Origin: a virus
Lineage: Duplodnaviria > Caudoviricetes
DNA: 49,383 nucleotides
Direction: 5' to 3' (one strand)
IMG/VR virus record: IMGVR_UViG_3300027533_000006
Span: 1 to 49,383 of that record
Shown here in pieces: positions 1 through 49,383 of this stretch. Under the pieces are notes generated by a model, which was not told where the DNA came from, did not search any database, and worked only from the letters and a program-made list of their open reading frames with translations. Every line of letters begins with the position of its first letter. Within the stretch, counting starts at the first letter, position 1. The position numbers were made by a program, and so were the translations under genes.

Positions 1-127
1 ACCACGTTCCGGATGTCGAGGAAGGCCTGATGGGCTGGGGCGAAGGTCCTTTCTCCAGCGTCACGGTCGTGATCGCGATCGTCTGGCTGATCTGCATCGT
101 ACTGAGCGGACGACAGGGGGTGAAATA
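1..127. repeat. Terminal direct repeat, left copy (circular assembly overlap)
   Basis: 1-127 is identical to 49257-49383; 127 nt is a common assembler k-mer length, implying a complete circular contig of 49,256 bp. Confidence 0.95.
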
Positions 128-128
128 G
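30..128 (+). CDS. Small membrane peptide (32 aa, MGWGEGPFSSVTVVIAIVWLICIVLSGRQGVK)
   Basis: ATG overlaps the TGA of the upstream gene (TGATG); one hydrophobic helix; below the ORF-track cutoff. Confidence 0.5.
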   Translation: MGWGEGPFSSVTVVIAIVWLICIVLSGRQGVK

Positions 129-192
129 TTGGTGTATGTGGTGTTTGTGTAATGGAAGAGAGAGGATAAACTTCTCTCACTAGGAGGTAGAG

Positions 193-432
193 ATGGCTGA
201 CTACACTGTGAAGAACTCGGATCTGATCGAGGCAATCAAGGCTGTTGGCTCGGAGGAGCAGGCAGCGGTCGACCTGGTGCAGGGCACGAAGAATCGTGTC
301 TATCGCAAGGGACGGAACATGCGCGTCTCGGCGTACCAGGAGGTCATGAAGTCGGATCCTCGGTTCAAGGCGATCGAGGAAGCGGCGAAGGCTCTCGTTG
401 CGAAGAAGCTGAAGAACGGCGGCAAGCTCTAG
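193..432 (+). CDS. Hypothetical early protein (79 aa)
   Basis: Strong RBS TAGGAGGT at about 181-188; followed by a terminator. Confidence 0.85.
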   Translation: MADYTVKNSDLIEAIKAVGSEEQAAVDLVQGTKNRVYRKGRNMRVSAYQEVMKSDPRFKAIEEAAKALVAKKLKNGGKL

Positions 433-446
433 CTTCTGAGCGTTTC

Positions 447-479
447 AGCGGAGAGACTCGTGTCTCTCCGCTTTTTTTT
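447..479 (+). terminator. Rho-independent terminator
   Basis: AGCGGAGAGAC-tcgt-GTCTCTCCGCT stem followed by a T8 tract. Confidence 0.9.
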
Positions 480-684
480 GGAAGGCTACGAAACTCACGT
501 GGCCCGTACCCGACTCCCTTGGCCCTGGACCTAACCCCACCCACCGGCGCAGGCGTTCCTCGATCCGAGGTAACCTGTTTGGCATTCAAGATCGTGTGAG
601 ACTTCGCCGAGCACCCGACGGCGGAATCTTGCCCCCCTACCCAGGTCACCCGTCCACCCTTCCATCTAACGTAATGTGTCATCT

Positions 685-947
685 GTGTAGTGAATAATGA
701 AACGTTGGCACTGCTCAGCGTAACTCGTTGAAAACAAAGGACTTCTAATGTATCCCTTTAATGCATCGATGCCTCTATATATATAATGGGTACAACTCAC
801 AATACATATATATATATATACCCCTTTGTGTCGTTGTGTCGTTCTATATATCTCACGAGGCATGCAGGCACCCACTGGGCACAGCGTATCTCCTTTGTTC
901 TCAACGACTTAGAGTGAGCCGTGCCTTCGTTTCATTATGCACTACAC
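685..947. repeat. 57-bp imperfect inverted repeat (685-741 / 891-947) around an AT-rich core; candidate origin
   Basis: The arms match at 48/57 positions by manual alignment; the core has (TA)5 at 776-785 and a 15-nt AT alternation at 806-820. Confidence 0.75.
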
Positions 948-984
948 GACGGACTCGGTATGGGATACAACGGAACTTTTGCAG

Positions 985-1014
985 TTGATTTCCACATCTC
1001 TCCCGGGTTATAAT
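985..1014 (+). promoter_or_regulatory. Sigma70-like promoter (TTGATT-18-TATAAT)
   Basis: TTGATT 985-990, TATAAT 1009-1014; GTTGATTTCCA is shared with the promoter at 5145. Confidence 0.55.
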
Positions 1015-1031
1015 ACCTACATAAGATCGCA

Positions 1032-1676
1032 TTGGGGGTTACCCCCAGAAAGGTGCCCGCTATGGCCGCGCCACCACGTGTTGCTATCACAGACGATAGG
1101 GTCAAGAAGCTCATCGGAGACCTCAAGGTCCTAGACCCACCGACCACTCGTCTCGGCTGGACGAACTCCCGGCTCGTTGTCCTACAGGACGGCTCTACTA
1201 TGCCCGTGCTCCAGATTATCGCTGAGGCTCACGAACCCTGGGATCCATCCGAGTTCTACCCCGTTTGGGCAGACAAGGACTGGACGAACGAATCCTTCGA
1301 CAACATCAAACTCATTCGCAAGGCGGTCCACCGCACCAAGCGTTCCAACAACAAGTCCGGCTTCCCCGCTGGCACACCCGAGTACTTCCAGTGGTACAGG
1401 GCCCAGCACAAGGATCGGAATAAGATCTACAACGCTAACGCCCGCGCCGCTCGTCGTGAACGGGAAGCCCAGGTCCTCGCGATGAAGATCGAGCTCGAGG
1501 AACTCCGAGCCCGGACCGCTAAGCAGGAAGAAGTCCTGACCGCGCCCTCACTCGACTTCCTCGACGAGTACAAGGCCAAGCATCTTGGTGGGGGGTCCTC
1601 ACCCCTCGTGCAAACCCCACCCATCCAGATAGGCACTCCGATGGAAGACGACGAACCCTGGAACTTCAAACCCTGA
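1032..1676 (+). CDS. Hypothetical protein with a degenerate HNH-like segment and basic coiled coil (start may be ATG 1062)
   Basis: Long ORF with phage-like codon usage; WADKDWTNESFDNIKL loosely resembles HNH without the catalytic His. Confidence 0.7.
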   Translation: MGVTPRKVPAMAAPPRVAITDDRVKKLIGDLKVLDPPTTRLGWTNSRLVVLQDGSTMPVLQIIAEAHEPWDPSEFYPVWADKDWTNESFDNIKLIRKAVHRTKRSNNKSGFPAGTPEYFQWYRAQHKDRNKIYNANARAARREREAQVLAMKIELEELRARTAKQEEVLTAPSLDFLDEYKAKHLGGGSSPLVQTPPIQIGTPMEDDEPWNFKP

Positions 1677-1769
1677 CACCTGCCCGCGTTGGTGGGGGGT
1701 CCCCTTCACTCAATCGTGTATCAGGACCCCCCACCAAAGGTCGTATACCGATTACCGACCCAAACAGGG

Positions 1770-1798
1770 TTGCTTTTTGATTCTACCTGTGATATAAT
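1770..1798 (+). promoter_or_regulatory. Sigma70-like promoter (TTGCTT-17-TATAAT, extended -10 TG)
   Basis: TTGCTT 1770-1775, TATAAT 1793-1798; near-duplicate at 5061-5089. Confidence 0.8.
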
Positions 1799-1807
1799 GT
1801 ATACATA

Positions 1808-2050
1808 ATGAGGATTGGATCCTACACCATCACAACCACAAGCCCAATCCCTTTTCCTGGAGTCCAGACAATGGAAGACCTGATCACCGAGATCCTGAAC
1901 AACGAGTTCACCCTCCTCCGCGGAGGCTACCACCTCGACAAACGGATGCCCTGGTACACCCTCACAAAGGGTGTCTCGGCACAACGCATCGACGCCCACT
2001 CGTACGCTCACGCCCTTCACCAGGCCGTCGCCATCCTGAAGGCCAAGTAA
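1808..2050 (+). CDS. Hypothetical protein (80 aa), possibly leaderless or starting at ATG 1871
   Basis: ORF immediately downstream of the promoter; C-rich third positions. Confidence 0.65.
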   Translation: MRIGSYTITTTSPIPFPGVQTMEDLITEILNNEFTLLRGGYHLDKRMPWYTLTKGVSAQRIDAHSYAHALHQAVAILKAK

Positions 2051-2051
2051 C

Positions 2052-2237
2052 GTGGACGCACCTAACATCCAACAGGAGTTCCTCAACGTCCTCGTTCCCC
2101 AGGTCGAGGACTTCTTCGCCGAGCTCCTCACGAAGGACACATCCTGGCTCAAGGAGTCCATCCTCGAGGACGAATCCGGAGACGTGTACGGCGAGCTGAT
2201 CGCCCTCTTCGTCAACTGGCTGGAACAGAATGGCTGA
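2052..2237 (+). CDS. Small acidic hypothetical protein (61 aa)
   Basis: Tightly packed ORF, D/E-rich. Confidence 0.7.
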   Translation: MDAPNIQQEFLNVLVPQVEDFFAELLTKDTSWLKESILEDESGDVYGELIALFVNWLEQNG

Positions 2238-2523
2238 TCACCGGGATCCACTTCCACACGCACAGCACCTGGAACTCTACCGAGCGGCCTACGAGCTGTG
2301 GCAGAAGTTCCCCACCCTCACGTCGGAGGAGCTCATCTCGGTGTGTGAGCTTCCACCTCGCTGGGGCGCACCACGTCCCGGCAGGTGGTTCGGTGGTGGC
2401 ACCCTCGACACCGTCTACGGCGTCTGCGACCGATGCTACACCATCTTCGCAGCCCGCGACCTCCGTATCATCCGTAAACCCTTCTCGGATGACGACATCC
2501 GAGTCTGCAGGGAATGTGAATGA
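2230..2523 (+). CDS. Hypothetical protein with CxxC pairs (97 aa)
   Basis: CDRC and CREC; overlaps neighbours by a few nt. Confidence 0.7.
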   Translation: MADHRDPLPHAQHLELYRAAYELWQKFPTLTSEELISVCELPPRWGAPRPGRWFGGGTLDTVYGVCDRCYTIFAARDLRIIRKPFSDDDIRVCRECE

Positions 2524-2696
2524 GTGACAAATCCGTTCCGAAGCATCCACGGGCCAAAGGCCCAGCCTACTGCGAGAAGCCAGGTACGTCCTGCTTCTAC
2601 GACAAGCGTGACATCTGTGTGAACTGCCTCCGCCCGAAGGGCTGGCGTGTTCACAAGCTCCATCGCAGCACTCTCGACCGCAACGCAGGCAGATAA
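2520..2696 (+). CDS. Small Cys-rich hypothetical protein (58 aa)
   Basis: ATGA overlap with the upstream stop; MSDKSVPKHP...CVNC; fills the gap. Confidence 0.55.
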   Translation: MSDKSVPKHPRAKGPAYCEKPGTSCFYDKRDICVNCLRPKGWRVHKLHRSTLDRNAGR

Positions 2697-2712
2697 CCTA
2701 GGAGACCAGACA

Positions 2713-3012
2713 ATGGCACACGGTTACACCATCACCCGCTACAACGCTATCGGCCTGATGTACACCATCGAGCCCCTGCGCCCAGGCGTCACTCGCATCC
2801 GCCAAAAGGACAAGTACATCGAGGTCGCGGTCGACTTCGAGGTGATCAACCAGGCCTGGTACTACTGGCAGCAGCAGCGCCGCTACATCCAGGACGCCTT
2901 CTCCATGCTCGACGCCAACGAGCGTGAGTTCATCCAAACGGGCCTCAGCCCGGAGGAGTTCGACGAAGCCTGCAGGCCCTTCGACGACGAAGACGTTGAA
3001 GAAGGCGAGTAA
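2713..3012 (+). CDS. Hypothetical protein
   Basis: RBS AGGAG before ATG 2713; C-terminal IQDAFSMLDANEREFIQTG looks like a conserved phage motif. Confidence 0.75.
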   Translation: MAHGYTITRYNAIGLMYTIEPLRPGVTRIRQKDKYIEVAVDFEVINQAWYYWQQQRRYIQDAFSMLDANEREFIQTGLSPEEFDEACRPFDDEDVEEGE

Positions 3013-3091
3013 CACCATTACCCCCCACCAACACTTGGTGGGGGGTACATCAACAGGCCCGAAGGGCCTTGTCCAGCAAATGGAGACTACA

Positions 3092-3436
3092 ATGCACCTC
3101 AACCCCGTTCAAGTGGCAGAGAAATTGGGCATCACCCGTACACGCGTCCACACCATGATCAAGGCCGGATTGCTCGTCGACGTCAAGCCCCGCGATCCCT
3201 CGAAGCAGAAGCACTTCCCCCTGATCGACTCCAAGCAGCTCACGGAGTACATCAAGGCCAACGGGAAGCCCAACTCCACACGCTTCTCCTTCAGCAACGG
3301 CGGTGCCCCCCGGGTACCCCCCACCAAGGCGCCCGTTCCTGTCCCGTCCGTGGGACCTGGGATCCTCACCCGCATCGAGGAGCGCCTGGACCGGATCGAG
3401 TCCAAGGTGGAAGCTCTCCTCCGGATCTGGAGCTAA
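3092..3436 (+). CDS. Helix-turn-helix (excisionase/MerR-like) DNA-binding protein
   Basis: LNPVQVAEKLGITRTRVHTMIKAGLL HTH; C-terminal coiled coil; RBS GGAG. Confidence 0.75.
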   Translation: MHLNPVQVAEKLGITRTRVHTMIKAGLLVDVKPRDPSKQKHFPLIDSKQLTEYIKANGKPNSTRFSFSNGGAPRVPPTKAPVPVPSVGPGILTRIEERLDRIESKVEALLRIWS

Positions 3437-3437
3437 C

Positions 3438-3716
3438 ATGTCCACCGGTAAGCGTCAACACCACGGCTATCGCAGGGTCAAGTGCCCCTCCTGCGGCAGC
3501 ATCTTCCGCTCACCCACAATCCACAAGTGGCTCGCGTACCCGGAGAAGGCTCTCCGCGACACGGAGATCACCGTCCACGTTAACGGCGTCGCCATGACCC
3601 GGACGGAACAAGTGGAGACCACCATCTTCCCTGGTCTCCGCGTCGTCAAGTTCGACCTCTGCAGAACCTGTAGCAAGTTGCCCAACGCGCCCCGCGCAGA
3701 ACAAAGGAGTACGTAA
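3438..3716 (+). CDS. Zn-ribbon hypothetical protein
   Basis: CPSC and CRTC. Confidence 0.65.
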   Translation: MSTGKRQHHGYRRVKCPSCGSIFRSPTIHKWLAYPEKALRDTEITVHVNGVAMTRTEQVETTIFPGLRVVKFDLCRTCSKLPNAPRAEQRST

Positions 3717-3717
3717 C

Positions 3718-3909
3718 ATGCACAACGAACCCGAGATCCTCAACGGCCAGTACCGGGAAGCCCTCCGTCGCATCCTCGAGATCGCGTACAAGGGTCACCC
3801 GGACGGCCGAGAAACGCGCCTCGAGCTCATCAGCCGCTACGCCGGCGAGGCGCTGGGCGCCGTGCCACCTTACCCGGAGCCGCCCCTCGCGGACGAGAAG
3901 CTCGGGTGA
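3718..3909 (+). CDS. Hypothetical protein (63 aa)
   Basis: RBS AAGGAG; packed ORF. Confidence 0.7.
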   Translation: MHNEPEILNGQYREALRRILEIAYKGHPDGRETRLELISRYAGEALGAVPPYPEPPLADEKLG

Positions 3910-4109
3910 CTCTCCAGGACCTCAGCGTATTCATCCGGATGCTCGACCACGAGTGTGCCGGCTACACCGAGGACGCAGCCACATTCCTCTGCGTCCTCCA
4001 CGAACTCACGCTTGCGCGTGACGCATGTCTACTGACGGGGGAACCAGTAGGCATTCTAATCATTCCCCCAGGGGGGCGCAGCCCCCAGGAGCAGAAAGAT
4101 GTCTTTTGA
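3906..4109 (+). CDS. Hypothetical protein (67 aa)
   Basis: GTGA overlap with the upstream stop. Confidence 0.55.
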   Translation: MTLQDLSVFIRMLDHECAGYTEDAATFLCVLHELTLARDACLLTGEPVGILIIPPGGRSPQEQKDVF

Positions 4110-4776
4110 CATGAGCCGGTGTCCCCAGAACGAGGAGGAGTGCAAGGCCTGGTTCTACGACGGGATCGGTCGCTACATCGGCGGGCCCGCGAACGACTGG
4201 GAGGCCGTAATGGAGGCGTGTGGCCTCCCACCGGGCTACGGGCCGGGCGTCGTGCCCAACGCCTCGATGCCCTACTTCGCTCACACCCAGCAGTACAGCG
4301 GAGGGCCGAAGGGGCGCATCTTCCTTCCCACGGCCACGCCCGACGAGCTGGGCTACTACACCGTCTGCATCCAGTACCTCGACGATGCGAAGCAGACGTA
4401 CAGCAAGGCCCGCAACGCCAAGCAGGACTTCAAGTCCGTGAAGTCCGGCCTCGTGTGGTCCTGGTACAAGGTGGCCGGAACGGTGTACGCACCCGTCCAG
4501 GGTCCGGATGCTGGCACCACACCGGGAACGCCTCCTCCGAGTGGCGGCGGGCTGACCGAGGCCCAGGTCCAGGCCATGATCGACGACTCAATCGAGCAGG
4601 CGCTGGCCGGACGTACGGGCGTGCAGATCGGCGACAAGATCGCACTCCGCACGAACAGTGGCTTGATCGCGGGCATCATGGGAGGCGGGCCGACGATCGA
4701 GGGCCAACCGATCGAGTTGATCGGGAAGACCGAGATCCACGCTTGGGAATCGTTCACCCTCGAGAAGGGGGAATAA
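4099..4776 (+). CDS. Two-domain protein with a C-terminal fascin/beta-trefoil-like repeat
   Basis: DKIALRTNSG...GG...IHAWESFTL matches the fascin-like repeat pattern; Pro/Gly linker; RBS AGGAG. Confidence 0.7.
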   Translation: MSFDMSRCPQNEEECKAWFYDGIGRYIGGPANDWEAVMEACGLPPGYGPGVVPNASMPYFAHTQQYSGGPKGRIFLPTATPDELGYYTVCIQYLDDAKQTYSKARNAKQDFKSVKSGLVWSWYKVAGTVYAPVQGPDAGTTPGTPPPSGGGLTEAQVQAMIDDSIEQALAGRTGVQIGDKIALRTNSGLIAGIMGGGPTIEGQPIELIGKTEIHAWESFTLEKGE

Positions 4777-4777
4777 G

Positions 4778-5005
4778 GTGTCCGACTACCCTGAAGTCTC
4801 TCAAATGGGAGCCCTCAACCAGGTCCTGCAAACGGGCTACGCGAGCGAGAAGCGGATGGTCCCTCGTACCCGCAGGGAGCGGATGCACGACTTGAAGCGA
4901 GAGCTGGAGAACAAGCTCAAGGAGGTCAACGCCGCCCTCGAAGCACTCGACGCCAATCCGGAGGTCGAGAAGGTGATGAACGCCATCGAGAAGGTGGGCA
5001 TCTAA
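4778..5005 (+). CDS. Coiled-coil hypothetical protein (75 aa)
   Basis: Packed ORF with heptad pattern. Confidence 0.75.
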   Translation: MSDYPEVSQMGALNQVLQTGYASEKRMVPRTRRERMHDLKRELENKLKEVNAALEALDANPEVEKVMNAIEKVGI

Positions 5006-5060
5006 CGTTCTAACCAGCAGGCCGAAGGCCGAAGGGTGCGGAAAACGTGATCAAACCGGG

Positions 5061-5089
5061 TTGCTTTCGAGTTCATTGTGTGATATAAT
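5061..5089 (+). promoter_or_regulatory. Sigma70-like promoter (TTGCTT-17-TATAAT)
   Basis: Near-identical context to 1770-1798 (AAAC.GGGTTGCTTT...TGTGATATAATGTA..CATAATGA). Confidence 0.8.
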
Positions 5090-5144
5090 GTACATAATGA
5101 TAGAAGCCACCCGGACAAGCTGGGTAGAGACAGGCAGTTCGACG

Positions 5145-5174
5145 TTGATTTCCAACGACAGCCTGCCATATACT
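5145..5174 (+). promoter_or_regulatory. Second sigma70-like promoter (TTGATT-18-TATACT)
   Basis: Same GTTGATTTCCA start and 18-nt spacer as 985-1014. Confidence 0.5.
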
Positions 5175-5295
5175 TTACCTAGTTCATGAGGATTGGTGGG
5201 GGGTACATTCGGATGACATATGTACCCCCCACCAATGTACGGGCAACACTAACCCAGCAACACGGGCCAACGGCCCACGACAGGAGACAGCACAC

Positions 5296-5643
5296 ATGGG
5301 CATTCTAGACGAAGTCACGGCACAGGTCGAGTCCCTCACCCCGGAGCAGCTCAAGGCAGAGTTCGCCAAGATCCAGGAGCAGAGGGCCAAGCGGCAGGAG
5401 AAGCAGAAGGAGTACAACGCGTCGCCCGAGGCGAAGGAGAAGCGCCTCGCGTACTCCAAGCAGTACCGGGAGAAGAACCCCGAGAAGTTCAAGGAGACCC
5501 GGAAGGCCTACATGCAGAAGCCCGAGGTGAAGGCCCGCATGAAGGATTATCGCCTCAAGCGTCAGGCCGCGGAGAAGGCGATCCTCGCCAAGGCCAAGGC
5601 GATGGGGATCACGGGCGACGAGCCCACCGCAACACCCGCGTAA
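5296..5643 (+). CDS. Basic helical/coiled-coil protein (115 aa)
   Basis: RBS AGGAG; K/E/R-rich; followed by a terminator. Confidence 0.85.
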   Translation: MGILDEVTAQVESLTPEQLKAEFAKIQEQRAKRQEKQKEYNASPEAKEKRLAYSKQYREKNPEKFKETRKAYMQKPEVKARMKDYRLKRQAAEKAILAKAKAMGITGDEPTATPA

Positions 5644-5647
5644 GACT

Positions 5648-5676
5648 GGAGGGGGGCACACACCCCCCTTCTTTTT
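5648..5676 (+). terminator. Rho-independent terminator
   Basis: GGAGGGGGG-cacaca-CCCCCCTTC stem followed by a T tract. Confidence 0.7.
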
Positions 5677-5717
5677 GGCTCCACTTCGGACTTCAACGTG
5701 CAACGAAAGGACCTCCC

Positions 5718-6386
5718 ATGAACGGAGTCGTACTTCTCTCGGGTGGAATGGATAGCTCCACCCTGCTCGCACACTGCATCGACGCCTTCCCGGACGGACG
5801 GCACTACGCCATCTCGTTCGACTACGGGCAGAGGCACCGCCGGGAGCTCAACGCTGCCGCCGACATCGCACGGTATTTCAATACCCCCCACCAAATCGCG
5901 GACCTCCGTTCCGTTGGCCGTGACTTCATGTTCGGCAGCTCGCAGACCAGCATGATCCCAGTACCACAGGGCCACTACACGGACGACTCGATGCGCGTCA
6001 CCATCGTGCCGAACCGGAACATGGTGATGCTCTCCATTGCCACGGCGTTCGCAATTGCTAGCCATTCCGACTTCGTTGGCTACGCCGCGCACGCAGGGGA
6101 CCACGCGATCTACCCCGACTGCCGGCCGGAATTCGTCACCGCGATGGGCGAAGCCATTCGCCTGTGCGACGACCACAAGGTCAGCATCTACACCCCGTAC
6201 ATCGACCTGACGAAGGCACAGATCCTCGAGGAGGGCCTGTACCGTAACGTCCCTTACCAGCTTACCTGGACCTGTTACGAGGGCCTCAGCTTCCCCTGTG
6301 GGAAGTGTGGCACCTGCGTAGAACGGGCCGAGGCATTCGAGCTCAACAAACAGGGTGACCCCCTTCTCCAAGGAGGACCAGCATGA
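5718..6386 (+). CDS. queC: 7-cyano-7-deazaguanine (preQ0) synthase
   Basis: SGGMDS PP-loop, YGQRH, VPNRN, YPDCR, and TCY...CGKCGTC zinc site. Confidence 0.97.
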   Translation: MNGVVLLSGGMDSSTLLAHCIDAFPDGRHYAISFDYGQRHRRELNAAADIARYFNTPHQIADLRSVGRDFMFGSSQTSMIPVPQGHYTDDSMRVTIVPNRNMVMLSIATAFAIASHSDFVGYAAHAGDHAIYPDCRPEFVTAMGEAIRLCDDHKVSIYTPYIDLTKAQILEEGLYRNVPYQLTWTCYEGLSFPCGKCGTCVERAEAFELNKQGDPLLQGGPA

Positions 6387-7030
6387 ACGTGGAACAACGT
6401 GATCACATCTTCCCGCACATCAAGGATCTCGTCCCCCAGTACCTTCACGTGCGTACACACATCGCAGGCTCCGCTGCGATCACGGACACCTTCCACGACG
6501 TGGACGTCTGGATCCTCTGCGAACGAGGGCAACGGAAGTCCGTAGTGGAGGTCGTCCTCGCGCACCTCCACACGTTCGAGGAGTGTGTCGTAGACCAATC
6601 GCCTACTGCGCTCTACGGGATCCCGAACCTGAACAAGGTGGCCACAGTCTTCCACATGATCGACCAACCGATCCAGATCATGGTGTGGGAAGACCTCCAG
6701 GCGGACGAGGACAATGAACCGGACCTCCTCAACCTCCTCTCGGAGTTCGACCTCTCCGTGCACATGTGGGCGTACTCACTCGTGGATATCTACAAGCGCC
6801 GGTTCCAACACCCAGCGGCCACGCTCCCTGGCAACCCGATCGAGGTGCTCCGCTTCACCACTCCACACAGCACGCTGCGTCGGTACATCACGCTCAGCGA
6901 CAGGTATCGGACGAAGCTGAACTGGGAGTACATCGAGGAACTGGCCCGTCGGATCGTGGCCGTCGCCGAGCAGAAGGCCCTCAAGCAGATCGAGGACCTC
7001 GGAGTTCAACCTCCTTCGGAGCTGCTGTGA
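6383..7030 (+). CDS. Pol-beta superfamily nucleotidyltransferase (CCA/poly(A) polymerase head-like)
   Basis: IAGS-x7-HDVDVW catalytic signature; FDLSVHMWA resembles the DFTINA motif; ATGA-coupled to queC. Confidence 0.65.
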   Translation: MNVEQRDHIFPHIKDLVPQYLHVRTHIAGSAAITDTFHDVDVWILCERGQRKSVVEVVLAHLHTFEECVVDQSPTALYGIPNLNKVATVFHMIDQPIQIMVWEDLQADEDNEPDLLNLLSEFDLSVHMWAYSLVDIYKRRFQHPAATLPGNPIEVLRFTTPHSTLRRYITLSDRYRTKLNWEYIEELARRIVAVAEQKALKQIEDLGVQPPSELL

Positions 7031-7875
7031 CTCTGACGTGGTGGGAGTGGGAAGAACTCGAGGGCGCCATCCAGGAACGAAAGGAACTGTGGCGCGAGCA
7101 TCCGGAACGGACGCACACCTACTTCCGGATGCTCGACGACACTCCTGTCTACGCCCTTCAAGCGATGCCTGGACCAGGTCGCTCCGAGTTCCGCCTGGTC
7201 CAAGTTCTTGGGATCCCACTTACGTGGCCCCAGAGCGAGGTGGATGCACACCTCGACATGATGCGAGAACGTTTCACCTCCTTCCCGTTCAGGCAGGAGG
7301 TGGAACAGTTCCTCTTGAAGGAGGACGTCCTCAAGGACCCCTCCAAGTCGAACATCGTGGCCATCGTCATCGCGAGGATGCAGCAATCTCCGATCAACGA
7401 GCCGATGCCCGCGAAGATCCCCTTTCCCCATGAGGAGAGAAGGTTCACCCTCCACGAGGGAGGCAGCATCAAGTTCTGGCGACAGGGAGACATGCTCCGT
7501 TGTTACATGGAACTGCGCCGGGACGGCAACCTGGGACCCACGAGTGGCAGCTTCATCCTGCTCGACGGCCACATGCGCATCCGTGGGACATCCATGAAGC
7601 GCGCATTGGAGTGGCTTACAGGGGACAAGGAGATCGAGGAGATGCTCCGTGACCCACACGCACATGCAAGGAGACGCCTAGATGCCGAGTCTGCCGAAAG
7701 GCAAAGTAACCTACCGCTGGAGTCCCAAAGCGGGGATGCGAGCAGCGCAGCTAGCGGACCTGGGGACCCCAGTCAAGGTGACGATCGTCGACGCGATTTA
7801 CCTGAAGACGGAGGGCTCCCGAGTGCTGCAACTGATCATCGAGCCCTCGGAGTCTTTCCTCCAGGAGAAGAATGA
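7027..7875 (+). CDS. Hypothetical protein
   Basis: GTG 7027 overlaps the NTase stop (GTGA); in frame with track ORF 6766-7875. Confidence 0.7.
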   Translation: MTLTWWEWEELEGAIQERKELWREHPERTHTYFRMLDDTPVYALQAMPGPGRSEFRLVQVLGIPLTWPQSEVDAHLDMMRERFTSFPFRQEVEQFLLKEDVLKDPSKSNIVAIVIARMQQSPINEPMPAKIPFPHEERRFTLHEGGSIKFWRQGDMLRCYMELRRDGNLGPTSGSFILLDGHMRIRGTSMKRALEWLTGDKEIEEMLRDPHAHARRRLDAESAERQSNLPLESQSGDASSAASGPGDPSQGDDRRRDLPEDGGLPSAATDHRALGVFPPGEE

Positions 7876-7882
7876 TGACTGA
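7682..7882 (+). CDS. Small hypothetical protein (66 aa) overlapping the upstream gene's 3' end
   Basis: RBS AAGGAG; protein-like composition. Confidence 0.55.
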   Translation: MPSLPKGKVTYRWSPKAGMRAAQLADLGTPVKVTIVDAIYLKTEGSRVLQLIIEPSESFLQEKNDD

Positions 7883-8798
7883 ACTCTACCTGGAGGTGGA
7901 CGAAGAGGTGATCAACCTGAACCAATCTCGGGTTCAGACCTTCCTCCGCTGTCACCGCAAGTACGGTTGGTTCTATCACGAGCACCTCCAACCTGACAGG
8001 CCGACATACGCACTCTCGTTCGGAACCGCGGTCCACGCGGCCCTAGCGGAAGTGGCCAGTGGCAAGCTGCAGCTCGACCAGGCACTTAAGCACGGGATCG
8101 AGGTGTTCCGGAAACAGATGCCGGAAGGCAAGTTCCCCGGGGACGAGGTGATCGTCAACGAACACATCGAGCTGATGGAGCGAATGCTCCCAGCGTACTA
8201 CGCTCACTACGAGCACGACCACAACCCGTGGAAGCCGATCGGTCTCGAGGTTGCAGGGCGCATCGAGATCGGGACGGACACAAACGTGTTCCTCGTGTTC
8301 CGCACGGATGAACTAGCGCTCCAGGACAAGATGCTCTGGATCGTCGACCACAAGACGGCCGCGCGTCTCGATCCCAGGGACATGCTCAAGTACGAGATGG
8401 ACCTGCAGATGACCGCCTATACGTACGCGATCACGAAGAAGCTCTCCCAGGAAGCAGGACGTGCGGTCCGAGTGGCCGGCGTGATCGTGAACGTCCTCGT
8501 GAAGACCGCGGTGCCCCAGTTCCACCGGGAGCGCTTCGTGCGGACGGATGAGGACCTGGAGGAGTTTGAGCGGGAGTTCGTCGAGATCGCCCGGGAGATT
8601 CGGTGGAGACACCGCCGAGTGAAGGAGGGCGAGGACTGGAAGCAGGTGTTCTACAAGAACACGAACGAGTGCTTCTCCTACGGAACCTGCTACTTCAGGG
8701 ACCTGTGCCTGAAGGACAACCCGATACGGCGGATGGCCTACATCAGTCGCAAGAGGGACTATGTGGACGATCCAACGATCCTGGAGAAGAAGGCGTGA
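7872..8798 (+). CDS. PD-(D/E)XK exonuclease, Cas4/AddB-like with Fe-S cysteines
   Basis: RC.RKY, FGTAVH, E...D...IVDHKT, Q..AY and C-terminal C-x5-C-x5-C. Confidence 0.88.
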   Translation: MMTELYLEVDEEVINLNQSRVQTFLRCHRKYGWFYHEHLQPDRPTYALSFGTAVHAALAEVASGKLQLDQALKHGIEVFRKQMPEGKFPGDEVIVNEHIELMERMLPAYYAHYEHDHNPWKPIGLEVAGRIEIGTDTNVFLVFRTDELALQDKMLWIVDHKTAARLDPRDMLKYEMDLQMTAYTYAITKKLSQEAGRAVRVAGVIVNVLVKTAVPQFHRERFVRTDEDLEEFEREFVEIAREIRWRHRRVKEGEDWKQVFYKNTNECFSYGTCYFRDLCLKDNPIRRMAYISRKRDYVDDPTILEKKA

Positions 8799-8809
8799 AG
8801 GACAGGATC

Positions 8810-9139
8810 ATGACCTTGGTGGGGGGTAACGTTCTCACCATCCAACTTCTCCCGGGTAACGTGCTAATCACACGTGACCCAATCATCGACACAACGCCCA
8901 GTGGCCTGATCGTCCTCCCTCCACACTACGAGGAACTGTCCACACGGGCCTACGTCCACCTCCACGAGCCAGGCGGATACTGGGAGTGGTGGGGCGGTGA
9001 ACCACCTCTCACGGGCGCCTGGGTGGTCATCGAGAAGTTAGCAGGGCGCCCATTTACACTTCACGGCCTCGATCTGTGGATCCTTCCGGAGCACAGCATT
9101 CTGGCCGTAGAGGAGGCACAGTGTTCCGAGACGAGTTGA
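8810..9139 (+). CDS. GroES/Cpn10-like co-chaperonin
   Basis: LLPGNVLITRD...TTPSGLIVLP (mobile loop) and C-terminal ILPEHSILAV; alternative start GTG 8795. Confidence 0.65.
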   Translation: MTLVGGNVLTIQLLPGNVLITRDPIIDTTPSGLIVLPPHYEELSTRAYVHLHEPGGYWEWWGGEPPLTGAWVVIEKLAGRPFTLHGLDLWILPEHSILAVEEAQCSETS

Positions 9140-9288
9140 AAGAGGAAGTGGGCAAGCTGATCGACAGCGTGGTAGCGGAGAACACCACGCTGACCGATGA
9201 CGACCTCATCGCGATCGAGAACGCCCTCGAGGATCTGGGCGAGCTCGTGGCCGAAGCGGACAAGGACGATGGGGACACCGGTAATTAA
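9121..9288 (+). CDS. Small acidic protein
   Basis: RBS GGAGG before GTG 9121. Confidence 0.65.
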   Translation: MFRDELKEEVGKLIDSVVAENTTLTDDDLIAIENALEDLGELVAEADKDDGDTGN

Positions 9289-9496
9289 GCCGGGAGAAGC
9301 CCTCACACTGTACGAGGACGGACACGAGGTAGCTCGTGTCCGTCTCCGATACAGCGACCTCGGGGTGATCCTCGAGGTGGCACAGCGTAAGCCCGGCACG
9401 CACGTCTGGATTCCGTGGACAGACATGGTCCACCTTACCACGGTCGGTGGGCGGATCAGCTTCGCGGTCACGGGGAAGAGAGGGGATATAGCGTAA
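9269..9496 (+). CDS. Hypothetical protein (75 aa)
   Basis: RBS AAGGA; its stop overlaps the next ATG. Confidence 0.6.
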   Translation: MGTPVIKPGEALTLYEDGHEVARVRLRYSDLGVILEVAQRKPGTHVWIPWTDMVHLTTVGGRISFAVTGKRGDIA

Positions 9497-10347
9497 TGCC
9501 ATTCGAACTCCTGCGCACGAGCAGTCTCAAGGCGCCAAGGGCGACGATCCTCGTGTATGCACCTCCGCGCTGGGGGAAGACACATCTTGCACGGACGTGT
9601 CCCAAACCTCTGGTGATAAGTACGGAGGCAGGAAGCACCGGCGGCCTGATGACACTGTCAGACCTCGACCTACCGGCCGTGAGGGTGAGGAGCTGGGACG
9701 AGATGGTCCAGTTGATTGCCACGCTCCGTAAGACACCTGGCCGCGTGGAGCTGGACGGTGAGATCTTCGAGACGGTGTTCATCGACAGCCTCGGACCCGG
9801 ATGTGGCGAGCTGTGGATGCAGGCCGGAATGAAGATCATGGGCTGGAAGGACGTCTGGGGGGTGGAGAAAGGGAAGGATCCCAGGCGGGTCTACAGCTAC
9901 ATCAGTGAGAAGGGACAACAGGCTATGAAGTTGTTCCTGTCGCTGGACGCACACCTCGTGATGACCTCACGAGTGACCATCCTCGAGGAGTCGGTGGGCT
10001 TCGACGACAAGGGGAACGAGATCAAGGTACAGTACGAGGTGCCCGACCTCCCAGGCCAGCAACTGCCGAAGAAGCTGACAGGGGAGACGGACGCCACGCT
10101 CTACGGAGAGTTCCGGGGCGCGACACGCGTCTTCCGGACGAAGAACCAGGGGAAGCGGGTAAGCGGCATAAGGGCTCCAGGAGGAACGCCGATCCCGGAT
10201 CCGATCCTGGCGAACATCACAGACGTGATCGCCCTGATGATGGGCGACATGACGGCTGTGAAGCGACTTGAGGTCCCTAAACCGGGGACCTCTGGAAGGG
10301 CCACAACGGCCACAACGACCACGACACGTGGTCAAGGAGAAGCGTAA
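9496..10347 (+). CDS. Sak4-like/AAA_24 ATPase (ssDNA annealing recombinase)
   Basis: YAPPRWGKT Walker A and VFIDS Walker B; lies between the exonuclease and the DUF669 SSB. Confidence 0.85.
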   Translation: MPFELLRTSSLKAPRATILVYAPPRWGKTHLARTCPKPLVISTEAGSTGGLMTLSDLDLPAVRVRSWDEMVQLIATLRKTPGRVELDGEIFETVFIDSLGPGCGELWMQAGMKIMGWKDVWGVEKGKDPRRVYSYISEKGQQAMKLFLSLDAHLVMTSRVTILEESVGFDDKGNEIKVQYEVPDLPGQQLPKKLTGETDATLYGEFRGATRVFRTKNQGKRVSGIRAPGGTPIPDPILANITDVIALMMGDMTAVKRLEVPKPGTSGRATTATTTTTRGQGEA

Positions 10348-10745
10348 TGGCACAACTGCCTGGCGGACCCGTCCGCACCGGAGACCTCGCGTCCAGCCTC
10401 ATGCCGGACGCCGTTTACACCTTCCGCATCGACCGCGCCGAGATCAAGAAGGCGCAGGGAGAGGGGAAGGAACCCTACATCAACCTCATGCTCAAGTGCG
10501 TCGACGAGGGCGAGTGGCTCGGTCGCGCGGTGTGGGACATCCTCACGCTGGCCAAGGGCAAGACCTTCAAGCTCGACCAGCTCCTGAAGGACGCCCTCGG
10601 ATGGGGCGAGGACGACACGCTGGACGACACCGACCAGCTCCTCCAGCTCGAGGTCTGCGCTGCCATCACGACGGAGAAGGGCCAAGCGGGCTACAGCGAT
10701 CGTAACAAGGTCGTGAAGTACCTCCCCACGGACATCGCCCGCTAA
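10347..10745 (+). CDS. DUF669-like ssDNA-binding protein
   Basis: MPDAVYTFRI...GEWLGRAVWD...N.V..Y pattern; typical Sak4 partner. Confidence 0.8.
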   Translation: MAQLPGGPVRTGDLASSLMPDAVYTFRIDRAEIKKAQGEGKEPYINLMLKCVDEGEWLGRAVWDILTLAKGKTFKLDQLLKDALGWGEDDTLDDTDQLLQLEVCAAITTEKGQAGYSDRNKVVKYLPTDIAR

Positions 10746-10814
10746 CGGCGTAGAACAACAATACCCCCCACCAACTCAGACTTGGTGGGGGGTAACGTGA
10801 CCAAGAGATCACAC

Positions 10815-11060
10815 ATGGACAAAGAGTATCGACGAGTCTGGTGCCGTATCATGAGACACCAAACTCCCATTTCCCGTTGGAGTAGACAGAATGACCGACA
10901 TACTACAGGACGTAGACCGCTTCCTCCGGATCGCGCAGACGGACGAGCTCCGCATCCTCCGCGACATGACGGAGAAGGAGCTGTCCCGTCGGAACGAGGC
11001 ACCTGCTTTCTCGAATGCCCAGACTGTCTCCGGAGGAGCGCAGGCTGGAGCGTACCGTGA
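10815..11060 (+). CDS. Possible small Zn-binding protein overlapping the next gene
   Basis: WC.IMRH...FLECPDC.R.S.GW motif; overlaps 10891-11577 in another frame. Confidence 0.35.
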   Translation: MDKEYRRVWCRIMRHQTPISRWSRQNDRHTTGRRPLPPDRADGRAPHPPRHDGEGAVPSERGTCFLECPDCLRRSAGWSVP

Positions 11061-11577
11061 GGAGGCCCGGGAGAACATGAAATCGGTGTCGATGCACACC
11101 TTCGCCACAGGGGCCAAGCGCAGCGAGCGGATGCCCAGATACGACCTCGTCGTCCACGACCTCATCCGCCGGATCGCGGAGCGGGCTACAGGAGAGGAGA
11201 CTCCAAACGGTCCAAGTGGCGGAGCACTCAAGTACGGTGAGGGCAACTGGGAGCGCGGGCTCCCGACCAGTGATGTGTTCAACCACATCATCCACCACCT
11301 CGGACGTCTCCAGGAAGAGTTCCGGGACGGTCTCTCCATTGCGTCCCGTTACGATGGCCAGGAACCGTGGCCGTTACGGATGGACGCCATCCGTAACCGC
11401 ATCAACGCTTTCCTCGCGGAGGACGATCACATTGGGGCTGTGGGATGGGGACTCATGGTCCTGTGTCATCAGCTCAAGACAGGCTTCTACCACGACACGA
11501 AGTTTGAGCAGGATACGGAAGTGCCACCTGTCCCTGTGGAGACAACGTTACCCCCCACCAAATCGAGGAAGCGATGA
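10891..11577 (+). CDS. dATP/dGTP diphosphohydrolase domain protein (DUF5664-like); alternative start ATG 11077
   Basis: F.TGAKRS...PRYDL...GALKYGEGNWERG...H...H...EDDH motif; directly coupled to queD. Confidence 0.8.
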   Translation: MTDILQDVDRFLRIAQTDELRILRDMTEKELSRRNEAPAFSNAQTVSGGAQAGAYREEARENMKSVSMHTFATGAKRSERMPRYDLVVHDLIRRIAERATGEETPNGPSGGALKYGEGNWERGLPTSDVFNHIIHHLGRLQEEFRDGLSIASRYDGQEPWPLRMDAIRNRINAFLAEDDHIGAVGWGLMVLCHQLKTGFYHDTKFEQDTEVPPVPVETTLPPTKSRKR

Positions 11578-12002
11578 ACTGTACCGCCCGAGTGACCATA
11601 GCAATGGGACACAGGCTTCTGGGGCACGACGGTCTATGCGCAAACATCCATGGCCACAATTACGTGTTCGAAGTGACCGTGATGGGTAACCCTGACGCAG
11701 TGGGCCTTGTGACAGACTTCTCGATCCTGAAGAAGGACATGCGGAAGCTCCTGGACCAACTCGACCACACGATGCTCCTGATTAAGGGGGACCCGGCCCA
11801 GGCGTACTTCGAGTCGACGGACAACCGCTTCATGCTCCTCACCCGAAATCCGAGTGCGGAGCACATCGCCTCGCTCATGTTCAACCACATGCAGGACCTC
11901 GCGTACAGCGTGAAGGAGGTCAGGGTGTTAGAGTCGGATGGTGGATGGGCCACCACCGACCGTGTTAACCGGGAAGTGCACCTGATAAAGGGGCGTGTAT
12001 GA
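11574..12002 (+). CDS. queD: 6-carboxy-5,6,7,8-tetrahydropterin synthase
   Basis: GHRL...C.NIHGHNY, LDH, NPSAE motifs. Confidence 0.95.
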   Translation: MNCTARVTIAMGHRLLGHDGLCANIHGHNYVFEVTVMGNPDAVGLVTDFSILKKDMRKLLDQLDHTMLLIKGDPAQAYFESTDNRFMLLTRNPSAEHIASLMFNHMQDLAYSVKEVRVLESDGGWATTDRVNREVHLIKGRV

Positions 12003-12631
12003 ACTACCCACTCGCCGAGAAGTTCAAGTCCATCCAGGGAGAAGGCATCTTCACAGGCACCCCGATGGCATTCGTCCGCATGGTCGGCTGCTCCGTGGGC
12101 CAGGGTGTATGTACTGCCTGCGACACGGACTTTGACCGGATGTACCCACAGCTTGGTGGGGGGTTGCACACTCCCCTCCAAATCGCTGAATGGGCAGAGC
12201 CCTACCACATCCTCTGCATTACGGGTGGGGAACCACTGGACCGCAACCTCTGCCTGCTCGTGGACGTGGTCCACAAGTTCGGAATGAAGGTCCACGTGGA
12301 GACCAGTGGCACCGTGGAGTACGATCCCGCAAGACACGGCTCCATCGACTGGATCACCGTGTCGCCCAAGCCGGGCTTCCTCCCCACAATGATCGAGCAG
12401 GCCTGTGAGCTCAAGGTGATCCTCGGGGGCCTGGGAGACACTACGGAAGGTTGGCCTACAGTGGAGCAAGCGAGACGCTGGGCCAAGGAGAAGGAGTTGG
12501 TCTACCTGCAGCCTCGGAACAAGAAGAACGTGATCGACGACATCGAGATGCAGAACGCAGAGGATGTCGTGCTCCACTACCCGGAGCTGAGGCTCAGCAC
12601 CCAGTTCCACAAGTTCATCAACGTGCGATGA
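11999..12631 (+). CDS. queE: 7-carboxy-7-deazaguanine synthase (radical SAM)
   Basis: F.SIQGEG, C-x6-C-x2-CDTD, ITGGEP, VETSG, VSPK, YLQP, QFHK. Confidence 0.95.
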   Translation: MNYPLAEKFKSIQGEGIFTGTPMAFVRMVGCSVGQGVCTACDTDFDRMYPQLGGGLHTPLQIAEWAEPYHILCITGGEPLDRNLCLLVDVVHKFGMKVHVETSGTVEYDPARHGSIDWITVSPKPGFLPTMIEQACELKVILGGLGDTTEGWPTVEQARRWAKEKELVYLQPRNKKNVIDDIEMQNAEDVVLHYPELRLSTQFHKFINVR

Positions 12632-13215
12632 CCAAGACAACGTTACCCCCCACCAAGCGGTTCGACGACCGCAAGATGCAACAAGGGGTCAAACTCCTCC
12701 TGGAGGGAATGGGAGTAGATCTGAGTGATCGTAATTACAAGGACACACCTGCCCGCGTCGCACGTATGTACAGGGAACTGTTTACTCCCCGTCACAACAG
12801 CTTCGCCACCTTCCCTGAACAACACGACTCCATGGTCATCCTCCGGGGTCACGTGGTGCACGGAGTCTGCCCACACCATCTCGTTCCAGTGGAGATGCGT
12901 GTGTACGTCGGTTACATTCCGCATAAAGAGGTCCTCGGTCTCAGCAAGCTGGCTCGAGTCGCTGAACAACCTCTCACAGGACCCATTATGCAGGAAACTT
13001 ACACAGACGCGGTGGTCGATCTCCTGCAACACGCCACAGACGCGAAAGGCGCTGGAGTCGTTGTTGTGGGGCGCCATGGTTGCATGCGCCACAGGGGAGT
13101 TCGCTCCGACGCAGACGTTGTCTCCTCTGCCATGAGGGGTCTCTTCATGACCAATCACCCCACCCGAGACGAGTTCCTCCGGATGATCGGCTACCCACGA
13201 GTGGAGGCAAGATGA
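12628..13215 (+). CDS. folE: GTP cyclohydrolase I
   Basis: TPARVAR, CPHHL.P, GLSKLAR, QE, H.CM..RG; ATG 12628 overlaps the queE stop. Confidence 0.95.
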   Translation: MTKTTLPPTKRFDDRKMQQGVKLLLEGMGVDLSDRNYKDTPARVARMYRELFTPRHNSFATFPEQHDSMVILRGHVVHGVCPHHLVPVEMRVYVGYIPHKEVLGLSKLARVAEQPLTGPIMQETYTDAVVDLLQHATDAKGAGVVVVGRHGCMRHRGVRSDADVVSSAMRGLFMTNHPTRDEFLRMIGYPRVEAR

Positions 13216-13370
13216 CAGAACAAGAGATGGTCGGTCTCATTCAAGACCTGATCGAGCACCTCGAGTATTGCGGATGGGGAGACAGGTGGGAACGTGACGT
13301 ATCAGAGGAGCTACGTATCCGGGCCACGGCGTTTCTAGAACGTTACCCCCCACCAAAGGAGGCGTCGTGA
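13212..13370 (+). CDS. Small hypothetical protein (52 aa)
   Basis: RBS GGAGG; ATGA overlap. Confidence 0.65.
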   Translation: MTEQEMVGLIQDLIEHLEYCGWGDRWERDVSEELRIRATAFLERYPPPKEAS

Positions 13371-13654
13371 AGCAAACACACAAGGGGAAACGATACCCCC
13401 CATCAACGCATGACGAGCGCTACCAGGTCCGGAACGAATACATCGAGCGGGCACTGCGTACCCTGGCCACCTTGATCGACGAGGAGGTCCCGGAAGGGTG
13501 GGGATGGGGCCTGTTCCTCGTCCCGTTCGGAGAGCACGAAGCTGCCCCGAAGGGAGAGGGAGCCGTGTTCTGGATCTCCAACTCTGAGCGTGACGGGATG
13601 ATGGACTCCGTCCAGGGTTGGATAGACGATAACAAGAGACGGAGGAAGATGTGA
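13367..13654 (+). CDS. Hypothetical protein (95 aa)
   Basis: RBS AGGAGG; GW.L...F...WISN.ER pattern. Confidence 0.75.
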   Translation: MKQTHKGKRYPPSTHDERYQVRNEYIERALRTLATLIDEEVPEGWGWGLFLVPFGEHEAAPKGEGAVFWISNSERDGMMDSVQGWIDDNKRRRKM

Positions 13655-16128
13655 AGTGTCAAAACTCCGTCTGCAAGTCCGGCCCGGATGGCAAATCCGC
13701 AACCTCGGATTTGCACCCGAACACTGGGTTGTGCCCAGTGTGCCAGAAGCGCTTGATCACGGGACCCAAGCCTGACGACTGTATGGCGTGCCCCCTCTAC
13801 GAGATTGGTGAGGGGTACGCCTATGGTGTCGGACCCACGGATGCCGATATGATGTTCATCGGCGAAGCACTCGGCGAGGAGGAGGCCCGTAGGGGCCTCC
13901 CCTTCGTCGGTGGCTCTGGCCGGGTGCTCACTGCGCTGATGGGCCAAGCGGACATCCGCCGTGACGAGGTCTACATAACCAATGCCGTGAAATGTCGGCC
14001 ACCCAAGAACAGGAAGCCAGACGATGAAGAAATCCGATGGTGTGCCCGCTACCTCGTCAACGAGCTCAAACTCGTCAACCCCAAACTCCTCGTCCCTCTC
14101 GGAGCGACTGCGCTCTACGTCACTACAGGAAAGACAGAGATCGGTAGCTATCGCGGGATACCTATTGAGGGCGCTGGAGGAAGGAAGGTTCTCCCCACGT
14201 TTCACCCCGCGTTCGTCATGCGTACACAAACGTTCTGGCCGGTCGTCGTCTGGGACCTCGTCAAAGCGAAGCGGGAATCGCGGTTCCGGGAAGTCCGTCG
14301 CATCGACGTGGAGTATTCCATCCTCCCTGATGCTGAGGATCACGCAGATGCTGTTAGAAGAGAAGCCGAACTCACCGGCTTCGTCTCGATCGACGCCGAG
14401 ACAACGAGCCTCGACGTCCATGAAGCTCACATCAAATGCTACGGCGTCGGGTCGGCCGCAGGTCGTGCTAGGGTTTTCCGCTGGACCCCTCAAGCTCAGC
14501 GCCTACTCTACGGGCTCCTCTCAGATCCTACGATTGTTAAGGTCGGACAAAACTCCGAATCCTACGACTGGCCCCTCTTCGAAGACAAACGGCCAGGTTG
14601 GCGAGTAGCGGGGAACACCTGTGACACGATGCTCATGTTCCACCTTACAAACTCCGACCTTCCGAAGTCGCTGGACAACATCAAGACCTTCTACACGGAC
14701 ATGGAGCACTGGAAAGATGACTCTATGTACAAGGGTGATGAGGTTGGACTGGCCACTGGCTGCGCTAAGGACGTGGACGCGACCACACGTGCTTACCTGG
14801 GCCTTCGCGCTGAGATCCACAACATGGGGATGGATGACCTCCTATACAAGAACGTGATGCCCCTGCAACCCATCCTCCGTCGCATGGCCGACCGTGGAAT
14901 TCGGAAGGACACGGACAAAGCGGAACTCTGGGCACATGGAATGACCGCGGCCGCAGGCCGCTACGAACAGATGCTCCGGGATGCAGTGGGTCAGCCTAAC
15001 CTCAACGTGCAGAGCCCCAGGGAGTTGATGAAGCTCCTGTACGACACCATGGGCCTTCCCGTTCAACACGTGAAGGACCAGAAGGGCGGGATGCGTGCTA
15101 CGGCGAACGCGGCGGCGGTGGAAGCGCTGGTCGAGAAGTTCCCGGAGAACAAGATCCTGGGCCTGATCAACGAGATCCGAAGCGCTCACCACACCGTCAG
15201 CACGAATCTAGAGGTAAAGACCGATGAGCAGGGCTTCGTCCACCCACGTTTCGGGTGTGCTAAAGCGGCAACTGGGCGTATCAATTCGTGGGATCCGAAC
15301 GCCCAGAACATTCCGAAGAAGCTCCGGGAGATCTACATCCCGGACGATCCAGATCACGTTTTCATCAGCGTGGACTGGAGCCAGGTCGAGTGGCGAATTG
15401 CAATGGCACTCTCTGGCGATCCTTACGGTCTCGGACTTCTGGCGGCTGGTCAGGACATTCACGAGGTTACGGCCGCAGAGGGTTTCGGTCTACCTCTTTC
15501 TCGAGTCCGAGACCTCGTTCCCGGTAAGCAGTACAATTACCGTTACGCCACGAAGTTCATCGTGTACGGCCTCGGCTACGGACGGGGAGCACAGTCAATC
15601 GCTCAGCAGCTCGGGACAACCAAGTCGTGGGTCGAGTCCTTCCTGCTCCGCTTCTTCAACAAGTACCACGTGTACGAACGGTGGCGCAAGTCCCTCGAGG
15701 AACAGGTCGAGCGACAGCACTTCCTCGCTAACCCGTTCGGCCGACGGAGGTGGTGGTACACCAGGCAAGTGACGGAGATGTACAACTTCCCTCCGCAGAG
15801 CACGGGAGCGGACATGATGTACGTCGCCATACGGGAAGCGGACGAGCAGCTCCCACACGGAGCGAGTGTAAGGCTTACCGTGCACGACGAGCTCGTGGTT
15901 GTGAGCCACAGGGATGTAGTGAAGGAGGCCACGGAATGTCTCACAAGTGTGATGCAACGCTCATGGCCGGAAATCGTGGGCGCCTCACGCGATCCAGCTA
16001 CAGTGCGCAAGTTCTATCCTCACGGATGGCGCGTGCCCGCAGAGCCCAGCTACGGGCCGAGGAATTGGATGGAGACGAAGCTGGAAGGGGAAGCACAGAT
16101 GAAGTTCAGGAAGGAGCTCGGACTATGA
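13651..16128 (+). CDS. polA: Family A DNA polymerase with N-terminal family-4 uracil-DNA glycosylase domain and 3'-5' exonuclease
   Basis: UDG4: C..CPL, GEALG.EE, PFVG.SG, N.VKCRPP.NR.P, FHPA. Exo: DAET. Pol: DWSQVEWR, R...K...YG..YG, VHDE. Confidence 0.95.
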   Translation: MKCQNSVCKSGPDGKSATSDLHPNTGLCPVCQKRLITGPKPDDCMACPLYEIGEGYAYGVGPTDADMMFIGEALGEEEARRGLPFVGGSGRVLTALMGQADIRRDEVYITNAVKCRPPKNRKPDDEEIRWCARYLVNELKLVNPKLLVPLGATALYVTTGKTEIGSYRGIPIEGAGGRKVLPTFHPAFVMRTQTFWPVVVWDLVKAKRESRFREVRRIDVEYSILPDAEDHADAVRREAELTGFVSIDAETTSLDVHEAHIKCYGVGSAAGRARVFRWTPQAQRLLYGLLSDPTIVKVGQNSESYDWPLFEDKRPGWRVAGNTCDTMLMFHLTNSDLPKSLDNIKTFYTDMEHWKDDSMYKGDEVGLATGCAKDVDATTRAYLGLRAEIHNMGMDDLLYKNVMPLQPILRRMADRGIRKDTDKAELWAHGMTAAAGRYEQMLRDAVGQPNLNVQSPRELMKLLYDTMGLPVQHVKDQKGGMRATANAAAVEALVEKFPENKILGLINEIRSAHHTVSTNLEVKTDEQGFVHPRFGCAKAATGRINSWDPNAQNIPKKLREIYIPDDPDHVFISVDWSQVEWRIAMALSGDPYGLGLLAAGQDIHEVTAAEGFGLPLSRVRDLVPGKQYNYRYATKFIVYGLGYGRGAQSIAQQLGTTKSWVESFLLRFFNKYHVYERWRKSLEEQVERQHFLANPFGRRRWWYTRQVTEMYNFPPQSTGADMMYVAIREADEQLPHGASVRLTVHDELVVVSHRDVVKEATECLTSVMQRSWPEIVGASRDPATVRKFYPHGWRVPAEPSYGPRNWMETKLEGEAQMKFRKELGL

Positions 16129-16358
16129 AAATTGGAGACATCGAGAGGGACAGCCACACCTCGTGCTACACATGTGGCTGCGGCTGCTTCACCAAGGTGT
16201 ACAACGTGAACATGCAAGGACGGGGAGAGGAGACACTGCACCCAGCGTACCAGTGCGTCCGCTGTGGCAGCGTGCTCGCGTTCCTCCTGGACAAGAATCG
16301 GCATCGGGAGGTTGTGGGCAGCATCTGTGTCGAAGTGAAGATGGAGGTCGCGAAGTGA
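16125..16358 (+). CDS. Zn-ribbon protein (77 aa)
   Basis: CYTC and CVRC; RBS AAGGAG; ATGA overlap with the polA stop. Confidence 0.7.
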   Translation: MKIGDIERDSHTSCYTCGCGCFTKVYNVNMQGRGEETLHPAYQCVRCGSVLAFLLDKNRHREVVGSICVEVKMEVAK

Positions 16359-17077
16359 AGCTGTGTATGGAGATTCCCGTCGAACACCTCTGGGACCTCT
16401 CGCCTCTGTGCGAGATGGACTTCGCCCTGGCACACATGGTTCTGGACAACAAGCTCTACGCCGAGTTCTACCGGGAGATGAGTGCACGGGGCAGGGAGGT
16501 AATCCTTGACAACAGCTTCCACGAGCTGGGAGTGCCCCTGAGCCCAGTCGAGCTCCGCTTGGCCGCGAGGGCGATAAAGCCCACAGTGGTCGTTGCGCCA
16601 GACCGGCTCGGAGATAGAACGTGGAACTGGGAGCAGTATGAAGAGACGCTCCGTGTGTTCAAGAAGGAGTTCCAGGTCGGGATCGTGGTTACTGGAGGAG
16701 ATCCCAACGTCCGGAGCCAGTTCATAGCGGCCGCGCTAAGCCGAGGTTGCAGCTGGTTCTTCTGGCCCTTCAAGGAGCCACGTAGCGAATGGATCCGGAC
16801 GCACATCCAGGAGTTCAAGCGATACGAGGTCCGGCACCATCTCCTCGGAGTGAACACCCTGTCCGAGCTAAAGAGCATCCGCACGATCCTCGAGGAGCAA
16901 GGGATCAAGGCAAGTGTGGACACCAGTAAGCCGATCAAGTTCGGGCAACAGCTGAAGCGGTTCGAGCCGGGGATCGATTTACGGGGAACGGGGCCGTTAC
17001 GGATGGACGCTGTCCTGACAAAGGAGGAGCTGGCGTGCACGTACTACAACGTGGCGTATCTCAGGAGATTCGCATGA
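16355..17077 (+). CDS. dpdA: Divergent DpdA/TGT-like (TIM-barrel) 7-deazaguanine transglycosylase
   Basis: ILDNS, APD.LGD, HHLLG and SVDTS correspond to TGT/DpdA motifs; same arm as queCDE/folE. Confidence 0.7.
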   Translation: MKLCMEIPVEHLWDLSPLCEMDFALAHMVLDNKLYAEFYREMSARGREVILDNSFHELGVPLSPVELRLAARAIKPTVVVAPDRLGDRTWNWEQYEETLRVFKKEFQVGIVVTGGDPNVRSQFIAAALSRGCSWFFWPFKEPRSEWIRTHIQEFKRYEVRHHLLGVNTLSELKSIRTILEEQGIKASVDTSKPIKFGQQLKRFEPGIDLRGTGPLRMDAVLTKEELACTYYNVAYLRRFA

Positions 17078-18465
17078 AGCAGGCGACGCCACTCCCAATC
17101 AGCCAGCAGATCGCGAAGCTGATGGAGTTCCTCGCCGGAGTCAACGACGTACGTGGTGGCGCCCTGTACAACCAGATCCTAGAATGGGTCTTGTTGCTCC
17201 CACCCGCCTCTCGCCCGCCTGAACTACTCCGTGCGATGCAACACAGCTTCCACCTCACGGACGCGGAGCTCTCTACTGCCTTGGACATGAAGAAGAAGCG
17301 GATCCCCGACTTCATGTCCCTGGTGCCAGCGCAGAGCTGGCTTGCGGACTACATGCTCTTCACCCTCAACACGGAGCCGCCTGATGTCTTCCACTTCTTC
17401 GCCGGATGTGTCGCTATTGGAAGCGTGCTGGGCCGGAACGTCTACTACGACAAAGGGGCGTATCAAATCTACCCTAACCTTGCAGTTCTTATCGTTGCAC
17501 CCTCCGGGAAGTGCCGGAAGACAAGTGCTTGCAATGTTGCAATGTCCCTCCTGCGCAAGGGGGGTGGAACTGTACTTGCAGACAAAGCTACCCCTGAAGC
17601 TCTTACTGCTGCCTTCCAAGACAAGACGGAGTCCATCGCTACGATCTACGCCCCGGAGTTCGCGGTCTTCCTCGGCAAGCAAAAGTACCAGGAGGGGATG
17701 ATCCCCCTCCTGACCGCGCTCTTCGACTGTCCGAAGGAGTTCAAGAGCGTCACGATCACGAGGGGAGAGGTGATCCTCTACAACGCGGCCTTCTCAATGC
17801 TAGCCTGCAGCACCATGGACTGGATCCAGACCGCCATTCCGAGGGACGCGTTTGGTGGGGGGTTCATGTCCAGGCTCCTCTTCGTAATCCAACACGACAC
17901 TCCCCGGATCTTCCCCCGTCCCCCGGCCATGAACAAGGAACTGGAATCACGGCTGGTCCAGGGACTCAGAACCCTGAGCGGGTTACGGGGGGAGTTCCAC
18001 ATGACTGCCGAAGGCGAGCAGTGGTACGACAACTGGTATCTCAACAGAGGGGAGTCAGGGAACACGGACAAGCAGTTCGCCGGGTACTCGGAGCGGAAGC
18101 CGGATCACCTTATCCGTCTCGCCATGATCCTCTCAGCGAGTGGCGGAAGTTCCTTGGTCCTCACTCCTGCTAACCTGAAGCGGAGTCTCCAGATTCTGGA
18201 GTGGTTGGAGCTCTTCCTCCCAGGTGCCTTCGGAGAGATGAACCAGAACGCCTTCGGAGAAGATCAGTCACGGTTGCTGACCCAGCTCAAGCGGAAGGGT
18301 GGCAAGATGCTCCACAGCGACTGGCTCCGCTTGAACAGCAATCGGATGAGACAGAGGGAGTTCCGGGAACTGATGGAGACCCTGAAGAGCGCAGGCCTCG
18401 TCGAGTACGACGCGCCCACACATACGTACTTCCTAACAACAGAGGGATGGGCTTTCAACACCTAG
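17074..18465 (+). CDS. DUF3987-like P-loop helicase/replication protein with C-terminal winged helix
   Basis: YPNL.VLIVAPSG.CRKTS, TPEAL, EF, GGFMSR motifs. Confidence 0.75.
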   Translation: MKQATPLPISQQIAKLMEFLAGVNDVRGGALYNQILEWVLLLPPASRPPELLRAMQHSFHLTDAELSTALDMKKKRIPDFMSLVPAQSWLADYMLFTLNTEPPDVFHFFAGCVAIGSVLGRNVYYDKGAYQIYPNLAVLIVAPSGKCRKTSACNVAMSLLRKGGGTVLADKATPEALTAAFQDKTESIATIYAPEFAVFLGKQKYQEGMIPLLTALFDCPKEFKSVTITRGEVILYNAAFSMLACSTMDWIQTAIPRDAFGGGFMSRLLFVIQHDTPRIFPRPPAMNKELESRLVQGLRTLSGLRGEFHMTAEGEQWYDNWYLNRGESGNTDKQFAGYSERKPDHLIRLAMILSASGGSSLVLTPANLKRSLQILEWLELFLPGAFGEMNQNAFGEDQSRLLTQLKRKGGKMLHSDWLRLNSNRMRQREFRELMETLKSAGLVEYDAPTHTYFLTTEGWAFNT

Positions 18466-18470
18466 GAGCC

Positions 18471-18857
18471 ATGATGGCCATTCAGTGGGATCGGATAGCA
18501 CAGGAGTTGGGATACAAGGACCCACAGCACATGTGGACGGTGCTGTACAACAAGCACAGCGTGGGGCAACTGGCCATGCGGTTCGCCATTAGCGTGAACA
18601 CGGTCCGTGCCGAGTTGAAGCGACACGACATAAGACCCAAGCCCCCAGGCGGAGCGAATAACCTGAAGCTCGAGATCACGCCGGCCCTTCTAGAGCGGGT
18701 CCAGACGCAGGGCGTGCTAAGCCTGAGCAGGGAGTTGGAGTTGGATGAGACGACGTTGTACAAGGCCCTCAAGAGGGCGGGTTACAACGCGAGGGGACAC
18801 AAGGACGAGAGTGGGGGGAGTGATACCCCCCACCAAGCTATTTCGGAGGAGGTGTAG
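18471..18857 (+). CDS. Tandem HTH DNA-binding protein (possible late regulator)
   Basis: SVGQLAMRFAISVNTVRAELKR and LSRELELDETTLYKALKR; last gene of the + arm. Confidence 0.75.
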   Translation: MMAIQWDRIAQELGYKDPQHMWTVLYNKHSVGQLAMRFAISVNTVRAELKRHDIRPKPPGGANNLKLEITPALLERVQTQGVLSLSRELELDETTLYKALKRAGYNARGHKDESGGSDTPHQAISEEV

Positions 18858-20982
18858 TAGATGGGAATCCGAGGAACCGCTTCGTCGCTTCTCCCACATC
18901 AGCGTTCCACATCATCTCGAGCGACTCCGTCGTCCGTCGAATCTGGCCCCACGGAATGGGGACGTTCTGCTGCACGATGTTCCGTCCGAGACGCTGGGCC
19001 TGGAGCCGGTCAACCAGGTTCGCGCTCTCGGTCCCCATGATCGTAGGGAAGTAGCTCTCCTTCGTCTTCTCCCACGACTTCCCTACATCAATGTTCCCGC
19101 CCGCAGCTAGCTTCGCAGCGCTCCCAGCTTGCTGCATCATCTCCATATACGGACCACCCGTGTACCCGAACGGGGCAAAGAAGCTCCACTTGCTCAGGTC
19201 CACACCCAGCACGCTCGAGGCCCCTAATGCCATTGCCCCGTTCACGCCGAGCCAGCGACTGAAAGCCGTGATCCGATTCTTCTGGCTTCCCCTCCGATAC
19301 ATGTTCCCCATGTACTCCATGTACTGCGCCGGCCACGTACCGTACTGCCCGAGGAAGCGGCCCATCGTGGAATTCATCACGTAGGGATTGTTTCCCCGAC
19401 TGTAGATGAACTGTGTATCCTGCATGAACTTGAAGGCCATCTCGTGCTGCGCGGTCTCCACGTTCCCCTCAGCCAGGAGCTTCCGGATCACCTGGGTAAA
19501 CGGACCCTCCGCGTTGTCCAACCTGTCCAACTTGCTGGCTTCGAAGAATTGGACCCAGTTCGTCTCACCCTTCGCGAAGCGCTTGAGGTGCGGGAGGCTG
19601 TGCCCCATCATTGCATCATAGGCCGTGATGCGCATGAAGTCATCCGCCGACTTGAAGGCAACGGTCCCCTTCTCTTGGAAGAACCTAACGGCCTCTGACA
19701 CCTGGCCCGCGACCCCGCGGCCCTGGAATTGACGGAGTGCATCACTCACTTCCCGGAACTGCTCGTGCTGCACGTTGCGAGTGATCACACCCCTCGCCTC
19801 GTAGTACTTCTGCAGCTTCTCGTCCCGCATCCACTTGACCGCAGTCTTCATCGCGGACAAGGTGTTGTTGATGCCCATATCCGGCATTACGGTCTGAAGG
19901 GGCTGCATGAACTGCCGTAGCACCGCGCCCGGATTCCAAGCCAAGTTAGCCTGGTAGTTCCAGCTGACCATCATCGAAGTGAGGTCCCTCAGGTCACTCT
20001 TATTCAGGACCACGGCGATCTTCTTGAACCCACTTGTCCCGTCCAGCTTGGTGAGAATCCGCCGCATCGACTCCGCAAGGGCGAGTTGCGTCGCATCGGG
20101 AGAGTGGCGAACCTGGTGCAGATAGCGGAGGAACAGTTCCCCAGTCTGAGGGTTCATCTGATCCGCGAACGCCTTAAACTGGTTGACCGCGAGGTTCCAA
20201 TGCGGGGCGAGGTGTGTCTCCGTGCTCACCGCGCGGAAGAGGGTCTTCGCGATGATCTGTGCATCCAACTCCCTGTCGACAGGGGCCTCTCCCGTCCGCA
20301 CGGAACGGGAGATAAGGCTGCTGATTTTCCCGGGTGTCTTGATCTGACTGAACTTGCTGTAGTCTCCACCCATCGCCCGGATAGTAGGGACGAAGTTGCC
20401 CAGCAGCTCCGCAACGTCCTCCGCGCTGTAGTCCAGCTTCGCGAAGTAGTCCACATACGTCTTCATCAGCTGATCGTGCATCGTCTGGACGTACGCAGCC
20501 TTCTCCGCCGGGAGTCCCTTCAAGAGGGCAGCCTTCCCCTTCTCGTTCCCCGCCATCTCAAACAGCTCCTGGACCATCTCCCTCTCTTGCCGGGTGCTTC
20601 CGGAGAAGATCTTGGGAATGATGCTATACGACGCCTCCGCTAGGAACGTCTCAGCATCCCTCCGACCCAACTCGATACTGCGATACCACGTCCAGAAGGG
20701 GATACCGGTCTCCCTCTGCAAGTCCTGCAGCATGTTCCCCGTAGGACGGAAGAAGCGGGTGATGCTAGCGAAGACGCCCCCTTTATCCGGAGCCAGCTCC
20801 TTCCCACCCTTTTGGATGCTGTCCATGATCTCCTGGTTCATCGCGGCATCGGAGATGTCCAGGTGACGCGGGCCCTCAGCGTCGCGAGGCTCGAACGTCT
20901 CCTCCGACTGGCCAACGACCTCTTCCAGGTCCCGATTGTCCCGCGGACCCCTAGCAGGGGGGCAGTTTGGCAAAGGCGGCAT
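18838..20982 (-). CDS. Internal virion/ejection protein (714 aa)
   Basis: Large helical protein at the end of the morphogenesis operon; RBS GGAGG. Confidence 0.7.
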   Translation of the reverse strand: MPPLPNCPPARGPRDNRDLEEVVGQSEETFEPRDAEGPRHLDISDAAMNQEIMDSIQKGGKELAPDKGGVFASITRFFRPTGNMLQDLQRETGIPFWTWYRSIELGRRDAETFLAEASYSIIPKIFSGSTRQEREMVQELFEMAGNEKGKAALLKGLPAEKAAYVQTMHDQLMKTYVDYFAKLDYSAEDVAELLGNFVPTIRAMGGDYSKFSQIKTPGKISSLISRSVRTGEAPVDRELDAQIIAKTLFRAVSTETHLAPHWNLAVNQFKAFADQMNPQTGELFLRYLHQVRHSPDATQLALAESMRRILTKLDGTSGFKKIAVVLNKSDLRDLTSMMVSWNYQANLAWNPGAVLRQFMQPLQTVMPDMGINNTLSAMKTAVKWMRDEKLQKYYEARGVITRNVQHEQFREVSDALRQFQGRGVAGQVSEAVRFFQEKGTVAFKSADDFMRITAYDAMMGHSLPHLKRFAKGETNWVQFFEASKLDRLDNAEGPFTQVIRKLLAEGNVETAQHEMAFKFMQDTQFIYSRGNNPYVMNSTMGRFLGQYGTWPAQYMEYMGNMYRRGSQKNRITAFSRWLGVNGAMALGASSVLGVDLSKWSFFAPFGYTGGPYMEMMQQAGSAAKLAAGGNIDVGKSWEKTKESYFPTIMGTESANLVDRLQAQRLGRNIVQQNVPIPWGQIRRTTESLEMMWNADVGEATKRFLGFPSTTPPPK

Positions 20983-23900
20983 TCTTCTCCTCCGGAGGGA
21001 ACATCCGATACTGACCCTGACTGTCTGCCTGGAGCTTCCCCGCCATGAACTCTTCCTTCATGCTCTTGCTCTTGTACCAGCTGTACATGAAGGCGTCCGA
21101 CGGGTCCCTTCCCTTCAAGATGTCCAGGCCATCGGGGATCTTCCTATCGATGTCGGACAAGATCACGTGAGTAGGTCGCGGCATCCCGTTCGCATCTCGG
21201 ACCTCTACTCCTAGCTTCTGGAAGCCCTGCTCCCATTGCTTGAAGATCTGTTGCACCTTGTTCTCGTCGTACACGAACATCTTCTGCCTGCCGTTCACAA
21301 GCTCCGGTGCTGTCCACGTACGAAGGGACCGCATCTGTGGAACCTTCTCTGCGAGGTTGTCGAGGATCGCTTGGACCCGGTTCGGAGGAGACATAACGCG
21401 GAGTGCAGCCTCCGTCAGCCCTTTTCCTCCGGCCTGCTGTACTCCACCGATCTCGGCGTGGGGAACCACGTACATCTCCATCCCAGGGCGACCTGCAGAG
21501 ACGACCTCCTGGAAGGCCTGGTCCACAGCTTGAGCGGGGAGGAAAGCCTTGGAGTCCACATCGGGATCCCGTCCCCGCTCCCGCCCCATGTTCCACGTTC
21601 GCTCCAGCTCCCCTTCCAACTTCACCCCACTCTTCTTGATCGGGATCTTGGAGATCGCAGCCATGGCTTCCATCGGGTGATGGAACACTTGCTTCTCGCC
21701 TGCAAGTGCATTCTCCACTGTCCAGGTTCCCAGCTTGGGGTCCCTCTTCACGCTGTAGCCACGGAGCGAGGCCTGCTTCTCCAGCTCACCTGGAGACACG
21801 TAACCCAGGTCGATGTCCGCAGCCTCCCGAAGGGTCATGCTCGGCTTCTGCTTCCCTGGAGCATGGGTTGTGTGGCTCACACGGAGGCGGACGGGCGTGG
21901 ACTCAGGGACTCCTGCCTTGATCAACTTCCGCGCTGCGTCCCTGAACTGGACCATGTTGGGATTCGTCCCTTGGGTCTTGTCGAAGATCTCGTAGCTACG
22001 GAGAGTGCTGACCCGTTGAGTGGGATCGCCAAGCGTCCACCGACCGGTTGCTGGGTCCTTGTACTTCACATCCGGACGCTGGGTCTTATCCGGAAGCCCC
22101 CTGGGATCGTGGATCTTCTGCACCTTCCGCCGGGCCGTTGGATCCAGGTCCTCGAGCGCAACGTTCTCGTCGTAAACAATGCTCCGGTTCGTGATCCCGG
22201 AGGTCTTGGTCCGATCGATCTCACCCTCAGCAGTCCGGACAACGAGCTGCTGTCTACGAGGCTCGAAGCCTGCAGTGAAGCGGTTGTCCCAATACCCCTC
22301 TGGCCCACTCGGAGCGAGGTCACCCGCTGCAGCCTTCCCTCCGAAGCTCTGCCGATACGCACCGAACTCCGACGGAGCGACAGGCTGCGCGCGGTCCAGA
22401 CGGCCGATGTTCGCTCGGAGCCCAGTCTGTGACTCTGTCTCCTGGATCACAACGGGGGTAACGCTGAGGGTGAGAGTGTCATCCCGGTGACTGAAGCCTC
22501 GAACAAGCTCGTGCTCGTAGTCCGAGGAGGGGTCAGCGGACGTGAACTCCGGTTCCCGCCAATACCCACCCGGAGCGTCGAGCGGCTCCGGTGTAACGTC
22601 CCCCGTTCCGAGGTCCACGGTGAAGCGACGTTCCTTCCCACTACGATGGGCCCTGAGGTTGAGCACTGGCCCCTGAGTGGGGATAAGAGCGTTCACATCC
22701 GTGAATGGAGCGACAATCTCCTTGCCACCCACCTCGAGACGGATGTACCCAGCCTGCAGCTGCATCTGGCGGAGGGCCTCAGGCATCGGTTCGGGTGGCG
22801 GCGTGGTCAACTCGCTCACACGGCGAGAGACACTCTGGCCCGCAGCCTGCCTCGCAGCGATATCGGCACTGTACGCCTTAAACTCGTCCCGGAGCTCCTC
22901 TACCAGTTCCGGTGTCCCGTGTTGAGAAGCTAAGGTCATCCGACGAGAGTAGTCCAGACGGCTCCACTGGTCCTGACTGACGTAGGGCACCAGCTCCTGC
23001 GGGACTGCTTCGGCCTCGTAGCTCCGGGACCTGGGAACCATCTCGCGGCCCTGCACCCGTGTTGGAAGATCGGGTTCCTCCCCTGACATGAGCTTGGACC
23101 GGTACATAGTCTCGGGGGTGTCTGCGAACTCAGGCCCGGAGGGTCCCTCTCCAGGTGTGGGACGAGCGGGACGCTTCCGACCCATCACGTTGCCCTCTGC
23201 GTCCACTCGCTCGCCTGCACGGTTCCAGAGGTACTCCCGACGCCGCTCTCCCGTACCTTGGACGACCTTCGTCTGCTCCGGGGTCACCAGAGTCACAGGC
23301 TTCCCTTGTCCCAGGTTCTCTGCGTAGAGCAGCGCCTGGTCGGAGTCCTTGAACTTCTTCAGGGTTGTCCCGTCCTTCTTCCGTACGACCCACGTCTTCT
23401 TGTCCGTGGCACTCCTGTCCACGATAAACTCAGAGGCAGGGACCTCCGTGAGCATGGTCCCCTTCTTCGCCGGAATCCCGAGAGCCGAGCCGGAGATGTC
23501 CTGTACCGGAACCTGGGTCGCAGCGGCCGCCTGCTTCACAGGAGCTGTATCCGGTCGTACTACAGCAACGTACTCACCCTTGCCGATGATCGACTTAGCG
23601 TACGCCTGGGCCGACTTCGAGTCCTCGAACTCCTCTAAGACCTCGTTGTTCTTCGTCCGGACGGTCCACTTACAGGGGCTGTGGCAATCCTCGCTGATCG
23701 TGACGTCCGCTGGCTTCGACCCCTCCGCAGTTACCTCGGATCGGGAAACTTTCCCCGAAGGGAGCCTAATGGGACCTTTGCCCTCTCGTGCGAACTGGAC
23801 TGCGTGTTCTGGACGCAGCTCATCAACATGCGCCTTCGAGTAGCCGAGGTCGTACAACTGCTGACGAACGTCACGTGTGACCGTGACACCGGGAGCTTGT

Positions 23901-25603
23901 ACCTCTGCAGCCTTCCCCTCAACCATGGCCTTGTCTGCAGCCATGGACTCTTCCATTCGGGCCTTCGCTGCCTGGACCTCGGGTGTGTTCTGGACGTACA
24001 GCGCGTTCGCTCGAGTAGTGGCTTCCTTCGCGGTCGCGAACTCTTCCTCAACCCCGGTCGACTGTTGTACAATCCACTTCCCATTCTTCCCGTACACTCG
24101 GGTGCTTCCCGGTTCCATTCCCTCGACCGCAGCTCGACCCGGACCGCCACTGGCCGAGGCTCCTACCTCGAGGACTGTCCCGGTCACCGTGCCCCCGCCG
24201 GGCACGCGGACTGTGACTGTGGCGCCGACTTGTGGAACGTTGCCACTGTGGGCCACGGTCCCTGGAGCAGGCGCCCCTTGAATCGTTCGCTTGGCCCCTG
24301 GCCCGTTCTCCAAGAGGTTGAGCATCCACGAAGCGGCTCCCTTATCCGAGGCACCGTACGTAGCCTCCAGGATCTCCACCTTGTGACCCATCAACCGTGC
24401 GGACTCCATCTTCTGGCCCCACGAGAAGACGGTGTTCCGGAACAGGTTCTTGTCCGCTCCCGTTGCGTCGGACTTGAAGAGGGTCTCCTCCTCAATCCCG
24501 TTGATCCGAGTCTTTATGGTGACCCCGGAGCCTCTCTCAACGCCCGCCTGAACGGTCCAGAAGTTGGGCGAGCGCATGTTGAAGGCTTCCACAATCTTCG
24601 CGGACTGGTGGGCGAGTGGAGTCTTCTCCGCCGGAGTCCCTTGTGTCGCCTTGAGCACCTGCTCCGCTGTCTCTACATCCTTCGTAGAGGACCCGTTCCG
24701 GATGGAGCCCATCTTAGACTCTACGTTGTCCGTATGCTGACCAGTCTTGGAAGCAATCTCCTCTACCACCTGGTCCAGCTTCTTCTTCCCCTCCCGGATC
24801 TCCGTCCGCAGTGCCCGGTGTGTGGTGCCAAGTACAACCGCAGCGTCGAGGACAGCACCTCCACCTGCGTTCAGCATCACATTGTACACCCGGTCTTCCC
24901 CGCTATCCGCTTCTGCGGCGATGCTGAACATCCCGCCGGCTGTAGCGCCTGCCCCTACGATCCGGCCGATGCTCTTCGTTGCTGCACCCACACGCCAGAT
25001 AGCGTTCGCAGCCTTCACGGATCCGACACCTGGAATCGCGGTTCCCGCTAATTCAGCGAGGACCTGGGGAGCATAGGACCCTGCCTTCGCTTCCGCAGGG
25101 CTGAAGCCTGCAACACCGTACGAGGGCTGCTGGATGAACTTCTCCATCGTAGCCCGATCCGCTTCGGCCGTTTGACCCAGGCTCTCGTACCAGCTTGGCA
25201 TCAACGAGGCGATGGGAGCCATCAGGCCGTGGAAGAAGCTCGCTGTGGGACCCCTGACCAGCGCGGCCGCAGCGGCTGTGTTCGCAACGGGAGGAACGTA
25301 CCCCTGTCTCCGGAAGGTCTTCGCGGAGACAGCGCTCCCTCCTAGCTTCTCCCTGTCGTAGCCCGGCTCCCCGGGAGTTTGGAAGGGGCTCCTGGTGATC
25401 GGGATCCCGAACGTCCCTTCAGCCTCGTTCCGGGCATTCAGGTCCTTGATCAGAGCCTCGTCCGCCTGCTTGTCCACCTGGTCCTGTACTGCACCAGAGG
25501 CGATCATCTCCAACTCTTCCATTGGAGTGAGAGGACGAGGCGTTCGAGGCTTAGCGAGCTCCTTCGCCCCAAGCGTGAGGACATCCTGGAGTGGATCGTT
25601 CAC
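20951..25603 (-). CDS. Large internal virion protein (1550 aa) with four W-x-V...F...A repeats
   Basis: Size and position typical of podovirus ejection proteins. Confidence 0.7.
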   Translation of the reverse strand: MNDPLQDVLTLGAKELAKPRTPRPLTPMEELEMIASGAVQDQVDKQADEALIKDLNARNEAEGTFGIPITRSPFQTPGEPGYDREKLGGSAVSAKTFRRQGYVPPVANTAAAAALVRGPTASFFHGLMAPIASLMPSWYESLGQTAEADRATMEKFIQQPSYGVAGFSPAEAKAGSYAPQVLAELAGTAIPGVGSVKAANAIWRVGAATKSIGRIVGAGATAGGMFSIAAEADSGEDRVYNVMLNAGGGAVLDAAVVLGTTHRALRTEIREGKKKLDQVVEEIASKTGQHTDNVESKMGSIRNGSSTKDVETAEQVLKATQGTPAEKTPLAHQSAKIVEAFNMRSPNFWTVQAGVERGSGVTIKTRINGIEEETLFKSDATGADKNLFRNTVFSWGQKMESARLMGHKVEILEATYGASDKGAASWMLNLLENGPGAKRTIQGAPAPGTVAHSGNVPQVGATVTVRVPGGGTVTGTVLEVGASASGGPGRAAVEGMEPGSTRVYGKNGKWIVQQSTGVEEEFATAKEATTRANALYVQNTPEVQAAKARMEESMAADKAMVEGKAAEVQAPGVTVTRDVRQQLYDLGYSKAHVDELRPEHAVQFAREGKGPIRLPSGKVSRSEVTAEGSKPADVTISEDCHSPCKWTVRTKNNEVLEEFEDSKSAQAYAKSIIGKGEYVAVVRPDTAPVKQAAAATQVPVQDISGSALGIPAKKGTMLTEVPASEFIVDRSATDKKTWVVRKKDGTTLKKFKDSDQALLYAENLGQGKPVTLVTPEQTKVVQGTGERRREYLWNRAGERVDAEGNVMGRKRPARPTPGEGPSGPEFADTPETMYRSKLMSGEEPDLPTRVQGREMVPRSRSYEAEAVPQELVPYVSQDQWSRLDYSRRMTLASQHGTPELVEELRDEFKAYSADIAARQAAGQSVSRRVSELTTPPPEPMPEALRQMQLQAGYIRLEVGGKEIVAPFTDVNALIPTQGPVLNLRAHRSGKERRFTVDLGTGDVTPEPLDAPGGYWREPEFTSADPSSDYEHELVRGFSHRDDTLTLSVTPVVIQETESQTGLRANIGRLDRAQPVAPSEFGAYRQSFGGKAAAGDLAPSGPEGYWDNRFTAGFEPRRQQLVVRTAEGEIDRTKTSGITNRSIVYDENVALEDLDPTARRKVQKIHDPRGLPDKTQRPDVKYKDPATGRWTLGDPTQRVSTLRSYEIFDKTQGTNPNMVQFRDAARKLIKAGVPESTPVRLRVSHTTHAPGKQKPSMTLREAADIDLGYVSPGELEKQASLRGYSVKRDPKLGTWTVENALAGEKQVFHHPMEAMAAISKIPIKKSGVKLEGELERTWNMGRERGRDPDVDSKAFLPAQAVDQAFQEVVSAGRPGMEMYVVPHAEIGGVQQAGGKGLTEAALRVMSPPNRVQAILDNLAEKVPQMRSLRTWTAPELVNGRQKMFVYDENKVQQIFKQWEQGFQKLGVEVRDANGMPRPTHVILSDIDRKIPDGLDILKGRDPSDAFMYSWYKSKSMKEEFMAGKLQADSQGQYRMFPPEEKNAAFAKLPPC

Positions 25604-27336
25604 TTCTTCATCTCCGCGTTGATCCTTGCGACTTCAGCCCAGTCACCCTTCTCCAAGGCAGTCTTCAACGCCGCAGCGTTCTCCATGACGTGGGTCTTCA
25701 TCGCGATCGAACTGCTCGGATCCTGGATAATCCTCTTCGCGTAGTCGGCGTAGCCCTTCGCGATACTCTGACTGGTCTCCGGAGTGATCTCTCCAACCAT
25801 CTGAACGGGTCCACTCCTCGGAGTCGTGGGCATCATTCCGATACCCGTGCTCTGTGGAATCGGGTTCGTGGTGAGTGCGTGCGCTGTCCCTCGAAGCGCA
25901 CCCTCGCCGAGTGCGAGCGCCTTTGCACCCCCCTTCCAGTGTCGGTCGAGTTGGACCAAGAAGATCTCCGTCGCCAACTCTGTGAAACCGATCCCCGGCT
26001 TGTAGTCGCAGGAGGCAGTTTCGGGGCCCGCAGACTTGCAGAACTCCTTCTGCATGTCCATTACGTACCGGGTCTTCTGTGCGTCGTTCGGTGCCCGCAT
26101 GGCCAAGTCGTTCAGGGCCTTGAACCTGGGACTCTGGATCAACGCTTCCCGGTGATCGTCCTCGAACTTAAGCCTTTGAGCCTCTTTGATGGAGAGCTCA
26201 ACCTCGGCCATCTTGTCCGGCGGGAGCACGAAGCCCTCTGGCGCCTTCCCGGTCGTCAACCACTTGTACGCGACCCCTTGAGCAATCTCTGGATCCACTC
26301 CGTTGAGCGCCAGGGTCGAGGCCGTCTTCATGGTCTCCTGGGCGAGCGCAGTTGCGGTCTTCTGCTTGTTGAGGGCGTGCTCCGCCGCCCTAATCTGATA
26401 GGTCTTCTCGTCCACTGTGATCTTCTTCTTCGAGAGGGAAGGGCCGAGCCGCTTCTTCGTCTCTGGCGTGAGGACCTTGTCCGGGTTGTCGATGCTCTCC
26501 GCCCACTCACTGATGTCCTTTGGATCAGCGTCCGGGAACTCTTTCAACAGTTCCGTCCGCCGTGCCACGGCCATCTTCTCGTACCAACCAGGTGTAGAGG
26601 GAACCTCCTTCTCCACCTCTTGCTCGATCAAGCGCTGCTTCCCACGGAACGCGAGGATCCCTTCCTTAGTGAAGGGAACGTCAAGGAGCTTCTGTAACGC
26701 AGCCTCGTTCCCAGCCTCGACGTTCGACACAAGGGTCTTGTTCCGGAGGACCTCTACTGCGGTCTTGGACTCCTCTGCCTCTGCCTCCGCGACAGCTTTA
26801 CGTCGGGCTGCAGCGAGCTGTGGTGACACAGTGTAGTCGGGACGACCGCTTGCGCTCTTAGGATTCCCGAAGGCATCCGTCCCCTTGCCGAAGGCACCCG
26901 CTGGGATCCCCTCGGTCACGGTAAGAGATGGAATGCCCTTACTGTCAGTAGTGTACGCAGGGATCTGAGACTTCTTGAGAGGTGGCTCGTAACCCTCTTT
27001 CAGCGTCTCGTGTTCCTTCCGATGCCGGAACCGCGTGAACGGGCTCTCGTTCTCGTGCTTCATCCGCTCGATCCGCTTGGGATCAAGGATCCGCATCACC
27101 GCGGGCATGTTCTGCAACCGCGTTGCTTCCTCAGGATCCGTCTGCTTCAGCTTCGTGAGCTCCAGCTCCCACTTCGCTTGATCGAGCTCTGCCTGCTCGA
27201 GGTCCTGCTTCTGCTTCTGCTCTATGATCTGGTTCCTGGCGTAAGCCTGAACGATCTTCTCCAACGCAGGACCTAGGGACTCCATGAAGGAGGGCTCGAC
27301 GATGTACGCTTCCTTCGTCTCACGAATTTTCGGCAT
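25600..27336 (-). CDS. Internal virion protein (578 aa)
   Basis: Helical, charged; position in the operon. Confidence 0.65.
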   Translation of the reverse strand: MPKIRETKEAYIVEPSFMESLGPALEKIVQAYARNQIIEQKQKQDLEQAELDQAKWELELTKLKQTDPEEATRLQNMPAVMRILDPKRIERMKHENESPFTRFRHRKEHETLKEGYEPPLKKSQIPAYTTDSKGIPSLTVTEGIPAGAFGKGTDAFGNPKSASGRPDYTVSPQLAAARRKAVAEAEAEESKTAVEVLRNKTLVSNVEAGNEAALQKLLDVPFTKEGILAFRGKQRLIEQEVEKEVPSTPGWYEKMAVARRTELLKEFPDADPKDISEWAESIDNPDKVLTPETKKRLGPSLSKKKITVDEKTYQIRAAEHALNKQKTATALAQETMKTASTLALNGVDPEIAQGVAYKWLTTGKAPEGFVLPPDKMAEVELSIKEAQRLKFEDDHREALIQSPRFKALNDLAMRAPNDAQKTRYVMDMQKEFCKSAGPETASCDYKPGIGFTELATEIFLVQLDRHWKGGAKALALGEGALRGTAHALTTNPIPQSTGIGMMPTTPRSGPVQMVGEITPETSQSIAKGYADYAKRIIQDPSSSIAMKTHVMENAAALKTALEKGDWAEVARINAEMKK

Positions 27337-28942
27337 CGGCCATCTCCTTCGCAGCCAGCATCAGGATCCCTATCACGTCGACCGCGTGGATAGTCCGTCC
27401 ATCACCAACGCCGAACAGCCTCTTCATGTCCTGAGCCATCGGGCCGATGTGGATCGTCCCATCGTTCGTGTAGCGCCACGTGCTGATGTCCAGCTCACGG
27501 AGGGCCTTAAGCACGCTGCCACGGAAGGGCACTACGTCCTCCTTGGCCTCGCGGTCCGACTTCGTAATCGCGGCAGCTCCAAGCGTCCCCGCCAAGAGGC
27601 CCAGCGTTTGGAAGAGACTGTTCCCCTGACCCTGCACAACAGGCTTCGGATTGGGATTCGGTGGGAAGCCCGTTGCCATTCCGAGGGCGTAGTTCATGTA
27701 GGGGTTCTCCTGCTGACGGATGAACTCCTGATACGGCCTCGTGATGTTCCCTTCCTGGATGCCCAGATCCATGCCCGCCAACTGAGCGAGGATGCTGCCA
27801 TACTGTCCGTATCCCTGTGACTGGGCCGTGGTCATCCCGGGAATGATCCCTGCTCCCCCGAGCAACCTGTTCTGCTGACTCTCCCATGCACCCTGTAACG
27901 CGGTGCCCTTCTGCACGTTCATATCGGCGATCGTCCGACCCTGTCCCCTGGCCACAGCCTCCGCGACATCCGAGCCCGCACCGAGGCCCATCGCTCCGTA
28001 CTGCTCCCGAATCTGGGCCCCTACGTCCTCAAGCTGCCCCTTGCCCTGTGTGTCGATCGCTTGCATCTGTTGCTCGAGCCCGGGGTACGCACCCTGCATC
28101 TGCCCGATGAGGCTCTCGAAGAGGCCGCCGTACTTGTTGCTGGTGCTCGCTGCACCGGCTCCCGCCTGGGCCGCCTGGTCCATGTAGGGGCTTCCCCCCA
28201 TCATCAAATTGCCGCCATAGCCCGGAGTGGTCGCGTTGAAGTTCTGGGTGAGGAAGCCACCTAGCGCCTCTCGCAGAGCCCTGATGTCTGGGGGAATGTT
28301 CCCCGCGGTGTAGATGTTGTTGATCGCAGTGCCGGTTGGGCTGTCACGGGGCGGGGCGTCCGGGTTATCCGTTACGCAGACTCCGTTCTCCTCATGCATT
28401 CCCCTCGGGCACCCGCCTCCTGGGCTTCCAGGTAGCTGTCCCCAGGTACAGTACCCCAACTTGTTCCGGACCTGTCCTGCCGGACAGGGAGCATTGGGGT
28501 CGGGAGCGTTCGGGTCAGTTGGCCCAGGTGTACTGTTCCCCGGTGGTGGGAGCTGGTGGCACGATCCGTCTGCCTCCCTGACGTAGCCCTCTGGACAAGT
28601 AGTCGAGCCGCTTCCCCCGCGTGGATCCCCTCCAGTCTCCCCACCCCTGTCGATGATCGGCTGGTACGTACCACCTGTCCCCTGCGTCGAGAAGTAGTTG
28701 GCTAGGTCCCCGAGGCCAGTCATCCCGCTCTGCGGAGGGGTGTACGTCTGGGACGTAGGAGCAGTAGCCTGCGTCGTAGGCGCAGCCGTCCGAGTCTGCG
28801 TACCGGTCGGAGTCTGCTGCCCAGCCTGCTGGCCCACAAGCTGGTCGATCGTCTGATACCGGGCAAGGGTGTCCAGCTTCTGCTGGTGATACGGATCGTA
28901 GCCCAGTACGTCTAGGCCGAAGTAGTCGTTTGCAAGTGCCAT
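27320..28942 (-). CDS. DNA pilot/ejection-like protein with C-terminal peptidase S74 (intramolecular chaperone) domain
   Basis: Q/G/A-rich body; SDREAKED...WRY...HIGPMAQD S74 motif. Confidence 0.75.
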   Translation of the reverse strand: MALANDYFGLDVLGYDPYHQQKLDTLARYQTIDQLVGQQAGQQTPTGTQTRTAAPTTQATAPTSQTYTPPQSGMTGLGDLANYFSTQGTGGTYQPIIDRGGETGGDPRGGSGSTTCPEGYVREADGSCHQLPPPGNSTPGPTDPNAPDPNAPCPAGQVRNKLGYCTWGQLPGSPGGGCPRGMHEENGVCVTDNPDAPPRDSPTGTAINNIYTAGNIPPDIRALREALGGFLTQNFNATTPGYGGNLMMGGSPYMDQAAQAGAGAASTSNKYGGLFESLIGQMQGAYPGLEQQMQAIDTQGKGQLEDVGAQIREQYGAMGLGAGSDVAEAVARGQGRTIADMNVQKGTALQGAWESQQNRLLGGAGIIPGMTTAQSQGYGQYGSILAQLAGMDLGIQEGNITRPYQEFIRQQENPYMNYALGMATGFPPNPNPKPVVQGQGNSLFQTLGLLAGTLGAAAITKSDREAKEDVVPFRGSVLKALRELDISTWRYTNDGTIHIGPMAQDMKRLFGVGDGRTIHAVDVIGILMLAAKEMADAENS

Positions 28943-29424
28943 CAGAGTTCCTCTCGTATCACCCCGAGCAAGATCATGTCCTCAAAACCCTTCTCGTCCA
29001 ACCAACCCTTGCGGATGGTCCCTTCCCAGATGAAGCCCACACGCTTGAGGAAGTCCCGTAGGACGCGGTTGCTCCACTTCATCTGAGCCCCGATCCGTTG
29101 CAACTCGAACCGCTCCGTCGCGAGCTTACAGGCCTCCCGGGCCGCGTGGACCCTGGACTTGCCTAGCTTCTGGTCCCAGAACACAACGTTAAACGTCGCT
29201 CTGTTCTGGGGCAAGACGCTGGTAAAGTAAGCCAGCCCAATGTCCCCTATCTCGAGGAACCAGGCCGCCCGATCCTGTGTGAGGTGATAGGCGAACTGAC
29301 TCCTGTCCTGCTTGGGGACACGCAACCCATCGTACAGCGCGAGGATGCGTTGTATATCTCCAAGGGACTCAAACTCCAGGAGCTTCAATGGGACGTGGAC
29401 TTCCTCTACCAGCTGACTCGTCAC
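28942..29424 (-). CDS. GNAT-family acetyltransferase
   Basis: N.......RVGFIWEG.IR RimJ/RimL-type C-terminus. Confidence 0.75.
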   Translation of the reverse strand: MTSQLVEEVHVPLKLLEFESLGDIQRILALYDGLRVPKQDRSQFAYHLTQDRAAWFLEIGDIGLAYFTSVLPQNRATFNVVFWDQKLGKSRVHAAREACKLATERFELQRIGAQMKWSNRVLRDFLKRVGFIWEGTIRKGWLDEKGFEDMILLGVIREEL

Positions 29425-29425
29425 G

Positions 29426-29782
29426 CTACTCCTCCGAGGAGAACACTCCGGTTGGGGGATCGGGGGTCCCGGTCACTGTGCCCACGATGACCCCATCGTT
29501 CGTCAGCCGCTGCAGGATCCGTTTGTGCAGGCTGCTCGTCGTGAAGTTCGCCGTGTTGATGTACTTGATGAAGTCGATCGCAACCTGACCAGTGTACTGG
29601 TGGTTGAGCACTCCACCTAGGTTGTCCCTCAGCCGGATCTGGACCAGTCCCGGCGTCGATGGTGCAGGAGGCGGCGCGACGAGGGCTGCCGTCTCGTGGT
29701 CCATCGAGAAGTAGACCACGTGGTACTTGTTCTTGACCTCTTCCGGCTTGACTTCCGGAGTCGTGAGTGTGAGTTCTTCCAT
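29426..29782 (-). CDS. Hypothetical virion-associated protein (118 aa)
   Basis: RBS GGAG; packed in the operon. Confidence 0.75.
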   Translation of the reverse strand: MEELTLTTPEVKPEEVKNKYHVVYFSMDHETAALVAPPPAPSTPGLVQIRLRDNLGGVLNHQYTGQVAIDFIKYINTANFTTSSLHKRILQRLTNDGVIVGTVTGTPDPPTGVFSSEE

Positions 29783-29783
29783 G

Positions 29784-29960
29784 TTACTGCTCCACTGCCC
29801 GTAGGCCCTGCGTCGGCGTGAGCGCCTTCTTCAACTGGTCGTTCTCCGCGATGAGGCGGTCCATCTCCTTCTGTGTGTAGTACCGGATCACCTCACGCTC
29901 ACCGATGATCTTGTAGAGGTCCTCGAGCTGGACTGCGATCCCTTGCTGTTGCTCACTCAT
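29784..29960 (-). CDS. Small coiled-coil protein, possible fibre chaperone (58 aa)
   Basis: RBS AGGAGG; MSEQQQGIAVQLEDLYKIIGERE...; below the track cutoff. Confidence 0.65.
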   Translation of the reverse strand: MSEQQQGIAVQLEDLYKIIGEREVIRYYTQKEMDRLIAENDQLKKALTPTQGLRAVEQ

Positions 29961-29968
29961 CTGTCCTC

Positions 29969-32041
29969 CTATACGTAGTACGGGACGTAGACCGGGGAGC
30001 CCCCAACATAGAACTTGAGGAACCCGGAATTGGTGGAGCCGTTGCCTGATGTGCCGGGGAAATTGCCGTTATCGGGGGTGCCGACCCACCGTCCGATGTA
30101 CGCGTTGTAGTATGAATCGACGTGATACACACCCGAACTGAACCCCGCTGCGCTCCACACATTACCTTGGACGTAGAGGCCAGTGTTGCAGTAGATGCCG
30201 TAGCTCCCATGCCCTTGAATGTACCAAGTGGTCTGATAAGCCTCACCGCCTTGGCCCGGATAGATCAGTCCACCGGGGTGGAAGTTGCTGCGCCAGACGT
30301 TGGTCGAGGTCCCAATGGTGCCGGACGCGGTGAAGTTACCGGATACATCGAAACCCCCAATGTACGTATCGTTCAAGTTCCTGAACGCGATCCCGTGGCC
30401 CTTTAGATAGGTGACGCTGCTCGACTCGAAAAACAGGCGCTGGTGGCCCTCACTGCTGTTGTGCCATACAGACACAGGGAACGTTATCCCACCAGCCACC
30501 CAAAGGCCCCCGGCCAAATACAACCCGGTATTCGACTTCAGGCCGTAGCTAGCGTGCGAGCTCAGATACCATTGGCTCTGCGTCGTCCACCCTGTGTCTT
30601 CCCGGCCGGGATATATCGGTGCCGTCGAGTAGAGGTCCCAACCTGACGTAATGCTGTTGCCTGCCCCCCGAACTACTACGATTGAGCTCGCACTAACGTA
30701 GATTCCGTTCTGGAAGTCCGTGGCGCCGCGGCACGTCAGGTCACCAAGACTGTTCGAGGTCCCTGTTGTCCAAACGAACGACGCTCTGAGAGGCGCATAC
30801 GCTGCGGCAGGTGTACCAGCGGTGACGACCTCAAGATAACCCGGATACCCGTAGGGATTCCCGTCACGTAAAGCAGGGTAGGTGTCCGTTTGCGCGCCAA
30901 ACTTCAAACTCGCATTGACATTGGTCGGAAGCACCAACGCACCAGACAGGGACAACGCTCCGCCGATGTTGACGTTCCCATTGCGATACCACGTCATCGG
31001 GATGCTCTGGATGGCCGTGTCGCCATCATCGAGCATGTACAGGTTCAGGTTCCCCGAAGCGTGTTGCAGTTTGCAATACCGAGTGCCAGCAGCATAGCCT
31101 CCTGCATAAAATCCAAGGTCCGCATAGGTGGAGCTATAAATCTTCAACTCCTGTCCACCGATTTGGTGCTTCCCTGTATCGGCGAGGGCCAGCCGCTTTG
31201 TTAGCACTCCAGTTGTAGACACGGTGTAAGCGTCGATGCGCGTGGCATCGAGCACCAGCAGCGCCCCGCCATTGGCGGTATCATCCTGCGACCACGCCGA
31301 ACCGGTGTAGTAGAAGTTAGCGGAAATGTCGACGCGACCGCCCGGCACCGCTTGGAACACGCGGCCCTTGGCAACGTCACCACCTGTCTGGAGAATGAGT
31401 TCCGGACGGGTCTTATTGATTAGGACGTTGCCGACCCACGTAGACTTTCCCGCCCGGTCAATCATCATTACCGTGGGGCCGGTCGTCTCCGCGTCGGTGA
31501 TCGCTTCAACCCTGAGCGACTGTCCGTAGGCATACAGTGCCCACTTCTTCCCATCGACAGGCGCAGACATTTCCGAGAAGTTGATCCCAGCCACACCGGT
31601 CGCAGCGGTGAGCCGGAGATGAGGATACGGTCCTGTCAATTCGAGTTTGACTATCTGGTCGTTGCCACCTGGCTCGTGCTGGACGTGGTGCGGCTGGGTG
31701 TTGTCTCCTGTATCCCCTTTCGGACCTTCGGGCCCTGTTTCTCCCTGAATACCTTGTATTCCCTGTGGGCCCGTCGCTCCAGTATTGCCAGTGTCTCCTT
31801 TATCTCCCTTAGCTCCCGTATCGCCTTTGACTCCTTGGACTCCTTGTGTTCCTTGGACACCTTGGTCCCCCTCATCTCCCTTTACGCCCTGGACACCTTG
31901 TGGGCCGATGGGGCCAGTATCGCCCTGGATACCTTGCTCACCCTGGATACCTTGAGGCCCCTGCGGCCCTACTGGTCCGACGCTCGTCGGGTTCCAAATG
32001 GGAACCCACTCCGTGGTTACAGGATCAGGGATGTCTGCCAT
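29969..32041 (-). CDS. Collagen-repeat tail fibre / receptor-binding protein (690 aa)
   Basis: About 30 Gly-X-Y triplets, beta-rich C-terminus with an internal duplication. Confidence 0.8.
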   Translation of the reverse strand: MADIPDPVTTEWVPIWNPTSVGPVGPQGPQGIQGEQGIQGDTGPIGPQGVQGVKGDEGDQGVQGTQGVQGVKGDTGAKGDKGDTGNTGATGPQGIQGIQGETGPEGPKGDTGDNTQPHHVQHEPGGNDQIVKLELTGPYPHLRLTAATGVAGINFSEMSAPVDGKKWALYAYGQSLRVEAITDAETTGPTVMMIDRAGKSTWVGNVLINKTRPELILQTGGDVAKGRVFQAVPGGRVDISANFYYTGSAWSQDDTANGGALLVLDATRIDAYTVSTTGVLTKRLALADTGKHQIGGQELKIYSSTYADLGFYAGGYAAGTRYCKLQHASGNLNLYMLDDGDTAIQSIPMTWYRNGNVNIGGALSLSGALVLPTNVNASLKFGAQTDTYPALRDGNPYGYPGYLEVVTAGTPAAAYAPLRASFVWTTGTSNSLGDLTCRGATDFQNGIYVSASSIVVVRGAGNSITSGWDLYSTAPIYPGREDTGWTTQSQWYLSSHASYGLKSNTGLYLAGGLWVAGGITFPVSVWHNSSEGHQRLFFESSSVTYLKGHGIAFRNLNDTYIGGFDVSGNFTASGTIGTSTNVWRSNFHPGGLIYPGQGGEAYQTTWYIQGHGSYGIYCNTGLYVQGNVWSAAGFSSGVYHVDSYYNAYIGRWVGTPDNGNFPGTSGNGSTNSGFLKFYVGGSPVYVPYYV

Positions 32042-32375
32042 TGTTCAACCAATCGATCGCCTCTAACGCATGTCGAGCCGGTGTCCCTGACTGCCACGGT
32101 ACGATCGTCAGGTAGTTGTACAACATGTCGGCCTCGTCCAACGTGATCTCCAACACGGCCCCGTTCACGAGCTGCCGCTCGGCCTCTCCATTCACCATCT
32201 TCTTCCCGCAGGGCTTCAACTCGCTGATGGCCTCCAGCTTCTCGAACAGTGCGACCTCTTTCCGCAGGAGCTGAATCCCCTTCTTGTCGCTCATGGACCC
32301 TCCGAGCACGAATCCCACGAAGAGGAACTCGAAGTGCCTCGGGCCCAGCTCATCGCTCAAGTCCAGTGTGATCAT
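32025..32375 (-). CDS. Hypothetical protein, possible fibre assembly chaperone
   Basis: Lies between two fibre genes. Confidence 0.65.
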   Translation of the reverse strand: MITLDLSDELGPRHFEFLFVGFVLGGSMSDKKGIQLLRKEVALFEKLEAISELKPCGKKMVNGEAERQLVNGAVLEITLDEADMLYNYLTIVPWQSGTPARHALEAIDWLNNGRHP

Positions 32376-33679
32376 AGCTTGTAGCAGTAGATCATGTCGA
32401 AGTACGGCGGATAGTGGTTCGTAGCCCAGCCCGTGTTGTTAACAACCGCGATAGCGGGGGCAGCAGTCACGCTTCCATCGATCCCTTGTCCCCCGTCACT
32501 TGGGATTCCACCTGTAAGCGCGAGGTGGTGCGAGTGCAAACCCGCGTTGTTCGTATTGTCACTGTAATCGATGTTATGATCGTGTGGACCCCGAGCCATG
32601 TTGCCACTGTTTCCCGCGTCCACGTTCATATCGCCGTTGTTGTTGCTCCCTGTTGTCCCATGCACTCCGAACGCGTGGCTGTGCTCGCCTTCATTGTCCG
32701 TTCGTCCATCGATCCCGACAAGCCCGCCGTGATTGTGGCTAGGCAACGTAAGCCCAGCTGCAGCATGCCCGTGTGCCGGGATCGCAAGGCCCCCCGCTCC
32801 GTGGTAGTGGTCCGTCGCACCGTAGGGTCCACTATAAGTCGCTGATGATCGGAAGAAGTGACCGTCCCACCACGGAGCTCTAGCCCATCCCGCTGGACAC
32901 CCTTCCCAGAACATGGCGACCATGTGCTGAGGGATCTGATCGGGAATCGTCGCCCATACTCCGTCTCCGCGGAGGTAGTACGCACTGCTCCCGTTGAAGT
33001 TCACAGTGGACACGTTACCCAGGCCCAGGTTCGTCCGAGCCGTCCCGGTGTCCGTCGCCCCCGTCCCGCCCTCGCTTACAGGGATCACAGCTACGGTGCT
33101 AGGCTCGCCCCAGATACTCTTCACATATCCGTTGGCCAGCAGATTCAACGCCCGCTCACTCACGAGCGTGGGATGGTTGCTCACCATCCAATACGTGCCA
33201 TCGACCACTGGCCCGATTGGACCCTGTACTCCCGGGGGACCCTGTACACCCTGTGGGCCCTGTGGACCCGTCGGTCCAGGAGGGCCTACGGAGCTGCTGA
33301 TCCCCACTCCAGGCCACGGTTCTGGGGGCGTCGTGGTACCATCGACCACACACATGTAGGCGATGCCGTCCGGCCCGATCACGATGTCCCCGTCGTAGTA
33401 CACTGGAGCCGCGGGATACGCTCCCAGGTAGTCGAGGTTCATCCCTCCACCCGGCCCGCCACCCGTCGCGTTGATGATCACCTGTCCCGGTACGGAGAGG
33501 TCGATCTCTACGTTGTCCCCTGCAACGAGCGTCCTCGCGTTCTCCAGCGTAGGCTCATCCGTCGCCGTAACGAAGGACTCGTTGAGGGCAGGAGTCTCCC
33601 CCGGAGGTCCTTGTGGCCCCTCTGACTTGGAGTTCCAGATCGGGACCCACTCAGTGGTTGCTGGATCCGGTGAGCTCAT
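32372..33679 (-). CDS. Tail fibre with collagen segment and HxH metal-binding tip
   Basis: GXY repeats; [17 protein letters not shown] fibre motif; HYH, HGH, HNH, HSH, HDH, HSH repeats. Confidence 0.8.
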
Positions 33680-34299
33680 GTGATGGTGACCATCGGCTGC
33701 TGTTTGGGACTCTCAGTGATTTCCAGTGAGTGCGCCCGGTAAGCCGCGTTCGTCCCCGCCGTCGCAACCGTATCCGCTACCATGTTAGCCGTCAACGCCG
33801 CCCGCGTATGCACCGACATCAACGGGGTCGCGGGTTGCACTATTCGTTGGGTCCACCCAGTTGGAGCATTGCCAGCTGCTGCGACCGCTACGCCACGCGT
33901 TCCGCAACGGACACCCCACGACGTCCCGGTAGTGATGACCGACAGTGCCGGGTATATGATCGTCTGGGTATTGGCACCGTTAGCCACGAAGCTGGTCCTG
34001 TAGTTCAGAGTCTTCTCGGTGTCGGGACGCAGTACCAGTACACATATCTGTGTGGCGTTAGTCCACGTCCCCGTAGTATGATTCGACGCGGTCGCAAGTG
34101 CCCAAGCCGACGTCAGCGCCAACGTGTTTGCCCCAGCAGCCTGCGGCATGTTCCAGTCCGGAACCGTGCCACCTGCCGCCGGTTTAGTGGCCTGAACGTT
34201 GTTCAACCTCTGCGTGAACACCAGCATCATGTCCCCCGGCTGATGCGCTGGGATCGCAACACTTGCTGCTGCAGCTGATGCTGTCCCTTGAACTATCAC
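33676..34299 (-). CDS. Beta-rich virion protein (207 aa)
   Basis: A/T-rich residue composition; P..HQPGD.....P.GW pattern. Confidence 0.65.
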
Positions 34300-35756
34300 G
34301 GTGTGTGCTCGATGAACAACGATACACCCAAATTCGACGGAGTCCCGACTGGAGACGAGAGGACGATTGTCAACTCATCATCCGCTGCAAGGGCCTGGCT
34401 GAACGCCGTGGTCGCTGCGGTCCCGGTCGCCGTGATAACGGAGCCCAAGTTCCCACCGTTCCGACGCACCTGCACCCCTACGCTGGTCCCGGACCCCAGA
34501 CGCGTCCGTACTCCAATCAACGAGGCTGCCTGGGTGCCTAGCATCGGTACGAACATCGACGGCAAAGTGGTCAACGCGGATACATCTCCCACGAGACCCC
34601 ATGTATGGCCGAGCCGAAACGGCCGCGTGATCCCGACTGGCCCCTGTATCCCTTGTATCCCTTGATCTCCCTTCGGACCCTGTATGCCAGTTGCACCTTG
34701 TGCGCCCGTATCCCCTTGTACACCCTGCGGACCCTGCGGACCGGTGTCCCCGATCGGACCCTCTGGCCCCTCTGGCCCCGCTGGCCCCGTTAACCCGATC
34801 GGTCCCTGAATCCCTTGTATCCCTTCCGGACCTTCCGGTCCCGGAATCCCCTGTATACCCTGCGGGCCCGCTGGCCCCGTTGCTCCAGGTGGTCCCGGTG
34901 GCCCCACCGTAGATACGATCCCCGTTCCTGGCCACGGCTCAGGCGGCGTCGTGGTCCCGTCCACAACGCACATATACGCGATCCCATCCTCCGCTACTAC
35001 AATGTCCCCGTCCTTATACGTCGCTGGAGCGTAGTCACCGAGGTACGCGAGGCCCCCACCTCCAGTGCCACTACTCTGGATGATTATGGCTAGACGCTCG
35101 TTGTGGCTGAACTCGCAGAGGCCACCCGGCCCGCTCTGGCTCACGAATTCCACGACGATAGAGAACCAGTCCGTTGATGGAATCACCTCGATCAGCTTCC
35201 ATCTCTGGTGAGAACTAGCCAGAGCGGCGGACTGGATGATGATCTCCGAGGTCGGCTCCGTGATTTCAAAGAACAGGTGCGCGTCGAAGCCCCGATCCGT
35301 CAACCAGTCAATCGCGATCCGTGTCGCCTCAACCTGGACCTCCGCGTTCCAACGGACGAACCCCGCACCAGGGTCCTGCATCTGCTGGCTGTTGGCGTCT
35401 GCCTGGTAGTAGAACACGCTGGCAGATGGCCCAGGCTCTCCGGGTACTCCGGGCACGCCCTGAGGCCCCGGCGGCCCCTCTACACCCTCCGCAAACGTGC
35501 CATCCGCCCGGAGGAAAGTGGTATCACCTCCGGGAAAGCCCGCCAGCTTCGTGATGTCAACGGGGTCATCACCCGTTACGTAGTGCGTGGTAGCGTGCGG
35601 ACCACCGCTGCCCCCCGATCCGCTTAGATTGTTCACCGTTCCAGAGATCAGCTCGAAGTGCTTCTGGATGAGGACAATCATCTCCTCGAAGTACCGCCGC
35701 GAATAGTCCGTCAGCGGTGGCTCGAGTGGGAAGTCGTATGGGAGCTTTACCGCCAC
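34296..35756 (-). CDS. Collagen-repeat tail fibre (486 aa)
   Basis: About 30 GXY triplets; shares a module with 32372-33679. Confidence 0.8.
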
Positions 35757-35758
35757 GT

Positions 35759-37324
35759 CTATCGAGCCTGGTAGTCCCGGATCTCGATCTCCGGGTGGAA
35801 GCTGTTGATGATGAGCGACTCAGTCGCAGACCAGTGCGCAATACGGAACTGCACCCTGCCCCCGCTAACCTGGTCATCTACCGTGAAGGTGCGATCCCCT
35901 GCCGGCTGCGCAGGAACCACTTTGGGAAAGGGTCCCTGCCACAATCCGCCATCCGCACGGTAGAAGAAGTCTACATTCATCTCGGAGCCGCTGCTCTTAT
36001 ACGAGACCGTCACGCTCCGCAACGTCATCTGCCTGCCCTGGAGCTCGTTGCTCACGTCCCCTGCACTCAACTCCTTGCTGCTCCAGTAGCAGGGGATCGC
36101 GATCCCATCATCGCTCAGGTGCCCGTGGTTCCACACGTACACGCGTCCATCCGTATGGCCGGTCAACAACGCTGGATACGCACTGCTCAACGACACAGCG
36201 TCCCACTCCAGCTGGAAGGTGTCCCATGGAATGGGAAACGCGTCCCAGATAGCGGTGTTCCCAACCCGGTGCAAGGTGCTACACTTGGGCCCGCTGACCG
36301 TCCAAGGGTACCAGGCTCCTCGTCCCCAGTTATACGCCCATACTCTGTCCGGAGTCTTGTGATGCCCACTGACGATGAAGAAGAGGGCCTCCTGGGTCTC
36401 GTTCATCACCTCTCCGAACATCATATGTTCGAACTCGCTGTTGATCTGCCGGTACAGCTCATCGATCACTGCGGCCGCGACACCCGTGGCACCCGTTCCA
36501 TTAAACTCGTACACGTCGTCCGTACCGAGGTACACATGTAGATTCCGTCTACCCGTCACAGTGTGTGGGGCTAGCAGCCCACTCTCCGTGATGATTGGTT
36601 GCCATTCGATCGGCGCGGCCGCGTTACCTGTCCTCACACCGATCCACACGACCTTCTCTGTATACGCTGCGATCCGGGTGCCAATCTTCCTCAGGTTATA
36701 CAGGTGATAGGGACCCTCGGCCAGATCAGTAAACCCGCTTCCCACTCCCGTCCAATCCGTGTGGTCCCCAGCTACACACCTTCGGATCCGGAACGGCTTC
36801 CGGATCCCTGGTGTCCCCTCTAGGGTGTCTCCAAGTAGCAACCTGTCCGCCCCCCTTGTCATGTATCGGGCTGCTGGGCAGTCGGGGCTCAGGATGGCGT
36901 AGGTAGTAGTAAACGGTGTGCGGATCACAGGGTCGATGCCCTGACTGGCAACGATGCTGTTCTGGCTCACTTCCCACGAGAACAGGTTCTCCCCTCCTCC
37001 CGTGAACGGCGGCCCTGAGCACAGCACCCAGTCGTACAGGTCCCGGTCATACTTGTACATCGCGGTCTCGGACCACGCGTACAGGTGCACCTTGTTGGCC
37101 TCATCCCTCGTACTCGCGAGGCCCATCACACTCGTGTCGAAGGGGGCGTTCGCTGGTCGGAACTGCCGATACCCTGGCCTCTTGCGGAGGCACCCACCCA
37201 CAACGCACATGTTCATCATGTCGGGCGAGGCACCCAGCGGAAGCTCCTTCGCAGGGAGCTGGGTGATCATCCCCGCAGTGGGGTAGATGTCGAGGGTCTG
37301 TCGAGTAGCGACTCCAGTCCGCAT
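35759..37324 (-). CDS. Tail nozzle/stabilisation protein (T7 gp12 / P22 gp10-like beta-propeller)
   Basis: Size and position; N-terminal N....G.LRKRPG motif. Confidence 0.7.
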
Positions 37325-38430
37325 TAGCCGACGCGCTTCCACATGTACACGGCGATGTACGGTGGGAGGTTGGGGTGCGGCTCGTTGTCACCACTCAAGC
37401 CAACCTTCACGTTCGCGTTGCCAATCTCGGTACTCTTCATCGACGTGCCCGAGGAGACCCATCCAGAGGGAGGTGCGACAACCTGCGTATTATCGCTGTC
37501 TGACGGCATACTGCTCGGGTGGATGTGCCCGTCGTCCCAACCCGGGTGGCCGTGTCGCGCTAGCTGCGCTTCAGTCAGCACGACCGTCTTGGCTCCTCCC
37601 ACTTGCTCCGGTGATGCAAACTCCCCTTCTCCCTCGCTCACACCTACGAGCATCCGTCCCTGTCCGAACCGGGCCCACGCTCCGTAGCCGAGCAACGTGG
37701 TCGGGCTGGTTGCCACCACACTGAGGAACACGGCACCGATGGGGAAGGCCTCTCCTCCCCCTCCTCCACCTCCCACTCCCGACGTACCCCCGTTGAACGT
37801 CGCGAGACCGTTGAACACAACGGGAGTATTGAACACAACAGGCTGAGGCCCGTTAAAGGTCGCCTGCCCTGTATCGAAGGTCGTGTTCCCGTGGAAGAAC
37901 GAGTTTGAGTACGCAGACAGGCCCCCCAAGAAGGTGGCCGAGGTGTCAAACGTCGTGGCGCCGACGAAGTGTGTAGTCGAGACGAAGGTAACGGGGTTGT
38001 TGAACGTATCCGATCCACCACCCCCTCCACCTGCCCCCACCACGAGACCGGTCTTCGACACGGTCAGGATGGGGGCCCCGTTGATCGTCATGTGGATGAG
38101 GTGGCTGTCCTCTGCAGACGCCACATCCGTGATGTCCATCCGCAGCCCGTCGAAGTGGACACCCGGCCCATTCCAGGTCTGACTTAGCGCGATCAGCCCG
38201 CCCCCGCTGGACATAGTGTTTCCGCCACCCGTGAGCGCCGTGACATTTGGCCCAGGCGTGAGGGAGACGTGACGGTGCTTCCCATCGTTCACGAGGTCCA
38301 CGTTCCAGAAGTGCTCCACGTCCGCCCGTTCCCGGACGTCCAGCTTGAACTTCCGGATCTCGTCATCCCCCGCGCTAATGAGGTCCGTGCCCTTGGGACT
38401 GGTCTCGTTCCACTGATTGGTTGCTGCCAT
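37324..38430 (-). CDS. Short fibre/spike with T4 gp10/gp12-like C-terminal domain
   Basis: FPIGAVFLS...P..LLG.G.W...GR.LVG...GG.KT..LT...H.H...NLPPYIAVYMWKR. Confidence 0.75.
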   Translation of the reverse strand: MAATNQWNETSPKGTDLISAGDDEIRKFKLDVRERADVEHFWNVDLVNDGKHRHVSLTPGPNVTALTGGGNTMSSGGGLIALSQTWNGPGVHFDGLRMDITDVASAEDSHLIHMTINGAPILTVSKTGLVVGAGGGGGGSDTFNNPVTFVSTTHFVGATTFDTSATFLGGLSAYSNSFFHGNTTFDTGQATFNGPQPVVFNTPVVFNGLATFNGGTSGVGGGGGGGEAFPIGAVFLSVVATSPTTLLGYGAWARFGQGRMLVGVSEGEGEFASPEQVGGAKTVVLTEAQLARHGHPGWDDGHIHPSSMPSDSDNTQVVAPPSGWVSSGTSMKSTEIGNANVKVGLSGDNEPHPNLPPYIAVYMWKRVG

Positions 38431-38434
38431 CGCG

Positions 38435-39049
38435 TTACCTGAACTTCACCTGCACACCGGTCAGTCGGTCGTTCTTCTTCTGCTCCCGCAGTGGGAACCG
38501 CATCCCGCTCACGTGCATCCCGATCTCCTGGCCTACGGCGCCGGCTTCCTCCAAATCGCGGAGCGCCGTGAGCCCGATCTTCGTGGCCCACATCACCACC
38601 AAGATGTCGTAATTCTCCTCATAGGGCAACACGGCCGCTCCGGCCCAGCGGACAGGCCGCTCCACGTAGTACAGCCGGATCACCTTGTCCTCTTCAGCCA
38701 CACTGTTGAAGAAGAAGGCGTTGCCCCACGTGTAGAATCGAGTGGGCGTGGTGGTCTGCTTGTCCGTGGCCTCGATCAGGTCCCTGTCACCCATCGTCAC
38801 GGGCCTTCCATCCGTCACGTTGTACAACCACTCGGGCCACCACATACTCGTGGGCTCCACGAAGGTGTCCGATCCGGCAAGCAACGGGATCTCCACCGTC
38901 CGCTGGAGCACCCGATGATCGTAGTGCATCCCGCACTTGTACATCGCGTCGTTCAGCCACTGTTCCCGCAACGGGTCGACCGCGTCAGACCGGTTGCCCA
39001 GACGTAGGAGGAGCTCCGCCGAGGCGTCCGCAAACGTTCGCCGTGCCAT
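38435..39049 (-). CDS. Head-tail adaptor (tail tubular protein A-like)
   Basis: About 200 aa, WLNDA helix, position after the capsid cluster. Confidence 0.65.
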   Translation of the reverse strand: MARRTFADASAELLLRLGNRSDAVDPLREQWLNDAMYKCGMHYDHRVLQRTVEIPLLAGSDTFVEPTSMWWPEWLYNVTDGRPVTMGDRDLIEATDKQTTTPTRFYTWGNAFFFNSVAEEDKVIRLYYVERPVRWAGAAVLPYEENYDILVVMWATKIGLTALRDLEEAGAVGQEIGMHVSGMRFPLREQKKNDRLTGVQVKFR

Positions 39050-39285
39050 TACAGATCCTCCACCACTTCAGGAAGGGGATCGATGGGCTGCTCGAGAGGA
39101 AGGGTCAACCTCGTCCGCGGCGGGCCAGCACCAGGCTCATCGACACAGCCCATCGTCTCCGGGCCTCGGCACACAACGAGGCCGTTCTGTACAAGCACCT
39201 TCCTCCGAGGATAATCCAGGCCACAGCGGCCGCAGGTATACCACTCCTCACCGAAGACCCGATTCGTCTGCCTTGTATCAAGCAC
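39049..39285 (-). CDS. Small Zn-finger protein
   Basis: CGRCG..Y...NGL.VC...C.D motif. Confidence 0.7.
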   Translation of the reverse strand: MLDTRQTNRVFGEEWYTCGRCGLDYPRRKVLVQNGLVVCRGPETMGCVDEPGAGPPRTRLTLPLEQPIDPLPEVVEDL

Positions 39286-39474
39286 TTACGTGAGCCTCAG
39301 ATTGAGTACACCGGTCTGGTTAAGAAACCAGATGAGGCAGATCAGGATCACGACGACCATGATCACTGTGGCGATCGGGTTAGGGACGCCGAACGCCGTG
39401 GTCAGGCTCCGGGTGGCCCAGATCAGGACGCAGATTACGAGGACGACGGCGAGGATCGTTAGAACCGGCATCAC
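39286..39474 (-). CDS. Two-TM membrane protein, holin candidate
   Basis: Two hydrophobic helices; RBS GGAGG. Confidence 0.55.
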   Translation of the reverse strand: MMPVLTILAVVLVICVLIWATRSLTTAFGVPNPIATVIMVVVILICLIWFLNQTGVLNLRLT

Positions 39475-39513
39475 ACACCTCCGTGACGGCTGGTCACGTT
39501 ACCCCCCACCAAG

Positions 39514-39792
39514 TTAACGGAGAAGGACGAGGACTTGGCCCCCTGCGGGCATCGAAGTGACGACCATCCCGCGGCAGGCGTAGTGGTTCCCCTGGAGGAA
39601 GTCCACCTCGTCCACCGTGTTCTTCGTCCGGTAGTGGAAGATCACGTCTCCCGCCCCGTCCGTGATGGTCAACGCGTCTCCTGCCACTCCAGCGTTGGTC
39701 TGCAGCACGACGCTCCGACAATGCACGACAGGGTCATACCGGTCCCCAGTTGCGTTGAAGATGAGTGACCGAGACTTTATCAAGGTTGCCAT
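39514..39792 (-). CDS. Hypothetical virion protein (92 aa)
   Basis: RBS AAGGA; beta-rich. Confidence 0.75.
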   Translation of the reverse strand: MATLIKSRSLIFNATGDRYDPVVHCRSVVLQTNAGVAGDALTITDGAGDVIFHYRTKNTVDEVDFLQGNHYACRGMVVTSMPAGGQVLVLLR

Positions 39793-39835
39793 CTATCATC
39801 CTTTCCAGCGCTGCCAGCGCGGATTCAGAGGTTGC

Positions 39836-39979
39836 TCAAGTAAACTCACTGCGCCAGCGCTTTGCGTGGAGTCGAAACTCCGCAGCTGCCTGCGAGTTCC
39901 CACTTCGTGCAAGCCCCGCGAGATACAGGAGTAGCTTCCACAAGACAGCTTTACGCTGCTCCCTGTCTTGTGGAAGCAC
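39836..39979 (-). CDS. Small hypothetical protein (47 aa, MLPQDREQRKAVLWKLLLYLAGL...)
   Basis: GTG with a GAGG RBS; fills the gap; 5' end lies in a 15-bp hairpin. Confidence 0.45.
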   Translation of the reverse strand: MLPQDREQRKAVLWKLLLYLAGLARSGNSQAAAEFRLHAKRWRSEFT

Positions 39980-39989
39980 CCTACTTACC

Positions 39990-40406
39990 TCAGTGAACGA
40001 AGCTGCCCAGGCTGTAGATCGTCACACCCGTCGGCGTGACCACTGCGCTGAATTGCCGCGTGTTGTTCTGCACCAAGGACATCGTGCCACTGAGCGTTAA
40101 ACCGGCTGCCGTTCCGAAGTTGATGGTCTCCGCAGCATCCGCCGTGTTTCGAATGCTGAAGTTGAACGACATACCGGGGGTAGGCGTGACCCCGAGTGCG
40201 GCCGTCAACGCTGCAGTGATGTCAGCGGCCGGCGGGAACAGATCGTTCCTTGACGCACCATTGGGGTCTCTGAGGATCAGTCCACCCAGGAGCTGCTGCG
40301 CGGTATACGTGACCACTCCCGCCGTCGCTATCACGGAGGGAGAAGTGAAGGTCATGACACCCGGCGCTTCGGTCGTGACAATCGAGCCGAAGGTTGTTGA
40401 ACCCAT
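39990..40406 (-). CDS. Capsid decoration-like protein (138 aa)
   Basis: Directly after the capsid gene; T/A/G-rich. Confidence 0.6.
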   Translation of the reverse strand: MGSTTFGSIVTTEAPGVMTFTSPSVIATAGVVTYTAQQLLGGLILRDPNGASRNDLFPPAADITAALTAALGVTPTPGMSFNFSIRNTADAAETINFGTAAGLTLSGTMSLVQNNTRQFSAVVTPTGVTIYSLGSFVH

Positions 40407-40409
40407 TGC

Positions 40410-41330
40410 TTAACCTCCGCTCGATCCGTACACTCCGCGCCACTCGCTGAAGCCCCGGCTGTACCTCGAGAAGGTCTTGAACATGGCGTCCCCGGTCAGG
40501 AAATCGTCGGCGTTGCCGTACTCCGGCCGCGTCCTCCACCAGAACTTCATGTCGTGACCGCCCCGAGCCTTGCGCTGCCGCTTCGGTGCCACAAGGAACC
40601 ACTGGTCCGGGTCCGTGAAGTAGCGGACCAGCTGGTAGTTCCTGTCTCCCGACTTGACCACGTTGACCTCGTTGTTCGCCGTGTAGGGCTTGAACTCGGA
40701 CTCCATGATCTCTCTGGCCACCCACTCGAATGAGGGGTCCAGGAGTACGGTCGTGGGTTCCACGTTCACAGGCCTGCCCCGATCATCCACGAGGGTCTTG
40801 AAGTGGTCCAGGGCCGCCTGGTATGCAGTGAAGCTGAAATCCACGTCCACGAGTGGCCGGTTGGCGATGGTCCCTCCCCCGTCGAGGCGGGGATGTGCCG
40901 TGTGGCACAGGGCCAGTCCGTCTTGGCCAGCGAACGCCGGGTTGAAGGCGTTGTTCAACACGGACCACGCATCGATCTCGATCTTGTACGCGGCGCTCCT
41001 CGCAAGCTCCGCGCTCATGTCGTTCATGATGTCGTAGAGGTCGTCGTCGAACATCTCCCGCGTGATGCGGAAGCCGAGGCCGTAGCTGGAGTGCGTGTAG
41101 CGGACGATCGCACCCTTCACGGGGTCGTCAAACGTGGTCGCGGTGCCTTCCGGCTTGCTGACCATCGATCCGAGCCCCGCCATCTTGAAGTCCTCTTCAT
41201 ACGCCCGTTTGCTGTCGCGGACGTTGAAGATGGGGACCCACGAGGGAGGAGTCGCTTCCATCTCGTTGAACATGACCTCGTAGAGGCCAGGGGCGAGGAG
41301 CTCGGAGAATCCACCTGATGTGACTGCCAT
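40410..41330 (-). CDS. Major capsid protein (HK97 fold, Mu gpT-like family)
   Basis: 306 aa; KPEG....D, YGLGF.ITRE..DD..Y, DG.AL....HP, WRG.YGS motifs; follows scaffold. Confidence 0.85.
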   Translation of the reverse strand: MAVTSGGFSELLAPGLYEVMFNEMEATPPSWVPIFNVRDSKRAYEEDFKMAGLGSMVSKPEGTATTFDDPVKGAIVRYTHSSYGLGFRITREMFDDDLYDIMNDMSAELARSAAYKIEIDAWSVLNNAFNPAFAGQDGLALCHTAHPRLDGGGTIANRPLVDVDFSFTAYQAALDHFKTLVDDRGRPVNVEPTTVLLDPSFEWVAREIMESEFKPYTANNEVNVVKSGDRNYQLVRYFTDPDQWFLVAPKRQRKARGGHDMKFWWRTRPEYGNADDFLTGDAMFKTFSRYSRGFSEWRGVYGSSGG

Positions 41331-41344
41331 TCAGATTCTCCTTC

Positions 41345-41866
41345 CTACAATCCAGTGTTACCCTGCCACTGGCTGATCTGCCAATGGAAGAGCACATGTG
41401 GCCTGATGTCGGTGAACAACATGTTGTCTCCGTCCCAGTACTGCCAGATGACCACGATGTCGTCCGTGACGTCGGCCGCGTCCACGTACCAGATTCCAAG
41501 CGGAGCGACTACGGCTGCACTCTTGGCGATCCCGTGAGCCATGCCCCGCTTGGCCAGCGTACCCACGCCGGTCCCCTCGGCCGCGCTGGTGTCGAGGTAC
41601 CCTCGGAAGAGGACCCCTGGAGCGCAGAGCTCCACGATCTGTTCCACGGCGCCCTCGCCGACTGTGTTCTTTCCATCCGCCGTCGCGACGCCCATGTAGA
41701 CTGCGGGATCCGCCCCGCACTCCGTGAGCATACCGTCTGCTCCCACGAAGCAGACAGCACCCTTCTTGAAGGTCTCCGTTGCCCCCTCGGGCCATGCGTG
41801 CCGAGGGAGTGGAGTCCCGAAGATCGTCTTGACGGCACGCATCGGGATTTTCGGTTGCGTTGCCAT
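41345..41866 (-). CDS. Capsid cement/minor head protein (173 aa)
   Basis: F.KG..C...DG...GVA pattern; upstream of the capsid gene; RBS AGGAGG. Confidence 0.6.
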   Translation of the reverse strand: MATQPKIPMRAVKTIFGTPLPRHAWPEGATETFKKGAVCFVGADGMLTECGADPAVYMGVATADGKNTVGEGAVEQIVELCAPGVLFRGYLDTSAAEGTGVGTLAKRGMAHGIAKSAAVVAPLGIWYVDAADVTDDIVVIWQYWDGDNMLFTDIRPHVLFHWQISQWQGNTGL

Positions 41867-41880
41867 TCAGCCTCCTACCT

Positions 41881-42315
41881 TCACTTCTTCGAGTCTTCGT
41901 CGAACGAGGAATCGCTCGACGTCTCGTACACTACTTGCTTGGGTACACCCTTCAAGCCCGCAGCCCTCATGAGCCGTTGAGCATTCTCATTGTTCTGCGC
42001 AACCATGGTGTCGAAGGAGGCTTTCTGCCGCTCTCGTGCATCGCGCTTCGGGGCTGCCACTCTCTCCTCGAAGGCCTCATTACGCATCCTCATGAGGACG
42101 ACATCCCCACGAGTGACGGAACCACCGGACGCGGGGTTCCCTGTCTGTTGCCCCAGGACCGTCGCGGTTCCTGGAGGCAACGGTGAATCGGGCTCCGTAA
42201 CGAATTCGAAGCCCTGCGACAATCGTTCACGAACTACGTGGTCCTTGGTGTTCACCCAGCGGTAGTGCCAGCCGGCCTCCGGCTTGGGCACTGCGAGACG
42301 ATCATTCATCGGCAT
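41881..42315 (-). CDS. Conserved head-cluster protein (144 aa)
   Basis: P....YRWV.......GFEFV...GD.VLM motif; start re-assigned to ATG 42315. Confidence 0.7.
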   Translation of the reverse strand: MPMNDRLAVPKPEAGWHYRWVNTKDHVVRERLSQGFEFVTEPDSPLPPGTATVLGQQTGNPASGGSVTRGDVVLMRMRNEAFEERVAAPKRDARERQKASFDTMVAQNNENAQRLMRAAGLKGVPKQVVYETSSDSSFDEDSKK

Positions 42316-43111
42316 AGTCAAATACACTCTTCCGGCCAGCGGGCCGGGTTGGGCCAACACCCGTGCTGTATCGGTCCACGTCGGCTTGCGTGAACCCACG
42401 GCGCTCCAGCTCCACCAGGTACTCGGCCTCGTTGAGTCCCATCTTCTTAGTGAAGCGGCGGATCTTGTCGTTGAGCTGAAGCTTCGATTGGACAACGGGT
42501 TTGGGCTCCGCCCGCGACCCAGGTGTCGGGGCCGCTGCGCCCCCTTTCGCCTTGGGAGGAGCCGCCTTAGCCTTCGGGACTTCAGGCGTAGGATCGAGTG
42601 ACCTCGTTACGGGGGGAGTAACCGGCTCCTCTGCATCCGGTTCCTCAGCCTCAACAGGTGGCTCCTCCTTCGCGAAGACCCTCTTTGCCGTCTCGGGGTC
42701 TTGCTGCGTCTTTACCAGGATGTACACCCGTCGATGAAACCCCCGCTGGATCCGCTGTTCCAAGCTCATCCCTGACTTGGTCTCGGCGACCACCTGCCTA
42801 TACGTCTTCTCGGGTGTGAGACCGGGGACGGGCCGGTCGTAGTCTGAGACCGTCGCAGCGAACTCATCCTCGTCCAACTTCTCCTGTTGGGAGGCGAGGA
42901 GCATCATCGTCCTGTCCACACGGCCCGCAGCGTCTTGCGTGAGCTTGCTACCCGGATCGGAAGGGGGCCTGGGCGCTGTACGTCCGGCAGAAGTGCCTTC
43001 CTCGCCCTCAGAGCGTGTTTCCACCGACTCCGCGAACTCTAGCACGTCCACGGCACGGTACCCCTGGAATCGCCCCTCCGTTATGATCCCGTTCTCGTCC
43101 ACTTTAGGCAT
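42302..43111 (-). CDS. Scaffolding protein
   Basis: Acidic, Pro/Ala-rich linker, C-terminal L......KMGL.E.EY. Confidence 0.7.
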   Translation of the reverse strand: MPKVDENGIITEGRFQGYRAVDVLEFAESVETRSEGEEGTSAGRTAPRPPSDPGSKLTQDAAGRVDRTMMLLASQQEKLDEDEFAATVSDYDRPVPGLTPEKTYRQVVAETKSGMSLEQRIQRGFHRRVYILVKTQQDPETAKRVFAKEEPPVEAEEPDAEEPVTPPVTRSLDPTPEVPKAKAAPPKAKGGAAAPTPGSRAEPKPVVQSKLQLNDKIRRFTKKMGLNEAEYLVELERRGFTQADVDRYSTGVGPTRPAGRKSVFDYADE

Positions 43112-43331
43112 CGGTCTCTCCTCGATCTGACGTGATAGACCTTCTCAGGTCCGCGTGAAGCTTACATAACAGGCGGCATGCCCCCTGCTCCTGACGGAGC
43201 TCCTCCGGCAAGTCCGCCAGCCGCATCCGGCGGTAGCATGCCTCCAGCTCCTCCTGGAGCCATTCCAGGACCCATTTGTGGGCCCGGGGTGGGAGCTCCT
43301 GGAACTCCGCCAAGCGCGGGGGGTGGGGCAC
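43104..43331 (-). CDS. Small post-portal protein (75 aa) overlapping the portal C-terminus
   Basis: RBS AAGGAG; helical with EELRQEQG motif. Confidence 0.6.
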   Translation of the reverse strand: MPHPPRLAEFQELPPRAHKWVLEWLQEELEACYRRMRLADLPEELRQEQGACRLLCKLHADLRRSITSDRGETDA

Positions 43332-45081
43332 CTGCTACTCCTTGAAGGATGGTCTGGATGTTGGGGACAATGGTCTCGACATTCTCTACGTCGAACCGCT
43401 CCACGAACCGACGGATCAGGTCCTGGGAGGCCATCATGATCATGAACGAGGTCTGCTTGGCCTGCGGAGGAACTTGGGGGTTGAACATCATCATGGAGGC
43501 CTGGCTTAGACGCATGTAGTACTCGTTCAGCACCGCCATGAGCATCTGCAGGTTCTGCAGCTCCAGCTCCCTGTTCACCTGCTCGCTGGTGACCTTTAGA
43601 CGAAGTCCAAGAGAAGACCGCACGTCTCCTTGAGGGAACATAATCCGTTTCCCGGGAATGTACTCGTACCCCTCGGGGCGATATTGCTGCTCGAGCTGGA
43701 TCGTAAGATACAAGAGCTCCGCAAGAGCATCTCGCATATCATCGATTGATACCCACTGTCGGATGTTACCTTCGGAGATAAGAGCAGTTGTTCCAGTAGC
43801 AGTTGCTCGAGATCCGACAATACTGGATTCCATGCCGAGGTTGTAGGAGGACATCCCACTGGCCTTCTCCGCCAAGAACGCCGCCTGGTCCTCGACCCGC
43901 TGAATCGCGGGACCTGGTTCGCTCATGTGAAGAATGCGGACGTCCTTATCCGGATTGGGCGTTACGATGCGGGCCCCCGGATAGATCTCCTGTTGGGGTC
44001 CAAGTGTGGACTCCTCGGAGACTACGACGATGCCTGCGTTGGCCGCAGTGGCCGCGTCGATCTTCTGGTTGTGCGCTGTACTGGCCTCGTCTTGGAAGGG
44101 GACGGTCTGCTCCGCTACGGACTGACCCTGCACCTCGTGGGCCTGGTTGAGGAAGGGCACCTTTACGATGTGGTGGGCCTTCCCGAAGAAGGGGTTGTAG
44201 ATCATGCTGAGGAAGCAGTCCCCGTCCAAGCTATAGGTGAGGATCAGCTCCTCGAAGACCGGCTCGGCCTCGTCCGCTGCGTCCTCTCCCGGAGGGATCT
44301 CCCACAACCCGTGGATCTCGTACACCTCGTACAGGGTGCTCGTGGTCCCCGTCGTCTGGCTGTTCTCTGCACGTGCGCGCCAGGCCGGATCGCTCCGCTC
44401 CTTGTTCGTACTGCGAATTCGCTCCACGTCGTCGAAGTCGCCCTTCGCCTCCTTACGCTTCAACTCGGCCCAGGTGTACCGGTGCTTAATGGCTTTCCAC
44501 GGGAGCTGGCCCCACTCGTCAAAACCGTTCGGATACAGGACATCGCTCGGACTCGCTACATGCCAGAATACACCTTCGTACTCCACTACTGGCACTGTCA
44601 CGATGTTCCCGGACGGGTCGTACATATGGCTGTCCCGCTCCCTCTTGATCCACCTGGGCAAGACAAAGCTGTCGCCACACAAGCCCATGTCGAAAGCCAT
44701 GGTGCGGAGACCAGACTTCAGTCCACCGTTCTCCACGAACCATGTTAGCCATTCCCGGATGTCCTTTTCCAGGGGCTCCCACTGGGCACTCTTAATGGTG
44801 ACCTCCACGAGGTCCGGAGTGCCCATGATCGCTTTCTGGAGCCGCGCGACCACCGCGTCAATCGTGATCTTCACCAGGGGCACTACGATGTTGCTGGCCC
44901 CTGGCCACGGGAAGTCCTTCTTCTCCGTCTTCGGCCGGAACTTGTAGGCCCGCAGGAACCCGGCAAAGCGCTCCTCGCGCTTCATATGCGTCTCTACGGC
45001 AGACGTGAGCTCATCTCGGACGCGCACACGGAGCGTGTCCTCTTGAGCGGGTTCCAGCGTGACGGGAAGTGGTTCAATCAC
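43162..45081 (-). CDS. Portal protein
   Basis: 639 aa following terL; FPWPGASN and ATAT motifs; low-complexity tail. Confidence 0.85.
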   Translation of the reverse strand: MIEPLPVTLEPAQEDTLRVRVRDELTSAVETHMKREERFAGFLRAYKFRPKTEKKDFPWPGASNIVVPLVKITIDAVVARLQKAIMGTPDLVEVTIKSAQWEPLEKDIREWLTWFVENGGLKSGLRTMAFDMGLCGDSFVLPRWIKRERDSHMYDPSGNIVTVPVVEYEGVFWHVASPSDVLYPNGFDEWGQLPWKAIKHRYTWAELKRKEAKGDFDDVERIRSTNKERSDPAWRARAENSQTTGTTSTLYEVYEIHGLWEIPPGEDAADEAEPVFEELILTYSLDGDCFLSMIYNPFFGKAHHIVKVPFLNQAHEVQGQSVAEQTVPFQDEASTAHNQKIDAATAANAGIVVVSEESTLGPQQEIYPGARIVTPNPDKDVRILHMSEPGPAIQRVEDQAAFLAEKASGMSSYNLGMESSIVGSRATATGTTALISEGNIRQWVSIDDMRDALAELLYLTIQLEQQYRPEGYEYIPGKRIMFPQGDVRSSLGLRLKVTSEQVNRELELQNLQMLMAVLNEYYMRLSQASMMMFNPQVPPQAKQTSFMIMMASQDLIRRFVERFDVENVETIVPNIQTILQGVAGAPPPALGGVPGAPTPGPQMGPGMAPGGAGGMLPPDAAGGLAGGAPSGAGGMPPVM

Positions 45082-45316
45082 TGTAAGTCCAGGCTTTCGA
45101 ATGAGATTGTCTGCCTAGCGCCGGCCGGGCGTTGCGGACGGCGGCCGGGACCTTCTTTACTTGCTCCCTTTCTTCCCGGACGACGCTGCGCCTCGCCGTT
45201 GCTTTTTTGGGTTTCCCTTTGGTGCTGACTTCGACGGCTTCATCTTCTTCATCCTTCTTCTCCCCTTTCGCGCCGAGGACGGTGTCTCGGACGTCTGCCC
45301 ACTTCTTCTTAGCCAT
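45074..45316 (-). CDS. Small charged protein (80 aa)
   Basis: Packed between terL and the portal. Confidence 0.65.
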   Translation of the reverse strand: MAKKKWADVRDTVLGAKGEKKDEEDEAVEVSTKGKPKKATARRSVVREEREQVKKVPAAVRNARPALGRQSHSKAWTYSD

Positions 45317-45336
45317 GAAACTATACCCCCCACCAA

Positions 45337-45450
45337 CTAGCGGTCACGCCCGGAACCGTGTCCCTTGTGCTTGATGGCGTACAGTGCTCCCATAAAGAGG
45401 AGAGCGAACGCGAGGATGATACAAACGATCGCGATGTTGAGGATCGTCAC
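45337..45450 (-). CDS. Small membrane peptide (37 aa, MTILNIAIVCIILAFALLFMGALYAIK...)
   Basis: Starts right after the terL stop; single TM helix. Confidence 0.45.
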   Translation of the reverse strand: MTILNIAIVCIILAFALLFMGALYAIKHKGHGSGRDR

Positions 45451-45451
45451 C

Positions 45452-47161
45452 TTAGTACCCGGTCGTCGTGTTCCGAGTGGCCGCGCGGGCCCGTTCGTTC
45501 AACTGGTCACGTCGTGATGCCCCCGTATCACGCACGTCCCTTGAGTTGCCTAGGAGCTCGATGCACGCGGCAACGCTGTCCACGAGGTCATTTAGGGGCA
45601 TCATTGGAAACCCTTTCATCTCCTCGCGCAGGTCCGTGAGGCCGCGTCGCACACACAAGAAGCGAGATTCACAGAAGGGGATAAGGGTGCGGATCCGATT
45701 GTCCTTATCCCCGACCGGACTTTGCTCTTGCACCGCGAAGTGGTACCCCAGTTCCCGCATCGCGTGGTAGATGGGGAACTTGAGCAGGCGCATGAAGCCC
45801 ACGTCCTCCACCGCCGCCTTGTGACAGCGCCATCGTTGGTGCATGCCGATAAACTTGGTCACGCAGAGCTCGGGCTTCTTGTGCAGAGCGAACGTGTCCA
45901 GCACGAAGATGCGGCCCTTACGATCCTTTGCCACGACCGCGATGGCGTTACGAGAGTGCTTGCGGATGTCTTCTGACCTGTTCGCCGGATCCCAGAAGAT
46001 GACGCGCTTGAGACCATCCATGTCCACTATTTCGCGCGTGCCATCTTCCCTGTCCAACACGATATGGCCTTCCTGGTCGAAGGTGAACCACAGCACGTCG
46101 TTCAGGTTGAACTCGGCGTTCTTAGGGTCCTTGGGGTCATTCATGTAGAGCATGGAGAACATGAACGAGCCCTGCTTCGCCTCGATGCGGGCACAGGTAT
46201 CGGGAGGGAAGTGTCGTGGGAAGTAGTAGTACGTCTTCTCCGGATCGGGGGCGAAGACCTCCGGATCCATGTTGTAAGTGGGGGGTCTCGCTTCCTCCTC
46301 CGCGTTCCGAAAGTCCTGCTCCAGCATCTGGCGGGTCCAGTACAGGGGCCTGACCATGATATCGGTGTCGCGGTGCTGATTGGCCATGATCTCCGAGTAG
46401 AGATCATCTACCCCCCACCTAGTCCCGACCATCAACTCGTAGCCCTCCCGTTCCTCCACGAAGAGGGCCTCCGCTGTCTTGTAGAACGTCTTCACCTTCT
46501 CCCGGACGGCGGGCTGCTCGCTGCTCTGCTTATCCTCGCTGTCGTCCCCGATCTGGATCGTGTAGTGCCGGGACACGATGTGGGTGGTGATCCCAGCCGC
46601 CTCGATGCTGTCCTCCCCATACATGCCTTCCCTGGGAAAGAGGAGGTTGGTGTCGCTCCACTTGGTCCGAGTGATGTCGGGAATGATCGAGGGGAAGAGC
46701 CAACGTAGGTTCTCGTTACGCTCCACCTGCTGCTTGATGCTGCGGATCTGCTTGACAGCGTTATCCGCGGCGAAGCTGTAGAGCAGGATCCTGTGCTCGG
46801 GTCCAGGGAGCCCGCAGAAGTCGTCTTGGATTTGGACCCAGAGAGGGAAGCTCTTCGATGCGACCGTGCTCTTGTAGCAGTCCCGGGGTACCAGGAGTAG
46901 CTTCCGCCGCTTGGCCGAAGGCCACTTGGGAGGCACCTGCTGGATGAAGTTGCACATCTCCAAGTGAGGTTGGGGTTCGAACTTGTTCCATCCGAGCACC
47001 GCCGTAGTGAAGAAGTACAGGCTGTCCTGAGCCCTTCTTCGTGTGGTCTCGTAGATCTCGTCGACCCTCGACTCTGAGTGCATCGTCAAGGGTTCCGAGG
47101 GTGCCTGGTTCACGCCGACCAGGCGATCGAGTTGAGCCTGTCTATCTAGGATGTCCATCAC
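45452..47161 (-). CDS. terL: Terminase large subunit
   Basis: VPRDCYKST Walker A, IGDD Walker B, GTRW, WDPA and D.VD nuclease motifs. Confidence 0.92.
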   Translation of the reverse strand: MMDILDRQAQLDRLVGVNQAPSEPLTMHSESRVDEIYETTRRRAQDSLYFFTTAVLGWNKFEPQPHLEMCNFIQQVPPKWPSAKRRKLLLVPRDCYKSTVASKSFPLWVQIQDDFCGLPGPEHRILLYSFAADNAVKQIRSIKQQVERNENLRWLFPSIIPDITRTKWSDTNLLFPREGMYGEDSIEAAGITTHIVSRHYTIQIGDDSEDKQSSEQPAVREKVKTFYKTAEALFVEEREGYELMVGTRWGVDDLYSEIMANQHRDTDIMVRPLYWTRQMLEQDFRNAEEEARPPTYNMDPEVFAPDPEKTYYYFPRHFPPDTCARIEAKQGSFMFSMLYMNDPKDPKNAEFNLNDVLWFTFDQEGHIVLDREDGTREIVDMDGLKRVIFWDPANRSEDIRKHSRNAIAVVAKDRKGRIFVLDTFALHKKPELCVTKFIGMHQRWRCHKAAVEDVGFMRLLKFPIYHAMRELGYHFAVQEQSPVGDKDNRIRTLIPFCESRFLCVRRGLTDLREEMKGFPMMPLNDLVDSVAACIELLGNSRDVRDTGASRRDQLNERARAATRNTTTGY

Positions 47162-47770
47162 TTATCCCGTGGGCCCGAAGGGCCCCGTCTTTTCCATGTG
47201 GACATCCACCACAACATCAGGGCTACGGGGATCAGGAGAAGGAGGAAGGCCATGGGAAGAGTTACCCCCCACCAAGATTGGCGCTTCACCTGCCTCGGTG
47301 GCACGCCGATTCAGCATTTCCAGGAGCTCCGGCGTGAGCATCATGACCTGGGCCCGCGTTTCCACTTTGCGGGTCGCGACGTATCCCGCACGATCGAGCG
47401 CGTCATGCGCTATTTGGGTGAGAAGTTTCTCGTCAGTTGTGTTCTCGACGATGTCTTGGAGCCGGTCAAACATGTCGATCGCGAAATCCGAGAGCTCTTC
47501 CTTGAATTGACGGCGCTCCCTCAGCGATCCACCGGCCGGGAGTTGAGAGGGCAGCGCGGATTGGGAGAAGAAAGTCTGGATGTACCAGGCCTGGAAGCGC
47601 TGAAACTCGGGCTTTTTGCGCCAGGTGCGGATCGTAGCGGGCGAAACTCCCACAGTTTGGGCGAGTTCTGGCACCGTAGCGCCGGGCACATCGCAGACCG
47701 TCGCCATGAGAAGGTGCCAACCTGGCGGAACGTACTCGCCGTACACTGGAACTGGAGCGTGTGTAGACAT
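47162..47770 (-). CDS. terS: Terminase small subunit
   Basis: HTH ELAQTVGVSPATIRTW..KPEF; ALDRAG motif; upstream of terL; start ATG 47770. Confidence 0.8.
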   Translation of the reverse strand: MSTHAPVPVYGEYVPPGWHLLMATVCDVPGATVPELAQTVGVSPATIRTWRKKPEFQRFQAWYIQTFFSQSALPSQLPAGGSLRERRQFKEELSDFAIDMFDRLQDIVENTTDEKLLTQIAHDALDRAGYVATRKVETRAQVMMLTPELLEMLNRRATEAGEAPILVGGNSSHGLPPSPDPRSPDVVVDVHMEKTGPFGPTG

Positions 47771-47926
47771 AAAGAGCGCCCCTTTGGTGGGGGGTACGCC
47801 GATCCGAATTAGGGATAATGGGATTATACCTCGTCCGTAGGTCGGATTACACCCTGAGTGTGTGATTGAGGACACTGACTTAGAGAGCCATGTGTGAAAT
47901 CCCCACCGAAATGAGAGAGGGTGGAA

Positions 47927-47949
47927 ACCAGATGCTGGAAGCATCTGGT
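47927..47949. promoter_or_regulatory. Perfect palindrome in the divergent intergenic region
   Basis: ACCAGATGCT-gga-AGCATCTGGT. Confidence 0.45.
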
Positions 47950-48058
47950 CTGGGGGTGGGGCGTATGTCTGTGTCTGTATGTAGATGTATCGATGAGTGA
48001 AGTGTGGTGGTACGATCGTGAGTACTGTATATGGTCATTGTGTTTAAGGAGAGTGTGT

Positions 48059-48223
48059 ATGCTTACGTTTCTGTTGATCATGTTACGTCAGGAAATCGTT
48101 GCTGCGACATCGTCCGGGTTCCAGTGGTTCCTTCTTTCACTGATCGTCGTCGAGCTCACGGTCGAACTGGGGTATTACGTAATGGTTGTGGACCGTTGGG
48201 GAGGCGGGGTTGATCGAGATTAG
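48059..48223 (+). CDS. Small membrane protein (54 aa)
   Basis: RBS AAGGAG before ATG 48059; hydrophobic. Confidence 0.5.
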   Translation: MLTFLLIMLRQEIVAATSSGFQWFLLSLIVVELTVELGYYVMVVDRWGGGVDRD

Positions 48224-48289
48224 GTGGTACTTGAAATTGAGGTAGTTGTGGTAGTTATGTTTTTGGTTTGTGTTAATTAGGAGGTAGTG

Positions 48290-48472
48290 ATGGAAAAGAA
48301 GAATTGGGTTGAAGAAGGGTTTGTGAAGAAGAGTGTTGAGATGTTGGTTAGGAGGAATGGGAAGTTTTTGCAGGTGGTGGTAGTTGGGAAGGATGGTAAG
48401 GAAGGTTATTTTTTGATGAGTGAGGTTGTTGAGTTTTGGGATGTTAGAGAGAAGAAAGGGTTTGAGTTGTAG
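48290..48472 (+). CDS. Cytosine-free early gene (60 aa; GTG 48287 is an alternative start)
   Basis: RBS TAGGAGGT, open frame and downstream terminator; only one C (Gln codon CAG at 48371). Confidence 0.8.
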   Translation: MEKKNWVEEGFVKKSVEMLVRRNGKFLQVVVVGKDGKEGYFLMSEVVEFWDVREKKGFEL

Positions 48473-48477
48473 GAGGG

Positions 48478-48511
48478 AAAAAGCTAGCTGAAAAGCTAGC
48501 TTTTTTTTTTT
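48478..48511 (+). terminator. Rho-independent (possibly bidirectional) terminator
   Basis: AAAAAGCTAGC-tgaaaa-GCTAGCTTTTTTTTTTT. Confidence 0.88.
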
Positions 48512-48596
48512 GTAAGGCTGTGGTAATTCGATCCGTGGCCTTTCGTCTGGCAACGCCCCTCAAGCCCTTAGCCCGTCGCCCCTGCACCCCACTCGC

Positions 48597-48625
48597 TTGA
48601 CGTTGGGGTTAAATTGTGATAGTAT
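48597..48625 (+). promoter_or_regulatory. Sigma70-like promoter (TTGACG-17-TAGTAT, extended -10)
   Basis: Consensus spacing, upstream of RBS AAGGAGG. Confidence 0.7.
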
Positions 48626-48651
48626 GTGGTTATTTGTGAAGGAGGATAGAT

Positions 48652-48873
48652 ATGGACGAAGGCAATATATCGATCGTGTTGCTTCGGAGTACAGTCGTAC
48701 TCAAGAAGATCTGCGGACACGACACGATCGTCGTATGCGGCGTGTGTCCGACATGCGGGGCGAAGATCGACTTCCTGGTCACGGTGTACAGCGATCAGAC
48801 ACCTGAGGAGGCATTCGAACAGTTCTGGCGAACGGTAGAGCTCGACTGTCCGCGAGGAGAGGATCATGAATAA
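48652..48873 (+). CDS. Cys-rich hypothetical protein (73 aa)
   Basis: RBS AAGGAGG; CPTCG. Confidence 0.75.
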   Translation: MDEGNISIVLLRSTVVLKKICGHDTIVVCGVCPTCGAKIDFLVTVYSDQTPEEAFEQFWRTVELDCPRGEDHE

Positions 48874-49042
48874 GCGGATGGAGTACGAGCACTGGAAACA
48901 GATGGTCGACAAGATCATCATTCGTACGATCGGCATCGACTCGGAAGGGATACCGGACTACGACTACACTAAGGCGTACAACTACGGATGGACGCCTACT
49001 CGGACGGCAACGGCAGCAATCGCAGCAGCGAGGAGATTCTAA
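48866..49042 (+). CDS. Small hypothetical protein (58 aa, MNKRMEYEHWKQMVDK...)
   Basis: RBS AGGAG; W...VD....G...IPD.DY...Y..G.TP pattern. Confidence 0.7.
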   Translation: MNKRMEYEHWKQMVDKIIIRTIGIDSEGIPDYDYTKAYNYGWTPTRTATAAIAAARRF

Positions 49043-49043
49043 C

Positions 49044-49286
49044 ATGGCAAACAAGGTCAACAACCCGGATTGGCGTGAGGCGACAGTGATTCCCGACTCA
49101 CTCGTCTCGACGGATGAGATCATCGACAAGACGACGCAGATCCACTTCTTCAGCGACGGCGACATGACGCCGGAGCGCATCGAGGCCATCTTCTCTCAGG
49201 GCTTGACTGTGGATCCGCATCGGATCTCCGCAGTCTGCGTGACGGAGACGATCAAGACCACGTTCCGGATGTCGAGGAAGGCCTGA
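49044..49286 (+). CDS. Hypothetical protein (80 aa)
   Basis: RBS AGGAG; packed. Confidence 0.75.
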   Translation: MANKVNNPDWREATVIPDSLVSTDEIIDKTTQIHFFSDGDMTPERIEAIFSQGLTVDPHRISAVCVTETIKTTFRMSRKA

Positions 49287-49383
49287 TGGGCTGGGGCGAA
49301 GGTCCTTTCTCCAGCGTCACGGTCGTGATCGCGATCGTCTGGCTGATCTGCATCGTACTGAGCGGACGACAGGGGGTGAAATA
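49257..49383. repeat. Terminal direct repeat, right copy
   Basis: Identical to 1-127. Confidence 0.95.

Follow-up and report, generated by a model that had tools for sequence, protein, structure and literature searches.

An intact DpdA3-type 7-deazaguanine system with a hydrolase-without-kinase layout and a cytosine-free first gene in a 49,383-base phage genome

The DNA bases of three phages that carry a DpdA3-subfamily guanine transglycosylase have been measured, and are dADG (100%) in CP220, dDG in Cellulophaga phiST, and fdPreQ1 in Flavobacterium vB_FspM_immuto_2-6A; according to the available text of Cui 2023 (PMC10516641), all three genomes are fully G-substituted. The same text proposes that all deazaguanine DNA modification, including that by DpdA3, is post-replicative, and reports that tests of DpdA3 in E. 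coli failed, unlike those of DpdA1 and DpdA2. In the accessible part of PMC10164549, the characterized TGT/DpdA enzymes all act on polymers. The idea of replacement at the nucleotide level is itself already in print, because a route through modified dGTP had earlier been put forward for phages of Campylobacter (Hutinet 2019, in the part available). The gene complement that we describe here is also known already: the accessible part of Supplementary Data S1 of Cui 2023 tabulates DpdA3 with FolE, QueD, QueE, and QueC, and no QueF, for the Bacillus phages BSP7 and BSTP5.

The window that we analyzed is a complete phage genome of 49,383 bases with direct terminal repeats (127-base terminal repeat) and ~60% GC. 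Early and replication genes lie on the + strand, and the terminase, portal, capsid, and tail-fibre genes on the − strand. Matches in GTDB are to six MAG contigs, which are probably mis-binned phage DNA, and indicate no host. The features discussed below are collected in Table 1.

Table 1. Features of the modification and replication region and of the early C-free stretches
Feature	Position	Strand	Evidence
Third C-free run, early promoter	115-170	+	
QueC, preQ0 synthase, without Gat domain	5718..6386	+	PF06508 E 3e-56; TIGR00364 175.4 bits, cut-off 150
Nucleotidyltransferase-like (Gad2-like), accessory	6383..7030	+	ESM Atlas matches 0.94-0.96
Conserved protein without family match, start codon approximate	7027..7875	+	Homologues in G001, G005, G006
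Replication module: PD-(D/E)xK exonuclease, Sak4-like AAA_24, SSB-like genes	7872..10745	+	
DUF5664, predicted dNTP pyrophosphohydrolase	10891..11577	+	PF18909 E 2.7e-7, above cut-off
QueD	11574..12002	+	PF01242 E 2e-25; CANIHGH
QueE radical SAM, Cx6CxxC variant	11999..12631	+	phrog_2076 E 1.6e-22; TIGR04508 E 3.6e-25
FolE, GTP cyclohydrolase I	12628..13215	+	PF01227 E 2.5e-41; start overlaps queE stop
Family-4 UDG + 3'-5' exonuclease + family A DNA polymerase fusion	13651..16128	+	PF03167, PF01612, PF00476
DpdA3-subfamily guanine transglycosylase, 240 aa	16355..17077	+	TGT fold, motifs, tree
DUF3987 primase/helicase-associated protein	17077..18465	+	PF13148 E 7e-14; phrog_14296 (PHROG 'primase')
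C-free coding strand / G-free template cassette	48231..48483	+	One C in 253 nt
60-aa ORF inside cassette	48290-48472	+	Single C, in Gln codon
C-free run over second early promoter and RBS	48602..48656	+	sigma70-like site 48597-48625

Two further genes follow queC. The nucleotidyltransferase-like protein had no family match in Pfam or NCBIfam, and two clusters of its ESM Atlas matches carry PF26128 Gad2 in 19-26% of their members; the gene is found in some relatives only (homologues in G001 and G011). Gad2 has an anti-Gabija role. Family searches with the conserved protein that follows gave no match, and the exonuclease, Sak4-like, and SSB-like genes are present in Que-less relatives too.

As in BSP7, dpdA3 adjoins polA in this genome. 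BSP7 differs in having a P-loop kinase-like gene before dpdA3, no detected DUF5664, no C-free gene, and a siphovirus-type genome. The DpdA3 proteins of CP220, phiST, and immuto_2-6A share the LDNS, PD, HLLG, and DT motifs with the protein described here, but belong to another subclade, and these phages have kinase-like genes beside dpdA3 together with MazG/HD/PRA-PH-type hydrolases, as well as other accessory enzymes (DpdL, QueF, DpdN, QueC*). DpdA1 systems (9g, CAjan, iggy) likewise combine preQ0 genes, a TGT-fold enzyme, and their own polymerase, but are distinguished by a DSGAF motif, a length of about 307 aa, a beta-clamp neighbour, and partial post-replicative modification. The Z-genome pathway (PurZ/PurZ0, DUF5664/DUF550/MazZ, DpoZ) shares DUF5664, a family A polymerase, and the same predicted logic, whereas here the target is G and not A, there is no PurZ, and the polymerase scores 47.8 of 500 bits on the DpoZ model, far below the cut-off.

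All four synthesis genes claimed in an earlier sequence-only reading (folE, queD, queE, queC) are intact and keep their motifs. That reading also recognized no QueF, ArcS, Gat-QueC, or purZ, and this was borne out: HMMs from related loci gave no match to QueF, Gat, or DpdN in a six-frame translation of the genome, and neither ArcS nor PurZ (adenylosuccinate synthetase) was among 95 ORFs (52 + 43) scanned with Pfam. The QueD motif is CxxxHGH, unlike the LxxxHRHxF of DpdL as given in the available text of PMC10516641. QueC, which is 42% identical to that of BSP7 and 35% to that of CP220, scores 175 bits on TIGR00364, compared with 139.3 (below cut-off) for CP220 QueC. The gene set is that of dPreQ0, with FolE, QueD, QueE, and a canonical QueC present, and QueF, Gat-QueC, ArcS, DpdL, and DpdN absent. 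The product is probably dPreQ0, which stays the default that it was in the sequence-only reading, although CP220, the sole measured phage with the same complement, has dADG; we consider dADG an unlikely product here. To our knowledge, there is no diagnostic residue that tells QueC from the ADG-making QueC*.

The protein encoded at 16355-17077 had been described as a short and divergent TGT, and is indeed a TIM-barrel TGT-fold protein with the LDNSFHELG motif. By match, D52, D83, and D189 are the acid-base, base-binding, and nucleophile aspartates of TGT/DpdA; they are invariant in 13 homologues and align with DSGAF, LD, and DSSSW of DpdA1. The best matches by tblastn are phiST, CP220, and immuto_2-6A, and the top match of a BFVD structure search is phiST M4SLA5 (TM 0.81); a PDB sequence search gave no match. 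In a quick tree of DpdA3 and DpdA1 proteins, which left out DpdA2 and DpdA4 and raised long-branch warnings for phiST and BSP7, 77 DpdA3 rows stood apart from 8 DpdA1 rows (SH-aLRT 100). Fold, motifs, best hits, and tree support assignment to DpdA3, within a separate subclade at 22-28% identity to the measured DpdA3 proteins, and the same lines of evidence support the prediction of a 7-deazaguanine genome. Substitution of G is likely to be near-complete. The gene does lie between polA and what was called the helicase; a 77-aa ORF intervenes after polA, and the supposed helicase is a DUF3987 protein. Net charge and a Zn motif, considered as signs of a small substrate, did not differ between 66 DpdA3 and 77 DpdA1 proteins.

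In the cassette, which holds the gene predicted to be read first, an extended -10-like element is followed by a leader, an RBS, the 60-aa ORF, and then a hairpin and T run. One C per 200 nt has a binomial P of 4e-31, and the 60-aa protein is without Ala, Pro, Thr, and His; the ESM Atlas gave no usable match to it. Further C-free runs (55-56 nt) cover two other early promoters in both G000 and G001, and the genes downstream are C-rich. The cassette is real, and its base composition looks like the result of selection. We found no description of a C-free phage gene in a literature search that covered few subscription papers. A low-G spot in the gut phage G028 proved to be an A-rich promoter, and palindromes of 4 and 6 bases showed no clear pattern of restriction-site avoidance.

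Replacement of G had been offered as the explanation of the G-free template, but a cassette-type stretch occurs in only 2 of the 10 complete DpdA3 family genomes, and the module alone therefore does not explain it; the cassette is compatible with, yet not explained by, G replacement. For the same reason, and with none in phiST or BSP7, we dropped it as a general DpdA3 marker. The absence of template G from the first gene is likely an extra, lineage-specific adaptation permitting fast expression of that gene by host RNA polymerase from modified DNA. In the available text of PMC4838386, the strongest inhibition of bacterial RNA polymerase comes from 7-ethynyl- and 7-vinyl-7-deazaG and occurs at initiation, whereas 7-deazaG without a substituent is tolerated. 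This pattern agrees with dPreQ0 here and with the lack of a cassette in phiST. Since that text reports no elongation block and modification of both strands, the strand bias is left unexplained by it.

It is also possible, and we hold this tentatively as the less probable case, that the cassette is unrelated to deazaguanine, and arose by C loss from the first-injected DNA (deamination bias) or by selection for a C-free mRNA, for which CTP depletion or a chain-terminator defence are conceivable causes. In the complete genome of G046, which lacks DpdA and Que genes, the early strand is poor in C (about 10%) over 2 kb, G011, G037, and G038 have homologues of the 60-aa gene with 18-24% C alongside the same module, and phiST and BSP7 have no C-free stretch of the cassette type. 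Such an origin sits poorly with the sharp borders of the cassette, the C-free runs over two promoters of C-rich genes, and the conservation seen in G001, which keeps the cassette and in which 25 of the 26 substitutions relative to G000 avoid C, 18 of them being transversions; G005 has a different first gene, with about 5% C.

The gene preceding queD bears on how G would be replaced. DUF5664 keeps the family motifs YDL, GALKYGEGNW, NHxxxHL, and DDHxGA. PF18909 was found in 12 of 19 DpdA3-bearing and 0 of 9 DpdA3-less family records (Fisher p 0.003, the records not being independent, the DpdA3-less ones being more distant kin, and two Que-bearing fragments, G005 and G053, being left out of the count), and in 7/10 versus 0/3 of those at least 90% complete. 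It is the usual occupant of the slot before queD in this family; its place is taken by a small MazG-like ORF in G006, by a DUF1599-like ORF in G015 and G018 (weak, Pfam E 0.21), and by a dNMP kinase in G047 (PF21448 E 1.5e-7). The three complete DpdA3 records without PF18909 have the MazG-like gene (G006), the weak DUF1599-like gene (G018), or DUF3310 (G041), and the Que-less relative G043 has a DUF550/MazG-like gene and a DUF6378 gene. The available text of PMC12884076 describes a stand-alone DUF5664 of phage Wayne that converts dGTP to dGMP, reports for the assayed stand-alone enzyme a tenfold preference for dATP and cleavage of dUTP, and places DUF5664 also in phages with canonical genomes. 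The overlap of DUF5664 with queD, read earlier as translational coupling, does exist, but is unremarkable because all seven of the seven junctions checked overlap by 1-4 nt, and we dropped it as evidence for a nucleotide-level route.

We also compared the neighbourhoods of dpdA3 and dpdA1. The DpdA3 set comprised 80 of 233 DpdA3-like viral loci, reduced to 64 by removal of near-duplicates, plus 4 GenBank loci (68 in total), and the DpdA1 set the best 80 of 520 loci, mostly from one phage lineage. With HMMs derived from DpdA3 loci, and hence biased towards them, kinase-type matches were found at 41/68 DpdA3 and 0/80 DpdA1 loci, hydrolase-type matches at 42/68 (three of the hydrolase matches, L037, L051, and L054, being self-matches) and 4/80, and a match of either type at 59/68 and 4/80; DUF5664 was at 0/80 of these best 80 of 520 DpdA1 loci. 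Given the origin of the HMMs, we also clustered 1,258 ORFs neighbouring DpdA1. An N-terminal Walker A motif was absent from all clusters, and Pfam identified no kinase or dNTP pyrophosphatase in 50 of the 81 shared clusters. A nucleoside deoxyribosyltransferase family was present at 5 DpdA1 loci.

A P-loop kinase-like gene lies no more than two genes from dpdA3 in each of CP220, immuto, phiST, and BSP7. In the other large DpdA3 clade, that of large phages, an AAA_28 kinase or DUF3310 is present in 38/41 rows, the two being alternatives in one slot. The T7 gp1.7 protein acts on dGMP. DUF3310 has been linked to the T7 gp1.7 kinase, in the accessible part of PMC10700055. The window's own subclade has a kinase in 4/31 rows by HMM, or 5 counting G047 by PF21448, and no phage dNMP kinase was found in the genome by kinase HMMs in six frames, PF21448, Pfam on 95 ORFs, or a Walker A scan; DUF3310 gave no match in six frames with an HMM that matched no control. 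The phage kinase for the modified nucleotide that a Z-like pre-replicative system would call for was thus not found, and a host kinase could serve.

The best reading of the locus, in which we have middling confidence, is replacement of G at the nucleotide level, before replication. DUF5664, from its predicted activity, would convert dGTP to dGMP, the base of which DpdA3 would then exchange. Z-phages use host Gmk, and by analogy host kinases (host guanylate kinase) might convert the modified monophosphate to the triphosphate, after which the phage PolA would insert the analogue, so that most or all genomic G would be a 7-deazaguanine, probably dPreQ0. The substrates assigned to these enzymes are predictions. 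This route, proposed in the sequence-only reading, gains comparative support in that kinase and hydrolase genes occur at DpdA3 and not DpdA1 loci and that DUF5664 tracks DpdA3 in this family, against which no kinase is found here; that reading's appeal to an own PolA fails as a discriminator because post-replicative DpdA1 phages (9g, Me-ZS1, RHEph06) also carry a polymerase beside dpdA. The literature search described above, which covered few subscription papers, found no paper in which DpdA3 was tested on nucleotides.

Rather doubtful, in our opinion, is the published model for DpdA3, as set out in the available text of PMC10516641, in which the enzyme would act on DNA after replication and replace nearly every G, with DUF5664 as a general pool sanitizer (dUTP/dATP). 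It accords with the action of all characterized relatives on polymers, but leaves the failed E. coli tests of DpdA3 to be accounted for. The location of dpdA3, flanked by polA and DUF3987 in almost every member of the family, and the lack of a kinase in the genome suit it, whereas the enrichment of kinase and hydrolase genes at DpdA3 loci and the missing DUF5664 in all nine DpdA3-less family records do not. The dUTPase activity reported for DUF5664 speaks for pool sanitizing, a role that matches the family-4 uracil-DNA glycosylase at the N-terminus of the polymerase, a feature beyond the plain polA noted earlier.

Least probable is that the subclade reverted to partial, sequence-specific DNA modification (like that of DpdA1 at GA/GGC), losing its kinases because of that reversion, with the cassette avoiding modified contexts: kinases are rare in the subclade, residual Cs near the cassette are in AC or GC (TC/CC versus AC/GC, 0 vs 4 in G000 and 0 vs 6 in G001, in the best 300 nt), an early stretch of the relative G053 (a fragment without dpdA) is TC/CC-poor, and iggy has a GA motif in the available text of PMC10484667, but the cassette avoids all template G and not GA/GG only, G005 shows no context bias (9 vs 11), and the DpdA3 phages measured in PMC10516641 are all completely substituted.

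We regard as real an intact DpdA3-type 7-deazaguanine system of a new subclade, in which a hydrolase gene stands without a kinase and the first gene is strikingly free of C. The fullest version of replacement at the nucleotide level is unlikely to hold in every part: a 45-60 kb phage family would have a minimal pre-replicative system (dGTP hydrolase, TGT-fold enzyme on the free nucleotide, host kinases, and phage PolA) and a fully dPreQ0 genome, and in one lineage recoding would have removed template G from the first gene and the early promoters, with the result that a protein of 60 residues is made first and enables host RNA polymerase to read the modified genome. The route to 100% G replacement in DpdA3 phages is a question on which the published post-replicative view stands against an enzyme that failed when tested in E. 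coli, and this small genome offers a compact three-protein test set in DUF5664, DpdA3, and PolA. If true, a TGT that works on a free nucleotide would add a new chemistry to the superfamily and offer a way to fully G-substituted DNA. The 60-aa product is a candidate for an RNA polymerase factor or an anti-defence factor, and a coding gene from which one base has been purged would mark, at the level of sequence, how modified DNA limits host transcription.

The fusion of a UDG domain to PolA is common to the entire phage family, including those members that lack Que genes. The clusters of the Atlas nearest to the ORF overlapping queC carry PF26128 (Gad2) in part of their members, and the product of this ORF is possibly an anti-defence protein.

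Locations of features in the window and in related phage records (G) and viral loci (L)
Location	Feature	Context
Window 1788 and 5079	Promoter-like motif TGTGATATAATGT, repeated	Upstream of early and replication genes
Window 6383-7030	Nucleotidyltransferase-like ORF	Overlaps queC
Window 11999-12631	QueE cluster motif, Cx6CxxC	Retained in relatives
Window 13651-14270	Family-4 UDG domain	PolA fusion partner; motifs appear intact
G011:C1:19400-20020	60-aa first-gene family	Two tandem copies
G046:C1:5300-7800	Early strand	~10% C across 2 kb
G053:C1:10420-10850	Early stretch, coding strand	Almost without TC/CC; AC/GC retained
L138:8462-8953 (G015; also G018)	SAM methyltransferase gene	Flanked by queE and folE
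L300:1476-2893	Thymidylate-kinase-family gene	Directly flanked by queC and dpdA3

Of the relatives with a C-poor or TC/CC-poor early strand, G046 is complete and devoid of DpdA/Que genes, and the G053 fragment has Que genes, with dpdA not on the fragment. At the G046 locus (L301), two ORFs resemble, as judged by eye, subunits of TPP enzymes, which perhaps serve a different DNA modification; the methyltransferase of G015 and G018 might add a further modification.

Six loci of gut-type phages (L067, L068, L071, L072, L076 and L081) encode DpdA3 together with DpdN, MazG, DUF3310 and a transporter-like gene and lack FolE, QueD, QueE and QueC, for which HMMs gave no match in G029 (complete) or G028; such phages likely import the base.

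Follow-up and report, generated by a model that had tools for sequence, protein, structure and literature searches.

The analyzed phage genome (49,383 nt in length, 31% C, hereafter the window) carries close to one of its ends a gene written almost without cytosine. The 253 nt at positions 48231..48483 of the plus strand comprised 99 G, 84 T, 69 A, and a single C; the template (minus) strand of this tract therefore holds only one G. We consider it probable, with modest confidence, that a guanine-free template keeps the first genes of the phage readable despite the phage's own predicted modified guanine or despite host glycosylases cutting modified guanine. This reading is built on four observations: the coding strand is C-free, the tract holds its position throughout the family, the lack of C does not depend on the protein family, and genes for guanine modification are present.

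The C-free tract, its predicted product, and the likely genome end

The tract comprised a putative promoter and leader, a ribosome-binding site, an ORF of 60 amino acids, and the run-up to a terminator. The leader (48231..48289, plus strand) had 0 C in 59 nt and contained AGGAGG at 48279-48284; a consensus promoter scan called no match in it. The sole C of the tract (48371) lies within the CAG codon for Gln and separates two C-free halves of 140 and 112 nt. The first four Cs after the tract, beginning at 48484, were located in a terminator-like hairpin followed by a T run (48478..48511, plus strand; fold of -19.8 kcal/mol), although the consensus terminator scan, with 0 terminators found, did not call this hairpin. 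Thus, an earlier note on this DNA, which had described a leader, a ribosome-binding site, and a 60-aa ORF sharing one C, with cytosine returning in the terminator stem, was borne out by base count and folding.

A chance origin of the tract is excluded. Its probability under independent letters was 1e-39, and the longest span of the window with no more than 3 C was 278 nt, compared with a mean of 47 nt and a maximum of 59 nt in 30 block shuffles. Given the protein and the codon use of the genome, the chance of the lowest-C codon at every position was 5e-24. The absence of Ala, Pro, Thr, and His had a chance of 5e-7 with seven other early genes as a reference and of 2e-4 with ordinary alleles of the same family. 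The next C-free runs of the window measured 56 nt (115-170), 55 nt (48602-48656), and then 25 nt. The origin of the tract from a chimera or a contaminant was rejected: the same ORF with its flanks was present in three other viral contigs, a relative of 87% identity, still with 1% C, occurred with its flanks in two contigs, and both boundaries were bridged by single contigs in sequencing runs X2 (possibly the source of the window) and X9.

The predicted 60-aa protein (48290..48472, plus strand) belongs to a small phage protein family and is predicted by a structural model to form a three-stranded beta sheet. Its translation agreed with what had been noted of its codons and residues: Ala, Pro, Thr, and His were lacking, Ser was encoded only by AGT, Arg by AGR, and Leu by TTG. 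No match was found in Pfam or PHROG at E 0.01, where anti-DarT1 NADAR and known anti-defence families were also sought, or in the Atlas, and structure searches with the predicted model gave no fold match. In a comparison with Whirly-type folds (PC4/Pur-alpha-like), the top Foldseek row was Pur-alpha (E 0.44, TM 0.32); the best Z of a wide structure search was 2.6. The protein family contained both C-free (0–1% C) and ordinary (12–35% C) members.

The contig of the window was circular with an overlap of 127 nt, and the genome was podovirus-like with an SU10-type portal. Between about 47930 and, over the join, about 800, contig depth rose to about 2–3 times the flanking level, which makes a direct terminal repeat some 2.1 kb long likely; its left part would occupy 47930..49383. 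Depths of repeat and flanks, as contig depths summed over strains rather than raw reads, were 11 vs. 2–6 in run X9, 20–48 vs. 7–24 in X10, 25–50 vs. 9–32 in X13, and 9–11 vs. 1–4 in X14. The left edge was seen in X10, X13, and more weakly X9; the right edge in X9, X10, X13, and X14, the latter showing this edge only. Near the left step, a perfect hairpin precedes a G-rich motif that is shared across the family (47927..47965, plus strand); this landmark is likely the genome end. In the window and at the equivalent sites, a small hairpin or repeat whose loop is TAAA lies immediately 5' of the G-rich motif, and a packaging or repeat-duplication signal is possible. AT-rich TATA repeats (770-830) lie where the elevated depth ends on the right, and a 69-nt GA repeat was found at a similar position in genome G002.

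Between the landmark and the tract lies a hydrophobic ORF of 54 amino acids with ordinary cytosine content (48059..48223, plus strand; 33 C of 165), which is absent from the relative with 96% TerL identity. The C-free gene, placed by the earlier note at the start of the early arm, is thus the second gene of that arm in this genome. Downstream of the hairpin, a C-rich spacer (48520..48601, plus strand; 34 C in 82 nt) precedes a sigma-70-like promoter, TTGACG-17-TAGTAT, with leader and ribosome-binding site (48597..48656, plus strand). The -35 box of this second promoter retained its C, while the spacer, the -10 box, the leader, and the ribosome-binding site (48602-48656) were C-free. The third C-free run (115..170, plus strand) is positioned 5' of gene 193-432, inside the likely terminal repeat over the join; both of these shorter runs sit on the next promoter-leader regions. 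C-rich, G-poor spacers right after early terminators were noted in the window at 48520-48601 and 490-560, and such C-rich spacers also in loci L005, L031, L061, L092, and L147.

Guanine-modification genes in the window and in cultured phages

Genes for guanine modification were encoded on the plus strand of the window. They included queC (5718..6386; Pfam PF06508, 3e-56), a dATP/dGTP diphosphohydrolase-like gene (10891..11577; Pfam PF18909, 2.7e-7), queD, queE, and folE (11574..13215; Pfam/PHROG matches), and a gene for a putative TGT-fold, guanine transglycosylase-like protein related to DpdA3 (16358..17077; model and profile). Homology thus supports the premise of the earlier note that the phage modifies guanine, and virion guanine is predicted from these genes to be largely or fully replaced. 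As queF was not found in the genome of the window, preQ0 or an amide derivative is our guess for the final base. A family A DNA polymerase with an N-terminal UDG-like domain was also encoded (13651..16128, plus strand; Pfam). The UDG-fused PolA group has been tied to T-modified phages (PMC13697223); here, this polymerase occurs in a predicted G-modified phage. No RNA polymerase gene was matched by Pfam and PHROG among 71 scanned ORFs.

The product of gene 16358-17077 had no Pfam match. Its AF2 model (pLDDT 96.6) gave TGT (1.8e-7) and DpdA (7ui4, 1.7e-6) as top Foldseek hits. A profile of its family (A4), made of 61 of the 102 family sequences with distant members included, matched DpdA3 of phages immuto_2-6A (4.9e-70), CP220 (1.2e-51), and phiST (3.3e-20) and had no match in the DpdA1 phages CAjan, Iggy, and 9g. 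Direct tblastn against DpdA3 phages revealed only 22–29% identity. By its profile, the protein is closer to DpdA3 than to DpdA1; since the profile takes in distant members, it possibly represents a sister subfamily.

We searched seven cultured DpdA3-type phages (immuto_2-6A, phiST, CP220, BSP7, Youna2, MA9V-3, and Ahp1) and ten controls (CAjan, Iggy, 9g, ICP2, CW02, T7, T5, phi38:1, GP100, and LS06) for ORFs with less than a third of the median C. Gene 128 of immuto_2-6A (immuto26A_128; L220:3831-4187, corresponding to MW353175 68330-68686) had 1.4% C on the coding strand, the median being 14.6%, with a low-C span of 381 nt, whereas shuffled sequences reached at most 144–154 nt. This near C-free gene belongs to an array of small genes; a motif repeated upstream of the genes of this array loses its C at gene 128. 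No C-free gene was found in the six other DpdA3-type phages, and neither a C-free gene nor a run in the ten controls. One of seven against none of ten is suggestive, not significant. Moderately C-poor ORFs were seen near record ends in ICP2 (49391-49639, 8.4% vs. 19.4%) and BSP7 (53842-54021, 6.7% vs. 17.9%). ICP2 is a control without que genes, so mild C depletion is not specific. The Bacillus-group phages BSP7 (L184) and Youna2 encoded queC/D, folE, and a protein of the DpdA3 type that is listed as hypothetical in their annotation. GA/TC deserts were sought in DpdA1 phages and none were called, with no null computed.

Complete replacement of guanine has been reported for immuto_2-6A, CP220, and phiST (10.1101/2023.04.13.536721). 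The base is fdPreQ1 in immuto_2-6A, unsubstituted 7-deazaguanine in phiST, and an amide base in CP220. The window phage has in common with these DpdA3 phages both the pathway (FolE/QueD/QueE, and QueC) and a TGT-fold protein related to DpdA3; it differs in the low identity of that protein, in that no queF was found, and in its 49-kb, podovirus-like genome of 60% GC. Transcription and C-free genes are not mentioned in the accessible part of the DpdA3-phage paper (10.1101/2023.04.13.536721). We found no report of C-free phage genes in a literature search covering mainly openly accessible papers. The three-letter terminal module thus has no described counterpart that we found, while the modification system itself is of a known kind.

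In the terminal-repeat and pre-early regions of T5 and T7, small variable genes likewise occupy an end thought to enter first (the first-step-transfer region of T5 is known from its annotation). Neither phage has a C-free gene or run; T5 and T7 avoid particular (restriction) sites at most.

C-free modules across the phage family

TerL searches gave 65 family loci (49–100% identity) and 15 outgroup loci (22–31%). After 26 family loci were dropped because of short upstream DNA or near-duplication, 39 distinct relatives were left. Spans with no more than 3 C measured 258–1,406 nt in 14 of them, 100–199 nt in 4, and below 100 nt in 21; maximal low-C spans in the outgroup were 31–79 nt, with no long run in any of the 15 loci. 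The long runs were positioned on the early coding strand, began at or soon after the conserved motif beside terS, and took in as many as six or more small genes, most of which had no relation to those of the window. The scan of related phages suggested in the earlier note therefore revealed a family trait, along with homologues of normal C content. The earlier note described one whole gene; across the family the feature is larger, a terminal module that reaches 1.4 kb, varies, and is exchangeable.

In locus L076, about 1.1 kb without any C was found within 605-2011 nt upstream of terL, encompassing six or more small ORFs, several of them Cys-rich. Its close kin L091, L097, and L079 carried different genes under the same C-free rule. 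L023/G002 contained two paralogues of the small protein with ordinary C in tandem units, the second being preceded by a C-free leader of 45 nt.

The codon test compared 25 C-free genes, which together hold 16 C in 4,875 nt, with 16 ordinary alleles. Strand-specific mutation instead of selection, namely deamination of cytosines in the displaced strand close to the end of the genome, would account for C loss being restricted to one end, and deamination of the non-template strand fits the direction of the bias. However, the endings of Val codons in the C-free genes were A 0.27, G 0.42, and T 0.31, whereas C-to-T conversion would give T 0.56–0.59 and A 0.07–0.09. All 91 Arg codons were AGR and all 74 Ser codons AGY; in silico C-to-T conversion of ordinary alleles introduced stops; and the lost C was redistributed over A, G, and T. 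The tract boundaries are also sharp and C survives in hairpins. Plain C-to-T mutation is rejected by this codon use, and we regard a mutational origin as highly improbable. Ala, Pro, Thr, His, and Gln together made up less than 1% of residues in the C-free genes, compared with 16% in the ordinary alleles. Codon use and residue loss together uphold the earlier claim that selection on nucleotide content dictates the protein sequence.

The G fraction of the C-free tracts was undiminished (33–42%), which argues that G costs little on the coding strand but is costly on the template. A constraint at the RNA level would read the same base differently: a C-free message could be made under CTP scarcity or in the presence of ddhCTP of the viperin type, as the earlier note had also proposed. 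Every C would then carry an independent cost, as observed, and the tract indeed stops at the terminator stem, the long tracts covering whole transcription units. This explanation leaves the DpdA3 link unaccounted for, and untranscribed spacers, at 48602-48625 in the window (0 C, 8 G) and at one promoter of genome G003, are C-free as well; we therefore hold it to be quite unlikely. The C fraction of promoter spacers was 0.13 near the end, a set with two sites inside tracts, and 0.19 further in, and this comparison does not separate DNA-level from RNA-level causes.

Avoidance of Rho sites and of stable G-C structure by a C-free, G-rich RNA, or promotion of an R-loop at the end for entry or for replication priming, seems more doubtful still. 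Rho binds preferentially to RNA rich in C, and R-loops are favoured where the non-template strand is rich in G; the 224-nt tract folds weakly (-20.6 kcal/mol), and the C-rich spacers after terminators would also fit. Such graded needs, however, would not clear 1.1 kb of every C or eliminate five amino acids, and no comparable feature occurs in the controls T7, T5, and two phages of the Zobellviridae type.

On the TerL tree, the long-tract state changed about 6 times, at least 4 of these changes being forced by well-supported branches. In the 12 complete family genomes, queC/D/E, folE, and the DpdA3-like gene were always present, and long tracts were found in two (278 and 258 nt), the remaining ten having 41–84 nt. 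No gene among the early genes of these genomes separated long-tract from short-tract ones, the two long-tract genomes being close relatives. The window gene following queC (6383-7030, no Pfam match), which we take to carry a nucleotidyltransferase-like motif, occurred only in G001, G002, and L070 among those checked; as a long-tract marker it was rejected because it is also present in short-tract G002. Two long-tract lineages that were checked and had enough DNA, L079 and L147, carried queC, and the L147 record also queD/E and folE.

L031, which is C-free, and L038, whose homologue has 21% C, were 97.4% identical over 7,219 nt, with the match breaking off at the landmark. In L147 and in the L138 group, the terminal genes were related but in opposite C states, and the queE/folE DNA was 82–89% alike. 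The terminal module is thus exchangeable between lineages. Patchy, exchangeable alleles in near-identical phages with the same cassette would also fit an arms race with a host enzyme unrelated to the phage modification, which either ADP-ribosylates template G in single-stranded DNA (DarT1 type) or modifies or deaminates C. In the latter form, C would be attacked in the displaced strand or in mRNA; in either form, the C-free genes would be antidotes readable under attack. The earlier note had similarly proposed that the stretch may avoid a C- or G-targeting ssDNA enzyme during entry. DarT1-type toxins are known to act on replication after infection sensing, which counts against this possibility. 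ADP-ribosylation has been published for guanosine (DarT1; PMC11543638, PMC11825919) and for cytidine in nucleic acids (PMC12945103). Both systems in which we found C-free genes, however, encode guanine modification of the DpdA3 type, no C-free gene was found in the 10 controls, and no product resembles NADAR or another known antidote; we judge such an enzyme to be an unlikely cause.

A proposed role for the guanine-free template of the first genes

Under the favoured explanation of a guanine-free template, virion guanine would be largely replaced by a 7-deazaguanine derivative, probably preQ0 or an amide derivative, and this genome end would enter or be read first. Each modified G on the template would then be costly, either by directly pausing or blocking RNA polymerase or by excision and nicking by a host glycosylase of the Dag type; on the other strand it would be cheap and would remain frequent. 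The module would be swapped among lineages according to the host. Its small products would probably act early against the host; they may help the remaining early genes to be read, although it is also possible that the module does no more than gain time.

Several points favour this explanation. The base missing from the template is G, which matches the full preQ0 pathway and the TGT/DpdA-like protein encoded, and one rule applies across unrelated proteins over up to 1.4 kb. Immuto_2-6A with fdPreQ1 has a near C-free gene, whereas phiST, whose base RNA polymerase tolerates, has none. Bacterial RNA polymerase was reported to tolerate plain 7-deazaguanine in vitro, while bulkier 7-substituents blocked the enzymes of E. 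coli and B. subtilis (PMC4838386), in agreement with the contrast between immuto_2-6A and phiST. The substituents in that study were synthetic and not preQ0, the block occurred at initiation and not elongation, strands were not resolved, and no natural sequence adaptation is described in its accessible part (PMC4838386). Dag1 was reported to cut 7-deazaguanine DNA in proportion to modification and to have homologues in many phyla (10.1101/2025.10.29.685425); host glycosylases so distributed would explain a constant cassette (12/12) with patchy tracts (2/12). The Dag1/Dag2 target is the base predicted in the window phage. These enzymes belong to the host side, and the escape reported in the accessible part of that work consists in losing DpdA activity and does not involve a G-free strand.

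Other observations argue against the guanine-free template. The cassette is present in all complete genomes and the long tract in few of them; L031 and L038 show that near-identical phages manage both ways; and the six cultured DpdA3-type phages without a C-free gene include CP220 with its amide base. The polymerase block was seen at initiation (PMC4838386), and the second promoter of the window keeps its -35 C. Parental DNA must also serve as template for some 18 kb of early genes with ordinary C content, and a glycosylase would cut the G-rich coding strand too. Neither the polymerase form nor the glycosylase form alone would account for how these other early genes are read. The proposal of the earlier note that a G-free template lets host polymerase express a first protein from modified DNA gains from the near C-free gene of the cultured, fully G-replaced immuto_2-6A; in its strict form, in which the template must be G-free, it fails, because phages carrying this cassette also have homologues with 12–35% C.

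More tentatively, and with considerable doubt, fully G-modified phages may carry a three-letter "boot sector", that is, a swappable terminal module with a G-free template. Such a module would remain intact and legible in the face of host glycosylases or polymerases acting on modified guanine, and its proteins, written in an alphabet of 15 amino acids, would disarm that defence or adapt the host polymerase, opening the remainder of the genome to transcription.

The genes and operons described here are natural three-letter sequences from which five amino acids have been lost; in them, selection on a single base overrides protein sequence. If modified guanine is the cause, they would answer how fully substituted phage DNA starts expression on the host polymerase, and composition alone would mark candidate counter-defence or polymerase-adapting proteins. 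Since immuto_2-6A is in culture and its modification has been measured, its gene 128 already offers a way to test the idea.
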